Below are positions 1-60,755 of a stretch of DNA of 60,755 nt, piece after piece (positions within the stretch are counted from its first letter, which is position 1; every line of letters starts with the position of its first letter). The notes under the pieces are model-generated. The model was not told the origin of the DNA, searched no databases, and was given only the letters and a program-made list of their open reading frames with translations. This stretch comes from a virus (lineage: Duplodnaviria; Caudoviricetes): IMG/VR virus record IMGVR_UViG_3300024518_001962, positions 1 through 60,755 of that record; one strand, written 5' to 3'. The position numbers and the translations under genes were made by a program.

Positions 1-687
1 GGCTTGGGGCGCTCGGTTCCGCGCCAGCAGCTCCTCCTTCTCGCTAGCCACACTTGCCTCAGTAGAAACAAGGGGTTGTCCGTCTGCTTTGAGTTTTAGC
101 TGGTTAAGTTCAGCGAGCATTTCTTCCCTTGACATCTCGCTCACATCTTTTAGTGGGTCAGGCGGCTTTTCCTCTTTGCTAAGTCTGCCGACAGCTTTCA
201 TGCATATTTCATGTGCCCTAGTTGCGGCCCCTTCCTGCCCCAGTGCGTGAGCGGCATTTCGAATCTTCACCAACTCTACGAGAGCGAGGTCATCCACTTT
301 AAATTCACGGATAACATCTGCTCTTTCAAGCAGATGCTCTATATAGGCTCTAGCGAGTTCAGAGCGTGTGATAGTTGACTTGGAGGTGTAGTATTTCACC
401 CCAGCGTTCTCACAGGCCTGCTTGAGGCTCATTCCCCCCAGATACATGCCTTCCAGCACTTTTCGTGTACCTGTGTCCATTTGCGCGTAGACCATATCGA
501 TAAGATTCTGGTCAGGCGTGGTGTAATCGCCGGGTTTTTCCGATGAATTCTCCACCACATCGGCATCTGGCACCGGTGATTTCTTCTTGGCCGTGGAAGA
601 CTTCTTTGAACTCGACTTCTTGGAGTCTGGTGTTGAAACGATAGACAACTTTAACTTTTTTTCCGATGAGGGTTTTCCTCTTACCAT
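1..687 (-). CDS. terS: Terminase small subunit, 3' end truncated by window edge (not in ORF track)
   Basis: Open frame from ATG 687 (SD GGAGGT 5 nt upstream; alternative ATGs at 732 and 495) to position 1. Translation contains HTH-like GMSLKQACENAGVKY, then LALVELVKIRNAAHALGQEGAATRAHEICMKAVGRL and DVSEMSREEMLAELNQL, typical of phage TerS. Confidence 0.75.
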   Translation of the reverse strand, partial: MVRGKPSSEKKLKLSIVSTPDSKKSSSKKSSTAKKKSPVPDADVVENSSEKPGDYTTPDQNLIDMVYAQMDTGTRKVLEGMYLGGMSLKQACENAGVKYYTSKSTITRSELARAYIEHLLERADVIREFKVDDLALVELVKIRNAAHALGQEGAATRAHEICMKAVGRLSKEEKPPDPLKDVSEMSREEMLAELNQLKLKADGQPLVSTEASVASEKEELLARNRAPQA

Positions 688-1093
688 TCCATACCTCCGC
701 TCCACATTTTTCACATCCGATAGATACGTCATCTTCTCCGTTTTGATTAACAAACACAGTTAATCGTAGAAAGGAATTTATATCTGAGTTAGCTGTGTCT
801 GCCAACGGGTCACTGTGCCTTGCGTCCAGATTTGCTCCACTTAATGTTGAATGTTTTATTACATCGCTTGGTGTCTTATCTGGCAATGCTTCCCAAGCGG
901 GGCAATCACGTTCGGGAATATTCTTAAAGATTTCATTGAATTGTCCTGGCGCATTATCGTCCTCGATTTTATTCAACAGCCATTGTGGGAGTGGGAATGT
1001 GCAATTACCCGAGTTCTCCCATCCGTGTGCCAATCTGAGTTTGTCAGTTTCCCATTGTGCGTGGCGACAGTTCAGGCAATCTCTCATTCGCAA
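512..1093 (-). CDS. Cys-rich hypothetical protein (CxxC...GxC...CPxW family, paralogue of 5633..6031 and 6620..7048)
   Basis: DCLNCRHAQW...GNCTFPLP...DCPAWE; 3' part overlaps the terS frame. Confidence 0.6.
   Translation of the reverse strand: MRMRDCLNCRHAQWETDKLRLAHGWENSGNCTFPLPQWLLNKIEDDNAPGQFNEIFKNIPERDCPAWEALPDKTPSDVIKHSTLSGANLDARHSDPLADTANSDINSFLRLTVFVNQNGEDDVSIGCEKCGAEVWNGKRKTLIGKKVKVVYRFNTRLQEVEFKEVFHGQEEITGARCRCGGEFIGKTRRLHHA
777..805 (-). promoter_or_regulatory. Putative sigma70 promoter upstream of terS
   Basis: TTGGCA-N17-TATAAA on minus strand. Confidence 0.45.
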
Positions 1094-1154
1094 CCTCTAT
1101 TAACCACGAGACTAAAGAAAGCGACTGCCATTATCACGATTAGAAATATACGTA

Positions 1155-1394
1155 TCATCGCTTACACCTCCTATGTGCGAGCCACTCGGCGGTTTTGATA
1201 TCTTTTTTTTCTTTTGTCACCAGCTTGTATGATATTTCTTCAAAGCATTCACTAAATGCCTTCCCTATATCTTTTTCGGCCCAGTAGACGTAAACCAGCG
1301 ATAACATCATGAATCCCATGATTACCATCATAAGATTACGGGCGTATTTATCCCAACGCACTGGAGTATCCATGAATTTCTTCCAAGTAATCAT
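1155..1394 (-). CDS. Small membrane protein
   Basis: One hydrophobic segment LMMVIMGFMMLSLVYVYW; ATGA overlap with upstream gene. Confidence 0.6.
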   Translation of the reverse strand: MITWKKFMDTPVRWDKYARNLMMVIMGFMMLSLVYVYWAEKDIGKAFSECFEEISYKLVTKEKKDIKTAEWLAHRRCKR

Positions 1395-1723
1395 GTGAGT
1401 TCCTCTCCGGTAGGCCCTAACAGTCGTGGCCGTGTTGGCCCTTTCAGTGCTGCCACCTCGGTGACGAGTTTGTTGTGTGCCTCGGCCATCATCTTGAGCA
1501 TACGCAGGAGTCCGGCGACATCATCTTTGAGGTCTACTAATTGGGGTGTGATGGCACCCAGTTGCGTTATCACACCTGCATGGTCACGCCTTGCGTTATT
1601 CAGGGAGAAGACGATTTCATTGAGCTTCTGTATATTTTCCTTTACATCCTTATCGATACCATCTTCATCTTCGTGTAGGTCAGGTGGTATCTCGAAAGGT
1701 TCTATGTGGTATGCCTCGTTCAT
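1391..1723 (-). CDS. Hypothetical coiled-coil protein (KxNE-I-V..xN motif)
   Basis: IQKLNEIVFSLN; ATGA-coupled. Confidence 0.7.
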   Translation of the reverse strand: MNEAYHIEPFEIPPDLHEDEDGIDKDVKENIQKLNEIVFSLNNARRDHAGVITQLGAITPQLVDLKDDVAGLLRMLKMMAEAHNKLVTEVAALKGPTRPRLLGPTGEELT

Positions 1724-2286
1724 GATTTATCTCCCCAGATGAGTTTGATAATTTCCTTAGCCTCACCCTTGATGTGGAATGAAGTACCATCAGCCATTTT
1801 CACCTTGCATCTTCCGTACTCTCTTTTGCCGTTCACTTTTATTACATCACTCACTGCCATGACATATTTTACTTTGATGGTGATATCCTGAAACTCCCGC
1901 ATGGACTCGTTACCAACCCAGAGGAGGATTTCCCGTAGCGTGACGAGTTTGTCATCTGCGATACCGGCCGCTGGACTTTTCTCAATACTATCCAGTCTAT
2001 TTTCTATTTCCTTGACATTGCCAGCCATCGAGAGGATGAATTTATCGTTGAGTTTATAGAACTCATCCTTGACGGATGGTTTTTCCTCCAGCATTTGCAC
2101 CCGGCCGTACAGTTGTTGCAGGCCATCCACTTTGGGTTCGATGTCATTTACGCGCTCGAAAAGCGAACCAGTTTGTGTGTAGAGTTTTTTGACATCGTGT
2201 ACCACGGCATTCACCCAGCTAACCAGATTATTGATATGCCGCACGATTGAATTTGTATCTGTCTCTCTCAGTTCATCGATGCTCAT
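1720..2286 (-). CDS. Hypothetical coiled-coil protein (same motif family)
   Basis: IVRHINNLVSWVN; ATGA-coupled. Confidence 0.7.
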   Translation of the reverse strand: MSIDELRETDTNSIVRHINNLVSWVNAVVHDVKKLYTQTGSLFERVNDIEPKVDGLQQLYGRVQMLEEKPSVKDEFYKLNDKFILSMAGNVKEIENRLDSIEKSPAAGIADDKLVTLREILLWVGNESMREFQDITIKVKYVMAVSDVIKVNGKREYGRCKVKMADGTSFHIKGEAKEIIKLIWGDKS

Positions 2287-2465
2287 CTCTCATCTCCTTG
2301 GGCGTTCTCTTGTGGCATCCCTTCCTGAAGCGGAACTTTATTCCAGTCAATATTTTCCAGTAAGACGTTATGCCAATTCACCTGTTTGACGATTTCGTTA
2401 ATTTTCTTTCGCACTGCAGGGCTAGCATCTGCTTGCCAACTTAAATCTTCAATTTTATCCATCAC
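2283..2465 (-). CDS. Small hypothetical protein (same motif family)
   Basis: KIEDL...VRKKINEIVKQVN. Confidence 0.65.
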   Translation of the reverse strand: MMDKIEDLSWQADASPAVRKKINEIVKQVNWHNVLLENIDWNKVPLQEGMPQENAQGDER

Positions 2466-3295
2466 TTCTCTCCTTTTGGTTTCGTCTTGAATCCCTTGAA
2501 CGGATTAGTTCGATGGTCAGGCACGTAGCCTGGTGTGATGTTTCCCTCTCTGATTGCTTTAGCACGAGTGGCGTAGATGATAATTGTCTGGTCGAAGATA
2601 TCCTCGGCCAGTCCCATGAAGATGGCCTTCATTTCTTTGTACATTTCGATAGTGACTGTACCGTCAGACAGCATCGTGATGGCTCGCGCTCTCTCGCCCT
2701 CGGTATATTTCCTTTTACGGCGAGCCATTCTTTGTTGGACTTTACGTTGGTGTTTCCTTTTGGATTCCCGGCCCTCTCGGCTTTCCTTCTCGGAGTAGAG
2801 GAAGGATTCGTAGAGTGAATAGAACTGGGCGGCGCCATCCCACCAACCGGCAACCCCATCGACCTCGACACGCAGGGCATCTAAACCGCGGCGATGCTGG
2901 CGGAACATAATTGGCAGGTGGTCTGGATTAGTGCAGTGAGAATATCCGCAAAGGTTATAAACCTGAATTCCCACTGGATCCTCGCGCTGCGTGAAAGGCG
3001 CTGCGAAGAGCTCCATGAGTTTAGAGCGATGTTCTTTCATGGCCACGTATCTCGGCAGTGACTGAAATCTGCCAGCTACCTTGATACGTGGTGAGCCATT
3101 CTTGATGTACTCGGTAGTCCAGATGCATGGTGATGCGAGTGCGGCGGTACGGGGTTCCCATATGCCGTCACAGTCAGATGTCCCGGCCCAGTATTCTGGC
3201 CATGGCATGGTGGGCACCACCTCGACCTTTCCGCCCACCTCGCCTACCACATTCATCAGTTCATTTGCGTTTGGCGCGTCTTCCCAGTCAGGCAT
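2462..3295 (-). CDS. Protein with degenerate HNH (Zn-loop) domain and basic C-terminal region
   Basis: CIWT...NGSPRIKVAG...LPRY...QVYNLCGYSHCTNPDHL resembles the CW.W...GYG...AHR...H.C.N..CVNP.HL HNH pattern, but key His residues are replaced. Confidence 0.55.
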   Translation of the reverse strand: MPDWEDAPNANELMNVVGEVGGKVEVVPTMPWPEYWAGTSDCDGIWEPRTAALASPCIWTTEYIKNGSPRIKVAGRFQSLPRYVAMKEHRSKLMELFAAPFTQREDPVGIQVYNLCGYSHCTNPDHLPIMFRQHRRGLDALRVEVDGVAGWWDGAAQFYSLYESFLYSEKESREGRESKRKHQRKVQQRMARRKRKYTEGERARAITMLSDGTVTIEMYKEMKAIFMGLAEDIFDQTIIIYATRAKAIREGNITPGYVPDHRTNPFKGFKTKPKGEK

Positions 3296-3359
3296 TTCCA
3301 GCTCCTCTTGGTGGTAGACCTGTCAGTAGGCCATTAAAATCGCTTCTACCCCCCTTAAA

Positions 3360-3878
3360 TCAATTCTGAGGGATTTTTTGGGCATACTCACTAAGTCGAA
3401 GTTTCACGAATTTAGTCATATACCAGTAACTTCCTAATTGTTTAATTTCCACATGGTCGCAAATTTTCTCCAGAGTGGGAAATTTTCCATGCTCCAGAAA
3501 GTATTCGACTGCGAAGATAGCTATCCTTGGGCCGACATTAAAATTCTTTTTTCCTTCTGATTCTCCGTGGCATGCCCTGCAGAGCAATTTAAGGTTTTCG
3601 GTAGCGTGGTCGGTTGAATCTCCATTAACATGATGGAATTGAATACCTACCTGAGAACCACACGCACATCTGAATTTAGCTTTCTTCATCAACTCCCACA
3701 GCACGTTAGTTTCTGGGGCGGAATTTCCGAAATTAGAATTCGCTCTCCAATTCGCTGTTGTGGCCCCTGGTGAACCTGGGCTAATCATTGTAAGTACGGC
3801 CATCATTGCTTCATGTTCTGTAACCTGAAAAATTTCCAGAAAATCCTTCAACTCGATTTCACCTGTCACATAATTCAT
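3360..3878 (-). CDS. HNH endonuclease with possible C-terminal HTH
   Basis: RCACG...QFHHVNGDSTDHATENLKLLCRACH; strong SD AAGGAGG before ATG 3878 (MNYVTG); AT-richer than neighbours. Confidence 0.8.
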   Translation of the reverse strand: MNYVTGEIELKDFLEIFQVTEHEAMMAVLTMISPGSPGATTANWRANSNFGNSAPETNVLWELMKKAKFRCACGSQVGIQFHHVNGDSTDHATENLKLLCRACHGESEGKKNFNVGPRIAIFAVEYFLEHGKFPTLEKICDHVEIKQLGSYWYMTKFVKLRLSEYAQKIPQN

Positions 3879-3969
3879 AATTTCCTCCTTCCCAGAAATG
3901 TATACTTCTAATACACTTACTACAACCATACACTCAGTACGCACCGTCTTTTCCTAAAACCTCGACAAT

Positions 3970-4460
3970 GGGCGGCGGCCAAAAAACCGCCACCCCTTAT
4001 TATTATTAATAATAATAGCCGAAAATGCAGTTCCGTTATGTCCGTACGCTTCCAAATTATAGCTCGTTGAATTTAATGGCGTTGTCCTCTGCGAGCATAT
4101 GGACATGACGGTAATACCTTTCCTCGAAACTACTTAAATAAACGGGCACTTTTTGAAGCCTATGTTGCCTTTCAGGGGCCGTGACATTACAATGTATTTT
4201 TCAAATCCGCCGGGACTTGCTTCTCCGTTATGTCCGTGCGCCTCCCACCTGTAACCCATTGATAGTTTCTACTGTTACGCCTCCGGAGTCTACGGACACA
4301 ACGGGGGGTGCTAATCGGGATGTCCGTGGGCTTTTCACCTATAACTACCTGATAAATGCCATGTTACAGCATAAAAGCTTACGGACATAACGACATTACA
4401 ATTCAAAAAAAGTGCGCACATGCGTACAGCTTGTCTTGTCATGATTTCAACCACTTACAG
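3970..4460. repeat. Non-coding origin-like region: 20-bp AT palindrome and three inverted-repeat units each enclosing an IHF-like site
   Basis: TATTATTATTAATAATAATA 3998-4017; CCGTTATGTCCGT-like copies at 4033(+), 4099(-), 4225(+), 4292(-), 4315(+), 4381(-); YAANNNNTTGATW-like sites at 4060, 4252, 4342. Confidence 0.7.
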
Positions 4461-4532
4461 AACATCCTACTTTTAGTCATGTTTAAGCTTTTCTAGTGCC
4501 TGGAACTCCCCCGGCATACCACATGTTGTGGT

Positions 4533-5039
4533 TTATTCCTCTTCATTTTGATGCAATCCCAGCGGTTCATAAATGATAATGAGGCAGTCCGGGCACAATG
4601 TCATGTCGGCAATCGAGGCCGAACGGTCATTTTGCTGCGCGGCCTCGGTGTTCTCCTCACGTAGAAATGGGTAGATACGCAGGGTCACCCAGCCCATGGG
4701 AATCGGCTCATCTGCCGGGCAGGTCATCGTTTTATCGCACTCGAAATGGTCACACTTGAACTCCAACAGTTTGGCTACGCTCATTTGCTTCTCCTGATTA
4801 AGGGTTCGTGATTCAAGCCATTTAATGACACCCCCCACACGATAACGGACGCATCGGGGGGAAAGTTTTATCCATGGGGGGCCTTCATCGTCCTTGCACC
4901 GGGAAATTTCCCACAACTGGACACTCGTGCCAGTCCATTCAGCCAACTGTTTAGTGGAGATCAGTTGATCTGTTTCAAGTTGAAGCCGTCCGATTGAAAC
5001 GATATCAGGTGCGCGTTTATCTAGGTGAAATCGTTTCAT
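4533..5039 (-). CDS. AlpA/excisionase-like winged-HTH DNA-binding protein fused to Cys-rich domain
   Basis: LISTKQLAEWTGTSVQLWEISR...GPPWIKLSPRCVRYRVGGVIKWLESR; C-terminal CDHFEC...CPDC. Confidence 0.75.
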   Translation of the reverse strand: MKRFHLDKRAPDIVSIGRLQLETDQLISTKQLAEWTGTSVQLWEISRCKDDEGPPWIKLSPRCVRYRVGGVIKWLESRTLNQEKQMSVAKLLEFKCDHFECDKTMTCPADEPIPMGWVTLRIYPFLREENTEAAQQNDRSASIADMTLCPDCLIIIYEPLGLHQNEEE

Positions 5040-5215
5040 TGTCCTCTCCCTTTCGGTGTCTGTTTTTCGTACCCGGGCGGCGTGAATTCATGCTTACAAT
5101 CGGCACATCTCAGAAATGCCTCCGGGTAATATGTCGGCCCCTCACCCAGATCCTTCAGGCTGGTTTTACAACTGGCATACTCACATCCACATTTCGGACA
5201 AGCTATAAATTTCAT
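5036..5215 (-). CDS. 59-aa zinc-ribbon protein (not in ORF track)
   Basis: MKFIACPKCGCEY...LRCADCKHEF; SD GGGGA; ATGA overlap with 4533..5039. Confidence 0.65.
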   Translation of the reverse strand: MKFIACPKCGCEYASCKTSLKDLGEGPTYYPEAFLRCADCKHEFTPPGYEKQTPKGRGQ

Positions 5216-5223
5216 GTTCCCCC

Positions 5224-5418
5224 CTAATTCATGTTCTCGAAATATGCCCAGAATTCGTCCGAATCAGGCGGCAATCCCAGCTTCTCCACCACCCACTCAT
5301 GCCGCTTCATCACCTTTTCTGTGGCCTCGATATTCGTGCCGAACCATGGATTTTCAGCCGCCCACATGAGAGCGCGGCGGTGATGCCACTCGCCCTCGTA
5401 GAGTGGTGGATAGTTCAT
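5224..5418 (-). CDS. Mini-protein homologous to scaffold-protein conserved domain
   Basis: ALMWAAENPWFG...TEKVMKRH...GLPPDSDEFW aligns with scaffold AVAWAEKTEWFG...TDYAMQQH...GFDPKSDEYY. Confidence 0.7.
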   Translation of the reverse strand: MNYPPLYEGEWHHRRALMWAAENPWFGTNIEATEKVMKRHEWVVEKLGLPPDSDEFWAYFENMN

Positions 5419-5642
5419 TTCCAGGCCCTCACCAGCTCTTTTTTCAGGCGCCCATTCGATGCACGAAGGTCATTTATCTCGCTCACATCCTCGTTCCGTT
5501 GGCGAGTTTTATTCACCTCTTCCTTCTCAAGGGCAACCAACAGCTTCTCTATATACTGTCGGCACTCATGGCAGGAGATGCCGCAGATATCCAGATGATC
5601 CTTTGCCTCTTTTTTAAGTTCCTCATTCCACCTCATCCCCAC
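5415..5642 (-). CDS. Hypothetical protein (Cys cluster plus coiled coil)
   Basis: CGISCHEC; ATGA-coupled. Confidence 0.6.
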   Translation of the reverse strand: MGMRWNEELKKEAKDHLDICGISCHECRQYIEKLLVALEKEEVNKTRQRNEDVSEINDLRASNGRLKKELVRAWK

Positions 5643-6031
5643 ACGCTCCTTACGGCGTTCACGGCCGCATCGAGGTCGTTAATAAAGGTTGCACCCACTT
5701 GCTCGACAGCCGGGGTGCCCGGTGTGCGCTTTCGCGTATCCTCAATCACACGAGTAGCCGTGCGTGTCAGCGCGTCCACCACCTTATCCCGCTGGTCCAA
5801 ATCAAAGGACTCACGGCTTCTCGTGCTTTTGATTTGATCGTCAGTCGGCCGCCAGCAGGGACACTCTAGCCACGGTTGCTGCCACACGAGGTCATTTCTT
5901 GCTGGGCATTGATATACATTCCCGTGCGTTGCGTATGGCTGTGGTGCGTTGCAATGGCCGAACGTGGGGAAGATTGGCTTTTCATTAAAGGCCCAATCAG
6001 CCCAACCGCAGTTCTGACAGTTATCCATCAA
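5633..6031 (-). CDS. Cys-rich hypothetical protein (CxxCGWAxW...GxCxAPQ...PWLECPxWR family)
   Basis: Clear paralogue of 6620..7048. Confidence 0.75.
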   Translation of the reverse strand: MMDNCQNCGWADWAFNEKPIFPTFGHCNAPQPYATHGNVYQCPARNDLVWQQPWLECPCWRPTDDQIKSTRSRESFDLDQRDKVVDALTRTATRVIEDTRKRTPGTPAVEQVGATFINDLDAAVNAVRSVWG

Positions 6032-6396
6032 TCACACCTCCTATGGGTTTCACGGGGCATCTCCTTTGCCATGGCGTGTACCTTATCGAAGAGTTTTTGA
6101 TATGGCCCCACTTCGCTCTCGGCCATATGACCACCAGACTGCTCGTGCATGATTAACTTCGTACCCAAGGCGCGTGTCAGGTAGAACAACTCGTCCCTCG
6201 TGAACACCTGCCCACCCACCTTCATGGGCGGGGGTGATCTATCAATCACTCGCCTGTCCTTCCGGCGCCGCATGAACCCATCCTGTGTGGATTTTACCCG
6301 CCGCTCACCACCTTCCCGGCGATCCATGTCCGGCCACGCTTCTATTAATTGCTCATTGCTTATCCTGTCCCAGAACCAATGCTTCATCTCACTCAT
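6028..6396 (-). CDS. Hypothetical protein with ERR/DRR repeats
   Basis: DRREGGERR...RRRKDRRVIDR. Confidence 0.65.
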   Translation of the reverse strand: MSEMKHWFWDRISNEQLIEAWPDMDRREGGERRVKSTQDGFMRRRKDRRVIDRSPPPMKVGGQVFTRDELFYLTRALGTKLIMHEQSGGHMAESEVGPYQKLFDKVHAMAKEMPRETHRRCD

Positions 6397-6623
6397 TTCT
6401 TGCTCCTCTCTCTGTCTAACGGCTCCTCGGTTAGCGGTGCAATTTTCCCGGCAATCTCGACAATATTGTCTCCCAGCTTTATGGCCCCTTCATGAGATCC
6501 GTCAATATGTTTCAGGTGTTCAAGGATGCAGTAGCGAATAATTCGCCATTCACCCATGCTGAGTTGATTCTCGATGCGCCACTTCTCCTTGACTGTGTCG
6601 AAATTAATATCCTCGCTCATCAC
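6393..6623 (-). CDS. Hypothetical protein
   Basis: ORF coupled to neighbours by 4-nt overlaps. Confidence 0.6.
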   Translation of the reverse strand: MMSEDINFDTVKEKWRIENQLSMGEWRIIRYCILEHLKHIDGSHEGAIKLGDNIVEIAGKIAPLTEEPLDRERSKK

Positions 6624-7048
6624 ACCCTCCCCATGCCTGGGTTGTCGTGAATCACATCTTTTGCCGCTTCCTCGATGTCCTCCACCTGCCTTTGGTGAGT
6701 GACACGAACTGTCTTTCCTTGCGAACCGCCTTGATCCTGGCAGAGGTCTTTCACTAACGACATGAATTCCTTAAGGTTACTCATCTTGTTGGAGTATTTC
6801 ATGTCAGCCCGTTGTAGGTCCTTGGCATGTTCCTCGTCAGTGAGTCGCCACAAAGGACACTCCAGCCACGGCGCATTCCAGTTGAGCTCTTTATAGTATC
6901 CACCTCCATGGGTAATCGTAGGTGTGCAGTGTGCTTGTGGTGCGTGACATTTCCCGGCAGTGCGGAATGGTCGAGGTGTGTTCAGGTCTGTCTCGTCTAG
7001 TGATTGGGTAGGCCATGCGGCCCACCCACAATCCCGGCAACTGTTCAT
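6620..7048 (-). CDS. Cys-rich hypothetical protein (paralogue of 5633..6031)
   Basis: CRDCGWAAW...GKCHAPQ...WNAPWLECPLWR. Confidence 0.75.
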   Translation of the reverse strand: MNSCRDCGWAAWPTQSLDETDLNTPRPFRTAGKCHAPQAHCTPTITHGGGYYKELNWNAPWLECPLWRLTDEEHAKDLQRADMKYSNKMSNLKEFMSLVKDLCQDQGGSQGKTVRVTHQRQVEDIEEAAKDVIHDNPGMGRV

Positions 7049-7209
7049 CTAAACGCCTCCCAGTATTCATCTGATTCAGGCACAACGCCTCTCTCTATAA
7101 GTGCGAAGTGTTTCTTCATTGCTCGATCTGTGGCCACCTTGTTCCTGCCGAACCATGGATTTTTGACAACCCAGTCTCGGCATTTTTCTGATACTTCAAC
7201 GTATAACAT
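7045..7209 (-). CDS. 54-aa mini-protein homologous to scaffold conserved domain (not in ORF track)
   Basis: MLYVEVSEKCRDWVVKNPWFGRNKVATDRAMKKHFALIERGVVPESDEYWEAFR; ATGA overlap with 6620..7048. Confidence 0.7.
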   Translation of the reverse strand: MLYVEVSEKCRDWVVKNPWFGRNKVATDRAMKKHFALIERGVVPESDEYWEAFR

Positions 7210-8245
7210 TCAGCACCTTTTTCTTGAAAGGTTTATCATCGGGGCCTTTCACGTACGGATCGATCCACACGATCTCGTGGTGCCCATCTGATGGAAAATA
7301 TTGGTTTCGTGGGTGGCCACGGACGAACCAGCGATGGCTGTATTCCATATCAGATTCACCATCACCTTTCCCCTTGGGGCCTCGTTCGAACTCACGCAGG
7401 TCGATGATGGATACCTCTTCCTCGCATGGTTTGGTCTTTCCTTCCCTCTCTATCTGCCGCCTCATTGCCCTTGGTATCTTAAATTTATTTATCCTGAAGA
7501 TCTTCTCATTCAGGAAGAGGGCCAAGGAGTCTGTTTTTGTCTGAACCACCTGATCGGTTACAACCCACCGCTCACCCCAATTAAAATAAAGAGCCTGAGT
7601 GAACGTCATTCCAGATCCGGGCGGGGAAACTGACATGAGAAGGGTGCCGTCAATGTGAACCTTTTCCTGATGGTCTGCATTCTTCGTGTATGCGGTGTAC
7701 TCCTCTCCCGTTTCGGTTGTGAAATAAAAAGATTGGTACGGGAGAGGCTTGGGCTTTGGCCTATTCTCCTCTGGGGCCTCGATATAGGCCTTGGTTACCT
7801 TCAAGGTCATTTCCCTCAGGAGCATGTACGGGTCTTTCTTTATGAACACGACAGGACAGTTCATCATGACACTTGCTATATAAATCTTCTCGGAGGCTGT
7901 GAAACTTCGATCTCTCCACTGCCAGAAATTCGGCTTACCAACCATCATTGATGCGAATAATCGCTTCTCTCCAATGGCTTCAGTTGGCGTCTGTATTTTA
8001 CCTCCCGTAACTTGCAGGGTTTCACAGTACGACAGTATGGTTGGATCTCTATGCAGAAGCTCCATCATCCATTCTTTGTCGGATCCCTGGAACTCTGGAA
8101 CCTTTGGCATGTTTTCTTCTATAATGCCTTGATCGGTTTCAATGAAGTCATTCATCTTCGAAAAGTCCATCACGGCATTACTGTTAAGAAGAGTCTTCAC
8201 CTCGTCCGTTGAAAGTCCTTCTCCCACCACCATAGGGTTAGCCAT
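7196..8245 (-). CDS. Conserved phage hypothetical protein with C-terminal HxxxVRGH...WIxPxxKG motif
   Basis: SHRWFVRGHPRNQYF...VWIDPYVKGP, a motif recurrent in phage proteins of unknown function. Confidence 0.75.
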   Translation of the reverse strand: MANPMVVGEGLSTDEVKTLLNSNAVMDFSKMNDFIETDQGIIEENMPKVPEFQGSDKEWMMELLHRDPTILSYCETLQVTGGKIQTPTEAIGEKRLFASMMVGKPNFWQWRDRSFTASEKIYIASVMMNCPVVFIKKDPYMLLREMTLKVTKAYIEAPEENRPKPKPLPYQSFYFTTETGEEYTAYTKNADHQEKVHIDGTLLMSVSPPGSGMTFTQALYFNWGERWVVTDQVVQTKTDSLALFLNEKIFRINKFKIPRAMRRQIEREGKTKPCEEEVSIIDLREFERGPKGKGDGESDMEYSHRWFVRGHPRNQYFPSDGHHEIVWIDPYVKGPDDKPFKKKVLNVIR

Positions 8246-8528
8246 TATCTACCCCCGTAGAGAAATTTTCGATCAGGGTATCTATCTTCTTTTTGGTTTC
8301 CTCAATCAGGCCGATTGGTGGGCCATCGGGATCGGGCCGCATCTTGGCCGCATCTCGGTACACGGCAAGCACGTAGCCGATGGCGCGGAAATTCTCTCGA
8401 TCCAGGGCTACCTTAATTGGTTTCTTCTCGGGTTCCCCAGCCCCGCCATTAGAATCGGCCGCTTTTGATGCCATAAACTCAGCCTCGCCCTTGATGGGCG
8501 GCCGTGGGTGTTTCGCTTCATCGTTCAT
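8238..8528 (-). CDS. Hypothetical protein
   Basis: Operon-like packing. Confidence 0.6.
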   Translation of the reverse strand: MNDEAKHPRPPIKGEAEFMASKAADSNGGAGEPEKKPIKVALDRENFRAIGYVLAVYRDAAKMRPDPDGPPIGLIEETKKKIDTLIENFSTGVDNG

Positions 8529-8626
8529 CTCATCCCCGCTTTCCGCATTCTTGCGTTGAATGAATCATCGATCTCTTTCTGAGAAGGCTTTATCTCCGTG
8601 TAGTTTTTGGCCATGTTCCTGAAGCG

Positions 8627-9223
8627 CTAGGCCTCTAGCGCCCCTTGCAGTGTTTTAGTCCTGACTTCGGCCCCAGACTCTTCCGGTGCCGGAGGTGCTT
8701 CGGTTTGCTCCGGCGGCGTGGCTTCGTCTTCTTCTGGTACGTCCCGCTCGACTGCTGCTGTGCCATCAAATACTCCTTCCTCTATCCATTGTTGAATGAG
8801 AGACTCAACGAATATTGGTGCTGAATTGAGCCATCGAGTTAAAATACGATCACGTTCCTGTTGTTCAGTCTCTCCCCCAATCACCCTGATCTCACCCGGT
8901 TTCATGTTGGTGAGGTCAACCTTTGGTTCGTTACGCCGCCTCCATGCGTTCAGGAATTCTTCCTTGAAGGGTTCCCTCAACTCCTCGGGCAACGCTTCCA
9001 GACAATGCACATAAATTCCATCGTCCTCGGACTCGGTGGCCGCCTTAACCAGCGGCCCGTTACCCAAGAACTTCTCGAAACATTCGATCACTGTCTCTTG
9101 CCGCTTGATGACATCCAGTGCGGCCTCCAGCGATTCGAATAGCTTATTCATTCGCACTTCGTACTTCTCGTCCCTGTCCTGCTGATCATCTATGAACCTG
9201 CTGATAATTCCTTCCCAATCCAT
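8627..9223 (-). CDS. Hypothetical acidic coiled-coil protein
   Basis: SD GGGAGAG; 198 aa. Confidence 0.7.
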   Translation of the reverse strand: MDWEGIISRFIDDQQDRDEKYEVRMNKLFESLEAALDVIKRQETVIECFEKFLGNGPLVKAATESEDDGIYVHCLEALPEELREPFKEEFLNAWRRRNEPKVDLTNMKPGEIRVIGGETEQQERDRILTRWLNSAPIFVESLIQQWIEEGVFDGTAAVERDVPEEDEATPPEQTEAPPAPEESGAEVRTKTLQGALEA

Positions 9224-9240
9224 AGCTTCTCTCTCCCTCT

Positions 9241-9618
9241 CTAGTGAATGATGTGGTCTTCAAACCCTTCCCTGTAGCCGATTGGCATTGCTCGTCTGCC
9301 TTCTAAAATAAATGACTCAAGAAACGTAGGATTCTTGAGGTTCTTCACTGCCAGAGCGCGTTGTTGTCCTGCCTTAATGACGTTAGAGCAAAGTAATTGA
9401 AAATTTGCTGTACCTGGAATCTTTGTGCGAAGAGATACCTCTATCGGCACATCAATCATCTGTTGGATGATGGGGTCAGCGTATTTTCGAATAACCTCCT
9501 CAATCTCGCTGATAGATTTTGTTCCGCCATCGTGGAGCTCTTTAGCGGCATACCACTGCCACGCTTTTTGTCCCACGAGTGGGACGGTACCTTCATCAAC
9601 TCTCTTTGGTGCTTCCAT
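9241..9618 (-). CDS. Hypothetical protein
   Basis: SD AAGGAG upstream of ATG. Confidence 0.65.
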   Translation of the reverse strand: MEAPKRVDEGTVPLVGQKAWQWYAAKELHDGGTKSISEIEEVIRKYADPIIQQMIDVPIEVSLRTKIPGTANFQLLCSNVIKAGQQRALAVKNLKNPTFLESFILEGRRAMPIGYREGFEDHIIH

Positions 9619-9931
9619 TTGTTTCTCCTTGCTTGGGTAAAAATTCCGGGCAATTCCATCCCTGTCTGTTCGGGTTTGCGATGAATCCCATTCTCACGGC
9701 AATATCCATCGTGACAGCATCGCTGTCGTAAATAGCTTTCTGGATGTTGCACTGCCATCCATCCTTACAGAATTCACTAGAGCATTTGCTGGTGCAGTTC
9801 CACCACTCCCACTCGTCCCGCTGCGCGGAATTCTTGAACGGTTTTGTTCGTGGTGTGTTGACTGTTGGTATTTTGGTTTCGAAGATATCCTCCACCTCAC
9901 TCACCTCATCATCACTAAAAGCCGTTGACAT
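9596..9931 (-). CDS. Cys-rich hypothetical protein
   Basis: PFKNSAQRDEWEWWNCTSKC...C...C...CPEF. Confidence 0.6.
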   Translation of the reverse strand: MSTAFSDDEVSEVEDIFETKIPTVNTPRTKPFKNSAQRDEWEWWNCTSKCSSEFCKDGWQCNIQKAIYDSDAVTMDIAVRMGFIANPNRQGWNCPEFLPKQGETNGSTKES

Positions 9932-11444
9932 TGATCACATCCTCCACTTCCTGGATCCGCTGGCCAATCCACTCCATCACGTTCACGGCCATCGAGTTTC
10001 CTATTGCTCTATATCTTGGCCCGTCTGGGCAATCCTCTTCTTTTTTCCCACGCCATGGAATTCTGGTGTAACCGTCAGGGAACCCCTGAAGGCGTTCGCA
10101 CTCGGTGGGTGTCAACCTGCGTACGAGGCCTGAAACCATCTGACAGCCCTGCAGGGAGCCGTTCATGTATGACCCCGGCCCTTTACCATCCCGCTGGTTC
10201 AGCGTCTGCGATACCTCGTCAGTGGCCATCGCATGGCCGTAATCTTCTTTACCCATCGGCGGTGATACCTCTTCCTGAACATCGGGATCCTGCCTCGCCG
10301 ACATGATAAAGGTCTGCTGAGTCATCCCCTTGATTGCCGGGAGGGCACCTGCCACCTTCCCCTCATCACCTATCACCCGAACCTCATGACGGCTGTTCTG
10401 AGTGAAGGCCACTGCCGGGGGGGCACCGCCGCTGATGTGCGACTTGTCATGGTTAGCCGCTCGCACTGTGGGTGAAACCTCCTCGGCCGCATCCTGACCG
10501 CTATCTTTAGAGGAGAAGGCCACCACTGGTGCGCTGCCGCCCTTGCCCGTATCTCCTGATTGCGACTTCAAGGGAGGCACGACATCTGAGGGTGCGCCTC
10601 GGCCGTTCCGAACATACCGTGTTTCGAATACCACTGGATCCTGATCGCCCTTGTCAGCATCGGCCGACAAGGGAGGCGTCACCTGGTTTGGCTGGCCGTC
10701 TTTGCCCCTCGTGTAGTGCGAGGGCTTGAAGGCGTACGACTCTGCCGTGTGGTCGTGTTTGGCCACATCCTCTTCCGTTATGCAGAACTCGGCTTCGGTT
10801 CGCTCGTTCCCTGTGCGACTTGGGCCAACACCTGACGCAGGAATGGTGGGAGCAACTTTCCCCTTTTGTCTGCTCGGCGCAGGATTCCCGCGCAAGCCTT
10901 CTGACTCAAAGAGTACCGCTCCGGCACATTCTGCACCTCCAAGATATCCGACAACGAAGACACGCCTTCGTCTTTGGGGAACTGCTCGGGCATGACCGTG
11001 TGTTCGGACATATTGAGCGTCAAGCACCCGGTAGGCCCACCCATACCCGCACTCCTCCAACGCTTGAAGGAACTCTGCGAAGGTGCGTCCTTTGTCGATG
11101 GAAAGAACACCGGGTACGTTTTCCCAGACAATCCAGCGCGGCTTAAGTCTTTTTGCAAGTCGGACAAATTCAAGGGTGAGGTTTCCCCTCGGATCATCGA
11201 GGCCAGCCCGTTTCCCTGCCACGGAAAAAGATTGGCACGGGGTTCCTCCAACGAGAAGGTCAACTGTTCCGTCTTTTGCGGTGATTTTGGTGAAGTCGCC
11301 AAGGTTCTTTACCTCCGGGTGATGGTGCGCGAGAATCTCCGATGGGAATTTCTCGATCTCTGCAAACCACTGTGGCTCCCAGCCCAACGATGACCATGCC
11401 GTGGTGGCCGCTTCTATTCCACTGCACACTGAGCCGTATTTCAT
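9915..11444 (-). CDS. dcm: DNA (cytosine-5) methyltransferase with long repetitive variable region
   Basis: Motif I SVCSGIEA, motif IV GGTPCQSFS, VI WENVPG, VIII QRRRRVFVVG, IX RRLTPTECERLQGFPD, X RYRAIGNSMAV. Confidence 0.95.
   Translation of the reverse strand: MKYGSVCSGIEAATTAWSSLGWEPQWFAEIEKFPSEILAHHHPEVKNLGDFTKITAKDGTVDLLVGGTPCQSFSVAGKRAGLDDPRGNLTLEFVRLAKRLKPRWIVWENVPGVLSIDKGRTFAEFLQALEECGYGWAYRVLDAQYVRTHGHARAVPQRRRRVFVVGYLGGAECAGAVLFESEGLRGNPAPSRQKGKVAPTIPASGVGPSRTGNERTEAEFCITEEDVAKHDHTAESYAFKPSHYTRGKDGQPNQVTPPLSADADKGDQDPVVFETRYVRNGRGAPSDVVPPLKSQSGDTGKGGSAPVVAFSSKDSGQDAAEEVSPTVRAANHDKSHISGGAPPAVAFTQNSRHEVRVIGDEGKVAGALPAIKGMTQQTFIMSARQDPDVQEEVSPPMGKEDYGHAMATDEVSQTLNQRDGKGPGSYMNGSLQGCQMVSGLVRRLTPTECERLQGFPDGYTRIPWRGKKEEDCPDGPRYRAIGNSMAVNVMEWIGQRIQEVEDVINVNGF
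10778..11302 (-). CDS. Alternative-frame ORF nested in the C5 MTase (M.EcoHK31I beta-polypeptide-like)
   Basis: SD GGAGGT 8 nt before TTG 11302; RWRSAGM...SSLSDILEVQNVPERYSLSQKACAGILRRADKRGKLLP. Confidence 0.6.
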   Translation of the reverse strand: MATSPKSPQKTEQLTFSLEEPRANLFPWQGNGLASMIRGETSPLNLSDLQKDLSRAGLSGKTYPVFFPSTKDAPSQSSFKRWRSAGMGGPTGCLTLNMSEHTVMPEQFPKDEGVSSLSDILEVQNVPERYSLSQKACAGILRRADKRGKLLPPFLRQVLAQVAQGTSEPKPSSA

Positions 11445-11638
11445 CTATCAATGGCCTCCATGAATTGTGTGAAGGTGATACCTACATCATCCTTCATTCT
11501 TCTCTTTTTACTTTTGCAACGTGGGCATGGAAGCATCGTTGCTTCGGATAAAATCTCTCCCCACCTTTTACCTCTACAGAATGTTTCAATAACCTGAGGA
11601 ACTAATTTGTATCCATGACATATCGGACAGAAGCTCAT
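11441..11638 (-). CDS. Small zinc-finger protein
   Basis: CPICHG...CPRC; ATGA overlap with MTase. Confidence 0.65.
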   Translation of the reverse strand: MSFCPICHGYKLVPQVIETFCRGKRWGEILSEATMLPCPRCKSKKRRMKDDVGITFTQFMEAIDR

Positions 11639-11718
11639 TTAGGCATCCTCTCAGGTGAGAATAACCAGATCATGGCAAGGACGAAAGCTATTATCGAAAC
11701 TACTATTTCCCATGTCAT
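11635..11718 (-). CDS. 27-aa membrane peptide bounded by 21-bp direct repeat (not in ORF track)
   Basis: MTWEIVVSIIAFVLAMIWLFSPERMPK; SD GAGAGG and ATGA coupling at both ends. Confidence 0.55.
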   Translation of the reverse strand: MTWEIVVSIIAFVLAMIWLFSPERMPK

Positions 11719-11735
11719 TTAGGCATCCTCTCAGG
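11635..11735. repeat. Perfect 21-bp direct repeat TCATTTAGGCATCCTCTCAGG
   Basis: Copies at 11635-11655 and 11715-11735. Confidence 0.9.
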
Positions 11736-11921
11736 AACGCACTTAATGCGAATGATTTCTTTTTTATTAAAATGCTTCCTCAGTGAGTGCGCCATGTTAA
11801 TACACTTATCGAAGCTGGCTTTGCCGTGAGCCTCCATTGAGAAATAAGATCCTCGGTGAGGCGCATCTACTATATTGATCGATGCACCACCTAACCAAAA
11901 GACTACCAGTAAATACGTCAT
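11715..11921 (-). CDS. Small protein with N-terminal hydrophobic segment and two Cys
   Basis: MTYLLVVFWLGG...C...C; SD GGAG before ATG 11921. Confidence 0.55.
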   Translation of the reverse strand: MTYLLVVFWLGGASINIVDAPHRGSYFSMEAHGKASFDKCINMAHSLRKHFNKKEIIRIKCVPERMPK

Positions 11922-12514
11922 TAATTTCTCCCGTCTATGGTGGCTCCTGTGAAACCAACTGGCCACCTGTGTCCCTTCGTGGGCCTTCTCAAGATTGCTA
12001 CAACATTACATGCCGGCGGCGACTTCACCGGCTTACCATTTAATAGGAATGGCACACGCCCAATCACGCGAACCATCTCTGCCTTGTAGACAATGAACTC
12101 ATGCCAGCTTGCCCACCTGCCCCACGGCAGGAGCATGCAGATGGTGTCGATGTTGGAGGTGAGTTTTCGGTAATACGCCTTATGATTCTTGAAAAACATT
12201 CTTTCCTTAAGAGATGGAATATGTATCTCCCGTACCGCTTTCCGCACCCACGGGAAGACCGGATCTTTCGGCCCCCACGGTGGGTTGAGATATACTTTAT
12301 TGATCACCTCGGGGTTGGTGAAGCGACTCGGCCATGACGGGTTCCAGTCGAGTGCGTTGTCTTGCTTATTAAGATAGTGGAAGCATTTCTTTGTTCGAAT
12401 GTCAGCGGCCGCATCGAGGTCGAACGGGCCATACGCTTCGTTCAGGCGGTCATATAAATACTGTGGTGTTTCGTAGGTCGTTTCGCCCATTATAATCCAC
12501 AGCCTCCATCGCAT
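11921..12514 (-). CDS. dam: Phage DNA N6-adenine methyltransferase (Dam-like family)
   Basis: YETPQYLYDRL...FDLDAAA...NAL...W...VYLNPPW...WVRKA. Confidence 0.85.
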   Translation of the reverse strand: MRWRLWIIMGETTYETPQYLYDRLNEAYGPFDLDAAADIRTKKCFHYLNKQDNALDWNPSWPSRFTNPEVINKVYLNPPWGPKDPVFPWVRKAVREIHIPSLKERMFFKNHKAYYRKLTSNIDTICMLLPWGRWASWHEFIVYKAEMVRVIGRVPFLLNGKPVKSPPACNVVAILRRPTKGHRWPVGFTGATIDGRN

Positions 12515-12541
12515 TCGAATAAAAATCCTGAACTGGCATCG

Positions 12542-12781
12542 TTATCCATTGTCAAGCGCCCTCTCGTAATCAGCGTTTTCTTTTGGTGTCATGTTCAGTA
12601 TGCACCCCGCAAGTTCATCGCTTGCATTTTCCATAGCGCGAGTCAGGTTTTCCGCCTCAACTTCCATTCGCCTCAACTGATCTTGAAGCCTTAATGCCTT
12701 TCTAACCACGCGCTTTTTAGGTTGAATACCCTCATTGAGGTCGTACGAATCAAGGTAACTGAGACTTATCTTTAATGCCAT
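12542..12781 (-). CDS. Hypothetical coiled-coil protein
   Basis: SD GGGAGG before MALKISL. Confidence 0.6.
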   Translation of the reverse strand: MALKISLSYLDSYDLNEGIQPKKRVVRKALRLQDQLRRMEVEAENLTRAMENASDELAGCILNMTPKENADYERALDNG

Positions 12782-12812
12782 TTTGTACCTCCCTTTCATT
12801 TAATGTAGTACA

Positions 12813-13238
12813 TCAGGAGGCTGGCGTCAACCCCTTTAATTTAGCTTGTCCCGGCGCAAGATACGGAAAAGACTCACCCAAGGACTCCTCTACTTCCTCG
12901 CAATCCGCCACGGTCATTATTTTGGAGCTTATCCCCTGCTTCAGGCCAAATTCCACCTCTCGATCCGCACCCGGCGAGGCACCGGGTATCCTGATTATCT
13001 CGTCCCATGTGAACATCCGGCGGATAACCTCTGAATCGATGTGGAGAATATCTTCGTAGGGTGTGCCGTAATAATCCTCCCATCTCACGTTCAGGTGCGG
13101 GATGTGGATCGGGAATCCTTGTCGATAATAAAACTCGCCTACCATGATGGCGCGACTCACGTTCTCGTGTCGATCGCCGATAGTGAGTGGGCCGGAAATA
13201 TACTTAAGACTTTTTTGCCATGGACTATGCCGCATCAT
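12813..13238 (-). CDS. Nucleoside 2-deoxyribosyltransferase-like (DUF4406-type) protein
   Basis: YISGPLT.G...PHL...D...RIPGASPGADREV. Confidence 0.7.
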   Translation of the reverse strand: MMRHSPWQKSLKYISGPLTIGDRHENVSRAIMVGEFYYRQGFPIHIPHLNVRWEDYYGTPYEDILHIDSEVIRRMFTWDEIIRIPGASPGADREVEFGLKQGISSKIMTVADCEEVEESLGESFPYLAPGQAKLKGLTPAS

Positions 13239-15373
13239 TCTGACTCCTTGGTTAATAAGTAGGCTTTGATATCTCCAGTTTCTTTCCATTGATTGTACAT
13301 GGCGCCACCCTTAACATCGATGACGTACGTTCCAATCTTTTTAACAATCTCATCTCGATCCACAAGATCGCCAATGATGTCGTATATGGTTTTTCCGTGC
13401 AGCATGCCTCTGTAGTCTTTGTTGATATCCATTACCGTTATCTGGTTCGGGCCAGCATTTGTCTGGAATGGTTTTCCTGCCAAGCCCCTCTCCTTCACGA
13501 CCCTTAATATCTCCATCTCCACTGTTCGTGAATCACCTCTTTGTAATTCTTTTGTCGATACATCAAAATTATCATCAATGCAGGTGAGTACACCTGTGAC
13601 AGGATCTCTTCTTAATATTTTAATTCCACTGTCTGTCAGGTAATTTGATTTAACGGTAGCACCCATGTAAATAAGATTCCGCTCCCACTCAATCGATTTC
13701 TCCTCGCATATTTTCTTGCCCTGAGATTCGGTGGTCTTCCATACGCAAAATGTATTTCTGGCAGAGTCCACCAGGGCAGTCGTACCACGAACGTGCTGTC
13801 TCGCCTGTTCTGGTGTTGTGATATCGATATCATAATTGCCCTTGGAGAAATGGTGAGATATTAGAACGGCGGATCCAGTTTCCACGGCCAGCCGATTAAA
13901 CTCAGCGCACACCATCGAACCCATGGCCGGATCAGCGTTCACATCCGCATGCACGAGCATGGAAAGCGGATCCAGGATAATTAACTTCACATCGTTCATC
14001 TCGAGAATTGCCTCACGTATGCGCGTCCAGTTATCACTCTCGGTGAGTTGCCCATCCTTCATATAGAAGAGTGGGAATGTCACCCCAAGTGATGGCATGG
14101 GTATGATTCGTAGTTCGTATTTCGAATCCTTAAACCTCCGTGGCGGCTGTGCTACGTCCACCATATTGATTCTTTCGTGGATGTCTGGGCGGCCATCCTC
14201 CGCTGAGAGGAAAACCACATTCCCGTTCTGGGCCACCATCCCACCAAAGGCCTGATCGAACATCGCAGTGCCGTAGGCCACCTTGACCGCTAGATCAAGG
14301 AACATAAAACTTTTTCCGGTACCGCCCTCGGCCGCCAGAATGGAGCATGAATTCATACCGAAGCTGCCCTGGATCAGATACTCTCTTTTTGGCGGATGCT
14401 CATCATAGCTCTTGGCAGAGAATTCCTCGGCCATAATGTCGATTGGCCTGTGAACAACACCTGCCGCATCGAGAAGTTTCTTGACCTGCTTTGGCTCGCA
14501 GTCAGCAGCGTCCCACTTCTCGTCAGCGTCCCTTGGTGGTTTGACCATTAATATCTTGGGGATGTTCATCTTTACGAGATGATCGTAAATCCGCTTCATG
14601 TGCTTCATGCCAGCATCATCGTTGTCCGGCCAGAGAATAATTACCTTTCCTTCAAGAGGTGACCAATCAGTCTTCTCGGGCGGAACGGCGGCCCCGCCAA
14701 TGCTCGTGGTGGGAATCAGGTTGAGTGACATGAGGTAATCAACGCACTTTTCTCCCTCCACGATGACAACGGTGTCGGCACCATTGATGCCTGGCAGGTT
14801 ATAAAGCGGCCGAAGGTAACCTTCTGGAATTGTTTGCGAACCGTCAGGGAACTCAGGGTAGAATTCCTTTTTCCCGTTTGAGTGGGCCACCTTCTTGATG
14901 GTGAGAATGGTATTTAGATCGTAGTCTTGATAATTATAAAGCGTTACTTCCGATGTCGGAACCTGACTGAGATCCACCCCGGCCGGAATGAGAGATGAAG
15001 TGATGATAGTGGGATTATCAACTGCCTCTTTTATCGTAGGCACTCCAGCCCATCCTTCAAGCTCTGGGAGCGCCTCCTTGAAACTTTTTCCCGTAGCCTT
15101 ACAGTAGACATCAATCAGGTCGCCAGTGAAGTCTCCTGTAGCGAAATCACCACCAACACCCTCCTTGCCGGGCGTGATATTAAAACTCGCAGATTTGCCG
15201 TCACCGCCCTCAACGGTGCCAACTTGAAACTCATGTCCCTTTAGCTTTCCCTCAGGAAAGAGCCATTGCAAGAACTCAAGCGCACTTCTGTTCAGGTTTG
15301 CTTTTAAATCTGCTATTCGGTGCGGGTTGACCTCTTTTCGCTCCTCGTCAAAGGGATTAAAGTTCAAGCCCAT
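13235..15373 (-). CDS. Primase-helicase (Toprim domain plus RepA/AAA_25 SF4-like helicase)
   Basis: VIVEGEKCVD and WPDNDDAG (Toprim); Walker A AEGGTGKS, FLSAED, LIILDPL, HHFSKG, RGTTALVDSAR. Confidence 0.9.
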   Translation of the reverse strand: MGLNFNPFDEERKEVNPHRIADLKANLNRSALEFLQWLFPEGKLKGHEFQVGTVEGGDGKSASFNITPGKEGVGGDFATGDFTGDLIDVYCKATGKSFKEALPELEGWAGVPTIKEAVDNPTIITSSLIPAGVDLSQVPTSEVTLYNYQDYDLNTILTIKKVAHSNGKKEFYPEFPDGSQTIPEGYLRPLYNLPGINGADTVVIVEGEKCVDYLMSLNLIPTTSIGGAAVPPEKTDWSPLEGKVIILWPDNDDAGMKHMKRIYDHLVKMNIPKILMVKPPRDADEKWDAADCEPKQVKKLLDAAGVVHRPIDIMAEEFSAKSYDEHPPKREYLIQGSFGMNSCSILAAEGGTGKSFMFLDLAVKVAYGTAMFDQAFGGMVAQNGNVVFLSAEDGRPDIHERINMVDVAQPPRRFKDSKYELRIIPMPSLGVTFPLFYMKDGQLTESDNWTRIREAILEMNDVKLIILDPLSMLVHADVNADPAMGSMVCAEFNRLAVETGSAVLISHHFSKGNYDIDITTPEQARQHVRGTTALVDSARNTFCVWKTTESQGKKICEEKSIEWERNLIYMGATVKSNYLTDSGIKILRRDPVTGVLTCIDDNFDVSTKELQRGDSRTVEMEILRVVKERGLAGKPFQTNAGPNQITVMDINKDYRGMLHGKTIYDIIGDLVDRDEIVKKIGTYVIDVKGGAMYNQWKETGDIKAYLLTKESE

Positions 15374-16113
15374 TCCGGTGTACCCGCCTCTTCTTCCTTT
15401 TTCCAGCAGATTGCATTGAAGTCGCAATATTTGCAGTGGAAGTTATTTTTGTCGGTATATCCACGAGGTATCACCTGGCCAGCATCGGTTGCCTCCAGGA
15501 TTCTGGATGCCTTGGCAACGAGCGAGTCGGCGAAGGCTGGGTGATGCTCGACCAGTTCAATATAGAGTTCGGAGTTGTCCTTGTTCATCATCACGAACAG
15601 TGCCGGGTTAAGCAACTTCATACATTTCTGGTAAAACTGAAGTTGCGCGTAGTACGTTGGGTTGGCCGTAGCTACGCCAGTATCAACAAATTTCTTGAAG
15701 TTTGAATGCTTGATAGACTTGGCCTCAAAAAGGGCCGGGTATGCCATGATCTTCGGCCCGGCATCCACAATGCCATCCACATGGCCTTGCACACGGCCGC
15801 CGCCCATCTCGAAACCATACTGCTTCCCGCCTGGTTGAACAGTGTGAATATTGAACCCGGCATCGCACAGGAGCTCTTCAATGTAATCCTCTACCTTGTC
15901 GCCAAGGCCCCAGATACGAACCATCCGCATTTCTGGGATTGCCTTCGCCTTGGGGGCCAAGAGGTTGTATTGAATCTTCCTCTCGCACTCGTCACCAAGG
16001 CCGGAGCCGCCAATGTAATCTCTTGGCTTTTGCTTCTTGAATTTCCTGAGCTGCCCCTTCTCGATGGCCTTGAGGATAGGAACATTATTGTTGTTCATAA
16101 TCGGGACTGGCAT
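15364..16113 (-). CDS. Cas4-like PD-(D/E)xK exonuclease with Fe-S cysteines
   Basis: YIGGSGLGDECER...GHVDG...FEAKS...YYAQLQFY...CKYCDFNAIC. Confidence 0.85.
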   Translation of the reverse strand: MPVPIMNNNNVPILKAIEKGQLRKFKKQKPRDYIGGSGLGDECERKIQYNLLAPKAKAIPEMRMVRIWGLGDKVEDYIEELLCDAGFNIHTVQPGGKQYGFEMGGGRVQGHVDGIVDAGPKIMAYPALFEAKSIKHSNFKKFVDTGVATANPTYYAQLQFYQKCMKLLNPALFVMMNKDNSELYIELVEHHPAFADSLVAKASRILEATDAGQVIPRGYTDKNNFHCKYCDFNAICWKKEEEAGTPEWA

Positions 16114-16568
16114 GTCTTCTCCTTATGTCTTTTGCTATGGCATTTTGGGCAAAGCCAAATAACAACCAGTGGTTTATTGTAATCTTCGTGGTGACCATGC
16201 GCGCTTACAGTAGAATCGCATTCCACACATGAAGTCTTGATTAAACGGCCATCTCTAACCGCATTCCCTACGATGGCATTGGCTTGTCTTTTCTCTGGGT
16301 TATTTTCTTTCCATTTATTGTTAGCCTTTCTTTTTGAGTTCCTTCCATTAACGGTTTGAACGTATTGTCGTGACTTTTCTATTCTGTGTGGAAGTTTGTT
16401 TCTTGCTCTATCTCTTGCCTTGAATCTTTTAATATTTTCAAGTCGGTACAGCCGCATATATTCCCTTGTGCATTTCCCGCACTTACCTAAACGCCCATCC
16501 GCCATCGTAGGATGTTTATAGAATTCAGTCAGAGGCAAGGTCTTTTCACACACAAAACAAGTTTTCAT
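16095..16568 (-). CDS. HNH-like zinc-binding endonuclease
   Basis: KTCFVCEK...EFYKH...KCGKC; CVEC...HGHHEDYNKPLVVIWLCPKCH; SD GAGGTG. Confidence 0.75.
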   Translation of the reverse strand: MKTCFVCEKTLPLTEFYKHPTMADGRLGKCGKCTREYMRLYRLENIKRFKARDRARNKLPHRIEKSRQYVQTVNGRNSKRKANNKWKENNPEKRQANAIVGNAVRDGRLIKTSCVECDSTVSAHGHHEDYNKPLVVIWLCPKCHSKRHKEKTCQSRL

Positions 16569-16575
16569 AGCCACC

Positions 16576-17103
16576 TCAGAAGGGAATATCCGAATCATCA
16601 ATAGGGCCTGGAATCGCCGGATCTGTTGGGTTGGGCCACGGCATATCGGCATCTGTTACTGGCCCCGTGCGCGGCGGATCCGGCATGGGCGCAAGGCTAG
16701 TGCCGTCTGGGATGAGGCCACCACCAAATACGTTTGGCGGTGGAATAACATTGTCCTTAGCCTTATTGATCGCCTGTTGCGCCTTCTCAGCATCGCCGTC
16801 AGGGATTGGGGTGCTTACCTTGATATCAAAAAACAGGGGGTTGTCTCCATCTGGAATTTGCTCCAGCTTCATATTCTTTTCGAATTCAAGAATAGTGGTA
16901 ATGATAAGCCTTTTGATTTTATCTTCCGTGAGGTCAGACAACCTCAAACCCCAACCGAATTCACCCATCAGTTTTCCCATAGCAGGAAGACAGGCGCCCA
17001 GCGCGTGGTTTTCCTTTTCACCAAAGATGTCGAGAGCGGAGGTGTAGACCGTTTCCTCTCCCTTATTGAATTCCCACTTATCTACCATCTTAGAATTGGC
17101 CAC
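16576..17103 (-). CDS. DUF6511-like protein with SSB-like acidic tail
   Basis: MGKLMGEFGWGLRLSDLTEDKIKRLI; C-terminus DDSDIPF; usual position between helicase and nuclease. Confidence 0.6.
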   Translation of the reverse strand: MANSKMVDKWEFNKGEETVYTSALDIFGEKENHALGACLPAMGKLMGEFGWGLRLSDLTEDKIKRLIITTILEFEKNMKLEQIPDGDNPLFFDIKVSTPIPDGDAEKAQQAINKAKDNVIPPPNVFGGGLIPDGTSLAPMPDPPRTGPVTDADMPWPNPTDPAIPGPIDDSDIPF

Positions 17104-17548
17104 GATTATACCTCGCCACACACACCTTCCTGAGGAGGGTGATGTTCTTTAAGGAGCAATACCGAATAAACATTGCGTCCAGGGGCGAGGGTTTGCAGTT
17201 TTCCAGCATCCAGGCGGCCAGCCTCGTGATTACTACGTTGTAAGCTTTACTGTCATCTATCGAGGCAATAAGACTGGTCATGTGCGTAGAAACCTCCTGT
17301 AGCGTTGACCCGTACTTGCCACCCCGAATTTTGTGCGCAATCACCTTGCCGAATTTGTGGTAAATCTCCGGTGCTTTCACATCCATCTTGGATGTCACAT
17401 CACCACCAAGAGATAGATTCCCTCTGGCCACATGTGCGTGAGCTCTTTGTCGCCGCCAGCCCACTGACGAGGCGGCAGCCGTAACGCTATCCCCCTTATT
17501 CAGTCTGGATTGAATCTTTTTAAGCGTTGACTTCGTTTCTTTGTCCAT
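17090..17548 (-). CDS. Hypothetical protein with HTH-like N-terminus
   Basis: GDSVTAAASSVGWRRQRAH. Confidence 0.6.
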   Translation of the reverse strand: MDKETKSTLKKIQSRLNKGDSVTAAASSVGWRRQRAHAHVARGNLSLGGDVTSKMDVKAPEIYHKFGKVIAHKIRGGKYGSTLQEVSTHMTSLIASIDDSKAYNVVITRLAAWMLENCKPSPLDAMFIRYCSLKNITLLRKVCVARYNRGQF

Positions 17549-19328
17549 TTCCTCTCCTCTCCATTTCACTTTCTATGACGGTACCGAATTTCCGGTATCC
17601 TTTTGTAAACGAGATCATGCATGACGCTTCGTATGAGCTTTCAGGGTTCCCATCCCCGGCCTCCGGGTTCCACTGCATTTTCTTGAGCATCTCAAATTGC
17701 TTATTAGATGGTGGCTTGTGATGCCAGTGGGCCGACTTTTTCGATGAGGTATCATCCTCGTGGGTAGACATGTAATTATTGCAATGAGCAAAGGCTACTG
17801 CCTGTTTACCCACTCCCAGAATTTGCGCTTCCTTTTGCTTTTGCGGGATCCCGATGGCCATCCAGAGGTCTTTGGATATCTCGCCGATGGCTACCATATG
17901 CTCAAATCCATTTGCCACCATCGTGGTTATCGGGCATCCAGACATAAGTTTTGTGACCTCTACCCACCTGAATGGCGAGTTGCTTGTCAGGTTGACGGCC
18001 ACCATCTCGAAATTCTTTATCCTCACCTTTCCAGTTTCGGCATCCCCGCGCATATCCTTCTTGCTGGCCTCCTCTATGGCCTCGAAAATATGGGCACCAC
18101 AGCTAGGGCAATATTCGTCATTATCATGGACGATGACGATCTTCTCGCACTCAGGGCACCGAACATATACTGCGCTCTCGCCCTCTCCGCGCAGCGCCTT
18201 GATCTTTTCGAGGTTCACATCTGACCGGAGGGTGCCATGTGTTTTGATGCTGTCGCCGAAATCCAGCACCATGCAATCAACCTTGTCCATCCACATGTCT
18301 TTCTCTTCCACGATAGGCCGAAGGCCTCGGCCGATCATCTGGATCATCGTGGACTTGGCCGAACAGGAGCGCATGAGCATCACACAGTTGACGGTGGGGC
18401 AGTCGAACCCTTCAGTGAGGATCCCTACATTAAATAAAACCTGATGCTCACCCCTCTCAAACTGATCGGTGATGGCCGCATTCACCTTGTCTGGCAGGTG
18501 CGAGTGGATGAAGTGCGCCTTGTGACCTCTCTCATTAAAGAGGTCAGACATATCCACCGCCTCTTCAATGGTGGTGCAGAAGCAGATGGTGTGCCTCTTG
18601 GAGGCCATGCGCTCCCACTCCTCGGCGATGCGGTACCGCATAGGCTCATAAATGCCGGCCAGCTTCTCGTTCCGCGCTTTCTCGGACATCCTCTCATCGC
18701 GCAATCCATCTATTTCCTTGTCGAGGCCCATGCTAACCACGTAGCTATCGGGCGGCACGAGGTAGCCCATCTCGATCAAGAAATCGGTTTCAATCTTGTA
18801 GGCCACGTTCGTGAACACATCGCCAAGGCCTTTGCCGTCAGCCCTATCTGCCGTGGCCGTGAGGCCAATCACTTTCAGGTTGGGATTAACTTCCCGGTAA
18901 TGCTCGATGGTTTCCGTGTATGTATCTGCGGCGGCGTGGTGCGCCTCATCTATAATAAGATAGTCAATGACTGGGATGAGTTCGAAGTTGCCATCACCTG
19001 AGAGTGTCTGGACTGTAGCGAATATCACCTGCCCATTAACATTCTTCTCGTTACCTGTCAGGGTTCCGGTATTCAACAGGAAATCCGGCGCCACGCGCAA
19101 GAATTTCTCGGAGTTTTGCTTCACGAGGTTTAATCGATGCTGAAGAACTACGGCTATCCCTGACGAGAAGAGCGTGTCTTCGTTGTCACCTATTAAGCGT
19201 CTTATGATTTCGGATAAAATTATGGTCTTGCCAGCACCCGTGGGTGCGATGATTAGCGTATCGAAGAATTTAGCGATCGCCTTCAGTGCTTCCTTAACGC
19301 AGTCTTCTTGGTATTGACGTAAAATCAT
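17520..19328 (-). CDS. Superfamily 2 DEAH helicase with zinc finger
   Basis: LRQYQ, APTGAGKT, IIDEAHH, GLTAT, LTEGFDCP, QMIGRGLR, CPEC..CPSC. Confidence 0.95.
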   Translation of the reverse strand: MILRQYQEDCVKEALKAIAKFFDTLIIAPTGAGKTIILSEIIRRLIGDNEDTLFSSGIAVVLQHRLNLVKQNSEKFLRVAPDFLLNTGTLTGNEKNVNGQVIFATVQTLSGDGNFELIPVIDYLIIDEAHHAAADTYTETIEHYREVNPNLKVIGLTATADRADGKGLGDVFTNVAYKIETDFLIEMGYLVPPDSYVVSMGLDKEIDGLRDERMSEKARNEKLAGIYEPMRYRIAEEWERMASKRHTICFCTTIEEAVDMSDLFNERGHKAHFIHSHLPDKVNAAITDQFERGEHQVLFNVGILTEGFDCPTVNCVMLMRSCSAKSTMIQMIGRGLRPIVEEKDMWMDKVDCMVLDFGDSIKTHGTLRSDVNLEKIKALRGEGESAVYVRCPECEKIVIVHDNDEYCPSCGAHIFEAIEEASKKDMRGDAETGKVRIKNFEMVAVNLTSNSPFRWVEVTKLMSGCPITTMVANGFEHMVAIGEISKDLWMAIGIPQKQKEAQILGVGKQAVAFAHCNNYMSTHEDDTSSKKSAHWHHKPPSNKQFEMLKKMQWNPEAGDGNPESSYEASCMISFTKGYRKFGTVIESEMERRGNGQRNEVNA

Positions 19329-19342
19329 ACTGACCCCAGTGG

Positions 19343-19417
19343 GGCCAGCCCGGAGCGTGAAAGCCGTTTTTTACAGTATCGCAAAAGGAAGCCGATCCCT
19401 TATGCTCCGGGCTGGCC
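19343..19417. promoter_or_regulatory. Long intergenic hairpin upstream of helicase
   Basis: GGCCAGCCCGGAGC / GCTCCGGGCTGGCC 14-bp perfect inverted repeat. Confidence 0.6.
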
Positions 19418-19488
19418 GTGCGGTCATGATTGCCTTTATATAGAAACAGAGCCGCGGATACGCCCAGCAATCATGACACGATTAAAGT

Positions 19489-20199
19489 TTACCCAGCCCA
19501 GTCAGGGCGGGTGCCATCCGGGGCACCCGCAGGTGCGCCGGCCGGAGCCGCAGGTGGCGGCGTGAAGCCCATACCACCAGCCGCATTCGCTGGAGCGGCG
19601 CCCGGAGGTGCGGCGGCAGTTCCAATCGCTGGGGCTTGTGTGGCAGGAGCGCCCGGAGGCGCGGCCTGTGGTGGCCCGTTGTGCCAGTCAAACCAGTCTT
19701 TGTGATCGGGCGGGATGCCAGCTACGAGTTTGTTTTTGGCCCCATAGCCACCGCTGGCATCTTCCACGCCAACCTTTCCAAGGAAAACGATGCCATCCAA
19801 ATCCGCCCAGTCGTTTTGAAGGATGCGAGCCGCTGCGCTGTTTTGATCGTTCGCATCAGAGCGAATGCCACGCGCAGATTCGATAATCTGCCTTGTCAGG
19901 CGGCCAGTAACAACTGCGCCTTTCGATTGACCTTTGCCGTTCTGGGTTCCACCCTGGACGGTCTGGTTATTTCTGAACCAAGAATCTTTGTGATCCCCGT
20001 TCACAACAACGAACTTCCATTTCATGAAATACACGTTGGAGTTCGGCTGAGAGGAAGGGAAAAACAAATTACTAGCAGGATTTGCGTTCGCGGCATCTCT
20101 CTCAATTTCGAGCCTGAGAGTAAGTACCGTGTCTTTTGGAATAACTTCATGCTCACCAGAACCTGCATAATCTTCACCACCAAAATCTAATGGACTCAT
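19489..20199 (-). CDS. Single-stranded DNA-binding protein (DUF669-like)
   Basis: Follows AAA_24 ATPase; VIPKDT...FVVVNG...W...DLDGIVFLGKVGVE...KNKL; Pro/Ala tail ending RPDWAG. Confidence 0.7.
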   Translation of the reverse strand: MSPLDFGGEDYAGSGEHEVIPKDTVLTLRLEIERDAANANPASNLFFPSSQPNSNVYFMKWKFVVVNGDHKDSWFRNNQTVQGGTQNGKGQSKGAVVTGRLTRQIIESARGIRSDANDQNSAAARILQNDWADLDGIVFLGKVGVEDASGGYGAKNKLVAGIPPDHKDWFDWHNGPPQAAPPGAPATQAPAIGTAAAPPGAAPANAAGGMGFTPPPAAPAGAPAGAPDGTRPDWAG

Positions 20200-21080
20200 G
20201 ATACCTGCTCCTTTTCAGGGGGGGTAGACTCTTCCGATTCGGCAATCTCTGCCGGTGCGGGAAGGTCAAAGTTTAAAGACTTAAAGAGATCGGCTGATCT
20301 TGGCGCTTGTAGCTTCTTGATGAGGGCACCTAAATCCGGCTTCTCAACCACCTCCAGTTTTCCTGCCCTATCTTTTGCCGGTAAACCCCAAGGGTTTATT
20401 TTCCGGCAAACAAATGCGCGATAAGGATTCGGGGTGAATTCGTCCATGAGTGTCATCGTGATCAATTCATCCACGATGCCCGGAAGTTCATCTCCGGTTT
20501 TTGAACCCTCGATCTGGAGGTTGTAACTCTGGAAGCCATTGTCATCAGTTCGCTTGTTCAAGATCGACAAAAAGATGACATGCATGTGCCTGGCTTGCTG
20601 AAGCTGGGTAAGCCATTTCATCATATTTTGGCCGTGCGTTCCGTAGGCCTTTCGACCATCCTTCATGCCTTCAGCCGTGTTAGAGGTTTCCTGAAAAGAA
20701 AGACGGCCCGTGTGTGTCAGGCTGTCAACGAACAGGTATTCAAATAACCCTCCCTCAATCTTCTCGTAGAGGGCTTTGTATTTCTTTTTGCAATGCTCGA
20801 AATGCACTCCGCTGTACTGCGTTTTAATCTTGGCCAGTGCCGGGTTGACGCCACCAATCATTACAGCCAAATCCGTGCATTCTTCCCACGTTTTAGGCCG
20901 AACCGTAGTGCCTTCCCATTCATCCACCGCCAGATCGCCAGCTTCAAGATCGACAAAAAGCGTACTTTTGGGCGGAAGAGAAAAGAGTTGAGTTGTTTTC
21001 CCAATCCCATGAGAGCCAACAAGGGCAATCTTTTGCCCTCGCTTCTCCTTTTTTCTTTCCGTCTTGGTCACCATGTCCAT
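20196..21080 (-). CDS. AAA_24 / Sak4-like ATPase (ssDNA annealing)
   Basis: GSHGIGKTT, TLFVDLEAGDLAV, LFVDSLT, ELPGIVDELIT, PAKDRAG...EKPDLG. Confidence 0.85.
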   Translation of the reverse strand: MDMVTKTERKKEKRGQKIALVGSHGIGKTTQLFSLPPKSTLFVDLEAGDLAVDEWEGTTVRPKTWEECTDLAVMIGGVNPALAKIKTQYSGVHFEHCKKKYKALYEKIEGGLFEYLFVDSLTHTGRLSFQETSNTAEGMKDGRKAYGTHGQNMMKWLTQLQQARHMHVIFLSILNKRTDDNGFQSYNLQIEGSKTGDELPGIVDELITMTLMDEFTPNPYRAFVCRKINPWGLPAKDRAGKLEVVEKPDLGALIKKLQAPRSADLFKSLNFDLPAPAEIAESEESTPPEKEQVS

Positions 21081-21083
21081 AGC

Positions 21084-21557
21084 TTATCGCTCCTCTATTG
21101 AGAAGGTAGGCTCGGACGCTGTGACCGTACGGCCGCCATCCAGTTTATCCTTCACCATGGGCGCGGCCTTGTCGTACTCGGTTTCCTTGATGCTGAATTT
21201 CGCGTTGATGTAAGGTGCGGCTTCTGGATCGATCTTTTGCAGGTTTTCGAGATGCCCCTGATCCCACTCCACCTTCTTTTTGATGTTTATTTTGAGGGTG
21301 TGAAGTGGCCCGAAGTGCTGACTCACCGTTCCGGTGTCCTTGCCTTCAAGGGCAAAGAGATGTTTGGTTGTTGCGTGGTGATGTTTTGCTAGAAGGGATT
21401 GAACTCTTTTCTTTGCAGATTGGCCCAGCTTGATTGTTGCCTCGGCCAGTTCCATTACTTCTTTGCCGAATGCTGGATTGTAATCCTCGTCCGGCCCTAG
21501 TGTCTTCAGTATTTCTTCCAGTTCTTCCATGGAAGTCTGAAGCTTCGTCTTTGCCAT
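21084..21557 (-). CDS. Conserved hypothetical protein of the recombination module
   Basis: GKDTGTV...KKKVEWDQ..L...KFSIKETEY; directly upstream of Sak4-like gene. Confidence 0.7.
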   Translation of the reverse strand: MAKTKLQTSMEELEEILKTLGPDEDYNPAFGKEVMELAEATIKLGQSAKKRVQSLLAKHHHATTKHLFALEGKDTGTVSQHFGPLHTLKINIKKKVEWDQGHLENLQKIDPEAAPYINAKFSIKETEYDKAAPMVKDKLDGGRTVTASEPTFSIEER

Positions 21558-21730
21558 GTTTCTACTCCTCGCAGGGCGTAAATTTTGATCAGCTTGGCCT
21601 CGCCGCGCTTCTCGTTTTGCCGTGCATTTGGGAAATTAGAATTTACTGCGCTGCCGGAATTACCCGGCGATTCATGATGTTTCCTCCTTTAGTAAGTCCA
21701 TGGAACTAAATGTAAATTCAAGTGACATTA

Positions 21731-21759
21731 AACGTACACTCAAATAACAGGACAGTCAA
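21731..21759 (-). promoter_or_regulatory. Sigma70 promoter for the replication/recombination operon
   Basis: TTGACT-N17-TACGTT in an AT-rich intergenic region. Confidence 0.6.
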
Positions 21760-21760
21760 C

Positions 21761-22096
21761 CTATTTTACTTCAGTTATAAACACATCATATAGTGCCTCG
21801 ACAAGTTTTTTCTTCAACCTGTAGACTGGATTTTTTGCAGTATAATCAGATTTCACATCCTCAACGATGGTTTTCCCTTTAGAATCAACGTAAACGAAGT
21901 CTGCCAGGTAGTAACAAATCTTCGCGTCATTGACGATGCAATCAAATTTAACCTGCAATCTTAATTCGGTTATTTTGCCCTTATTAAGATCCTCTTTTAG
22001 TTGAAGGTAACGAATCGCTTCCTTTTGGGAATCGAAAGTGATACCGTCAGTGACCGTTTTCTTCGCACGGAATTTACTGTGAAACCTTCGTACCAT
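21761..22096 (-). CDS. DUF1064 family PD-(D/E)xK nuclease
   Basis: SKFRAKKTVTDGITFDSQKEA.RY..L...LQVKF...YYLADFVY...VEDVKS...YRLKKKL; start set at MVRRF. Confidence 0.85.
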   Translation of the reverse strand: MVRRFHSKFRAKKTVTDGITFDSQKEAIRYLQLKEDLNKGKITELRLQVKFDCIVNDAKICYYLADFVYVDSKGKTIVEDVKSDYTAKNPVYRLKKKLVEALYDVFITEVK

Positions 22097-22112
22097 GAGA
22101 GAGAGGCTCCAA

Positions 22113-22391
22113 ATGGATAGAAAAGAAGTTCTCCATATGACATCTGAGAAGATAAATGAACTGGCAGAAAGTGTACGCGATGAACTGGAAGTGTCAAAGC
22201 CGGAAGAAATTTTCGGAACGATCCTGATTTGCCTGACCAGGCAATTCAAGGCGGCGATTTCAGTGAGAGAGTTGGCCTACGGTTTGAATTCCGTTGCCGC
22301 CATGATTCTCGAGAACTCATCCGATGAAGATAAATTGTTCAGACAAATGTTTCCGCGCATGCCGGATGGGTTTAAGCCTACTGATAATTAA
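22113..22391 (+). CDS. Hypothetical protein, only credible plus-strand gene
   Basis: SD GAGAGG then ATG (MDRKEV); fills the gap between DUF1064 and the last ejection gene; tail-to-tail overlap at 22388-22391. Confidence 0.6.
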   Translation: MDRKEVLHMTSEKINELAESVRDELEVSKPEEIFGTILICLTRQFKAAISVRELAYGLNSVAAMILENSSDEDKLFRQMFPRMPDGFKPTDN

Positions 22392-25300
22392 TAATTTCCA
22401 CCAGCAGATGCTTTAATGCGCTCGAAAATTTTCTGCGTTCTGGTGTTTCTTCCCGCTATACCTAAATCGATTTCCTTCTCGACCTGCGGCGCCGCCTGTG
22501 GTGCGGCCTGCGGCGGTGCGGCCTGCGGTGCCGCCTGTGGTGGCGTTGGGTCTGCGATAGGATCGCCACCAGGTTCAACGCCAACAGGAGCTTCTCCTGC
22601 ACCTGCTCTTCTCGCTGACTCTTTGGTGATTTCCTGTAAAGAATTAAAATCTGCGCCTGTCTGGCCTTGTTCCGTAACAGTTGGATCTAACCCGATTTTT
22701 TCCAAAAGCTGGTTCAATGCATCCGGCTCGTTTGCTAACTCTGTTTTTATTTTGTCAAGAATTGGGCCTGCGTGGATAGTCGATCTACCCACCCCCCGCC
22801 AAGGCGGAACAGTCACTCCACCCATAAGCCATTTCTTTCCCCAACCTACTTGCATTAAAAGGTTGACGACCTTCATTTTACCAACAGTCGAAAGCCCTTT
22901 TATTAATTCGCCGCTCATTAATTGATGGATCACCATTCCGGCTTGAAGGCCACCAGCCGCACCAGCGGCTTGGTCTGCCCTTTGCCTTGACGCTGAAACG
23001 ATTGCAATATCTTTTAATTGGCTTATTCTTTCCGGGCCTATGATGGCATTTAACCTTACCTCGGAACTAGCGAAATCTTTACCGTATCCAGTTTGGAGTA
23101 GCTCTAGAAACTTATCTCCCTGTGCCATGGTGGCTGGCTTTCCTTCGCTTAACGCTTTAGCCACTTCCATTGCGGTTGGTTTTCGATAGGAATCCTGAAG
23201 AATCGTCTGGACGGCCTTATCCTGAATCGCACTGCGTAATTCTGGGGAAAATAACTCCATCACTTCTCGTATCTGCGCTGGGTTCCCGCTCTCCATCATG
23301 TGCCTGACGAACGCATCTGGCTGTATGGAAGACTCTCCAGTCTCACCTTTAACAAACTTCTTGAGAATTACATTTTGAAATAATTCTCTTTCTTTCGCTT
23401 CTATTTGAGCCGCTTTCTTTAGTCCACCTACAAGATTGTTCGGGTAATCCCTGACAACGCTAAGGGGAAGGTTTCCATGTTTCGCTTCTAATGCCTTGGT
23501 TAATTTCAGAATTTGCTTTCCATCATCGCCAAATACTATCTTGCGCATTTCAGGCCCCAACCCCCTGACCATCCTATATAAAGTCTTCGGATCGAAAGCA
23601 TCGTAGGCCATATTGTTTTGGGCCTTTTCGAGCATATCGTCAAAAATCCCTCTTCTGATTTGGCCCCATTCATCCGGCTTTAACATGGTTCTTAATTGCC
23701 GGGCCAGCTTTACGCTTCCCCTACCATTCGACAGTTTCTCGATAAGTCCAAGAGCATCAATTTGACCTGCCTGAGATGCCTCCCTAAAGAACCCTGCGAT
23801 TTCAGGTGTCTGGAATTGACCTGCGTTTTCCTTGTAAAACGAAGACGCATCATCCAGTGCTGAACCCAACAAACCTTTCTTGCCACCCGGAGCAAGGGCG
23901 ATACCAGCGTCCAGATCTTTTGTGAGAGCTTCACCTATTTTTTTTAAATATCTCGTGCTGATACCAGGCAGGCCCTCGCCTTTTTGGATAGCATCGTAAA
24001 CGATTTTTCGAGCTGAAATAATCGCCTCGAAAGTTTGCGTTTCACCCAGTTTTTCATGTCCCTGTAGAAATCGCCTAACTTCAGGCGGCATGTAAGCAGA
24101 TGAGGGTTTTCCTGGCGTGACCTGCTGAGTTGTAATGGGCCTACCGAATTGGTCAAGAATGCCAGTCGGAATATCCTCAACAACATCCTTTTCCTTCATC
24201 AGGTCTTTTATTATGTTCCTTGCCTCACCCTTGGTGTTTGACGTTGGGATGAAACTCCCGCCTTCTGGTACTTCAGTTTTGATAAGGGATCTAACCTGAT
24301 TATAGTATTTTTCAGCGGTATTCTTAAACCAATCCCTTTTCGCCAAGACGGCTTTCACACCCACATTACCAGCAGCCTCCGCTCCTTCAATAATTGGAAC
24401 GGCAGTGGTAGATGGAAGAAGCGTGGCCTCTTCTGGATCAAAAGATTTGCGGGGGGTGACCATGCCTTCCCTGACAGACTCCACTCCCTCGTGAACGGCT
24501 TTTTCTGTTTCGCCTCTTGCGGCAGTTGCTTGTGCTTGTGATGCTTTCACAGCACCATCTACTTGGTTGAGGATATCTTCCCCAACTTCCATGGCTGACA
24601 CCTGCCGTCCAGAGACATTCCCTTGCGCATTATTGAGCGCAGTCTCTTGCGCCTCCATGATTTTAGCCATATCGCCACTAGGGCCTGGAACCTTTGCGCC
24701 AGCCGACTCCTGCCGAAGAAGTATTGGTGAACCTAACTGCTGTCCAGGCGTTAATTCGATCTTTGAATTGGCTCTCGGGCCAATGCCTGCGTACGGAATT
24801 TCGCCGACTCTCTTTGCGGCATCTCTTATGGCAATATTTGCCGGGGCGTTCGCATCTCCGGCAAGCGGAGAAACGATAGTTTGCGCTCCACCCCTAAATA
24901 CCTTAAATAACCCACCAAAAAATGTCCCAAGGGCTGCGTCCCATGCGGTACCCCAAGCTCTTCTGATCGCTGTCTTCTCGAGATCGATAGGCACATCTCT
25001 TGCGTATTTGGCGGCAACCTCAACAGAACCAGCGGCTGCCTGACCACCAAAAGCGGTCAGAATAGACAGCCCGACAATCCCGCTCCATGTGAGAGCCGCT
25101 GCCGCTGCTGTTACGGTGGCAGGTGCGAAAATTGCCGCGGCGATTCCAACCCCAATGGCTCCAGCAGTCTCTATGGCAGAACCGGTAAAATCAGCGAGAT
25201 CTTTCCACTGAAGCCCTCTTTCATCGAAAAGTATTTCCTCTCCGTTGGGAGCCTTGAAAATATAATCGCCAGTTGAATTCTTTCTCCAATTCGGCCTACC

Positions 25301-25573
25301 TTCAGAGTCGTTCCCGAATATTTTTTGCATAATGGCGTCTTTTTCGGTTGGATGAAGTCCAACCTCGGCCCTTTGTGCGTACGAGGCTCCTTTTGTTAAA
25401 TTCACACCAGGATTTGCCGCCTCGTACGCTTTGAGTTCTTTTCTTTCCTTATGCTTCCAATAATCGCTTTGCTTGGGGCCAAGATCCATGCGATTCATTT
25501 CTTGCGCGCGAGATGGTGGCTTCTGTCCCGTGACCTTCGATGTAATACCTAAAAGAGTGTCAAAATCTGCCAT
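22388..25573 (-). CDS. Large internal virion / DNA ejection protein
   Basis: 1061 aa at end of virion module; Ala/Gly-rich hydrophobic segment; QAAP repeats near C-terminus. Confidence 0.7.
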   Translation of the reverse strand: MADFDTLLGITSKVTGQKPPSRAQEMNRMDLGPKQSDYWKHKERKELKAYEAANPGVNLTKGASYAQRAEVGLHPTEKDAIMQKIFGNDSEGRPNWRKNSTGDYIFKAPNGEEILFDERGLQWKDLADFTGSAIETAGAIGVGIAAAIFAPATVTAAAAALTWSGIVGLSILTAFGGQAAAGSVEVAAKYARDVPIDLEKTAIRRAWGTAWDAALGTFFGGLFKVFRGGAQTIVSPLAGDANAPANIAIRDAAKRVGEIPYAGIGPRANSKIELTPGQQLGSPILLRQESAGAKVPGPSGDMAKIMEAQETALNNAQGNVSGRQVSAMEVGEDILNQVDGAVKASQAQATAARGETEKAVHEGVESVREGMVTPRKSFDPEEATLLPSTTAVPIIEGAEAAGNVGVKAVLAKRDWFKNTAEKYYNQVRSLIKTEVPEGGSFIPTSNTKGEARNIIKDLMKEKDVVEDIPTGILDQFGRPITTQQVTPGKPSSAYMPPEVRRFLQGHEKLGETQTFEAIISARKIVYDAIQKGEGLPGISTRYLKKIGEALTKDLDAGIALAPGGKKGLLGSALDDASSFYKENAGQFQTPEIAGFFREASQAGQIDALGLIEKLSNGRGSVKLARQLRTMLKPDEWGQIRRGIFDDMLEKAQNNMAYDAFDPKTLYRMVRGLGPEMRKIVFGDDGKQILKLTKALEAKHGNLPLSVVRDYPNNLVGGLKKAAQIEAKERELFQNVILKKFVKGETGESSIQPDAFVRHMMESGNPAQIREVMELFSPELRSAIQDKAVQTILQDSYRKPTAMEVAKALSEGKPATMAQGDKFLELLQTGYGKDFASSEVRLNAIIGPERISQLKDIAIVSASRQRADQAAGAAGGLQAGMVIHQLMSGELIKGLSTVGKMKVVNLLMQVGWGKKWLMGGVTVPPWRGVGRSTIHAGPILDKIKTELANEPDALNQLLEKIGLDPTVTEQGQTGADFNSLQEITKESARRAGAGEAPVGVEPGGDPIADPTPPQAAPQAAPPQAAPQAAPQVEKEIDLGIAGRNTRTQKIFERIKASAGGNY

Positions 25574-27246
25574 TATTTTTCACCCTTGGCTGTGTGCGCG
25601 TTAAGTTGATTAGTGAATTCCTCTGTAGTCATGTTTGGATAAAGAGAATTCATCAATGACTTACCAAGCTCGTAATTCAATCCTTTGTTCAATACGGCTA
25701 TATGTATTTCAGGAGCCGTCCAGTCGATATACGGTTTCCGGCCAAGCTGTTGTGCGCCTCCACGGATCGTATCCTTGATGAATGGAAGCAATGCTTTCAT
25801 CTTTGCCACGGCTGAGGGAATACTTTCACCAACCCCAAGTCCAGCGAACATCGGAAGCATTCTCCTGGTATCACTTTCCTTCAATCTATTCTTGAGTTCA
25901 GTTTGCATGAACCTCAATCCGCGATTTGCAATTTGACGAAGTTCAGTTCTTCTCTTGACAACACCGGGCCACGCAAGTGCGCTAGTCCACTGACCGGCAT
26001 ACTTTGTGAGGCCTTCGTATATATTTCCCCTGAAGCCAACGTCCATTTGTGTCAATTCATTTATTGATTTCGATATCTGATTAATTAACTGTGTCCCGGT
26101 TCTTTCTATGACAGCAAAGTCTGTCTGTGTTCCTCTTGTCGGAGGTGGCGTACCAGTGCCCATCATGGCGACTCCGGTGTTCATATCAACCTGTGCCCAG
26201 TAGTTTTTGGCCTCCTCGCCATAACGGCGCCGCTTCAACTGGGCCATCAACCCCTTTATCTTCTCATTTTTATTTGGGTCTTTGCCTTGATTTATGAGTT
26301 TCTTGGATCGATATTCGATTTGCCTAAGGAGTTTATTGCCAAGTTCGTTCTCGCCACGCATTTCCGCTTCTTCTTTTCTCACAGAAGATTCAGCGATAGC
26401 ATCCTCTATCTCCTCAAGGACACTTGGAGTAATTTTATCGATGCCTCCTGAAAACTTCACAATATCTTTCCATTTCTTATGTAGAGCTTTGTCGCCCGAC
26501 TTGAGGACGATTTTTTTGGCCTCTTTAACATTTGCCTTATGCTCTTTATGTAATGAAACCTCCCCAAGAAGATCGTTTAATGGGGCTTGTGGAATTTTAC
26601 CTGCGCCATACTCTTTCCTGAGTGCTTTAAACTTTTTTTGGTGAACAGAATTCCCGTCAGTCATAATTGACCTTGCCTGAGAATTATAGATAGTCCTTTC
26701 CTTATCAGCCGCTTCTCTCTCTGTCTTCTTCTTTTCTTCTCTTTCTTTTGTAGCTGCCTCTCCCAACTTAGCAGTCCGGTAAATTTCCTCTAATTCAGAT
26801 AATGATGTTTCTTTACCCACAGACCCGTTCACGTAATCGGTTTCTTCTAGGGCATTATTCGCCACAATATCCGCAGTGTCGGCGATACCTTTCCTTAATT
26901 TCCTTTTTTCTGTACGTTTTTCTTTTGCAAGAGTTCTAAATTCACCTGCTAATCTTGCATTTGCGGAGTAAACAGCCCTTGCGTCAGCCGACTGGCGTTT
27001 AAGGCGAGATTCTCGAGCTGCGGCATTCGTGGCGGCTTCCTTCATACCGGCCGCATTTCCGGCCTCAAGGGCCGCTCCGATGTCCCTGAAGGTGCCAGAG
27101 GTGGTATTTGAGGGATTACGCCCCCCTTTCATCAAAGAGGCCCCCATGGCCATTAATTCGGCTCTGGATGGCATTTGGAAGCCTGTTTCGGCCTCTGGCT
27201 CGCTCATACTGTTTTTAATGGCCTGCAAAGAGGCTAATCCTGCCAT
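25573..27246 (-). CDS. Internal virion / ejection protein
   Basis: Helical coiled-coil, begins MAGLASL; position in ejection cluster. Confidence 0.65.
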   Translation of the reverse strand: MAGLASLQAIKNSMSEPEAETGFQMPSRAELMAMGASLMKGGRNPSNTTSGTFRDIGAALEAGNAAGMKEAATNAAARESRLKRQSADARAVYSANARLAGEFRTLAKEKRTEKRKLRKGIADTADIVANNALEETDYVNGSVGKETSLSELEEIYRTAKLGEAATKEREEKKKTEREAADKERTIYNSQARSIMTDGNSVHQKKFKALRKEYGAGKIPQAPLNDLLGEVSLHKEHKANVKEAKKIVLKSGDKALHKKWKDIVKFSGGIDKITPSVLEEIEDAIAESSVRKEEAEMRGENELGNKLLRQIEYRSKKLINQGKDPNKNEKIKGLMAQLKRRRYGEEAKNYWAQVDMNTGVAMMGTGTPPPTRGTQTDFAVIERTGTQLINQISKSINELTQMDVGFRGNIYEGLTKYAGQWTSALAWPGVVKRRTELRQIANRGLRFMQTELKNRLKESDTRRMLPMFAGLGVGESIPSAVAKMKALLPFIKDTIRGGAQQLGRKPYIDWTAPEIHIAVLNKGLNYELGKSLMNSLYPNMTTEEFTNQLNAHTAKGEK

Positions 27247-27776
27247 TACGAACCCTCCAACTCAGTTTCGAGGTATTTCCAGTTGGTGCCATTCTTGATG
27301 TGATATATAGCGGTTGCACTTACGTCAAAATCTTTCGATATTGATCGATTTGATTCACTACCAGAAATCCTGCGTCTTATTTCAATGACATTTTTCTCCG
27401 TCAATTTTGACATATGATTACTTGATCCACGGCGATACAATTCGTTAGATGCGGCATGCTGTGCATTTTCCTTTTGTGTTACATATTCAAGATTACTAAT
27501 ATTGTTATTTAATTTATTAGTGTCCTTATGGTTAACATTAAATCCTTTTGGACGAGGGCCTAAAAACGCCTCTGCGACAAGGGAATGTACCATCCGAATC
27601 TTAATGCCTAATTTACCAAGACCAAGACGCACATGATAATACCTACCATCACACTGTGGTTTCAATACCTTCCCGACAGTAGCCCTCATTCCGGGTTTTA
27701 TGCGTTTTACCTTGCCCGTATTAGAGACAGCATAACATCCATCAGGCGTATCTACCCACTTCTCAAGTTCCACCAC
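27246..27776 (-). CDS. NUMOD4-HNH homing endonuclease
   Basis: YAVSNTGKVKR...VHSLVAEAFLG...VNHKDTNKLNNNISNLEYVTQKEN...KLTEKNVIEIR; AT-rich insertion. Confidence 0.9.
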   Translation of the reverse strand: MVELEKWVDTPDGCYAVSNTGKVKRIKPGMRATVGKVLKPQCDGRYYHVRLGLGKLGIKIRMVHSLVAEAFLGPRPKGFNVNHKDTNKLNNNISNLEYVTQKENAQHAASNELYRRGSSNHMSKLTEKNVIEIRRRISGSESNRSISKDFDVSATAIYHIKNGTNWKYLETELEGS

Positions 27777-28137
27777 CGCCCCCTTTAACCAAAGCCGTAG
27801 AGCCAGAATTATTATTCAAACTGGCATTACTTGAGCCTGCCCCGGCATCAATGGTGCCATCAACGATTAGAAGTAGGCCGCCGGCCGCCAGAACAATCCC
27901 GGCATCCGTCTGACCATCCAGGCGAATCGTTACCGCCTGACTCGGCTTCACCAGCATGTTTTTGATTGTGGCAAGTTGCGCCATCGGAATAACAGAGAAG
28001 GTAGTGCCATCTCCATCGTCAGCTTCCTCGTAGGAGAAAACCTGAGACTCATCGATAGACACTTCTCTCCGGTACGGCGTTCCCGGTACCGGCACTCCAT
28101 CAATTTCACACGTAACAGTCGTTACCATTTTTGGCAT
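27763..28137 (-). CDS. Putative small virion protein
   Basis: Beta-rich Thr/Gly/Val composition inside the virion module. Confidence 0.55.
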   Translation of the reverse strand: MPKMVTTVTCEIDGVPVPGTPYRREVSIDESQVFSYEEADDGDGTTFSVIPMAQLATIKNMLVKPSQAVTIRLDGQTDAGIVLAAGGLLLIVDGTIDAGAGSSNASLNNNSGSTALVKGGGGGT

Positions 28138-28139
28138 GA

Positions 28140-29162
28140 TTAAGCCGCCTTCTTTGGCGCGAATAAACCGGCTGTCGCTAATCCGGTACCCAAAGCCTGA
28201 GAGAATGGATTCGGGAGAGGCGCAGCGGAAACCGATAACGTCTGGCCACCGGATGGCGTTCCCCTGAGAATATCCGAAACAAAGCTCGTGCGCTGATACG
28301 GCTCGTAGGCCTTCTGCAAGGAAGACTGATACGAAGCGTCTAGGCCGGCCTGCTCGGCCGCTCTTTGCACTCCACCCGTAGCAGAAAGGGTGTTCACATC
28401 CTGCGTGTTCAAGGAGGTGCCCATCTGACCCAGAGAACCAAGGCCCTGCGCGAGGTTTCCTTGTCCCTGCGCTACGTTTCCGTAGCCACTGCCAATCGAG
28501 GCCATCTGGCCACCAATCTTTCCGTATTGCTGTCCGGACTGGTTGTACCCCTGAGATGCCTGCAGGGCCGTATTTTGCGCCTGATTATAATTCGCGTTAT
28601 TCAACTGAGCGACAACCTGATTGCGCTTGTCGGCCGTGTTACGAAGATGCTCGGCCTCGGCAATACCAAACCTTGAACCACCGAACGCGCCAGCCTGAAT
28701 ACCCGCCGCGGCGATGCCTTGCTGATCGATATCTGACTGACGGTTGATCTCCGCAAGCGATGTATCGATGACATCTTGCGTGTAGGGGTTCTGGTAAGCC
28801 TGACTGCCAGTTTTCATTCCTTCAATGGCTGCCAATCCCTGATTGGTTGGATCCACCCCACGGCGAGTGAGATCCAGCCCTTCACCAATCGCGCCAGTCT
28901 GCCCGGCGTACTGTCCGGCCGCATCGTCATAAAGACCACTAGCCTGGTTGAGATATGGTTGGTAAGAACCAACACCGCTATTTGCCAGACCGAATGCGCG
29001 TTCTTGATCGGGATTAAATCCAGCTACCTGCTGAGTTGGAATATCAACTCGGTTAGCCGCAACACCACGCGCTTCTTCCATCAACTTAATGGTCTGCTCT
29101 TTGGTGAACGGATCTAAAAACTGAACTGATTGTTGAACTGTTTCTGGGAAACCCTGAGCCAT
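28140..29162 (-). CDS. DNA pilot / ejection protein
   Basis: QQVAGFNPDQ...YQPY...YQNPYTQDVID...AGAFGGSR; Gln/Gly-rich. Confidence 0.75.
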   Translation of the reverse strand: MAQGFPETVQQSVQFLDPFTKEQTIKLMEEARGVAANRVDIPTQQVAGFNPDQERAFGLANSGVGSYQPYLNQASGLYDDAAGQYAGQTGAIGEGLDLTRRGVDPTNQGLAAIEGMKTGSQAYQNPYTQDVIDTSLAEINRQSDIDQQGIAAAGIQAGAFGGSRFGIAEAEHLRNTADKRNQVVAQLNNANYNQAQNTALQASQGYNQSGQQYGKIGGQMASIGSGYGNVAQGQGNLAQGLGSLGQMGTSLNTQDVNTLSATGGVQRAAEQAGLDASYQSSLQKAYEPYQRTSFVSDILRGTPSGGQTLSVSAAPLPNPFSQALGTGLATAGLFAPKKAA

Positions 29163-29164
29163 GA

Positions 29165-30358
29165 CTAAGCCCTCCCCTCAAGTTGATGCATCATTTCGTA
29201 TAGGGGTTGAGGCCCACCTGCGCCGTCCACCGCATCTTTTGTGAAAACAAATTCCCCCTCACTCAACATGGCGGGAATGTCATCCTGCTTTGGAAGCGGC
29301 GATCCGCCATGAGCGTAGCCGCCACCAGCATAGCCTTCTGGATCTTCCATTGGCATATTCTCTTTGATCGCTCGCGTGTGCATCTCATGTCGCCTGGCCT
29401 GATCCTTTGGCAACTTGATGCCCCATTCTCTTTTCTTGGCGATGATAGCCTCTTCAGTGGGAACGCCACCATTCATCTGGATCCACATGGCAATCTGCCC
29501 ATCGATATCTTCCGATGGATTTCCGCCACCAGGCTCTACTGCTTGACCAACAGACCGTGGCGTCATTGTCTGACCTACCGAACCCAGCCCGACATCCCCA
29601 CCATCAGCATATCCCTCGATATATCCGCCATCGGCATATTTTCCGATATATCCACCATCGGCCACTTTCGCGTAGCCAACAAGATCCCTGTCCTGAAGTT
29701 CCTTTTCGCCAAACCCATACCAAACACGAAGGTCTGCCAGTTCCTTGTACTTGGCTCGCATGTTCGGATCGCCTGCTTTCCAGAGGCGCTCGGCCTGCTT
29801 ATAGGTGGCGTAATCTTCTGGTTGGCGACCCTTAATACCTTCCCCTTGAGCTATCGCTTTGTCGAGATCTCCTTCATAAGATCCTTCTAGTTCTTCTTTG
29901 CTCAGGACATACGCAGCGATACCAAGCGGAACGCCCGGATTGCTTTTCATGAAGCTCATGATAGAACCAGAACCTTTGTTGGCCCCGGCGCCCTTAATGG
30001 AGCTATTAAGCCTACCAAGGTCGAATTTAGATCGATCTCCCGGCAACATCCCAGCCCGAAGTGCTGTTTGATCGTTCTCGAGTGCCGCCAAGCCACTTGG
30101 GGGGTCTTTGGGACTGAAGAAGCTCTTTCCCCCTCGGTAAAGAGCTCCACCACCGTATCCGCTCGCGCCAGCCTTAATGGCCTCGCTTGCGCCGAATTTA
30201 CTTCCCTTTTTCTTGGCAAGATATCCAGCCGCAAGTCCGGCCGCAGGAGCCGCATAATCCCCCCAAGCTCCAGCATCCTTAGGAACGAAGTGTTGCGCTG
30301 CTCCACCCGCGATCGCTGGAATTATATATTGTCGGCCATAATCTTTCCAAAAACTCAC
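29165..30358 (-). CDS. Internal virion protein with tandem YADGG repeats
   Basis: VADGGYIGKYADGGYIEGYADGGDV; DDIPAMLSEGEFVFTKDAV...LYEMM. Confidence 0.7.
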   Translation of the reverse strand: MSFWKDYGRQYIIPAIAGGAAQHFVPKDAGAWGDYAAPAAGLAAGYLAKKKGSKFGASEAIKAGASGYGGGALYRGGKSFFSPKDPPSGLAALENDQTALRAGMLPGDRSKFDLGRLNSSIKGAGANKGSGSIMSFMKSNPGVPLGIAAYVLSKEELEGSYEGDLDKAIAQGEGIKGRQPEDYATYKQAERLWKAGDPNMRAKYKELADLRVWYGFGEKELQDRDLVGYAKVADGGYIGKYADGGYIEGYADGGDVGLGSVGQTMTPRSVGQAVEPGGGNPSEDIDGQIAMWIQMNGGVPTEEAIIAKKREWGIKLPKDQARRHEMHTRAIKENMPMEDPEGYAGGGYAHGGSPLPKQDDIPAMLSEGEFVFTKDAVDGAGGPQPLYEMMHQLEGRA

Positions 30359-30362
30359 GACA

Positions 30363-30698
30363 CTACCCTCCTTTGGTTATCTTATCGCCAAACAACTGAA
30401 ATGTCACCGCCGCTGTATTGCCATCCACCCTAATGACATCAGTTTCATCCAGCGTAATTCCCTCGCCAAGGACAACCAGTTGATTGGCTGTCAGAGATTT
30501 TGCTTTCACTAGATACTGCTTATCCGTTGCTGCCAATCCGGCCTTGGCGATCGATACAGAATATGTTGGTGTTCCGCCGGCCGTTTCACTTACATAAATG
30601 CCGCTCACGACAAACTGCGCCTCTGACGGAACGGCATAGAGATCGAACTCAGTTCCCGTTCCGACTGCCTGTGCGAACACTTCAAAAGAGTCAGACAT
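30363..30698 (-). CDS. Small virion structural protein
   Basis: DLYAVPS...VVSGIYVSE...ITLDETDVIRV pattern typical after nozzle genes. Confidence 0.65.
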   Translation of the reverse strand: MSDSFEVFAQAVGTGTEFDLYAVPSEAQFVVSGIYVSETAGGTPTYSVSIAKAGLAATDKQYLVKAKSLTANQLVVLGEGITLDETDVIRVDGNTAAVTFQLFGDKITKGG

Positions 30699-30898
30699 TA
30701 CTTGCTTCTCCTGAGCATGAACTGGAGCCTAAAGTTGGCGGCCGATCCAGTCCTTGTTTTAATGGCCTCAATATTGTCCATCCGGCTGTTTATGCCATTC
30801 AGAACAAGAGTCAGCGTCCTTCTGAACTGATCTTCTTCGTTCTTGCTGTATTCAGGTCGGGCGTTCCCTAACGATGAATGGGTGCTTGAATGTCCCAT
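30698..30898 (-). CDS. Small virion protein
   Basis: LGNARPEYS..EEDQFRRTL. Confidence 0.6.
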   Translation of the reverse strand: MGHSSTHSSLGNARPEYSKNEEDQFRRTLTLVLNGINSRMDNIEAIKTRTGSAANFRLQFMLRRSK

Positions 30899-32733
30899 TA
30901 CCTTTTCCCATCCGGCTTGATGTCAGCCCTTATGTGACCCAAACGCCATCCCACACCAAGCGTATTGCTTTCGAATTTAATCACAGCTTCTCTTGTTCTC
31001 ATTCTGGGGAAAATTTGCCTCGTACTCTCGGTGATAGCTTGCGTTTTGTGGGTATCAAGGCTGTCTTGTGGATACCTTCTCTTTTTCGTGATCAGGTTTC
31101 CGGTTTTGGTGACTCCAGTTGTTCCTCTGAACTTAATGTCTGGCACCAGGCGATGCATGAAAATAAAGCTATCCCCATCCTCTAATTCGATGCCTGGAGA
31201 CTCGATGTAAGAATTCAACGCAGAACCATCATCATCAACACCACTCTCATGTTTGTATAGAATCCCGCCAGACACGGATGTGGATATTGGATTTTCGGAA
31301 TCCTTATAATCCATCCAGGCGGTTCGGGCCAAGGTGCCGAAATACCAAAGGCCTTCTTCGTAATTATATGTAACGTACCGGTCAATCGTTGAACTGTCGG
31401 CAGAACAGTAGTGCCATGATATTTCACTGAAATGCTCATTAGGCGCGACAAATATCTGTCCGTATTCGCCTTTGTTGATGTCATCAAAAACATAATCGAG
31501 AAGATCACACTTGAGTGCCTGAACCGTTCCATCGTAAACATAAAAATTATTCCCGCTCATCCAGTAGGTTTTTCCGCCATTCACGCTTCCCACAAAAGCC
31601 GCAGCATTTGTGCTGACGATATCAATATCACCGGCAATAAAGTTGAATCCATATGTAAATGGCGGCCCGATGTACTGCTGTGAGTACAGGGCCTCATCCG
31701 TCCAGACGAGCGTTTCGCCTTTCGCTAGATTTAGCGCAGCTACGATACTAGATCCGATACTTAACCTTTGACTGCCGGATGTATTCACTGCCGTTGGATC
31801 GAAATCAAAAAGACTCTCCTGATCTGACCATCTAATAAGAAGCGGATCCATTGTCGATGTGCCTAACTCATTACACCCATACGTAACAAGGTGTCTGTCT
31901 ATCTGGGACACGAGTGCCTGAAGGGCAAGAACGGGCACGTTATCCGCACCAGACTCTGCCGACAAAAGAGTACCCCTTACGCCAGTACCGCCAGAGGCGT
32001 CCCAGAAGTAAAGTGGGCCACCCTTGATATTGAAGACTAGATCTTCACCCCAATGATCCTGATGCCAGATCCTAAGCGTGTCCGATGTTGTAATGGTGGC
32101 CGCGCTACCCCACGTTCCTCGACTCCACGTTCCAGCACCCCAGCCAGGGCCTCCAATTCCAGTAGTAATACCGGTGTTTATTTGGTACGTAGCGGTTATG
32201 GGGGTTGTGCCACCGCCAGACCCAGTTGAAGAGGCTGTGGTGGTTACTGTGACGCTGTATGAGTTGGCATCAATGTATGTGAGCTGATGCTCTGCATTTA
32301 ACTCGTCAGCCGGAATCCCGTTCGTGGCATCCGCAGCGGCAAGGGTCACAAAGTCATTATTTGTTGCGCCATGCGCGGTATGATTCACAACCACCACAGC
32401 AGATCCGCTAGTGGTATCGAGTGGATTGTTTCCAAGGTTATCCGGCCCACTCCTGATTGGCGTGATGTCTTTGAAAGAGTTTCCCGACAGGATGTAATAC
32501 TTCAGGTTAGTGCCAACCGTGATGTACCGAACTCCAGTAAGGGTGTGCCAATGAAAAAGAGATCGGCATACTCCCTGGAAAGTCTCTGCAGTGTATTTCT
32601 CCCACCCACCGATAGACTCTGGCAGGCCCTTCCGAAAGCGCACCTTGTCACCGTCATACCATTTTCCGTTACTGGTATATTGGGTACCTTCTCGGTTCAT
32701 ACCTGGAGCTATGTTGAGCTTTTTGAGAACCAT
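30898..32733 (-). CDS. Tail nozzle / head-closure protein (P22 gp10 / tubular protein B-like)
   Basis: WYDGDKVRFRKGLPESIGGW...IRWSDQES...LVWTDEAL...WRLGHIRADIKPDGKR. Confidence 0.8.
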   Translation of the reverse strand: MVLKKLNIAPGMNREGTQYTSNGKWYDGDKVRFRKGLPESIGGWEKYTAETFQGVCRSLFHWHTLTGVRYITVGTNLKYYILSGNSFKDITPIRSGPDNLGNNPLDTTSGSAVVVVNHTAHGATNNDFVTLAAADATNGIPADELNAEHQLTYIDANSYSVTVTTTASSTGSGGGTTPITATYQINTGITTGIGGPGWGAGTWSRGTWGSAATITTSDTLRIWHQDHWGEDLVFNIKGGPLYFWDASGGTGVRGTLLSAESGADNVPVLALQALVSQIDRHLVTYGCNELGTSTMDPLLIRWSDQESLFDFDPTAVNTSGSQRLSIGSSIVAALNLAKGETLVWTDEALYSQQYIGPPFTYGFNFIAGDIDIVSTNAAAFVGSVNGGKTYWMSGNNFYVYDGTVQALKCDLLDYVFDDINKGEYGQIFVAPNEHFSEISWHYCSADSSTIDRYVTYNYEEGLWYFGTLARTAWMDYKDSENPISTSVSGGILYKHESGVDDDGSALNSYIESPGIELEDGDSFIFMHRLVPDIKFRGTTGVTKTGNLITKKRRYPQDSLDTHKTQAITESTRQIFPRMRTREAVIKFESNTLGVGWRLGHIRADIKPDGKR

Positions 32734-32741
32734 TTCCGCTC

Positions 32742-33257
32742 CTACTTCTTTGCTAAAAGTTCATTCTTCTTTGCCGATGAATCCGAAGATCCAAAGTAAT
32801 ACGAGATCACCTGATCGGCCTTCGCTGATGCGTAGCCAACGAGCGTTCCTACTAGAACCGCATTTGTTGGATTTAATTTAGCCCATCCACCAAGGACGTA
32901 GGCGATAATCACAAAGAACCCCAAGACCACTACCGTGGCCAGAACAGGGTGTGTCCATCCCTTCAGGGATATACCCATCTTCCTTGCAGAGTCTCGATCA
33001 CCCGCATGAACTTCTATCTCTTTGATGTCGAGCTCTTTCATCTTGGCCTTAAAGTCAAACTCGGCCTTTTTGATAGCGGCCACATCCTCTGGCGTTAAAT
33101 TCTTAATCTTTGCCAGAAGTTTGTCTTCGTTGGGGGCCGCAATTCCAAGAGCCTGGCCAAGCATGTCAATGCCAGCAGACACAAGAGGGCCTCCGGGGAT
33201 TAGGCTCTTTACGAGCGCGGGGGCAAGTTTTCCAACAACTCTCAGGATTTCATCCAT
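32742..33257 (-). CDS. Holin (3TM family-like)
   Basis: DRDSARKM...two C-terminal TM helices...VISYYFGSS. Confidence 0.75.
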   Translation of the reverse strand: MDEILRVVGKLAPALVKSLIPGGPLVSAGIDMLGQALGIAAPNEDKLLAKIKNLTPEDVAAIKKAEFDFKAKMKELDIKEIEVHAGDRDSARKMGISLKGWTHPVLATVVVLGFFVIIAYVLGGWAKLNPTNAVLVGTLVGYASAKADQVISYYFGSSDSSAKKNELLAKK

Positions 33258-33720
33258 GATCTGCCATCCTCTGGTAGTTTTCGATAAACTCATTCACCGT
33301 TCCGGCGCCAAGCGGCGTGTTGTAGTAGCTCTTCCAGTACGATGCCAGGCCAAGAATATCCAAAGCATCTGGCAAAGCTTCGCTCACGCGAAGGTAATGC
33401 ACTCGGCACATTGCCGTGGCGTAGGTAAGGTTCCAGACAAGCTCGCTGTCATCACCCTTCCATGTGGCTTGAAATTTACTCACAATAGACCTGAGTTCAC
33501 TTCTATGGTGAAGGTAGTTATCCCAGATATCTCCACATGTCGCTGGCTCCATCTGGTAGACACCAAGAGCAGGCCCACCGCCAAGTTGTTTCAGGTACGT
33601 CAGGTGACTCTCTTGCATGGCCGTTCCCATCAGGAGATTTTCTGCGGCCTCGCTCCACGCATCCATTGACTGGAGTGTGGGCCGAACAATTAGCTCCCTG
33701 AACTGAACTGGATTGATCAT
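33250..33720 (-). CDS. Endolysin (lysozyme-like fold)
   Basis: LLMGTAMQES...QLGGGPALGVYQMEPAT...YWKSYYNTPLGAG; adjacent to holin. Confidence 0.75.
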   Translation of the reverse strand: MINPVQFRELIVRPTLQSMDAWSEAAENLLMGTAMQESHLTYLKQLGGGPALGVYQMEPATCGDIWDNYLHHRSELRSIVSKFQATWKGDDSELVWNLTYATAMCRVHYLRVSEALPDALDILGLASYWKSYYNTPLGAGTVNEFIENYQRMADHG

Positions 33721-33980
33721 GATGGGGTTCCTCTCTTAAAGAATCCTTGCTCAAGCAAGTCCTTGGTGATTAAGCCCCTGAGCTTTTTCTTACATCCCTT
33801 GATCGGCCATCTGAAGTGGACAACCTCGTCAGATGTGGCGACCCACACGCCCTTACAGGTAGCGTAGCCCGATGCGACCACATATACCTTCTCTGTTGAT
33901 GGCACACCATATGCAGACCAACTCAACGATGCGACCAGAAGAAAAAGCAAGAACACCATTATATACTTGGGAGGTATCAT
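33717..33980 (-). CDS. Signal-peptide/membrane protein in lysis cassette
   Basis: MIPPKYIMVFLLFLLVASLSWS. Confidence 0.5.
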   Translation of the reverse strand: MIPPKYIMVFLLFLLVASLSWSAYGVPSTEKVYVVASGYATCKGVWVATSDEVVHFRWPIKGCKKKLRGLITKDLLEQGFFKRGTPS

Positions 33981-34279
33981 TTGCTTTTCAGACGGTTGAC
34001 CTCGGCTATCAAGGCGTCCATCTTCCTTTGCTGTTTGGCGGCCTTCACTCTCTCCGCATGGAGTTCCCACTTATGATCGGCTTCCGCCTGATTCGCATCT
34101 ACCTTTTTGGCGATAGACCGGAGCGTCTTGGTCGATTCGATCACAGCCTTCTGTAGATTCTTTACATCTTGCGCTACAGCCTTGGGGGCAGAATAAAGCG
34201 CAATCATCATCGCCGTGACACTAAGGATGGCGATCATCATGCCGACAGCGGAGTTGAGGAACTCAGATAGCCTGTTCAT
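33977..34279 (-). CDS. Single-TM coiled-coil protein (spanin/holin-like)
   Basis: N-terminal TM followed by heptad-rich region. Confidence 0.55.
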   Translation of the reverse strand: MNRLSEFLNSAVGMMIAILSVTAMMIALYSAPKAVAQDVKNLQKAVIESTKTLRSIAKKVDANQAEADHKWELHAERVKAAKQQRKMDALIAEVNRLKSK

Positions 34280-34581
34280 GGTTTAGCCTCCAGCTTAGTG
34301 ATTTTATCGTGCATCTTGTCTCTCTCTTCCCAGAGTTTCACGATGCTTGTTTCGTTCCTGGTGATCGAAGACTTAAGATCGGATACCCTCTCCGCTCGAC
34401 TGACTTCGATATCCTTAAACTCTTGCCTGTTCGCCTTGCCCATGCCATCAAGTCTCTCTTTGGTATGTTTTTGTTCGGCGCACAACTTCGTGAGTGTGAT
34501 GTTCAGTTTCACCCAAACACCGATAGCTGGCACGATAGCCATTACCACCCCAACAAAAATACCAAAATCTATATCCGGCAT
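34276..34581 (-). CDS. Single-TM coiled-coil protein (holin/antiholin-like)
   Basis: IFVGVVMAIVPAIGVWVKL followed by coiled coil. Confidence 0.55.
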   Translation of the reverse strand: MPDIDFGIFVGVVMAIVPAIGVWVKLNITLTKLCAEQKHTKERLDGMGKANRQEFKDIEVSRAERVSDLKSSITRNETSIVKLWEERDKMHDKITKLEAKP

Positions 34582-34593
34582 GACAATTCCTTC

Positions 34594-34932
34594 CTAGCTC
34601 TTTGGATACTTAACTTTTATCGCCTGTCTTTTTGTTGCCAGGACATCAAGGGCGTCTTGGCCGCCATCAAACCAGGCATGCATGAACTCTTCGTGAGTCG
34701 GGTACTCTTTTTGCCTATCTTCTGCGTAATTTTCTGCGCGAAGCTCGGTTGCGGTAGCGTCACGCAATCCGTCCTCTGTGTCGTTAAGCCGCTTCCCCGT
34801 GAACTCAATCACGCCATTGAGATTTCTGGCCTCAAGAACTGCGTGAAGTGCAGGGTCGAAGTCGGAAGGTAAATCGCCACGAGTCTGCCCTTTCCACTTC
34901 TTTGTTGATTTTGTGAATAAAATTCTAAGCAT
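34594..34932 (-). CDS. Tail fibre assembly/chaperone-like protein
   Basis: YAEDRQKEYP...AIKVKYPK, directly after tail fibre. Confidence 0.65.
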   Translation of the reverse strand: MLRILFTKSTKKWKGQTRGDLPSDFDPALHAVLEARNLNGVIEFTGKRLNDTEDGLRDATATELRAENYAEDRQKEYPTHEEFMHAWFDGGQDALDVLATKRQAIKVKYPKS

Positions 34933-36413
34933 TAGGAATTCCTCCCCCTATCGTCATAATACCCAATACACGTAGCGTAGCCGTCCATCGAGGCGTTCGT
35001 GTCCATCCTGAACCCTATCTGGCTTGAAGTGTTAGTCCAAACATTAATCCTTGCCGCGCTCTGTGAATTTGCCGTATTATTGGCTGCATCTGTCATATTG
35101 TTGCCAGCGCCACTAGCGGTAATATCGTCCATCTCCAGGGAGGTAAGAACTCCCTTGTTCGCCGCGCCACCTTGGGCCTGGAATGTCGCACGAACTATCG
35201 CCTCTAGTTTTATGCCTGCGGGCGAAGTTAGAGTTACCGTTTCTCTTGCGCTTGTGCTAAGGGCGGTGTTTGCGAAGTCGAGTCCGTCCTCTCCACCGTA
35301 ATCGTACATAACCTTACCATCAGCAAACATGGTGAAACCTTTATTCCCATTTGACGAAACGCGCCTCCACACAGAACCAATCCGGCGATAAAGAGTGCCG
35401 CCAGTGTCGGAAAGTAGGTTCGATGCAGTTAGGCTCGTATCGAATCCGGCATCAAAGGTGGCGTCACCCGTCTTGGAGACAATGAAAAAGTGATACCAAG
35501 TCTCGTCAGTGAGAGTTAGTCCAGAAGGAAAGCCGCCGTTACCTGTGCCTGTTGCCCAATTAGCATCAATCTGTTTCACGAATGCGGCGAGGGTCATATC
35601 GGTAGTGTCAGCGGCATCACGGCACTCGATAGCTGTTGAGTTAATGTCGTTCGCGGCGTCTGTACCCGGAACTAAAATGCCACCAAAGATATGTCCCTTC
35701 GGCATTGAGGCGGCAGCGTCAACATACGCTTTAACACTCTGCTGGCTCGCCGCCGCGATTGCGCTATCTGAAGACATGTCATCTTGATCGAGGAATGCCG
35801 TGCCGCTCAATGTTCCATTAAGGACAGGGGATGTCATTGTCTTGGCTGCCAGTGTTTGCGTGTCGGTTGTTCCGACAACCGCGCCAGTCGGCGCGGCTAC
35901 TGCGCTCGATGTTCCGCCAGTTATTTTAAGAAGACCACTAAATGCGGATGCATCAATTTCAAGACCGCCCTGCTCGTGTTTCAGGGTGCCCGTCCCGATA
36001 GAGTCAGCGTTCAGGATAACCTGGTGAACTTCGTCTGACCCATCGCAATACACGAGGGCCAGATCGCCGTTGGCAATCGTGACAGTAGCGGCGCCGGAGC
36101 CTTGCTTAATAATAATAGACTGACCGGTGGAATTCTTCATGACCCACATTTGCTGGGCATCCGTGGCCGCAACCGTAAGCGTTCTCGTGGTGGTTAGTGT
36201 TCCGGTAAACAGAACCACCTTGTGCCGAATGCCAGCACTTGCGCCATCAGTCATCGTAAGGGTGGCATCAGCATCAGCAAGCGCAATAGTGGCTACACCA
36301 CTGGCCATTTCTTCGATTAACTCGAAATCGGTGTTAGCCGTATCGCCCCACGCACCTGATTGTTCGCCGGTAGTTGGCTTTTCGATTCCGTTTGGTGTGT
36401 ACGTGGAAGCCAT
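34932..36413 (-). CDS. Tail fibre protein
   Basis: MASTYT...GEQSGAWGDTAN; VGTTDTQTL..KT.TSP; DEDDM-like LDQDDMSSDS..A.ASQQSVKAYVD; YRRIGS. Confidence 0.8.
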   Translation of the reverse strand: MASTYTPNGIEKPTTGEQSGAWGDTANTDFELIEEMASGVATIALADADATLTMTDGASAGIRHKVVLFTGTLTTTRTLTVAATDAQQMWVMKNSTGQSIIIKQGSGAATVTIANGDLALVYCDGSDEVHQVILNADSIGTGTLKHEQGGLEIDASAFSGLLKITGGTSSAVAAPTGAVVGTTDTQTLAAKTMTSPVLNGTLSGTAFLDQDDMSSDSAIAAASQQSVKAYVDAAASMPKGHIFGGILVPGTDAANDINSTAIECRDAADTTDMTLAAFVKQIDANWATGTGNGGFPSGLTLTDETWYHFFIVSKTGDATFDAGFDTSLTASNLLSDTGGTLYRRIGSVWRRVSSNGNKGFTMFADGKVMYDYGGEDGLDFANTALSTSARETVTLTSPAGIKLEAIVRATFQAQGGAANKGVLTSLEMDDITASGAGNNMTDAANNTANSQSAARINVWTNTSSQIGFRMDTNASMDGYATCIGYYDDRGRNS

Positions 36414-36416
36414 AGT

Positions 36417-36554
36417 TTACTCCTTTTCTTCCGGTGCGCGTGGGCCGCTCGTGGATTTTTCTTCCTCGGTCACGACCACTTGAACGCTACCAACCTGAAT
36501 GTCAGTGCTATACCCTTCCATACTCGCTGGCTTTGGAGCCTCTTTTTCGCTCAT
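36417..36554 (-). CDS. Small hypothetical virion-module protein
   Basis: MSEKEAPK...QVGSVQVVV. Confidence 0.45.
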   Translation of the reverse strand: MSEKEAPKPASMEGYSTDIQVGSVQVVVTEEEKSTSGPRAPEEKE

Positions 36555-36555
36555 T

Positions 36556-37197
36556 TCATTCTCCAGTCCATGTTGCTGTTTGTGCGCCCGGAACATCTGT
36601 CCAGGCATTCGCAACGCCTTCGTCCTCATCTAACCAAATAGTTTCTGGCTGCTCTGAAACATCGCCCCACCCAGGGCCAAATACCAGAAGGGAACCAACA
36701 CTCATTGTCCCTTCAACACCCAGAACACTAAAACTTCCAGTGCCTGATGGTGTTCCTATCGCGCCAGTTCCAATAGCCGGTACCACCGAAGTGGTTGCAT
36801 CTACTTCCTCTTCAACACTTCCTATCGATCCCGTTCCCTCGGAACCCGGAACACTGAAACTTCCAACGTCCGGTGATGGCGTTCCTACCGCCGCCGTTCC
36901 AACTGCCGGGACAACCGCTGTCGTTGCCCCGATATTGACCGTGACGCTTCCTACTGCCCCAGTTCCTTCCACGCCAACGATTGATGTGGTAGCTACGACA
37001 TCATGTGATGTGCTACCAACTGCCGCCGTCCCTACTGCCGGAATTACCGCTGTTGTGGCCGATATATCGACTACAACAGATCCGACACTTACCGTTCCAA
37101 CCGCTGCAACAACGTCATCACTCTGCGAGTTGCCCCAGGTGTTGTTGCCCCATGTCCCGGCACTCCAACCCGTTCCACCTATCTGGAGGTCGGCCAT
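36556..37197 (-). CDS. Virion protein with repeated VxPAVGTxAVG beta-strand units
   Basis: GWSAGTWGNNTWG then multiple TAVxPAVGTAAVG / GVEGTGAVG repeats. Confidence 0.7.
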   Translation of the reverse strand: MADLQIGGTGWSAGTWGNNTWGNSQSDDVVAAVGTVSVGSVVVDISATTAVIPAVGTAAVGSTSHDVVATTSIVGVEGTGAVGSVTVNIGATTAVVPAVGTAAVGTPSPDVGSFSVPGSEGTGSIGSVEEEVDATTSVVPAIGTGAIGTPSGTGSFSVLGVEGTMSVGSLLVFGPGWGDVSEQPETIWLDEDEGVANAWTDVPGAQTATWTGE

Positions 37198-37207
37198 GAC
37201 TCACCCC

Positions 37208-37669
37208 CTACGCGATACGAATAATAGCGTTGCTCGCATCTGCAGTAGGAAATACGATGGTTAGCGTTCCGCCAGTCACCGTTTGGGTGCCGCCAAAGTC
37301 GATGATGCACACCGCTGCGTTCGACAGCGATGTGTTGTAGATCATCGCTCCACCCGTGCTTAGTGTGGTGGAGATCGTCCAGGCCGCATCAGCGAAATCG
37401 ACATACGCTGTAGTGCCAGAGTTAGCTACAACCTGACTCAATAGCGTGTATCCACCGGCCGAATAGCCAGTCCCGCTCGACTCGGCCGAGTCTCCGGTGA
37501 TGTCTGAGTAGTTCGTTGATGCCGCATCGAACGTAGCAGACGGAATTGAGGCTTCAGGGAGAATCAGCGCGATCTTAAACGTGTTACCAGAGGTGTCCAG
37601 ATCGTGACTGCCGCCAAGAAGCTCATCCTTGAAAGAAGTACACATTGCACTCGTAATTGTTCCAGCCAT
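37208..37669 (-). CDS. Conserved virion structural protein
   Basis: SAMCTSFKDELLGGSHD...FKIAL...GTGYSAGG..L...AYVDFAD..W...DFGG...FPTADASNAIIRIA. Confidence 0.75.
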   Translation of the reverse strand: MAGTITSAMCTSFKDELLGGSHDLDTSGNTFKIALILPEASIPSATFDAASTNYSDITGDSAESSGTGYSAGGYTLLSQVVANSGTTAYVDFADAAWTISTTLSTGGAMIYNTSLSNAAVCIIDFGGTQTVTGGTLTIVFPTADASNAIIRIA

Positions 37670-37681
37670 CGTCTTACTCCT

Positions 37682-38674
37682 TTAGTCTGGCTCTACTCTG
37701 GCGTTGTCATATCGCCGCTCTTCCATTCGACCCCGGCCTTGGTACCGAACCTTTAGCCTGGCCATTACTTTTTCAAATCGCTCATCCATCTTGTCGAGGA
37801 GTGTGTTTTCCCCGGCATCTTCCTTCATAAATATATACGCCTCGCACATGCACCCATAGAAGATGGCTGTTTCTGCATTGTCGCCAATCCATGAGGTGCC
37901 GCCGTTTGTGTATTTCGCGGTGACTGCGCTTCCGCCACCGGCCGTGGCACCCGTGGTGGCGCCAGACTGAACGGCTGGATCATTTGACTTCACAACAATG
38001 TCGTACGTGTTGGTGGTCACGTTCTGAATATTATGCGGCAAGGTCGTATTGATGACCGCGGCCGCAATGCCATCCACTGCCTCGGCGGCCGCCAGCGTAA
38101 CCAATGTTTGCTCGTTCGCTCCATGGGCCGTATCAGTCACCGTGATGGTCGAGGATCCGGCCGATCCGGTAAGAAGTGGGCTTGCGCCAAGCGTCACGGA
38201 ACGGAAAGTAGTTACTTCCGTTAGCGAGGCAGGTTGGTAATAATAACCAAGCCGACAGGCGTATGCCTTATCAGGAACCGGCCCCACTTGGATCGTACTT
38301 CCCACTGAGGTCGAAGTAGAGAGCTCCGCATCGTAATCAGCATAATATTTTGGAACATCTCGGCTCCCAACGTCCGTAGGATTTCTGGTGTAGTCATCCA
38401 CAAATGTTGCGTGTTTCTTCTTGAGTGGTACCTCTCTTCCATCATCCAATGTCACCATAAGGAAAATGGAGTTCAGATACTTCTCTGGGAGCGTCAGGAA
38501 CTTGTTCCCGATAGTGAGCGCGGATGTCTCGGTCTTCTTGAACAGGTTTAATTCAAGTTGTTCGAAAATTCGCTCCTCAGTCGCTCGGATAAAATCATCT
38601 ATCTCGGCCACGAAAGTGGATTCGGTGTTCTCGGTGTAGTCTTGAATTCTCTGTTTTAGCTCAAAATAATTCAT
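37682..38674 (-). CDS. Head-tail adaptor-like protein with inserted beta domain
   Basis: MNYFELKQRIQDYTENTE..FV...PKYYA...GPVPDKAY...YYYQPASL; W.GDNA...FYGCMCEAYIFMK. Confidence 0.75.
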   Translation of the reverse strand: MNYFELKQRIQDYTENTESTFVAEIDDFIRATEERIFEQLELNLFKKTETSALTIGNKFLTLPEKYLNSIFLMVTLDDGREVPLKKKHATFVDDYTRNPTDVGSRDVPKYYADYDAELSTSTSVGSTIQVGPVPDKAYACRLGYYYQPASLTEVTTFRSVTLGASPLLTGSAGSSTITVTDTAHGANEQTLVTLAAAEAVDGIAAAVINTTLPHNIQNVTTNTYDIVVKSNDPAVQSGATTGATAGGGSAVTAKYTNGGTSWIGDNAETAIFYGCMCEAYIFMKEDAGENTLLDKMDERFEKVMARLKVRYQGRGRMEERRYDNARVEPD

Positions 38675-38985
38675 GATGTTGTCACCGTCACTCGGCCTAT
38701 GATCCCAAACCCGTAAATCTTTTTACGTGGCAAAAGATCCGAACCAATACTGCCCAGATATATCTCGTAAGGTTCCACGCGATCCGGGCGAGCGTCTTTA
38801 AGAGCTTCTGGATCAGTCGTAAGGTGGATCGGAAAAAGTTGTGGATGCTTGACTTCATAACATTCCTCCAAACAGACCATCAGGCCGTTCCACTCTTTTT
38901 TTAAAGTGCTGAGTGGATACCAAAAGCCACATCGGTCGCAAACACCACGAGCGAATTTTCCTGTAGCAAATGCCTTGATAGCCAT
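38671..38985 (-). CDS. Conserved zinc-ribbon virion-module protein
   Basis: FATGKFARGVCDRCGF.Y...LKKEWNGLMVC..C.E.KHPQL. Confidence 0.75.
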   Translation of the reverse strand: MAIKAFATGKFARGVCDRCGFWYPLSTLKKEWNGLMVCLEECYEVKHPQLFPIHLTTDPEALKDARPDRVEPYEIYLGSIGSDLLPRKKIYGFGIIGRVTVTTS

Positions 38986-39659
38986 TACCTGAATACCCTG
39001 TAATAAATAGCCGTATCGGCTGTAATTTGAAATGCGGCCCTATCTCTATCCTCTGCGGCCGCTTCGTCCCAAGACACAGTTGACTTCGACTCAAGAACGG
39101 CAGTCCTGTCCGGGGCTTTCTTGTACGAAAGTCTGGCCGCCAGGTCAGCACAAAAGGCATCATAAAACCTGAATGGAATCGCAACGGAATCCCTCGGGCT
39201 TACGATATCCTCGATCCTGGTCAGACAGTCGTACCTGAATACGTCAGTTGAATTTTCTGGCGTTGGATATAATTTCAAATTTGGAATTATCTGACGATCA
39301 AGATACCACTGGCTGGGCCGGCCTGCGGTGGTCTTCACGGGAATGGTTTGCCACTCTTCCCGGCTAATCCGCTCCATACTCAGGTCTGAGGTTGACCGAA
39401 CGATGACCGCAGAAATGATGTCAACGATATCATTCTCGAGAATGTATTCGTTTGTGGTGGCTTCTGTTGTTAGCTCGCGCTGCTTGACAGTCCAGAGGTT
39501 AATTCCCTTGTTGGCCCACGAAGAGAACATGAGATTCATCGACCTCATGGAGCTCTCTAAGTCATAACCAACTCGGGACTCTCTTCCGCATCTTTCGTAA
39601 GCCTCTTCAACTGCCTCCGCGGCATCGAACGTAAATACTTTCGTTCCGCTAGTGGCCAT
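38985..39659 (-). CDS. Head-tail adaptor / tail tubular protein A-like
   Basis: MATSGT..F...VEEAYERCG...RSMNLMFSSWANKGINLWT...GRPSQWYLDRQ...PFRFY. Confidence 0.8.
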   Translation of the reverse strand: MATSGTKVFTFDAAEAVEEAYERCGRESRVGYDLESSMRSMNLMFSSWANKGINLWTVKQRELTTEATTNEYILENDIVDIISAVIVRSTSDLSMERISREEWQTIPVKTTAGRPSQWYLDRQIIPNLKLYPTPENSTDVFRYDCLTRIEDIVSPRDSVAIPFRFYDAFCADLAARLSYKKAPDRTAVLESKSTVSWDEAAAEDRDRAAFQITADTAIYYRVFR

Positions 39660-39670
39660 TGTCTTTTACC

Positions 39671-40108
39671 TTATGAACCGGCGTATTTCTTTTCCATCAC
39701 CAAAGTAACGGAGTAAGAATCACCAGCATCCGCAGCGGCAGCCAAAACCAAGAAGTCAATGTCGCCGTCCCATCCGGTGGCCTTAGGATTCTTTAGACCG
39801 CCGATGTCTGAATAATCGAGTACGCCAGAGTCGGAACCACCATTAACCCCAAGAGTAACCATGGGTTCATTGGTGGTCGCACTCCAAAGGATACGAACAG
39901 GCATACCGCTAGTGGCGAATATGATTTTCATGACACGAACTTCATCACAGACTTGCTCGCCTCCGATACCTTGGAGTGGGGCAAGAGCGGAAACGTCCAC
40001 CTTTTTTACGGCGGTTCCCTCGCCAGTTCCGTCACTGATGCTAGTGAAATGCATGATAGCCTTTTTAGGGCCATCCTGAATCGTTTGAGAAGTTACTGTA
40101 TCGGTCAT
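39671..40108 (-). CDS. Virion structural protein
   Basis: DTVTSQTIQDG...FTSISDGTGE..V.KVDVSAL. Confidence 0.7.
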   Translation of the reverse strand: MTDTVTSQTIQDGPKKAIMHFTSISDGTGEGTAVKKVDVSALAPLQGIGGEQVCDEVRVMKIIFATSGMPVRILWSATTNEPMVTLGVNGGSDSGVLDYSDIGGLKNPKATGWDGDIDFLVLAAAADAGDSYSVTLVMEKKYAGS

Positions 40109-40131
40109 GCCTTAATCCCCCCTTCCTGGGT

Positions 40132-40153
40132 GGGGCGACCCGAAGGCCGCCCC
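40132..40153 (-). promoter_or_regulatory. C(UUCG)G tetraloop hairpin
   Basis: GGGGCGGCC-TTCG-GGTCGCCCC; no U-tract. Confidence 0.5.
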
Positions 40154-40159
40154 TCAGGA

Positions 40160-41101
40160 TTAAGCTTCGTCAACAGTGGCGGTGATGTTGGTGTTGAGGC
40201 CAACCTCGCCGTCAGCGTTACAAATCGGAAGAGGCTGAAAGAACTGCATATCAGCACCCACGAGAGCTTCAGTGACGTTAGCTGCGTTGTCGGCCACACG
40301 AATGTTGATGTTCGGGCCGATATTACCAGTCGAAGTCGCAACCATCGTGACAGCCACATCCGCGGCGTTGCGTGTGCGAATGTAGTTCTGACCTGGGCCA
40401 CCACCAATCGTGGTATTGACCGAAGCAGTGGTGACATTCTCGATGGCCGCTGTACCGAAGTTCCCATCAATCCAGAAATCCTCGATAGTGGCGTTATCAC
40501 CACCGACAAGCTGAAGCGCAGACTCTGCGCCGGCAGCCGCCGCGCCTTCGTGACGCCAGCCAGAGATGACGAGATCGTCAGCGTTGGCATCAGCCACAAT
40601 AAAGTCAGTTGCCTGCCCGGTCACATCCTTGGTCAGAATGTCGATCAACTTACAACCAGCGGCGTTGATGTCGATAGGCCCGGTAAGGGCATCGAATCCA
40701 CCAGTAAACTGGAAGTTCACCATCACCGTGTTGGCGGCATCAACGTCCATGTCAGCACCGACAGCCGTGGTGAAGTTGACCTTTGGCTTTAATGAACCGT
40801 AACCAAGGCCAATCCAGGTGACGCCTGCCACGCTATGAACGAAGCCAGCGGCAGCGATCACCGTTTCAACGTGACCCGGCAGAACGATAACCATGTCACC
40901 CTGACTGGCTTTCATTCTGGCGGCCGCATACACCATCGTAGACCATGCGTGATCGGGATCTTGACCGTTATTGCTATTCGATGCGCCTGCGCGAGTCGAA
41001 CTAACAAAACGGACGTTACCTGTGGTGGATGGAATAGACCCACCACCAAGTTGAAGGATTCCAAAGCTAGTGACACCGTTTGGATAATTTGTTGGAGGCA
41101 T
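40160..41101 (-). CDS. Virion protein following MCP (possible beta-helical head fibre/decoration)
   Basis: TNYPNGVTSFG...FVSS...NGQDPDHAWST...GDMVIVLPGHVET. Confidence 0.65.
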   Translation of the reverse strand: MPPTNYPNGVTSFGILQLGGGSIPSTTGNVRFVSSTRAGASNSNNGQDPDHAWSTMVYAAARMKASQGDMVIVLPGHVETVIAAAGFVHSVAGVTWIGLGYGSLKPKVNFTTAVGADMDVDAANTVMVNFQFTGGFDALTGPIDINAAGCKLIDILTKDVTGQATDFIVADANADDLVISGWRHEGAAAAGAESALQLVGGDNATIEDFWIDGNFGTAAIENVTTASVNTTIGGGPGQNYIRTRNAADVAVTMVATSTGNIGPNINIRVADNAANVTEALVGADMQFFQPLPICNADGEVGLNTNITATVDEA

Positions 41102-41177
41102 TACTATTTCTCCTATCTCAGGAACGTCAAGGCCTCTTCACCAAGCCGCCAAGGGGAATCAAACCCCAACTTACCCT

Positions 41178-41207
41178 AAGAAAGAGGCCGGGGTTTCCCC
41201 CGGCCCC
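41178..41207 (-). terminator. Rho-independent terminator after MCP
   Basis: GGGGCCGGGG-GAAA-CCCCGGCCTC-TTTCTT. Confidence 0.75.
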
Positions 41208-41213
41208 AGATAC

Positions 41214-42122
41214 TTACGCGCCCGGAGAACCGTAGATCCCGCGAGGGTCAGACCAACCGAAGACATAACGCTCACGACACTTGTATCGCATGTTGCCGGT
41301 GTCGAAATCGCCTTCCATCTTCGTGCTGAGTTTGGTGCGCTCGAAACACTTCATGGCGTTCGGAGCATCGGTCTTCAAGAACCAAGCATCCGTATCCGTC
41401 AAGAAGTGGTTGACCGCGAAGCCGCCAGGAACCACGTTCTGGTTCTTGATCGAGTTCAGGTCGTTGTTCGCAGTCTCAACGCGCAGGTTGGTATTCAAAA
41501 GCCTGTCCACCACGAACATAAGCTGTGGCGGGACAACCAGTTTCTGCGCCTTGAGGGCTGTGGTTAATCCGCGCTCGTCCGTGAACAGCGAGATGTCGAT
41601 CACGGCGTTCTCAAGCGAGGTTTCATTGAGGTCTGCGGCAGTAGTCGGCTCGTTGGCCCACGTTCCGCCAGCAGTCAGTGGATGAAGAGCGGAGATCATT
41701 TCGAGGCCATCTCCACCCAGATAGGAGGCGTTGAATGCGCGGTTGAATACCGCGGCGCCCTTGACGTTTTTCGTGTACGCCATCGACCTGGCCATGGCCT
41801 TGGTATAACGCTTGGAAATCGAGTCGTAGAGGTTGTCCTCGACAGCTTCCTCGGTGAGAGCAAAGGCCAGCGAGATGGTTTCGTGAGTGTAACGTGCAGT
41901 CCACGCCTCACGGGCATCATCGTACTGGGTTCCCTGTCCCTCAGCCTTGACAGGAGCGTTGCCGAAACCAACCATCATGACTTCTTCCTCAAAAGCACGA
42001 ACGGATGTCTCTTTGTCGAAGAGTTCCTCATGCTCCTGATCGTAACGGTTGTACTCCAGACCAAAGAGAACATTAAGACCAGGCTCAAGCTCTTTAGCCA
42101 GTTGCGCTCTATTAATAGCCAT
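41214..42122 (-). CDS. Major capsid protein
   Basis: MAINRAQLAKELEPGLNVLFGLEY...ARYTHETISLAF..TEEAVEDNLYD...DFDTGNMRYKCRERY.FGWSDPRG. Confidence 0.9.
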   Translation of the reverse strand: MAINRAQLAKELEPGLNVLFGLEYNRYDQEHEELFDKETSVRAFEEEVMMVGFGNAPVKAEGQGTQYDDAREAWTARYTHETISLAFALTEEAVEDNLYDSISKRYTKAMARSMAYTKNVKGAAVFNRAFNASYLGGDGLEMISALHPLTAGGTWANEPTTAADLNETSLENAVIDISLFTDERGLTTALKAQKLVVPPQLMFVVDRLLNTNLRVETANNDLNSIKNQNVVPGGFAVNHFLTDTDAWFLKTDAPNAMKCFERTKLSTKMEGDFDTGNMRYKCRERYVFGWSDPRGIYGSPGA

Positions 42123-42150
42123 GTTTCAAATTCCTTTCTTTTCAGTTGAC

Positions 42151-42744
42151 TTAGATGCCGTCAACACCAACGCTTTTCAATGTGTGGTTATTAATCACGA
42201 CATAGGCGTTGCCATTGACAACAGTCTGATCCCTATTTTCATCGTCCGTGGAAAGCCCGATGATTTTGAGAGGATCAGTCGAGGTAGTAGCCACCTCGGA
42301 ATGATCAAGCTCGAAACGAGAGGTTCCGCTGTTCGTGTCACCATCGGTAATCGTGATGGTGGCGTTGCTGAACACATCCGCGATTGTCAGGATCCCATCA
42401 CACTGAACCTCAAACACAACCATCGGATCATCGCAAATCAAAGCCTCGATAATGCCAACAGTGATGTTCGTGGAGTCAGGATAATAGGCCTTCCATGTCG
42501 GAGTGCCGGAGCCGGGGTCAACGTAATTGCACCCCATGAACACGCCAAGCGTGTCAACAGTCGGAGCTGCCTCGCCAAGCCGGATATATCCGGTGGCCAG
42601 GGGTTGAACGGTATCTCCAGTGAAAATACCGCTATTCGCTGAGTTGTAGTTGTCAGCGATCTGATACGGGTTCACCGCGCCAGTGTAAACGCCACCAAGC
42701 GTCCTGACGGGTTTGAGTCCAAAAGGTCTATCTTTATTCGCCAT
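42151..42744 (-). CDS. Capsid-associated protein (minor capsid/decoration)
   Basis: MANKDRPFGLKPV...GVFMGCNYVDP...DDPMVVFEVQ; directly upstream of MCP. Confidence 0.7.
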   Translation of the reverse strand: MANKDRPFGLKPVRTLGGVYTGAVNPYQIADNYNSANSGIFTGDTVQPLATGYIRLGEAAPTVDTLGVFMGCNYVDPGSGTPTWKAYYPDSTNITVGIIEALICDDPMVVFEVQCDGILTIADVFSNATITITDGDTNSGTSRFELDHSEVATTSTDPLKIIGLSTDDENRDQTVVNGNAYVVINNHTLKSVGVDGI

Positions 42745-42780
42745 GATATTCTTTTCCTTAGGTTAGGTTATAAGTGTTCC

Positions 42781-43359
42781 CTATTGACGGCCGCCGCCAA
42801 ACGTCACTTGCGAATGGCGTTGCGAATTGTCAAAAGGCATCCTTGGGTCATTGGCCTTCAAGAGGTCATTATCCACTGCGCGATCGGCATCATCGCTTCT
42901 CGCGTTGAAGTACGCTTCTCGTTGCTTCACGATTTCCACCGGAATCCGACAAAGAATCAAACCGCCAGTCGTAAAGGTACCGGCGTGTTTTCCGTGCGTA
43001 CCGTCAAGAACGGTACACTCAAAGTCGGGATAGGCATCTTGTGGAACGGGTTCGTAGCCTTCCCTGAATCTCGCGGCAAGGTTTTTGTGATCAACGGTGC
43101 CGTTGACTTCATACCGGATCCACCTGTGGTGATATCCCATCTCTGGGGTTGGGGCATCTAGGAGTTGAGGTGGCTTCCAGGAAGCCACTCGTTTCTCTGA
43201 ATCCCTTGTCTCCGATACCCTAGAGGCTCGTTCCGATTCCTCTGGATCCTGCGTTGGTGCGGGGGTGAGAACTTCAGTCGCTCCAGCAGCGAGTTGCGCC
43301 GTAGGATTATCGTCTTGGTTCTCGTCCAACCCGAAGGTCACTTCTCCATCATTAGGCAT
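42781..43359 (-). CDS. Conserved head-module protein
   Basis: WKPPQLLDAP.P..GY.HRWIR...REGYEPV...GGLILCRIP.E...R..YF. Confidence 0.75.
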   Translation of the reverse strand: MPNDGEVTFGLDENQDDNPTAQLAAGATEVLTPAPTQDPEESERASRVSETRDSEKRVASWKPPQLLDAPTPEMGYHHRWIRYEVNGTVDHKNLAARFREGYEPVPQDAYPDFECTVLDGTHGKHAGTFTTGGLILCRIPVEIVKQREAYFNARSDDADRAVDNDLLKANDPRMPFDNSQRHSQVTFGGGRQ

Positions 43360-44359
43360 TAGCAGCCCTTTCCCTAGCTAGACGAGCCTTCTCGCGCGCA
43401 TATGCCTCGTTGGGAATCCCAAGAGACTCTGCGACCGTTTGCTCGCTAGTAGTGACAACAGTTTTCGTGCGTTTAGTTGCAGACCCGGATGCATTACCAG
43501 CAGGAGCCACGGTCTGTCTTGGCTTTGGCCTGCCTACTTCTTCAGGTGCGCCAGGTTCGGCGGATGATGCGGGTGCGCGTTTCTTGAACATGTGTGGAAA
43601 CATGCCCTGAACACGTTTTTCAACTTCAATATAGTATTCATCGCTCTTTGGGTCAAATCCTTCTTTGTTGACCATATTGAAATGCTGTTGCATTGCATAG
43701 TCGGTCATTCCCTCGTGGGCACCGAACCATTCAGTTTTTTCAGCCCATGCAACAGCTTTTTGGTCGAGTTCTTCGGCAGGCGCCGCTGCGGCGGCCGCTG
43801 GGGCGGCTGGCGCATCTTCCTCTAGCACATCTTCTTCTTTTTTCGCCGCGGCATTCCTTTTGGCCCTCATGATTGCATTTTTATCTGCTGATAATTGGCC
43901 AATAAGTTCATTGGCATCAGCCATGCCATCTGCGTCTTCGTCTTCATAGGCATTTTTGTAAGCCGTCTTGGCCTCAGCCATCTGGCTTTTATTTCTCTCC
44001 TCGGCCTCTGTCAGGGTGTGATCCTCTTGCCCCGCCAGCCTTTTCTTTAGGATTTCGTTCTCCTGATGGACGGTTTTGGCGTAATTCAACGCCTCATCAG
44101 CGACTCGCCCACTTTCCTTCTTTTCGTAGGTTAGTTGGTTGATTCTTTTTCGAACCCTCTCACCAGTACCAACCAATTCGTCCGTAACGTCATCATCCGC
44201 TGCGGCAGGTGCCTCTTCGTCTACCTGGGTGGCCTCATCCTTTTCCTCATCAACCTCAAAAATAATATCCTTTTCTGGTTCTGATTCCGAATTGGCGGAA
44301 AAAACCTCTACCTCTTCCCCTTGTTCCACCTGTCCCACAACTTCATCTTCGCCTGGCAT
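43352..44359 (-). CDS. Capsid scaffolding protein
   Basis: Acidic N-terminus, VRKRINQLT coiled coil, KAVAWAEKTEWFG...SDEYY, C-terminal SEQTVAESLGIPNEAYA; lies between portal and MCP. Confidence 0.75.
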   Translation of the reverse strand: MPGEDEVVGQVEQGEEVEVFSANSESEPEKDIIFEVDEEKDEATQVDEEAPAAADDDVTDELVGTGERVRKRINQLTYEKKESGRVADEALNYAKTVHQENEILKKRLAGQEDHTLTEAEERNKSQMAEAKTAYKNAYEDEDADGMADANELIGQLSADKNAIMRAKRNAAAKKEEDVLEEDAPAAPAAAAAAPAEELDQKAVAWAEKTEWFGAHEGMTDYAMQQHFNMVNKEGFDPKSDEYYIEVEKRVQGMFPHMFKKRAPASSAEPGAPEEVGRPKPRQTVAPAGNASGSATKRTKTVVTTSEQTVAESLGIPNEAYAREKARLARERAANA

Positions 44360-44370
44360 GGCGTTTCTCC

Positions 44371-44847
44371 TTATAGCGTCCTGACATCATCAGGATCGAG
44401 AACTTTTGCGATGACCTCATCATCGTTGATAATGCGAACCTCAGGATTTTCTCCCGTGTCGAAATAAAGCCTGAACCTTGCACCGGCATACTTGCCGATA
44501 ACTACCCAATCACCCTCTTCGCACCACGGCTTAATGGTGCCATCGGGTTCCGGGTCGAATTTGCGAGGATTTTTGTAACAAACAGAACCCATCTTCATGA
44601 CCTTCCCGATAACCGTGGCCAAGGCCTCCTTTGCGGTACCCGAATCCGCCAAGTGAAGTCCACCTTTTGATACCTTCGCTCCAACATACGGACGGATGAG
44701 TATTCTCCATCCAACCGGATCTGGGATGTGCGCCCACATTTCAGTGTCGGCCGGATCGAGGTCTACTTCCGGTTCTGGCGGAACAAATGCGGTTCCGAAT
44801 CGCTTTTCCATCTCCTCGGTACTTAATAGTTCAGGTGTATTAGCCAT
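44371..44847 (-). CDS. groES: Co-chaperonin GroES (Cpn10)
   Basis: PVGWRILIRP...SKGGLHL...GKVMKMG...PWCEEGDWVVIGKYAG...RIINDDEVIA. Confidence 0.9.
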   Translation of the reverse strand: MANTPELLSTEEMEKRFGTAFVPPEPEVDLDPADTEMWAHIPDPVGWRILIRPYVGAKVSKGGLHLADSGTAKEALATVIGKVMKMGSVCYKNPRKFDPEPDGTIKPWCEEGDWVVIGKYAGARFRLYFDTGENPEVRIINDDEVIAKVLDPDDVRTL

Positions 44848-45046
44848 CTTCTTCCCTCTCCTTGTTAGCCTCTCGGATTCTCTCCTCGAGATCTGCGATA
44901 AACTTCAATTCGCCCATAAGGCCACGATATTCTTCCATGGACTGAAGTTGATCGGTCATAAGCAGCGTGGCGATATCCTCTTTGCGTTCACTCATTTTTT
45001 CATTAACGATATGAACGTATGTACCGAAATCATCTATCGACATCAC
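44840..45046 (-). CDS. Conserved small protein upstream of GroES
   Basis: SMEEYRGLMGELKFIADLEERI. Confidence 0.65.
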   Translation of the reverse strand: MMSIDDFGTYVHIVNEKMSERKEDIATLLMTDQLQSMEEYRGLMGELKFIADLEERIREANKEREEDG

Positions 45047-45156
45047 GGTTTCCTTGCGCGAAGTTTGTGGTCTTTGTTGTAGACCTTATTCACGGGCTTC
45101 TTTGGCTTTGGCTTTTCACCTTTCCCTTTCGGGCTTTTGGTTATCTGTTTTGACAT
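45043..45156 (-). CDS. 37-aa basic peptide (not in ORF track)
   Basis: MSKQITKSPKGKGEKPKPKKPVNKVYNKDHKLRARKP; fills gap after portal. Confidence 0.35.
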   Translation of the reverse strand: MSKQITKSPKGKGEKPKPKKPVNKVYNKDHKLRARKP

Positions 45157-45163
45157 CGAGCTT

Positions 45164-47605
45164 CTATTCACCACCACCTCCAGTCGGCCTCATTGCGGCG
45201 ATCTTCTCCGAACTATCAAGGCGATCCTCCGTCTGATCTTCGCTTGAAGCTATACGCTCTCTCGCAACTTCAGTTCTCTGGTCAGAGGCATGACGAGAGG
45301 TATCATCACGCCTGAATCCAAGGATGTCGGCCGCCTGACCGCGCTGACGATCAAAATCAAGTCTGGCCGCTTTATCTTTCTGGTCATTCACTAATTTTGT
45401 GGATTGAAGCGCGAGTTCCTGTTTGCGAATAGTAACGAGCGGATCTTCCTCATTTCCGGCCCCAGCCTCCTCCCTTACCTTGGCGTATTCCTGAATATAC
45501 TTGGACACTCTATTGCAAATGGCATCCTGTTTTTTCTGGTTCAATTCGATTGCGGCCGGATCTTGCAGTTCAGGATCCATCTCCCCGATAAGTTCAGTTT
45601 GATCCTTGAATTCTTCTTCAGTTTCCTCGGTAGCCCTCATGGAGATGTGTTCGAATATATGAGATTCAAATCCAAGCTGAACTACCGGGTTGACCATGGA
45701 CGGAAGTGACATCGTGGCAATATGCGTGTCGATATGAAGGGCATGATTCTGCCCCTTAAATGCCTGCATCGGTTCGCCGGTAAGGGCCTCAGAAGCTTCC
45801 GTAGCAGGATCCTTTGGTTGCGGCTCTTCCATGGGAGGCAGGATGGAATCGATATCCTGAACACCAAGCGCAGCGTACATTCGCCTGAGGGCCTCATACA
45901 TGCCCTTCTTGCCATGGAGTTCTGGTGCTGACGTTACAATCTGGAGTTGTGTTTGCGCCCTTGAGATGCGCTGCGTCATCGAGAAGATATTCGGATCGCT
46001 GACAGGAAGGATGTCTACCCTGGCATCAAAATCCTCGACCAATATATCTCTGCGTTTACCCGGAACATCATAGGGATATTCGGTTTGGTTTTCTTGGATG
46101 ATACGAGCGAGAATTCGAAGGTCATTTTTCTGGGCACGATGAAGTCTCTTGTGAACACCAGACATTACCTTCATGCCCTGCTCGATCAGTGCAACTGTGG
46201 TGCCCACGGGCGCCTGCTGATTCGAATCGGCGATCTTCTCGTTCGTGGTGGCAGCAAATTCATTCCCAGAATCAACAATCATCCCAAGGAGGGCCACCAA
46301 AGTGTTTGACGGTTCTTTAAATGGAAGGGGAATGATCTGATCTCTCAGGTTTCCGCCAGGGACATCGACATCCCTGAACTCACCTGGCTTGAGAGGTTCA
46401 TTGTCGCCCCGAATGCGCATTCCCTTGGCTTTAAATCCAGCAGGTAAATTATGAAACACACCTGCATCAATTAGCATCCTGAGAAGCGCAGTTGCGGTGA
46501 TCGAGAGGTTCCCGATCATGTGCGTTAAACCAAAGCCATAAAATCCGGTACCCGGCAGGAATTTGTAATGCGCGAAATAATCCTTCCTTCGCTTTCTCTC
46601 GTCATTCTCGTTCCAGTTTCGGCGAATCGCTAAAACCTTTTCGGTTTCCTCTTCGATTGACACGATATAAGGAACGCCAACACCCATGGACTCTTCTTCG
46701 AATCCATCGAGTTCCATGGTGACATGAACTTCGAAGACGATATATTCATCTCGTTCTTGTGAATTCGCCTCGACTCCCTCTATCTTGGCCTGCTTTACCT
46801 CAAGTTCGGATTCTGTTTTCTCGCCAGGTTCACCCAGATCGACATCACGATAGAACCCAGAGAGCATCATTTGCTTCATGTTATTTGTTTTTACTGGAAC
46901 GGCATGCGCAAACCTTGGCGTGGTGTTCAGATCGCCTGCCGTGTAGGGAGCGATAATATCCTTGGCAGCAACAAATTTAGATGCTGGCCGGCCAAGGAGT
47001 TCGTCCCAGTAGGTTTTCTTGAATGCGGAACCATCGATGGGAAGCTTGAAAAGAAGATTATCGAACTCTTCCTCGTACTCTTCCATGTCTTCTGTTACTT
47101 CGTAATTCATGTGCTTCTTGACGCGCTCTGCTTGTTGAATAACTTCTACCGATGCATCTCCGGCTACCTGATACTTTACTGGCCCACCCGCGGGAAAGAG
47201 CTCGCCATAGGCTTGAGCCTGGAACTGAACTACCGCTTTGGCGAGGAGGGGATGAACAACACCGGACGCACCCTCGAAAAGATCGCTACTTTCCTGATAC
47301 TTGGTACCAAGAAGCTCAAGCCCCTTTTCGAGGATCTGCTCCCAATCCTTACGTGATGTTTTGTCATCCTTGATGGATTTACAGAGGTCTACGGCTAAGG
47401 ATGTAAGTGCATCCTCGTCCATATGTTCGGCGAGATTTGCGTCATGCTCCTGGGAGGCCATGGCCGCCATGAGAGCTTCTTCGTCTATTTCTTCTTCAAG
47501 AGGCTCCTCTCCCTCGATCTCAAATTCAAGATCGCCTTCAGGAAGGATCTCTTCTTCGGTGTAGCCTCCGGGGAGGGATAGACCTGACTCAATCGCCACG
47601 GTCAA
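45164..47605 (-). CDS. Portal protein
   Basis: ANLAE...SRKDWE...GASGVVHPLL...GSAFKKTYWD...FLPGTGFYGFGL.H.IG...PVGTTVAL.E.G.KVMS.VHKRLH; follows TerL. Confidence 0.9.
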   Translation of the reverse strand: MTVAIESGLSLPGGYTEEEILPEGDLEFEIEGEEPLEEEIDEEALMAAMASQEHDANLAEHMDEDALTSLAVDLCKSIKDDKTSRKDWEQILEKGLELLGTKYQESSDLFEGASGVVHPLLAKAVVQFQAQAYGELFPAGGPVKYQVAGDASVEVIQQAERVKKHMNYEVTEDMEEYEEEFDNLLFKLPIDGSAFKKTYWDELLGRPASKFVAAKDIIAPYTAGDLNTTPRFAHAVPVKTNNMKQMMLSGFYRDVDLGEPGEKTESELEVKQAKIEGVEANSQERDEYIVFEVHVTMELDGFEEESMGVGVPYIVSIEEETEKVLAIRRNWNENDERKRRKDYFAHYKFLPGTGFYGFGLTHMIGNLSITATALLRMLIDAGVFHNLPAGFKAKGMRIRGDNEPLKPGEFRDVDVPGGNLRDQIIPLPFKEPSNTLVALLGMIVDSGNEFAATTNEKIADSNQQAPVGTTVALIEQGMKVMSGVHKRLHRAQKNDLRILARIIQENQTEYPYDVPGKRRDILVEDFDARVDILPVSDPNIFSMTQRISRAQTQLQIVTSAPELHGKKGMYEALRRMYAALGVQDIDSILPPMEEPQPKDPATEASEALTGEPMQAFKGQNHALHIDTHIATMSLPSMVNPVVQLGFESHIFEHISMRATEETEEEFKDQTELIGEMDPELQDPAAIELNQKKQDAICNRVSKYIQEYAKVREEAGAGNEEDPLVTIRKQELALQSTKLVNDQKDKAARLDFDRQRGQAADILGFRRDDTSRHASDQRTEVARERIASSEDQTEDRLDSSEKIAAMRPTGGGGE

Positions 47606-47672
47606 CTCCTTTGAAAGCTACCCCAGTTCTAGCTTTCTATATGTAAAATTAGTTTTCTCCTCAGCTTCTCTC

Positions 47673-49211
47673 TTAGCCGTAATAGGCCTTTCTACGCTTC
47701 CTTATAAACTTTTCTTCCTCATCTTCATAGTCGCTCGGATTAACAATAAACCCGCCTTCCCTGAATCTGAGCATAGCCTGTGTCACGCTGTCAACATAGT
47801 CATCATGATCACCATTCGGAAAGTCAGCACATTCCTCGATCACCTCGGTAGCAAAATTCTTATCCGGCGCCCACACCAACCCTGATTCAAATGTAGGTGA
47901 TACGCCATTTGCTCGCGCGATTTTATCTCTTCCGGTGGATGGATTGAATTTCACGACAGGAATTCCCATCGCGCGAAGCTCTTGAATGAGCGGCCCACCC
48001 GTAGCCTTGTTTTCAATGATCGTCATATCTGGATCCCACTTATTGTGTTCCCTGAGCGCAATTCGCTTCAATTCAGGGAAGTCCCAGCGGCCTTTCAGAG
48101 CATCCAGTAGGATAATATGCTCGGCTTTGTCGGTTTTCTCTCTTATTTCCCTTTTAAAGATTCCCCAGGTGGTAATTGCGCTGTAGTCGGCCGTTTCTTT
48201 GGCATCAAAGGCTGTATCGTAGGACTGGAGGATGTATTCCACCTTTGGTGGGTCGGGTTTTTCCCATTTTCGCCAATATTCGCGCTTTATGATGGCACCT
48301 TCCTCGGCCGTGGGGTTCTGCATGTACTCTGCAAGCCATTTTGAGGTACCAACGGAAGCTTTTGTCGCCAGAAGTTGATCGAGAGGCCAGTATGCCGGCC
48401 ACAACGAGCGTCCGGACTCCAAAATTGCCGGAAATTCGACTACTTCCCAAACATCTGCGTTCTCCTCGCCCATCGCTTCAAGCACACGAGCGGTCAAATC
48501 CTTCTTTGACCACCTCGTCATGACCAAAACGATAGCACCACCAGGCTGGAGCCTCTGACGAGGGCCACCTCGGTACCATTCGTAATGAGAGTCCATAACC
48601 GTAGGCGACATAGCGTGTTGCTCGGAGTGCGGATCGTCAACGATGAACAGATCGGCGCCGTGCCCGGCAATACTTGTGCCAACTCCCGCGGCGTAATACT
48701 CGCCACCCTGCGCAGTTGCCCAGACACCACGCGCCGTTCGGTCTGGAGAGAGGAATGTGTTCGGAAATAGGTTCAGATATTCTGGTTTTTTCACCAAATC
48801 ACGAACTTTACCACCAAATTTCAAGGAGAGCTCAGATGAGTGAGTGGCCTGCATGATGTAGCCACCCGGATTTTTCCCCAAAAAGAACGATGGAAGATAA
48901 ATCGAGGCAAATTCAGATTTGGTATGTCGCGGTGGCATATTGATGATCAGTCGTTTCAGGTCACCTGAGATAATCCTATCGAATTTCTCTGCTACGATTT
49001 CGTGGTGTGCGCCTGGAACGAACCCAGATCGAATACTTCCATCTTCATTATACATTGTTGGCCAGAGGTGCCTGACATAGGGAAGGAATTTATTTCTGGC
49101 AAGATCTAGCTTGTCTTCATGTTGAAGTTTTTCTGTAATATCCTGAACACGTTTGATTTCCACGTTCGACAGGAGATCTGGATTGTCAATAACAACATGA
49201 TCGGTCATCAA
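47673..49211 (-). CDS. terL: Terminase large subunit
   Basis: RLIINMPPRHTKSEF, GADLFIVDDPH, VMTRW, QSYDTAF...ADYSAITTWG, IENKATG, HDDYVDS. Confidence 0.97.
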   Translation of the reverse strand: MMTDHVVIDNPDLLSNVEIKRVQDITEKLQHEDKLDLARNKFLPYVRHLWPTMYNEDGSIRSGFVPGAHHEIVAEKFDRIISGDLKRLIINMPPRHTKSEFASIYLPSFFLGKNPGGYIMQATHSSELSLKFGGKVRDLVKKPEYLNLFPNTFLSPDRTARGVWATAQGGEYYAAGVGTSIAGHGADLFIVDDPHSEQHAMSPTVMDSHYEWYRGGPRQRLQPGGAIVLVMTRWSKKDLTARVLEAMGEENADVWEVVEFPAILESGRSLWPAYWPLDQLLATKASVGTSKWLAEYMQNPTAEEGAIIKREYWRKWEKPDPPKVEYILQSYDTAFDAKETADYSAITTWGIFKREIREKTDKAEHIILLDALKGRWDFPELKRIALREHNKWDPDMTIIENKATGGPLIQELRAMGIPVVKFNPSTGRDKIARANGVSPTFESGLVWAPDKNFATEVIEECADFPNGDHDDYVDSVTQAMLRFREGGFIVNPSDYEDEEEKFIRKRRKAYYG

Positions 49212-49240
49212 AGATCTTCTGATGCCGCAAAGGCGGCATC

Positions 49241-50938
49241 TTATTCAGAAAAGTCAGCCTCAGATCCAGCACCACTGTCATTATATCCGCCACCGCCACC
49301 TGGATAATTACTGTAAATCCAAGACAACTCCGAACCGTCTTCGTCATCGATTTCTGGAGTCCATCCTATTGGTGGAGCGTTGAATACCAATTCGCCAGTG
49401 ACATCATCTTCGTGTACTTTGTAGTAAGGATCGTCCTTAAGTCCAGGCACGGTCAGACGGCCATAACCGTTTTTCCTCTTTATAAAGTCCCTACCTGCAT
49501 CTTTATCTTCACCAAAGTTTGTGTCTCGATTCCATTCCCAATTCTCTTTTCCGACTCCGTACTTCGAATCAAGAACATTATTTACTCTGGTTGTCATTGA
49601 AATGAGATCGCTTTCGTCGTAACCAGACCCGCCATACTTACTAGAAAGTTCATTGAAGTCTTTCACCAGTTCAGGCTGATCCTCAAAGTCAGATCTGAAT
49701 ACACCCATGTCATTTACTGTCTCACGCCAGTTAAGGTGCGCTGGCGAAGTTGTGCTTTTCTCTTTGTTGGTCATCAGGTTGTGAGCAAGCAAGAGCGCAG
49801 CGGGAATTAGACCAACACCAGTTGACGCCATTGCGCCCATCCCACCCGCGGCGGCCATACCGGACGTTAAAGCACCAAGGCCGGAGGCACCGATATTCGC
49901 CATTGAACCTTTACCTGGCCCATTAATTAACTCAGAACCGATCGCCGCAACCGGGCCAGCATAAGCACCAAGGCCTAACCCCTGCCCGGCCGCCTGCATT
50001 GCGGTATTTGTCGCAACGCCCTCAAGAACATCCTTTTCATCACCACCGGCAAGCAGGCCAAGTCCTGCACTTAATCCGGCGCCTGATGCCAGACCACCAA
50101 AGTTAATGTTATCAAATGAAGGTGAACTGGTTCCCATCCACGCTTCGTTCCACGAGGAACCACCTGGCTCTACGTCAACGGCAGGATCTGCCGCTTCCCA
50201 GAGTTCATTCGGGTAGTCAATCCCCGGAGTGCCATACAAATCTTCTGTGCTTAAATTTTCAGGATCGCCAATTCCCGGCAATGCCCTCTCTTCGTATGCG
50301 ATAGACGGATCTACTTCATCAAAATAACCAGCATCCTCGTAATCAAATCCACTGCCAATACTTGATTCTTCAGTATCGATAGAAATATTCTTGGTTTCAG
50401 GTGGCCCGGTTAATTCATTCCACTGATCTTTAGCCCAATCGGCTGCCTCACCAAGACCTTCCGCTCCCACCTCTCCAGCGTAATTGAGAATCTCGTTGGG
50501 GCCACTTCCCCATCTCGTGTACTTGTCAGGGTTGAAGTCACCCACGAGATCGCCACCCGGAAGTGGAATGCCGCCAATAGATGCGTCTGGTGGCTCGTAA
50601 TTCTGAGCAAATGGCTGACCCACAATACCATTTCCATTGTCTTCTGGATTTTGGTTGTCATGAAGGAACATGTTGCCGCTCGGGACATTCACTCCAGTTG
50701 GATTGACGTTTCGGATGTTGGCCATATCAACGGTTGGCGTGTATCCACCAAGGGTGCCAAGATCACCTATCGACTCAAGGCCAACGGCACCGCCAGCGGC
50801 GTAGCCTTTCGGTTCGGCCGGGCCGTTGCCGCTCATTAAATCAAAAAACCGCTTCCTCGCTGTCATCGGAGGCGCAGGTAGGGGCTTCATTTCTTCCTGT
50901 TGCCCTTGCTGTCCCTGTTGTTGTGTTGGTTCCGTCAT
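49241..50938 (-). CDS. Putative internal virion protein (acidic, Gly/Ala hydrophobic core)
   Basis: GYAAGGAVGLESI motif; long GLASGAGLSAGLGLLAGG...LIPAALLLA segment. Confidence 0.6.
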   Translation of the reverse strand: MTEPTQQQGQQGQQEEMKPLPAPPMTARKRFFDLMSGNGPAEPKGYAAGGAVGLESIGDLGTLGGYTPTVDMANIRNVNPTGVNVPSGNMFLHDNQNPEDNGNGIVGQPFAQNYEPPDASIGGIPLPGGDLVGDFNPDKYTRWGSGPNEILNYAGEVGAEGLGEAADWAKDQWNELTGPPETKNISIDTEESSIGSGFDYEDAGYFDEVDPSIAYEERALPGIGDPENLSTEDLYGTPGIDYPNELWEAADPAVDVEPGGSSWNEAWMGTSSPSFDNINFGGLASGAGLSAGLGLLAGGDEKDVLEGVATNTAMQAAGQGLGLGAYAGPVAAIGSELINGPGKGSMANIGASGLGALTSGMAAAGGMGAMASTGVGLIPAALLLAHNLMTNKEKSTTSPAHLNWRETVNDMGVFRSDFEDQPELVKDFNELSSKYGGSGYDESDLISMTTRVNNVLDSKYGVGKENWEWNRDTNFGEDKDAGRDFIKRKNGYGRLTVPGLKDDPYYKVHEDDVTGELVFNAPPIGWTPEIDDEDGSELSWIYSNYPGGGGGYNDSGAGSEADFSE

Positions 50939-53235
50939 GCTGACATCCTCGATCTAAATGCAGATACCAGGCCGCCATTAGCAAACCTGAATGATTGATT
51001 TTTGCCTGTTGTGGTTCTCTTGCCAAATAACTCTTTCGTATCAGGCATCTTTTCTTTTAGCATATCCATCAGCGCCCTGAGTACACCTTGAGAATATATC
51101 ATTTTACCAGACTTGCCGGGTGCCCATGGAGAATTGAGATTTTCAAAGTCGCCAATATCAATTTCAATCTTCCCATTTCCTTTTCGGCGAAGGTCAAACC
51201 TGACATTAGTTTCGGGATCGTGTAGTCGTATTTCAGGATACTCACGATCACCCTTCATGAACTGCTGGAGTTCATATCCAAAACTTTCATCTTCGTTTTG
51301 TGGCTTGTAGTTTTCCTCAACCCTTCCAAGTAATGCCTCTGCTTTCATTCGATCTTTGTATTCCAGACTACCAAGGCCCTGCTCGGCAGGCTCGTTTCCG
51401 GTGACTGAGCGAATCGTGGGGTGGTTATTGAAACTTTTTAATATCTGAGCCTCTCTATGGAAACTTTCCTTGCCATCTATCTGTCGCACATAAAGCTCTT
51501 CGGGAGTGTAGATACCTTTTTCTTTATCCCACGTAAGGAATCCCTCAACATCCGCCTCATCCTCACCCTGCATTGGGATAGGTAGGCCAGAACCAAGTTC
51601 GGCCCTGCTGGGAAGTGTTCTACCCGCGGCAATTCTCGAGATGTCCTCGTGGATGGAATCTGAATGAGCGATAAAGATATCCCCTGATTGCGTCATGATA
51701 ACGCGCAAGTCATCCTGATTTTCGGATCCACGAAGGTGAGTTAGTTTCTTTCTGACAGTCTGGAGATCTACATTCTGCATCAGGAATGTTGGCTGCTCCG
51801 AATTATCCCTCGGGAACATTTTGGCCGTTCGACTGATTTGATTTAACGGGATGTCATGTACGCCAGACTCGCCTGGCTTAATTTTCAGGCCATCAAACTT
51901 CGATGGTCGAGGCGCCACAGGCCCGTGATCATATCCCGGCACAGGCCGATTTCCCGGTTCTGGTATTTCCCTGCCATTCCAGCCAGTAGCCTGAAGAGCT
52001 CCAAGACCGGCCGATGGCGTAGGCACGGGCATGGTTTCTCCCGTAGGCGTCATGGCTTGCGTTTGAGGTGTGAGTTTATCCTTGAAGGCATCAATAAGGC
52101 CACGGCCAGCCTGATATGCGCTGGGCACATTCTTGAACCTGTTAGCGCCCTCAAGGATGAATCGTGAGAGTGCCTCTGGCAAGCCCGGTGCATTGCCTGT
52201 GGCCCGGTTAATATTTGCCTGCACCTTCGTTCTCGTGGTGGATTGCAGATTCGGATTTACCTTTGGCTGCCCATCCTCGTACAGGACGCGAGGATCGGAG
52301 AACAGCGGATCCGGCTCAATGTCATCCTCCACCAGGCCGCCACTGGCGTAGCCCATGGACTCATCACCACCACTGACGGCTGGCAGGCCTCCTGTCCGGT
52401 CATCGATTTTTTGTCTGGCCATGTCGAATATGATCGAGGCCTTGCCTACCAATTCGTCAACCCGATCCTTAAATTTCTGATCCTCTTTCGTCCACTCTTC
52501 AGGGTGAAGCTCGTCAGCGTGATAACTCGTGCTTGCATCGAATTTCCACTTATCCTTCAGGAAACTTAAAACTTCCTCTTCAACCGCCTCGTCACCCGGT
52601 TGGGCCATTAATTCCATTACACGGATGAGTTCTTCGTTTTTCTTGCTTACATAAGAGGGCCTGTAACTCACATCAAAATCGTTATTGATTCTTTCCCACT
52701 TACCCTCCACCTCATCTGAATTGGCGAAGTCGCTGTAGTTAGGAACAAGGCTATCGATATATTCCGTGATGCCTGGATCATTTCCGGCGCCCATGTGCGC
52801 ATGCTCGTGCCCTGTGGTTGATCTCGCTAGATTGAAGTCAGGGCGATAGTCAGGATCGTCTAATCGCTGAAACTCAGTCCTATCAACCCACTTACCTGTC
52901 TTGGGATGTTTTGTGTACCTTTTCGTGGGCACGTTACTTTCGTCTGAAACGTCAGGGATTTTTTCCCGTTCATCGAAAACGGCCGTGTACTCGTTCATAC
53001 TTTCGGACTTGAAGAGCTCAGGGTTTTCCTTCAGCAATTTTCGATACATCTTCTGGCGGATGCCGCCACGCTTTGCGCCCTTTTTAATGTCTTTCGGAGT
53101 TGTAACCATACCAGCGTAATTGGTGTTCTTGAATCCATAGTTGTGGCGTTTGGGATTCCAGCCAAGTCTGGCCAGGGGGTGTTCGGCGAGGTAAGAACCC
53201 ATCTTCTTGTTCAGCAAAACTTCAGGAGAGGGCAT
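50935..53235 (-). CDS. Large multidomain protein with HExxH zinc-peptidase motif, putative virion cargo
   Basis: STTGHEHAHMG (52795-52809) with downstream NEELIR; GYASGGLV and C-terminal FANGGLV. Confidence 0.6.
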   Translation of the reverse strand: MPSPEVLLNKKMGSYLAEHPLARLGWNPKRHNYGFKNTNYAGMVTTPKDIKKGAKRGGIRQKMYRKLLKENPELFKSESMNEYTAVFDEREKIPDVSDESNVPTKRYTKHPKTGKWVDRTEFQRLDDPDYRPDFNLARSTTGHEHAHMGAGNDPGITEYIDSLVPNYSDFANSDEVEGKWERINNDFDVSYRPSYVSKKNEELIRVMELMAQPGDEAVEEEVLSFLKDKWKFDASTSYHADELHPEEWTKEDQKFKDRVDELVGKASIIFDMARQKIDDRTGGLPAVSGGDESMGYASGGLVEDDIEPDPLFSDPRVLYEDGQPKVNPNLQSTTRTKVQANINRATGNAPGLPEALSRFILEGANRFKNVPSAYQAGRGLIDAFKDKLTPQTQAMTPTGETMPVPTPSAGLGALQATGWNGREIPEPGNRPVPGYDHGPVAPRPSKFDGLKIKPGESGVHDIPLNQISRTAKMFPRDNSEQPTFLMQNVDLQTVRKKLTHLRGSENQDDLRVIMTQSGDIFIAHSDSIHEDISRIAAGRTLPSRAELGSGLPIPMQGEDEADVEGFLTWDKEKGIYTPEELYVRQIDGKESFHREAQILKSFNNHPTIRSVTGNEPAEQGLGSLEYKDRMKAEALLGRVEENYKPQNEDESFGYELQQFMKGDREYPEIRLHDPETNVRFDLRRKGNGKIEIDIGDFENLNSPWAPGKSGKMIYSQGVLRALMDMLKEKMPDTKELFGKRTTTGKNQSFRFANGGLVSAFRSRMSA

Positions 53236-53400
53236 AGGTCACCTAAAAGTAGCAGGCCCCCGGATATCCCCTACGAGGTGAAGGGTTTCTCCGGGGGCCT
53301 TGATATCAGGAACCGAATTAATAGACATTCCGGCAGCTACGCAACCGCCTGTCCAAAATTCGATGTGGAGTTCCTGATATATTTTCATGTCATTCCCTTT

Positions 53401-53478
53401 TGGTCGGAATGGCAGGATTCGAACCTGCGATTTCACGCTCCCAAAGCGTGTGCCTTGGCCAGACTAGGCTACACTCCG
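53401..53478 (-). tRNA. tRNA-Pro (TGG)
   Basis: CGGAGTG/CATTCCG acceptor, anticodon arm CACGC-TTTGGGA-GCGTG, GTTCGAATC T-loop, encoded CCA. Confidence 0.95.
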
Positions 53479-53479
53479 A

Positions 53480-53564
53480 TGGTGCGTTCGGCTGATTGTG
53501 ATGCTGGAGTCGAACCAGCTACCGGGGCTTGCATGCCCCTGCTCTGCCGTTGAGCTAATCACGC
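53480..53564 (-). ncRNA. Aberrant tRNA-derived RNA (6-nt anticodon loop, 12-nt insertion in 3' acceptor strand)
   Basis: GCGTGAT-TAGCTCAACGGCAGAGC-A-GGGGC ATGCAA GCCCC-GGTA-GCTGG TTCGACT CCAGC-ATCAC[AATCAGCCGAAC]GC-ACCA. Confidence 0.65.
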
Positions 53565-53737
53565 CCCATGCTTCCGCTGCCGCTTTCACATGGTTAATCC
53601 CTCTCGGGACTCACAGCCTACTAACATGGAAAATATAGGTCGAAAGGCTGATATACGTCAAGACGCAAAAATGGCCGGGAGAGTTATTTTCATCACACGC
53701 CCCCACGGCGGTTTCAGAAAGTTCTCCCGACCAAATT

Positions 53738-53923
53738 CTACTTACGCCCCTTTTTCTTCACCTTTTTCGCCCCGCCCACATAAGGCTTCATATTGTAGCC
53801 CACTGCGTGGTCGAGTCGCCCTTTGACGGCAGCCAGTGAGGCATACCGCTCAGGGGGTGCTGGTGGAGCGTTTACTGGTTTTGGAGGTGGCCCTCCTTGG
53901 GTCTTCGTTGCGCCTTTTCCCAT
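53738..53923 (-). CDS. Small basic protein
   Basis: SD AGGAG; ends YVGGAKKVKKKGRK. Confidence 0.55.
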   Translation of the reverse strand: MGKGATKTQGGPPPKPVNAPPAPPERYASLAAVKGRLDHAVGYNMKPYVGGAKKVKKKGRK

Positions 53924-54007
53924 TTACTACTCCTGATCGGATCTTGGCGCGGGACATCCGCGCTAAAGCATCCGATCAGGGTCAAAATAACGCATGTCCC
54001 TTCCTCC

Positions 54008-54871
54008 CTATTTCAGGTTAATAAGAGGCCTCACCCCGTTTCCACCAAGAACAACAAGCTGGGTGCCAGCCTTAGAGTATAAGATTTTCTCATTCTCTTT
54101 TTGCCGGAAGGCCAAGTATTTCGGCGTCATGCTATCGCCAAGTATTTTGAAGGCTACCGATTCCGCCTGAGCCTCGGCCGCGCGAACCTGCTTCATCTTT
54201 TGAGCGATCTTCATTCGATTGTCAATTCTCAAAAGAGCGACAGCCTGCTTGGCTTTTTCCTCGCCGATTTCAATTTCCCGCTTGCGCTTCTTCTCAACAG
54301 CCTTCGTAATAATTTCAGGGTAATCGAAATTAGAGGAAACTACCGACACGATTTCCATGGGGGTGTCTGCCACAGAGGCAACAAGTATCTTGAATATCTT
54401 CGCCTCAATCTCAGCGCGAGCCGCCCTCATCTGGGTAGTTTCGTATGTGCTGACAACGGCGCGAGATTTTGCTCTGGCCAGGGGCTGAACGTAGGTTCCA
54501 TACAGAACACTAAAAGGCAACACCCTACCTACCGTTGCATTCACTATTTGAGATCCCTTGCGATTAAGCAAGGCCTTGATGCCTTTACCGTCAGACACCC
54601 TGAGGCGTGTTCGGATTTTCACATCGAATTTAAAGTTCAATTCATCCTTCATGAGAACCGACAGCTTCTCGGTAACAGTATCTTCACGATTCTCAACAAG
54701 GATCATCGTGTCCCGGCCCCACGAGGAGTGATTGCCGGGTGCAAGAGTAATCCCAGTCAGGCCATCAGGAGTTTGATTCATCCCGACAAATCCCACCGGC
54801 ACCCTCTCGGTGCAACCGACCATCACGAACAGCAACAATACGACCCACAATGCACTTTTCCACTTTCTCAT
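54008..54871 (-). CDS. SPFH / band 7 (prohibitin-like) lipoprotein
   Basis: Lipobox-like VMVGC, ERVPVGFVG...PG; NFDYPEIITKAVE...AAEAQAES...MTPKYL. Confidence 0.85.
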   Translation of the reverse strand: MRKWKSALWVVLLLFVMVGCTERVPVGFVGMNQTPDGLTGITLAPGNHSSWGRDTMILVENREDTVTEKLSVLMKDELNFKFDVKIRTRLRVSDGKGIKALLNRKGSQIVNATVGRVLPFSVLYGTYVQPLARAKSRAVVSTYETTQMRAARAEIEAKIFKILVASVADTPMEIVSVVSSNFDYPEIITKAVEKKRKREIEIGEEKAKQAVALLRIDNRMKIAQKMKQVRAAEAQAESVAFKILGDSMTPKYLAFRQKENEKILYSKAGTQLVVLGGNGVRPLINLK

Positions 54872-55290
54872 TTCTTCTCTCCCTTAAGAATTTCCCTTAT
54901 GACACGATCTGCCTCAGCGCGTTCCACTTCAGCACCTGGCCGCGCCTGAATAGCCAAATGCCTAATTTCTTCCTTCACTGCTTTTGATACTTTCGGTGGT
55001 GCTGTTACAACAACCTTCTTGGGCGGCGTGAATGGTTGATCCGCTACCTGCTTGCCTGGCGTGAAGGCGAAGAAGTTTAAGGTAATGAATCCAACAAAAA
55101 AAGCCGTCAAAATTGCCATCGTGTAATTGAGATGGAGATTCTTCCCCTTTTGGTATCTGAAGCTTCCACGCCTCGGGCCGCTTCTCACTTGGTGTGTCCT
55201 GAAAAATCGATAGGCCGTAATGCCTATCAAAATAAGAAGGCTATAAGTGATAATCAGCCTTCCAAGATCAAACCAGGTGGTGGGGTTCAT
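54868..55290 (-). CDS. Two-TM membrane protein coupled to SPFH gene
   Basis: Two hydrophobic helices; ATGA overlap. Confidence 0.65.
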   Translation of the reverse strand: MNPTTWFDLGRLIITYSLLILIGITAYRFFRTHQVRSGPRRGSFRYQKGKNLHLNYTMAILTAFFVGFITLNFFAFTPGKQVADQPFTPPKKVVVTAPPKVSKAVKEEIRHLAIQARPGAEVERAEADRVIREILKGEKK

Positions 55291-55625
55291 GCCGTGGCCT
55301 CCTTCGCGTCATAGATTTGCTTCCGGCGATCGTGACTGACACTCCTGCGCTCGTGCGCTTGCGCTACGGACTCGACATCTCGGTTGATGATGTCCCGGTA
55401 GCCTTTACCACCACAGCTTTTACAGGAGCGTTTCGATTCCTTCATCTCCATGTTGGCCGGCTTCTCGATCACAAAATTGCCACGCTTACTTTCCCGGCCA
55501 AAGACGGCCAGCGGATATGGCGTTACGATTTTGATTTCGTACTGAGTTCCCTCGCCGTCACACTGCGAGCAAGTGACTCGCCTCTTACCGATTGGTGCCG
55601 TCATATTGCCTTCGTTCTTGTGCAT
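55287..55625 (-). CDS. DnaJ-type zinc-finger protein
   Basis: CSQCDGEG...CKSCGGKG; C-terminal ERRSVSHDRR. Confidence 0.7.
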   Translation of the reverse strand: MHKNEGNMTAPIGKRRVTCSQCDGEGTQYEIKIVTPYPLAVFGRESKRGNFVIEKPANMEMKESKRSCKSCGGKGYRDIINRDVESVAQAHERRSVSHDRRKQIYDAKEATA

Positions 55626-55647
55626 TGTTCCCTCCTTTCGGGAGATT

Positions 55648-55721
55648 TGGGAGCCAGAGCAGGATTCGAACCTGCGTTCCCAGATCCAAAGTCTGGTGTC
55701 CTGCCGCTAGACGATCCGGCT
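55648..55721 (-). tRNA. tRNA-Gln (TTG)
   Basis: AGCCGGA/TCTGGCT acceptor, CCAGA-CTTTGGA-TCTGG anticodon arm, GTTCGAATC, CCA. Confidence 0.92.
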
Positions 55722-55926
55722 ACGATTTTAAATATCTACCCCAGATATCATCAAGCCATTCACCCTGATCCTCAGTCAGATTTCGGCCTTTATCCAGAAT
55801 GCCTTCTATAAACTCGATATCTTTTACCTTGGCGCCATCGAACTCTTCTTCAAGTTCCTTGGCCCGTTCCATGTCTTCCTTGTGGTCGCGCATTACTTCC
55901 ACCACTTCTTCTTGCGCTTCGACCAA
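55720..55926 (-). CDS. Hypothetical protein
   Basis: DIEFIEGI...LTEDQGEWLDDIW. Confidence 0.6.
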   Translation of the reverse strand: MVEAQEEVVEVMRDHKEDMERAKELEEEFDGAKVKDIEFIEGILDKGRNLTEDQGEWLDDIWGRYLKS

Positions 55927-56078
55927 TAGACATCCCGCATGATTTGCTTGGCCATGCCAAGCTGAAAGCCAACCCGGTAAGCTGGTGTGATACTGAGGTG
56001 CGCTCTCTCCGGCACCTCCAGCCCCGCAGCGTGGTTCTCGCCATCATGAAAGCCTTTAATTCGCATTGCCTTGCTCAT
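55893..56078 (-). CDS. Small hypothetical protein
   Basis: KGFHDG...AYRVGFQLG; SD GAGGAG. Confidence 0.5.
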   Translation of the reverse strand: MSKAMRIKGFHDGENHAAGLEVPERAHLSITPAYRVGFQLGMAKQIMRDVYWSKRKKKWWK

Positions 56079-56234
56079 GACGCACTCCTCGGGTCTTTCG
56101 TTAAGGTGGTACCGTCAGCTTCGAACTTGAAACGGAAACTTTGATCGGAATTCCTGACAACCTGCTTTTCTCCGTTGTCAGTCTGAACCCAGACCAAACC
56201 TCTCGCGTATTCCGTAACCTCATGTTCCTTGCTG

Positions 56235-56495
56235 TCAATTATTATCGTTTCCAACTGGAATCTCCTTCTCTAAGGTTTTCAGCATGGCGTCACGCGCCTT
56301 GCCAGCATCGAAGTATTGCCACCCACTCTTCTTGTCTCTGCTCGTGGCCGAACAGGCGGCCTGCGCTAATTTAAAAGCCAGCGAGCGGAGCTCTTTTCTT
56401 GTCATCCCAGTCCCGCCTCTTTTGCCAGCTTCGCTAATCGGTAAACTTCCGTCATCTGTGCTTTGTTGTATATCCGATGACAAGTAGTGGAGCAA
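56235..56495 (-). CDS. Hypothetical protein
   Basis: ORF in early small-gene array; start uncertain. Confidence 0.45.
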   Translation of the reverse strand: MLHYLSSDIQQSTDDGSLPISEAGKRGGTGMTRKELRSLAFKLAQAACSATSRDKKSGWQYFDAGKARDAMLKTLEKEIPVGNDNN

Positions 56496-56574
56496 AACCG
56501 TTGCTTTATCGCGCCATAATCCTTGACGGGAAAATGAACCTCACATCCATCTCGGGCGCACTGTTTATATCCCA

Positions 56575-56976
56575 CTACTTTGCTCTAGCTGCCTGTGTGG
56601 ATGCCCGGTTATTGCACCACGGCGAGCAATACTTCTGGCTCTTTTTTTCCGGGGTGAATTTCTTCCCGCACGGAACGCCACGGTTCGGCACGATGCAGGT
56701 GCGCTGTGGAAGAAGTTTCTGGATGCGAATTGTCTGGCCCTCGTCCATCGCCTGAATGAGGTTCAGTAGATTCTTCTTTGTCACATGATTCTTTTTGAAA
56801 GGCTTCACGCCTATTCCGATCTTAAACATATCGGTCTTCCTCCTTTTAATTATTCTCTGGCGTACTGGAACCTGGATTGTCTCTCGTTTCTTTGTGCCAA
56901 GGAGAGTAGTGAGATTTGCTTTTAAATTCCTTGGTAATCCTTTCCGCTTTTTCTTTCGAGATCTCCTCGGCCGCAA
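56575..56976 (-). CDS. Protein with CGNR-like zinc finger (true start probably MFKIGIG)
   Basis: C...CGKKFTP...QKYCSPWCNNRA; SD AAGGAGG before MFKI. Confidence 0.6.
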   Translation of the reverse strand: MRPRRSRKKKRKGLPRNLKANLTTLLGTKKRETIQVPVRQRIIKRRKTDMFKIGIGVKPFKKNHVTKKNLLNLIQAMDEGQTIRIQKLLPQRTCIVPNRGVPCGKKFTPEKKSQKYCSPWCNNRASTQAARAK

Positions 56977-57184
56977 CCATGTAAAACTTATCTCCGTACT
57001 TTCCGATTATCGGCGTTTTTTTCGGATCATTTATTAATGCCTCTGCGGCAAGCATGAAGATATGCGTTCGATATAGTGGACTGAGTGATGCCCACCACGC
57101 ATCGATGGCTATTGACTCGGCCACCCTTTCGGGGTCTGCTTCATTGAACGGAATTCTTTCACCAGAATTAAATGGATTTACCAT
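56846..57184 (-). CDS. Hypothetical protein
   Basis: SD AAGGAG. Confidence 0.6.
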   Translation of the reverse strand: MVNPFNSGERIPFNEADPERVAESIAIDAWWASLSPLYRTHIFMLAAEALINDPKKTPIIGKYGDKFYMVAAEEISKEKAERITKEFKSKSHYSPWHKETRDNPGSSTPENN

Positions 57185-57506
57185 GATTAATTGTTCTCCT
57201 TAAATAAGATGAAGGCCCCCGTTCTATAACTGGCAATCTGGAAAGAACGCCGTAGGCTCGCGCTTGGCGATCATGTTTGTCTTGTTCATGATGACGCTCA
57301 TGCGTAGGCGCTCTCGGCGAGCGCAACTGAACCCCTTCTCTCCCTGTTCCGTTGCAGTAAGGGCAATCACCGGGTCTAGGTGGTCCTCGATGAATTATCG
57401 GTCCTTCAATATTATCCCACCGCTTGCGTATATCTTTCATGAACTCATCAGCTAGATGGGTTTTATATTCCTCTTGTTTGATATACTCAGCTATTATCCC
57501 CATCAC
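57168..57506 (-). CDS. Hypothetical protein with CxxCxGxG motif
   Basis: CPYCNGTG. Confidence 0.55.
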   Translation of the reverse strand: MMGIIAEYIKQEEYKTHLADEFMKDIRKRWDNIEGPIIHRGPPRPGDCPYCNGTGREGVQLRSPRAPTHERHHEQDKHDRQARAYGVLSRLPVIERGPSSYLRRTINHGKSI

Positions 57507-57838
57507 TCATCTCCTTTCAATGCGGCGAGGGCTTCATGCACATCTAGTCTCGCCTGATTGTAATTATCGGGTTTGTTTGGCGCACATCGAGGACATACGA
57601 CAGGGACATTTAAATCCTCATAGCCTTGCAGTTTCTCTAACGTCTTAATCAACGCCGCCACATCCTTGCGGAAGGGGGTGAGTTCGGTAGTACAAGTTTC
57701 TCTTAGTTGACTTCGGGCAATCATGTCGTAACTATTTTCTTGGTGGTATCTATGGGTATCAACTATCTTCTCAATCGCATCATCAAGTTGTCTCATCGTT
57801 GGCCTCCAATTCCTCGGCACAATCAACATGGCGTTCAA
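57503..57838 (-). CDS. Hypothetical protein
   Basis: CPRC; likely start MRQLDD with SD GGAGG. Confidence 0.55.
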   Translation of the reverse strand: MNAMLIVPRNWRPTMRQLDDAIEKIVDTHRYHQENSYDMIARSQLRETCTTELTPFRKDVAALIKTLEKLQGYEDLNVPVVCPRCAPNKPDNYNQARLDVHEALAALKGDE

Positions 57839-57897
57839 TATTCTCTTGAGCGGTATTCTTTCGATAATTCCAAATACTAATGCGCCAATCGTGATAT

Positions 57898-58152
57898 TTA
57901 ATCCACATTCTTTTCCACATCATCCACCTCCGTTTCTTTCAGCTTGGCTTTGAGGGCTTCGATTAAATCCTTAATGTGCAATAGGTCAGACCACCTACTT
58001 AAATCTCTTAACTTGTCCTCGGATGCAATCTCTTTCGCCAACTCCACCAACCCTCCCGGCTTCGCTTCGTAGAGGGCTAGGTGTTTGGTGAGTTTGTCTT
58101 GTATGGCGTACAATTCTTTGCGGTGTTCGTCACTGTATAACTCAACCTTCAA
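57898..58152 (-). CDS. Hypothetical protein
   Basis: ORF in small-gene array. Confidence 0.5.
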   Translation of the reverse strand: MKVELYSDEHRKELYAIQDKLTKHLALYEAKPGGLVELAKEIASEDKLRDLSRWSDLLHIKDLIEALKAKLKETEVDDVEKNVD

Positions 58153-58158
58153 CGAGTT

Positions 58159-58971
58159 CTATGCTCGGTCAAGTATTTCCCTCAACGCCGCATTGTCGGC
58201 CTCGGCTTTCTCGGCGCGTTCAAATTGTTTGGCAGACTCTTTAGAGGTCTGTATCTGAGAGCGCATCCATGTGTCACGGCTCTCTTCTGATTTCTCGGCG
58301 CGTTCTCTTGTTTCAATTAACTCTTTTACAAGTTCCATGTGTGAATCTATATTCTGCTTTTCAACCATTTCCACAGCAAGTTTTATGGAAGACTTCTCCG
58401 CTTTCTCAAGGGCGGTGGCGAGTTCACCCATCACCCTTTTTGATATAGGGAAATTGATTAATAATTCAGCTTGCTTTTTCCCCTCCGCAATCAGGGCCGC
58501 TGAGTCGCCGGATGGTTCAGGTTTCTTGAAGTCTCTAGGATTTTTCTCTCCTGACTCGATGCGCTGCCTTGCGTAATTTAATTTACCTAGCAGAGCATTC
58601 AGTGGGTTGCTTTCGGGAGATACCACCAGCATTTGATGAAAAGCTATTAAGCAAACGTCACATAGCTCCTCGTACTCCTCTTCCCAGGAAGAGCTTTCAT
58701 TGACTTCTTGTACTTCGGCATTTAAATGCTCAAGTCTGCTATCGTGATCTGAGCTAGGGTAGAAGTCTTGTGCGAATTTCAATATTTCCGCTGAGAGATC
58801 GCCGGATGGTTCCCCAAGCCGCGCCTTCAACTCTCGCGCTATCGTGGCGGCTAAAGGATAAATGGGTATTTCTAATTTCCCATCAATCACCTCACTCTCC
58901 GCGCTAAGGGTATCTTTGTCCCGCTTTATTACTTCATCACAAATATCATTCCATTCTTCGTTGGTCATCAT
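58159..58971 (-). CDS. MazG-like (DUF550-type dNTP pyrophosphohydrolase) domain protein with coiled-coil tail
   Basis: LEHLNAEVQEV...EEYEELCDV...LLGKL; ERAEKAEA coiled coil. Confidence 0.6.
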   Translation of the reverse strand: MMTNEEWNDICDEVIKRDKDTLSAESEVIDGKLEIPIYPLAATIARELKARLGEPSGDLSAEILKFAQDFYPSSDHDSRLEHLNAEVQEVNESSSWEEEYEELCDVCLIAFHQMLVVSPESNPLNALLGKLNYARQRIESGEKNPRDFKKPEPSGDSAALIAEGKKQAELLINFPISKRVMGELATALEKAEKSSIKLAVEMVEKQNIDSHMELVKELIETRERAEKSEESRDTWMRSQIQTSKESAKQFERAEKAEADNAALREILDRA

Positions 58972-59354
58972 TTCTCCCCCTCATCGGTTTCAAGGAATTT
59001 TTTGTAATCATCATTGCAGTTAGGAAAGTGCGTGATAGTCGCGCCAACATCAGCGTTCGCACCGCAATGATTACATACCTTCATATCCGGCATGCCGTCT
59101 GGCATGTCATCGAGAATGGTTACCTCCTCGGCTTGTTTGACCGCCACCGCTACCTTTCCACCCTTGGGGTGAAGGCCGCCGTACTGGTCAATCACCCCAT
59201 CCTCCCTCACTGGACTCTTGCCGCCAGATAAATCGTACGTGTCATCCTCCGACCAGGCGCAGTTCGGGCAGCCCCATGGGCCGTAAATAACGCCCACACC
59301 GGTATCGGCCTCGTCACGGTGACATTCCACGTTTCCACATTTCGGACAATTCAT
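58968..59354 (-). CDS. Zinc-ribbon hypothetical protein
   Basis: CPKCG..C...DTGVGVIYGPWGCPNCAWSE; SD AAGGAG before MNCPKC. Confidence 0.65.
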   Translation of the reverse strand: MNCPKCGNVECHRDEADTGVGVIYGPWGCPNCAWSEDDTYDLSGGKSPVREDGVIDQYGGLHPKGGKVAVAVKQAEEVTILDDMPDGMPDMKVCNHCGANADVGATITHFPNCNDDYKKFLETDEGEK

Positions 59355-59364
59355 CTCTCTCTCC

Positions 59365-60171
59365 TTAAGCTTGAAATTCCCAGCCATCAATTTCATCATT
59401 TGGAATCTGCCGGGGCGCCACCTCGGGCGGGGGCCAGATGTCTACCCGTTCCTTGAACTCACCAACGTAATAAAACTTGGCACCATTCGAATCCTCCAAC
59501 ACCGTTACCTTTGCGGCCTCCTTGCGCTTGGCCGCATCATCCTTCCATACAAAACACTTTCCGCACCTCTCCTCATACGCCTCGCGCCGTGCATCTATCT
59601 CATCCAAGAACGCCTTGCCCTCATCATCCGGCTCCTTAACCGGCGGCGGTGCGCTCGCGCACGGGGCCAGCATCTCTTCCGGCAACGGCGCATCCAGCGC
59701 ATCACTCCAGTCGATGCTCGTGCGGATGTCCACCACAGCCTCACCGGGCATGTCCTCCACCTGCGATAACCAGTCCTCACCACACCACCGCTCATCCTGC
59801 AGTAAATGCGATACAGGCAATAAATTCTCGTCCACGTAGTCCGACCAGGTGGTCATCCATATGTCATTGTAGTTTGTTCGAAATGGGTCAGGCATGAATG
59901 TGCCGCTATGTATGTCTTCATCGTAATCAGTGTGCCAGCGCGATGCTACATTTTTGCCCATGCGGGATTTGGATGACCATGACTCTCGGCCACCAAATAA
60001 AAGCAAGGAACGTACGTTCTCACTCCCGAATTGCCTGACAACATAATGGTCAATTACCCAACTCTGAATACCCAGCTTCCCGGCCGCATCAATAACAGAA
60101 CGCGAGCTCTTCAGGGCCGCAACTATCTCACTCATGCGCGGGTACTTGGAAGGAAGAGGCAGGTAGGTCAT
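59365..60171 (-). CDS. Hypothetical protein with N-terminal Fis-like HTH
   Basis: IVAALKSSRSVIDAAGKLGIQSWVI. Confidence 0.6.
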   Translation of the reverse strand: MTYLPLPSKYPRMSEIVAALKSSRSVIDAAGKLGIQSWVIDHYVVRQFGSENVRSLLLFGGRESWSSKSRMGKNVASRWHTDYDEDIHSGTFMPDPFRTNYNDIWMTTWSDYVDENLLPVSHLLQDERWCGEDWLSQVEDMPGEAVVDIRTSIDWSDALDAPLPEEMLAPCASAPPPVKEPDDEGKAFLDEIDARREAYEERCGKCFVWKDDAAKRKEAAKVTVLEDSNGAKFYYVGEFKERVDIWPPPEVAPRQIPNDEIDGWEFQA

Positions 60172-60322
60172 TCAATCACCAAAACATCTTTCCATGGAAT
60201 GTGCAGAGGCAACCGGGCATCCTTCGTGTTCATGTAACCAGTGCCGAATCGGAACGAGTCATCAAGGGCCTTCCACATCTCCTTTTGTACTAAATATTTA
60301 GCGATTATTCCGGTTGGCGTCA

Positions 60323-60595
60323 TCACTTATACTCCTTCAACTTGGCGAGGGCACAATCATCCCGGTGCCCCTCCTCACGTTGCCGCTGACAAACAGCGCA
60401 ACCAATTACCTCCTGATAATCAAGGGTAAATTCCAATGACCACTCAATCTCATCGATAAGGGCCAACACATCCCGGTGATAGGGAGCGAGACAACGCCTG
60501 ATGCGTATCTCGGCCATCTCCCTCTGCGCATACTGCTCTGCCTGATTGGGGAAAATTAACCGGGCCGCCTTCTGAATGAATTGTGTGTAGGTCAT
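60323..60595 (-). CDS. Hypothetical protein, first gene of the transcription unit
   Basis: CAVC...GHRDDCALA. Confidence 0.65.
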   Translation of the reverse strand: MTYTQFIQKAARLIFPNQAEQYAQREMAEIRIRRCLAPYHRDVLALIDEIEWSLEFTLDYQEVIGCAVCQRQREEGHRDDCALAKLKEYK

Positions 60596-60601
60596 GAGAC
60601 A

Positions 60602-60630
60602 TATGTACGTGTATATTTAAAGGATGTCAA
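60602..60630 (-). promoter_or_regulatory. Sigma70 promoter (leaderless transcript)
   Basis: TTGACA-N17-TACATA with T-rich UP-like region; predicted +1 falls on ATG 60595. Confidence 0.6.
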
Positions 60631-60755
60631 GTGAAAAAATTATAAAAAAATTCTACTCACATTTTTGTGTGCGCTGTGTCTGCGACTCACTTAGGTTTAG
60701 GTCGGCCTCCGGCGCGCTCGATTTGGGGGGTGCGCGCCATCTCGGCAGCTCACGA

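Follow-up and report, generated by a model that had tools for sequence, protein, structure and literature searches.

Two short genes of a marine podophage encode shortened forms of the conserved domain of a scaffold-like head-module protein

The window analysed here, a stretch of 60,755 nucleotides, belongs to an uncultured marine podophage related to HTVC023P-type pelagiphages. Two very small genes, here named m1 and m2, lie among its replication and accessory genes, after those for a helicase, a primase and a methyltransferase, and ~37 kb from a head-module gene with which they share a domain. This raises the question of what free forms of such a domain, encoded at this distance, could do for the phage.

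Two small genes sharing a domain with a head-module protein

m1 (5224..5418, minus strand) codes for a protein of 64 aa and m2 (7045..7209, minus strand) for one of 54 aa; both open reading frames were found where the initial annotation had placed them, with the peptides that it quoted. They are embedded in a tight, unbroken array of genes on the same strand: the ATG of m1 overlaps the stop codon of the upstream gene (ATGA) and GAGG is found 9-12 nt upstream, and the stop codon of m2 overlaps the ATG of the next gene (ATGA), with AAGG ~10 nt upstream of the m2 start. A scan for promoters and terminators gave a signal at chance level. That a frameshift might extend the upstream 349-aa gene into m2 was ruled out, since a stop closes the m2 frame directly before its ATG. 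The exact m2 sequence is present on 4 contigs, and an m1 variant differing in one residue (P0004, F59Y) on three further contigs as well as in run X4; sequences near-identical to m1 and m2 occur in contigs of 4 further seawater runs, this conservative substitution being the single change. The 13 runs listed for these sequences include no RNA data set.

Both products align with a segment of a 335-aa protein of the head module (~43620-43765, corresponding to residues ~199-247), as the initial annotation had noticed. In BLASTP, m1 matches this protein at 35% over 48 aa without gaps (E 3e-8) and m2 at 40% over 47 aa (E 5e-11), the similar stretch being residues ~197-247; m1 and m2 match each other at 48% over 42 aa (E 2e-14). 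The similarity is also significant at the profile level: phrog_28737, which recognises the 335-aa protein at E 1.6e-41, matches m1 (E 2.1e-5) and m2 (E 1.3e-5), in each case over profile positions 223-266. A profile made from the three copies and run on the six frames of the window recovered m1, m2 and the 335-aa protein only, the next match having E 5.7, and a second search gave this set again; in a library of 1.84 billion proteins, P0004, the representative of the m1 cluster, was retrieved at E 3.4e-24 and m2 (P0001) at E 7.5e-22, values that are partly circular because the search profile contained both proteins. The shared pattern described at the outset, W-x5-WFG...T...H...G..P.SDE[YF], agrees with the family-wide invariants W, W, F, T and H, all of which are kept in m1 and m2 (26-sequence alignment). 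Comparison of the two paralogues over 41 codons gave pN 0.29 and pS 0.74, the latter saturated; the invariants have thus been retained while synonymous sites reached saturation. On these sequence features, m1 and m2 look like real and functional small genes.

The homology is accompanied by clear differences. The domain occupies residues ~15-61 of m1, which ends in ...SDEFWAYFENMN; m2 ends in ...SDEYWEAFR. The fourth helix of the family (E-x-D-x-R...FPxxF), where F254, P255 and F258 are conserved in at least 90% of full-length members, is missing from both, and the AF2 model of m2 is a confident three-helix unit (pLDDT 90.5; helices 8-16, 24-39 and 47-53). Nor does either small protein contain the coiled coil or the C-terminal helix-turn-helix seen in the 335-aa protein. 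Thus, the notion of free copies of the scaffold domain stands as far as homology is concerned, but without the FPxxF helix and with an identity of only 35-41% to the domain of the 335-aa protein of the same phage, m1 and m2 are not plain copies.

Each gene lies near a member of a Cys-rich family, as originally proposed. The start of a 142-aa Cys-rich ORFan (6620..7048, minus strand) overlaps the stop of m2, and a 132-aa protein (5633..6031, minus strand) is encoded one gene upstream of m1; the two are confirmed paralogues (42% over 77 aa, E 1.7e-13), and the 142-aa protein has no match in Pfam, PHROG or NCBIfam. Since the order of the genes differs between the two sites (m2, Cys142 versus Cys132, p75, m1), the pairs were not duplicated as a unit.

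The 335-aa protein as a plausible scaffold

The 335-aa scaffold-like protein (43352..44359, minus strand) is a member of phrog_28737, a family without assigned function. Its relatives, among them HTVC023P gp37, HTVC027P gp56, CRP-901 gp60 and DSL-LC04 WJZ48062, have the W-x5-WFG...SDEYY domain in common with m1 and m2 and are annotated as 'hypothetical' or 'kinesin-like'; the available parts of the published accounts of HTVC023P and CRP-901 contain neither virion proteomics nor a scaffold assignment for the gene of this family. At ~300-350 aa, family members have an acidic N-terminus and a coiled coil, followed by the four-helix domain, a basic linker and, at the C-terminus, a helix-turn-helix, whereas m1 and m2 comprise 54-64 aa and three helices.

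The gene lies between portal/GroES and the major capsid protein (MCP) in a module with the order TerL-portal-GroES-X-Y-Z-MCP, all on the minus strand for the members located here: the portal protein (45164..47605; phrog_1216, E 4.9e-39), a phage GroES-like co-chaperonin (44371..44847; Pfam Cpn10, E 2.8e-4; phrog_3188, E 1.6e-12), the conserved proteins Y (192 aa, 42781..43359; phrog_36003, E 1e-40) and Z (197 aa, 42151..42744; phrog_37556, E 2.6e-28) and the MCP (41214..42122; phrog_371, E 1.8e-15; MCP part of NF045541, E 3.5e-8). The GroES gene is directly upstream of the 335-aa gene, here and in relatives, and the position in the head module is kept in the regions read from four related phages, 023Pt_psg01, DSL-LC04, HTVC023P and CRP-901; the GroES-X-Y order also holds within the short stretch of HTVC027P examined, and the scaffold-like gene has the same position in the divergent head module of locus L017, where protein Z is present as well.

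The AF2 model of the protein predicts an acidic disordered N-terminus, a long helical hairpin (helices 61-139 and 143-182), the WFG domain, a basic disordered linker and a C-terminal helix-turn-helix (304-334), with pLDDT ~90 in the hairpin and the helix-turn-helix. The full four-helix domain (residues ~199-261; 43577..43765, minus strand) is modelled at pLDDT 95-97. Conservation within the family is highest here: of the 8 invariant columns in a 65-sequence alignment, 6 fall in this domain (W205, W211, T219, H226, Y242 and Y243). The C-terminal strand and helix-turn-helix (residues ~299-334; 43358..43465, minus strand) carry the family motif LTxSQVAIAKKLGVPLEEYAK.

Internal scaffolds with a C-terminal coat-binding helix-turn-helix include P22 gp8, Mu gpI/Z (PF10123) and lambda Nu3. 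The 335-aa protein resembles them in gene position and, according to its model, in helical build and in the C-terminal helix-turn-helix, which by analogy is a candidate for the capsid-binding part; the protein itself gives no significant sequence match and no informative structural match to them. Indeed, it matches neither the 'head scaffolding protein' family phrog_8865 nor PF10123 (Mu-like_Pro), to which 6 of 65 (N-terminal region, best E 8.2e-5) and 3 of 65 (best E 0.0056) family members, respectively, show weak matches, and fold searches with its model returned generic helical matches only. To our knowledge, and within Pfam and PDB searches, no domain of the WFG type occurs in P22 gp8, Mu gpI/Z or lambda Nu3. 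Given the conserved head-module position and the scaffold-like predicted build, the 335-aa protein is a plausible scaffold; the assignment made in the initial annotation agrees with the location between portal and MCP and with the predicted helical build, and the matches to scaffold families are weak and come from relatives of the protein.

Spread of the WFG domain and of its stand-alone forms

The WFG domain is a portable helical unit of ~60 residues with the consensus W-x5-WFG ... T ... H ... G-x-DP-x-SDEYY ... FPxxF, and no Pfam family covers it. Profile searches retrieved 1251 representative proteins at E<=1e-3 and 366 at E<=1e-10, the majority being phage proteins of about 300-350 aa; among the best 150 representatives, 73 measure 280-360 aa, and in this size class the domain sits at ~residues 170-290. 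The assumption that the domain is specific to scaffolds did not hold: bacterial proteins with a signal peptide or a membrane anchor carry it too, as do a Ser/Thr kinase, in its extracytoplasmic tail, and kinesin-like proteins of algae. The ESM Atlas lists clusters of 73-78 aa. A 120-aa anchored form was considered as a core gene of SAR11 and rejected, as a match occurs in only 3 of 61 genomes of the family; one of these three carries two scaffold-type ORFs. PDB sequence searches gave only weak rows (integron cassette proteins, E >= 0.026), taken as chance, and the m2 model, searched by fold against PDB (Foldseek), VIA wide and BFVD, gave only generic helical matches, with a best Z of 4.6. Because the invariant residues look structural, forming an aromatic core and helix caps, the domain probably serves protein-protein interaction; its occurrence in tandem pairs in 4 non-phage proteins (P0003 and its cluster-mate P0152, P0053 and P0035) fits a self-associating or interaction module.

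Stand-alone forms are rare. None of 5 related complete phages has one, and none turned up in 273 of 275 viral loci; as each search covered its best 120-150 matches, weaker small proteins may have been missed. The minis are hence no general component of head assembly among these phages. The search for short stand-alone copies in other phages, suggested with the original description, did reveal one further lineage, represented by L145 and L146 (two loci, one and the same gene), with a protein of 81-102 aa (P0065/P0269), whose 81-aa form (P0269) was seen on 16 contigs, the longest of 52 kb. In L146, a fragment estimated to be 34% complete, the gene is located downstream of primase-helicase-DNA polymerase and before an endonuclease, outside any head module; it codes for the complete four-helix domain (phrog_28737, E 1.2e-17), which shares 88% identity with the scaffold domain in other phages, and neither side of this domain shows remnants of a scaffold. 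As in the window, a free copy thus follows replication genes outside the head module; m1 and m2 are shortened and far more diverged. Judged from its sequence and context, the L146 copy is an independent recurrence of a free WFG domain.

Other candidates and scans did not extend this picture. P0080, P0122 and P0010 were rejected as short stand-alone forms, being pieces of ~300-aa genes. A metagenome scan with m1 gave 25 loci: the 15 that were read were all ~300-330-aa genes or were cut by the contig end, and the remaining 10 were short 15-residue matches of a divergent class. A word-based search with m2 retrieved m2 itself only, a profile scan of genome contigs with alignment A2 gave no match (these contigs were also scanned with a degenerate DNA pattern), and scanning viral sequences with the 349-aa protein encoded nearby gave none either.

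In the phylogenetic tree, m1 and m2 pair as sister paralogues next to a kinase-linked copy from a bacterium, and they group with non-phage copies (support 99/68 and 93/47, neither starred), not with the scaffold of their own phage; a common origin with this scaffold was not rejected by the AU test (p 0.115). The nearest relative of m2, at 53-56% identity, is the second domain in the tail of a Ser/Thr kinase from Gammaproteobacteria.

Possible roles of the free domains

The reading that we tentatively prefer is that the two small proteins compete with the scaffold's WFG domain for its binding partner. Since the coiled coil and the helix-turn-helix are absent, they would expose only the WFG module in the cytoplasm, where they could compete for, or cap, a partner that would be the scaffold itself, the portal or another assembly factor; the outcome would be a modulation of head assembly, either of the phage itself or of a co-infecting relative, with the minis acting as domain-level competitors rather than as structural components. 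The occurrence of the domain in proteins unrelated to capsids means that a capsid-related partner is not implied, and the low identity, together with the grouping with non-phage copies, means that the binding surface may differ from that of the scaffold; loss of the fourth helix could have altered or abolished the ancestral interaction. A complex prediction for m2 with scaffold residues 193-264 scored 0.03 and was weighed neither for nor against.

A somewhat unlikely alternative is that m1 and m2 are generic WFG adaptors unrelated to capsids, possibly of bacterial and not of scaffold origin, which act with the Cys-rich ORFans or on a host target during early or middle takeover. It would account for the Cys-rich paralogue beside or near each gene, with m2 translationally coupled to one of them, for the replication and accessory surroundings, for the many non-capsid architectures that carry the domain, and for the affinity of the two proteins, in the tree and in m2's nearest relative, to non-phage copies. 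Against it, the differing gene order argues that no mini/Cys-rich unit was duplicated, bacterial copies have a signal peptide or follow a membrane helix, neither of which is present in m1 and m2, the AU test leaves room for a scaffold origin, and the free L146 copy, so close to scaffold domains, has no Cys-rich neighbour.

A quite unlikely role is that of anti-defence decoys, made early to occupy, without activating it, a host immune sensor of the scaffold WFG domain. The scaffold, an abundant late protein, is most conserved at this surface across a very large phage group, and the two genes are accessory and specific to their lineage, which is usual for counter-defence genes; however, their low identity to the scaffold domain of their own phage would make them poor mimics, and we know of no defence system that senses a scaffold protein. 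That they are decaying fragments or chance ORFs without function is highly improbable: the shortness of the proteins and the loss of the last helix would fit, but every family invariant has outlasted the saturation of synonymous sites, start codons with upstream purine-rich motifs and overlaps with neighbours place the genes firmly in their same-strand array, and they recur in further seawater runs almost without change.

Competition with the scaffold would have a parallel in CpmB of SaPI1, which is also a small separate protein that has one interaction element in common with a scaffold and redirects assembly. CpmB is encoded by a satellite and competes for the site of the scaffold on the capsid protein, whereas m1 and m2 are encoded by the phage, reproduce the middle domain of the scaffold without the C-terminal helix-turn-helix, and are putative competitors. 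The element that defines CpmB, the capsid-binding element of the scaffold, whose role is here assigned by analogy, has no counterpart in m1 and m2.

A broader proposal, which we regard as unlikely, is that free shortened domains of the scaffold type are a recurrent phage device directed at head assembly, arisen at least twice. In one version they would act as poisons on the scaffolds of relatives infecting the same cell, this phage group being reported as the ocean's most abundant; in the other they would control when the phage's own procapsids nucleate, by capping the partner of the most conserved scaffold domain.

In the phage group of the window, head-assembly genes are unannotated except for the capsid protein and GroES; a previously undescribed domain is now defined as the conserved core of a scaffold-like protein and traced to bacterial envelope proteins and algal kinesin-like proteins, and free copies of it encoded away from the head module are now known from two phage lineages. 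If m1 and m2 are not competitors, the WFG domain is still a widespread interaction module, and its partner would merit a search. If they do compete with the scaffold, they would be a phage-encoded counterpart of the trick used by the satellite through CpmB, and capsid protein and scaffold, with and without a 54-aa peptide, would make a simple in vitro system.

Two short genes carrying the WFG domain

The two mini-genes of the initial annotation are present as it described them, m1 at 5224-5418(-) (64 aa) and m2 at 7045-7209(-) (54 aa), and their similarity to a segment of the 335-aa scaffold-like protein (43352-44359(-)) is borne out far beyond chance. In BLASTP, m1 aligns to that protein without gaps over 48 residues (35% identity, E 3e-8) and m2 over 47 residues (40%, E 5e-11), while the two minis align to each other over 42 residues (48%, E 2e-14). 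The family phrog_28737 is matched by the 335-aa protein at E 1.6e-41, by m1 at 2.1e-5 and by m2 at 1.3e-5, both minis falling on profile positions 223-266; scanned in six frames with a profile, the window yields these three copies of the domain and no others, the next match having an E of 5.7.

The IMG/VR virus record (60,755 bp) has a CheckV completeness of 100%, and all its family-assigned long ORFs are on the minus strand. Both mini-genes are located inside an unbroken same-strand array, with stop and start codons overlapping those of their neighbours, and purine-rich motifs precede their start codons. Contigs from four more seawater runs contain near-identical pieces of the region, the sole change within the minis being F59Y in m1. 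GC3 is 0.69 in m1, 0.45 in m2 and 0.46 in the scaffold-like gene. In the same region two Cys-rich ORFan paralogues, 6620-7048(-) and 5633-6031(-), share a CxxC...C...CPxW pattern and 42% identity over 77 aa, without any family match in Pfam, PHROG or NCBIfam; m2 is translationally coupled to one of them. Elsewhere in the window, a tRNA-like gene predicted by ARAGORN at 53494-53564(-), adjoining tRNA-Pro, has a two-base anticodon that is left undetermined, and a tRNA-Gln is found at 55648-55721.

Over 41 codons m1 and m2 differ with a pS of 0.74, at which synonymous sites are saturated, and a pN of 0.29, and both keep the five family invariants. Since pN is this low despite saturated synonymous sites, and the invariants are kept, the pair is read here as having been under purifying selection since the duplication, a constraint whose absence the initial annotation would have counted against its proposal. 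The AlphaFold2 model of m2 contains three helices (pLDDT 90.5, a confidence driven by the alignment), and fold searches with it returned no informative structural neighbour.

The 335-aa protein and its head module

Read in transcriptional order, the head module comprises TerL (47673-49211(-)), the portal (45164-47605(-)), a GroES-like protein (44371-44847(-)), the 335-aa protein, two conserved proteins of 192 aa (42781-43359(-), phrog_36003) and 197 aa (42151-42744(-), phrog_37556), and finally the MCP (41214-42122(-)). The nearest named phages, at 27-33% identity, are HTVC023P and HTVC027P, which infect Pelagibacter, 023Pt_psg01, DSL-LC04 and the Roseobacter phages CRP-901/902. Gene order is the same in four related phages whose regions are covered in full, and in HTVC027P the GroES, 335-aa and 192-aa homologues keep their order within the short stretch examined. 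A more distant group, represented by locus L017, has the same order as well: TerL, portal, GroES and proteins of 291 aa (with W-x5-WFG), 173 aa, 202 aa (phrog_37556) and 306 aa. L017 (5488-6363(+)) and about 20 like loci (L016-L037) form a divergent class of ~280-335 aa, placed between GroES and the two conserved proteins that precede the MCP, with the W-x5-WFG half of the domain only (WNAENPWFGTNKRKT). Because this class keeps just that half, in the same module, the W-x5-WFG motif is apparently the domain's most ancient part.

In the AlphaFold2 model of the 335-aa protein (65 homologues, pLDDT 80), an acidic, disordered N-terminus (1-60) leads into two long helices (61-139 and 143-182); these are followed by four helices packed into a compact domain (200-261, pLDDT 95-97), by a basic linker predicted to be disordered and, at the C-terminus, by a short strand with a helix-turn-helix (299-334). 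The family as a whole conserves the C-terminal motif LTxSQVAIAKKLGVPLEEYAK. All 65 family members match phrog_28737, which has no assigned function. Matches to phrog_8865, 'head scaffolding protein', are found in 6 of the 65 (best E 8.2e-5), in the N-terminal region of the one member examined, P0008; 3/65 match Pfam Mu-like_Pro (best E 0.0056), 19/65 a generic coiled-coil family, and one fragment bears the JGI name 'phage I-like protein'. Homologues in related phages are annotated as 'hypothetical' or 'kinesin-like'; the word 'scaffold' is absent from the 2022 pelagiphage paper and the CRP-901 paper, and the available part of a 2019 preprint gives this gene no scaffold assignment. The name 'capsid scaffold' in the initial annotation is made plausible by the position between portal/GroES and MCP and by the scaffold-like predicted build; fold searches gave generic helical hairpins only. 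The protein is likely a scaffold. Neither phrog_36003 nor phrog_37556 has an assigned function; a protease, a decoration protein or a second scaffold could be encoded by one of these two genes rather than by that of the 335-aa protein.

Spread of the domain and origin of the minis

A five-sequence domain profile searched against 1.84 billion representative proteins gave 1251 representatives at E<=1e-3 and 366 at E<=1e-10. Among the best 150 matches, 73 are of 280-360 aa and carry the domain at about residues 170-290, shorter members being mostly fragments; in the 65-sequence full-length alignment, six of eight invariant columns fall inside the domain. Pfam has no family for it. A genome-wide pattern scan found ORFs of 262-364 aa at 60 of 74 loci, mostly with the C-terminal motif; phage DNA contained in MAGs and SAGs is their probable source.

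The domain, which had been taken as the capsid scaffold's own, also occurs outside scaffold-like proteins. Gammaproteobacteria MAGs are the source of P0003 and its cluster-mate P0152, the latter a Ser/Thr kinase of 659 aa in which one membrane helix is followed by two tandem copies. This pair lies in the predicted extracytoplasmic tail (also at L061, L395 and L399), and its second copy is the closest relative of m2. Four proteins (P0035, P0049, P0053 and P0131) combine an N-terminal signal peptide with at least one copy, a second, weaker one being detected in P0035 and P0053. In P0116, from a 15-member cluster, a kinesin motor (PF00225, E 1.6e-82) precedes the domain, and such proteins probably account for the 'kinesin-like' label on the 023Pt_psg01 homologue; the cluster is GC-rich and eukaryote-like, its members reach 765 aa, and their C-terminal coiled coil is conserved. 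Finally, a protein of 120 aa that joins a basic, hydrophobic N-terminus to the domain occurs in four Pelagibacteraceae single-cell genomes, on large chromosomal contigs of 60-228 kb (L076 1743-2186, where the gene adjoins rpoD, L054, L080 and L112); its distribution is sporadic, with any match in 3 of 61 sampled Pelagibacteraceae genomes.

In a domain tree (115 sequences, 50 columns) the minis are sisters (support 100/96); closest to the pair is the kinase-linked protein's second domain (99/68), then come two proteins with signal peptides (93/47), while the window phage's own scaffold domain is placed apart with strong support. Identity of m2 is 53% with the kinase-linked copy, against 41% with the own scaffold domain. 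However, the minis' branches are long and a tree uniting them with the own scaffold is not rejected in an AU test (p 0.115), so that they may derive from that scaffold or from non-phage copies.

Free copies in other phages and possible roles

Searches for stand-alone domain genes, proposed in the initial annotation, succeeded in one other lineage; in all five related complete phage genomes they found no free copy, each having exactly one copy of the domain. The 28 viral loci found with m1 hold the match within ORFs of 282-335 aa (25) or are cut by a contig end (3). Among the 103 loci retrieved with P0065 and P0080, 100 hold a single domain ORF, as do all 147 retrieved with P0122 and P0010, where it is long or cut by a contig end; P0080, P0122 and P0010 are therefore ruled out as short proteins and represent parts of ~300-aa genes. 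The one case that differs, P0065/P0269, is a complete 102-aa ORF (81 aa when counted from an inner ATG) in loci L145 and L146, with the full four-helix domain (phrog_28737, E 1.2e-17); the 81-aa form occurs on 16 contigs, the longest of 52 kb. In L146, a 19.5-kb fragment estimated to be 34% complete, the gene (7410-7718(+)) comes after those for primase, helicase and DNA polymerase; next in line are an endonuclease, small ORFs and TerS. When a 342-aa scaffold-like protein encoded on another contig is compared with L146, the match is limited to residues 211-277 of that protein (88% identity), so the free copy is not surrounded by a broken scaffold gene. Contigs with the 342-aa scaffold carry the full-length gene only and no homologue of the L146 polymerase, which, given the 88% identity, suggests that the domain or head modules are exchanged between phages of different replication modules. 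Thus, free WFG-domain genes are found beside replication genes in at least two phage lineages.

The invariant residues of the domain are aromatic or occupy expected helix-cap positions; together with the tandem pairs and with the oligomeric action of proteins that contain the domain (kinesin tail, receptor-kinase ectodomain, scaffold), this suggests a protein-protein interaction module. The minis end shortly past SDE[YF]W and lack the E-x-D-x-R...FPxxF helix, at least 90% conserved among full-length members, as well as the coiled coil and the C-terminal helix-turn-helix. Of the known mechanisms, that of SaPI1 CpmB comes closest: according to PMC5644958, CpmB competes with the 80alpha scaffold for the scaffold's site on the capsid protein; m1 and m2, differently, are encoded by the phage, copy a middle domain of the scaffold-like protein and miss the candidate capsid-binding end. 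Among the publications listed for scaffold decoys, pelagiphage scaffolds, HTVC023P and DSL-LC04, no description of the domain or its free copies was found.

Several roles can be considered for m1 and m2. As capsid-unrelated adaptors they would act on a host target or together with the Cys-rich proteins nearby, which is possible and little less likely than the preferred reading given below; a function as anti-defence decoys is unlikely, and it is very improbable that genes with the substitution pattern of m1 and m2 are remnants devoid of function. The preferred reading, put forward tentatively, is a role as competitors or caps: the minis would offer the WFG module alone in the cytoplasm and there contend with the scaffold's domain for its partner, or cap that partner. 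The L146 copy, with its close identity to a scaffold domain, fits such competition better than m1 and m2. By this means, head assembly of the own phage or of a co-infecting relative may be modulated.
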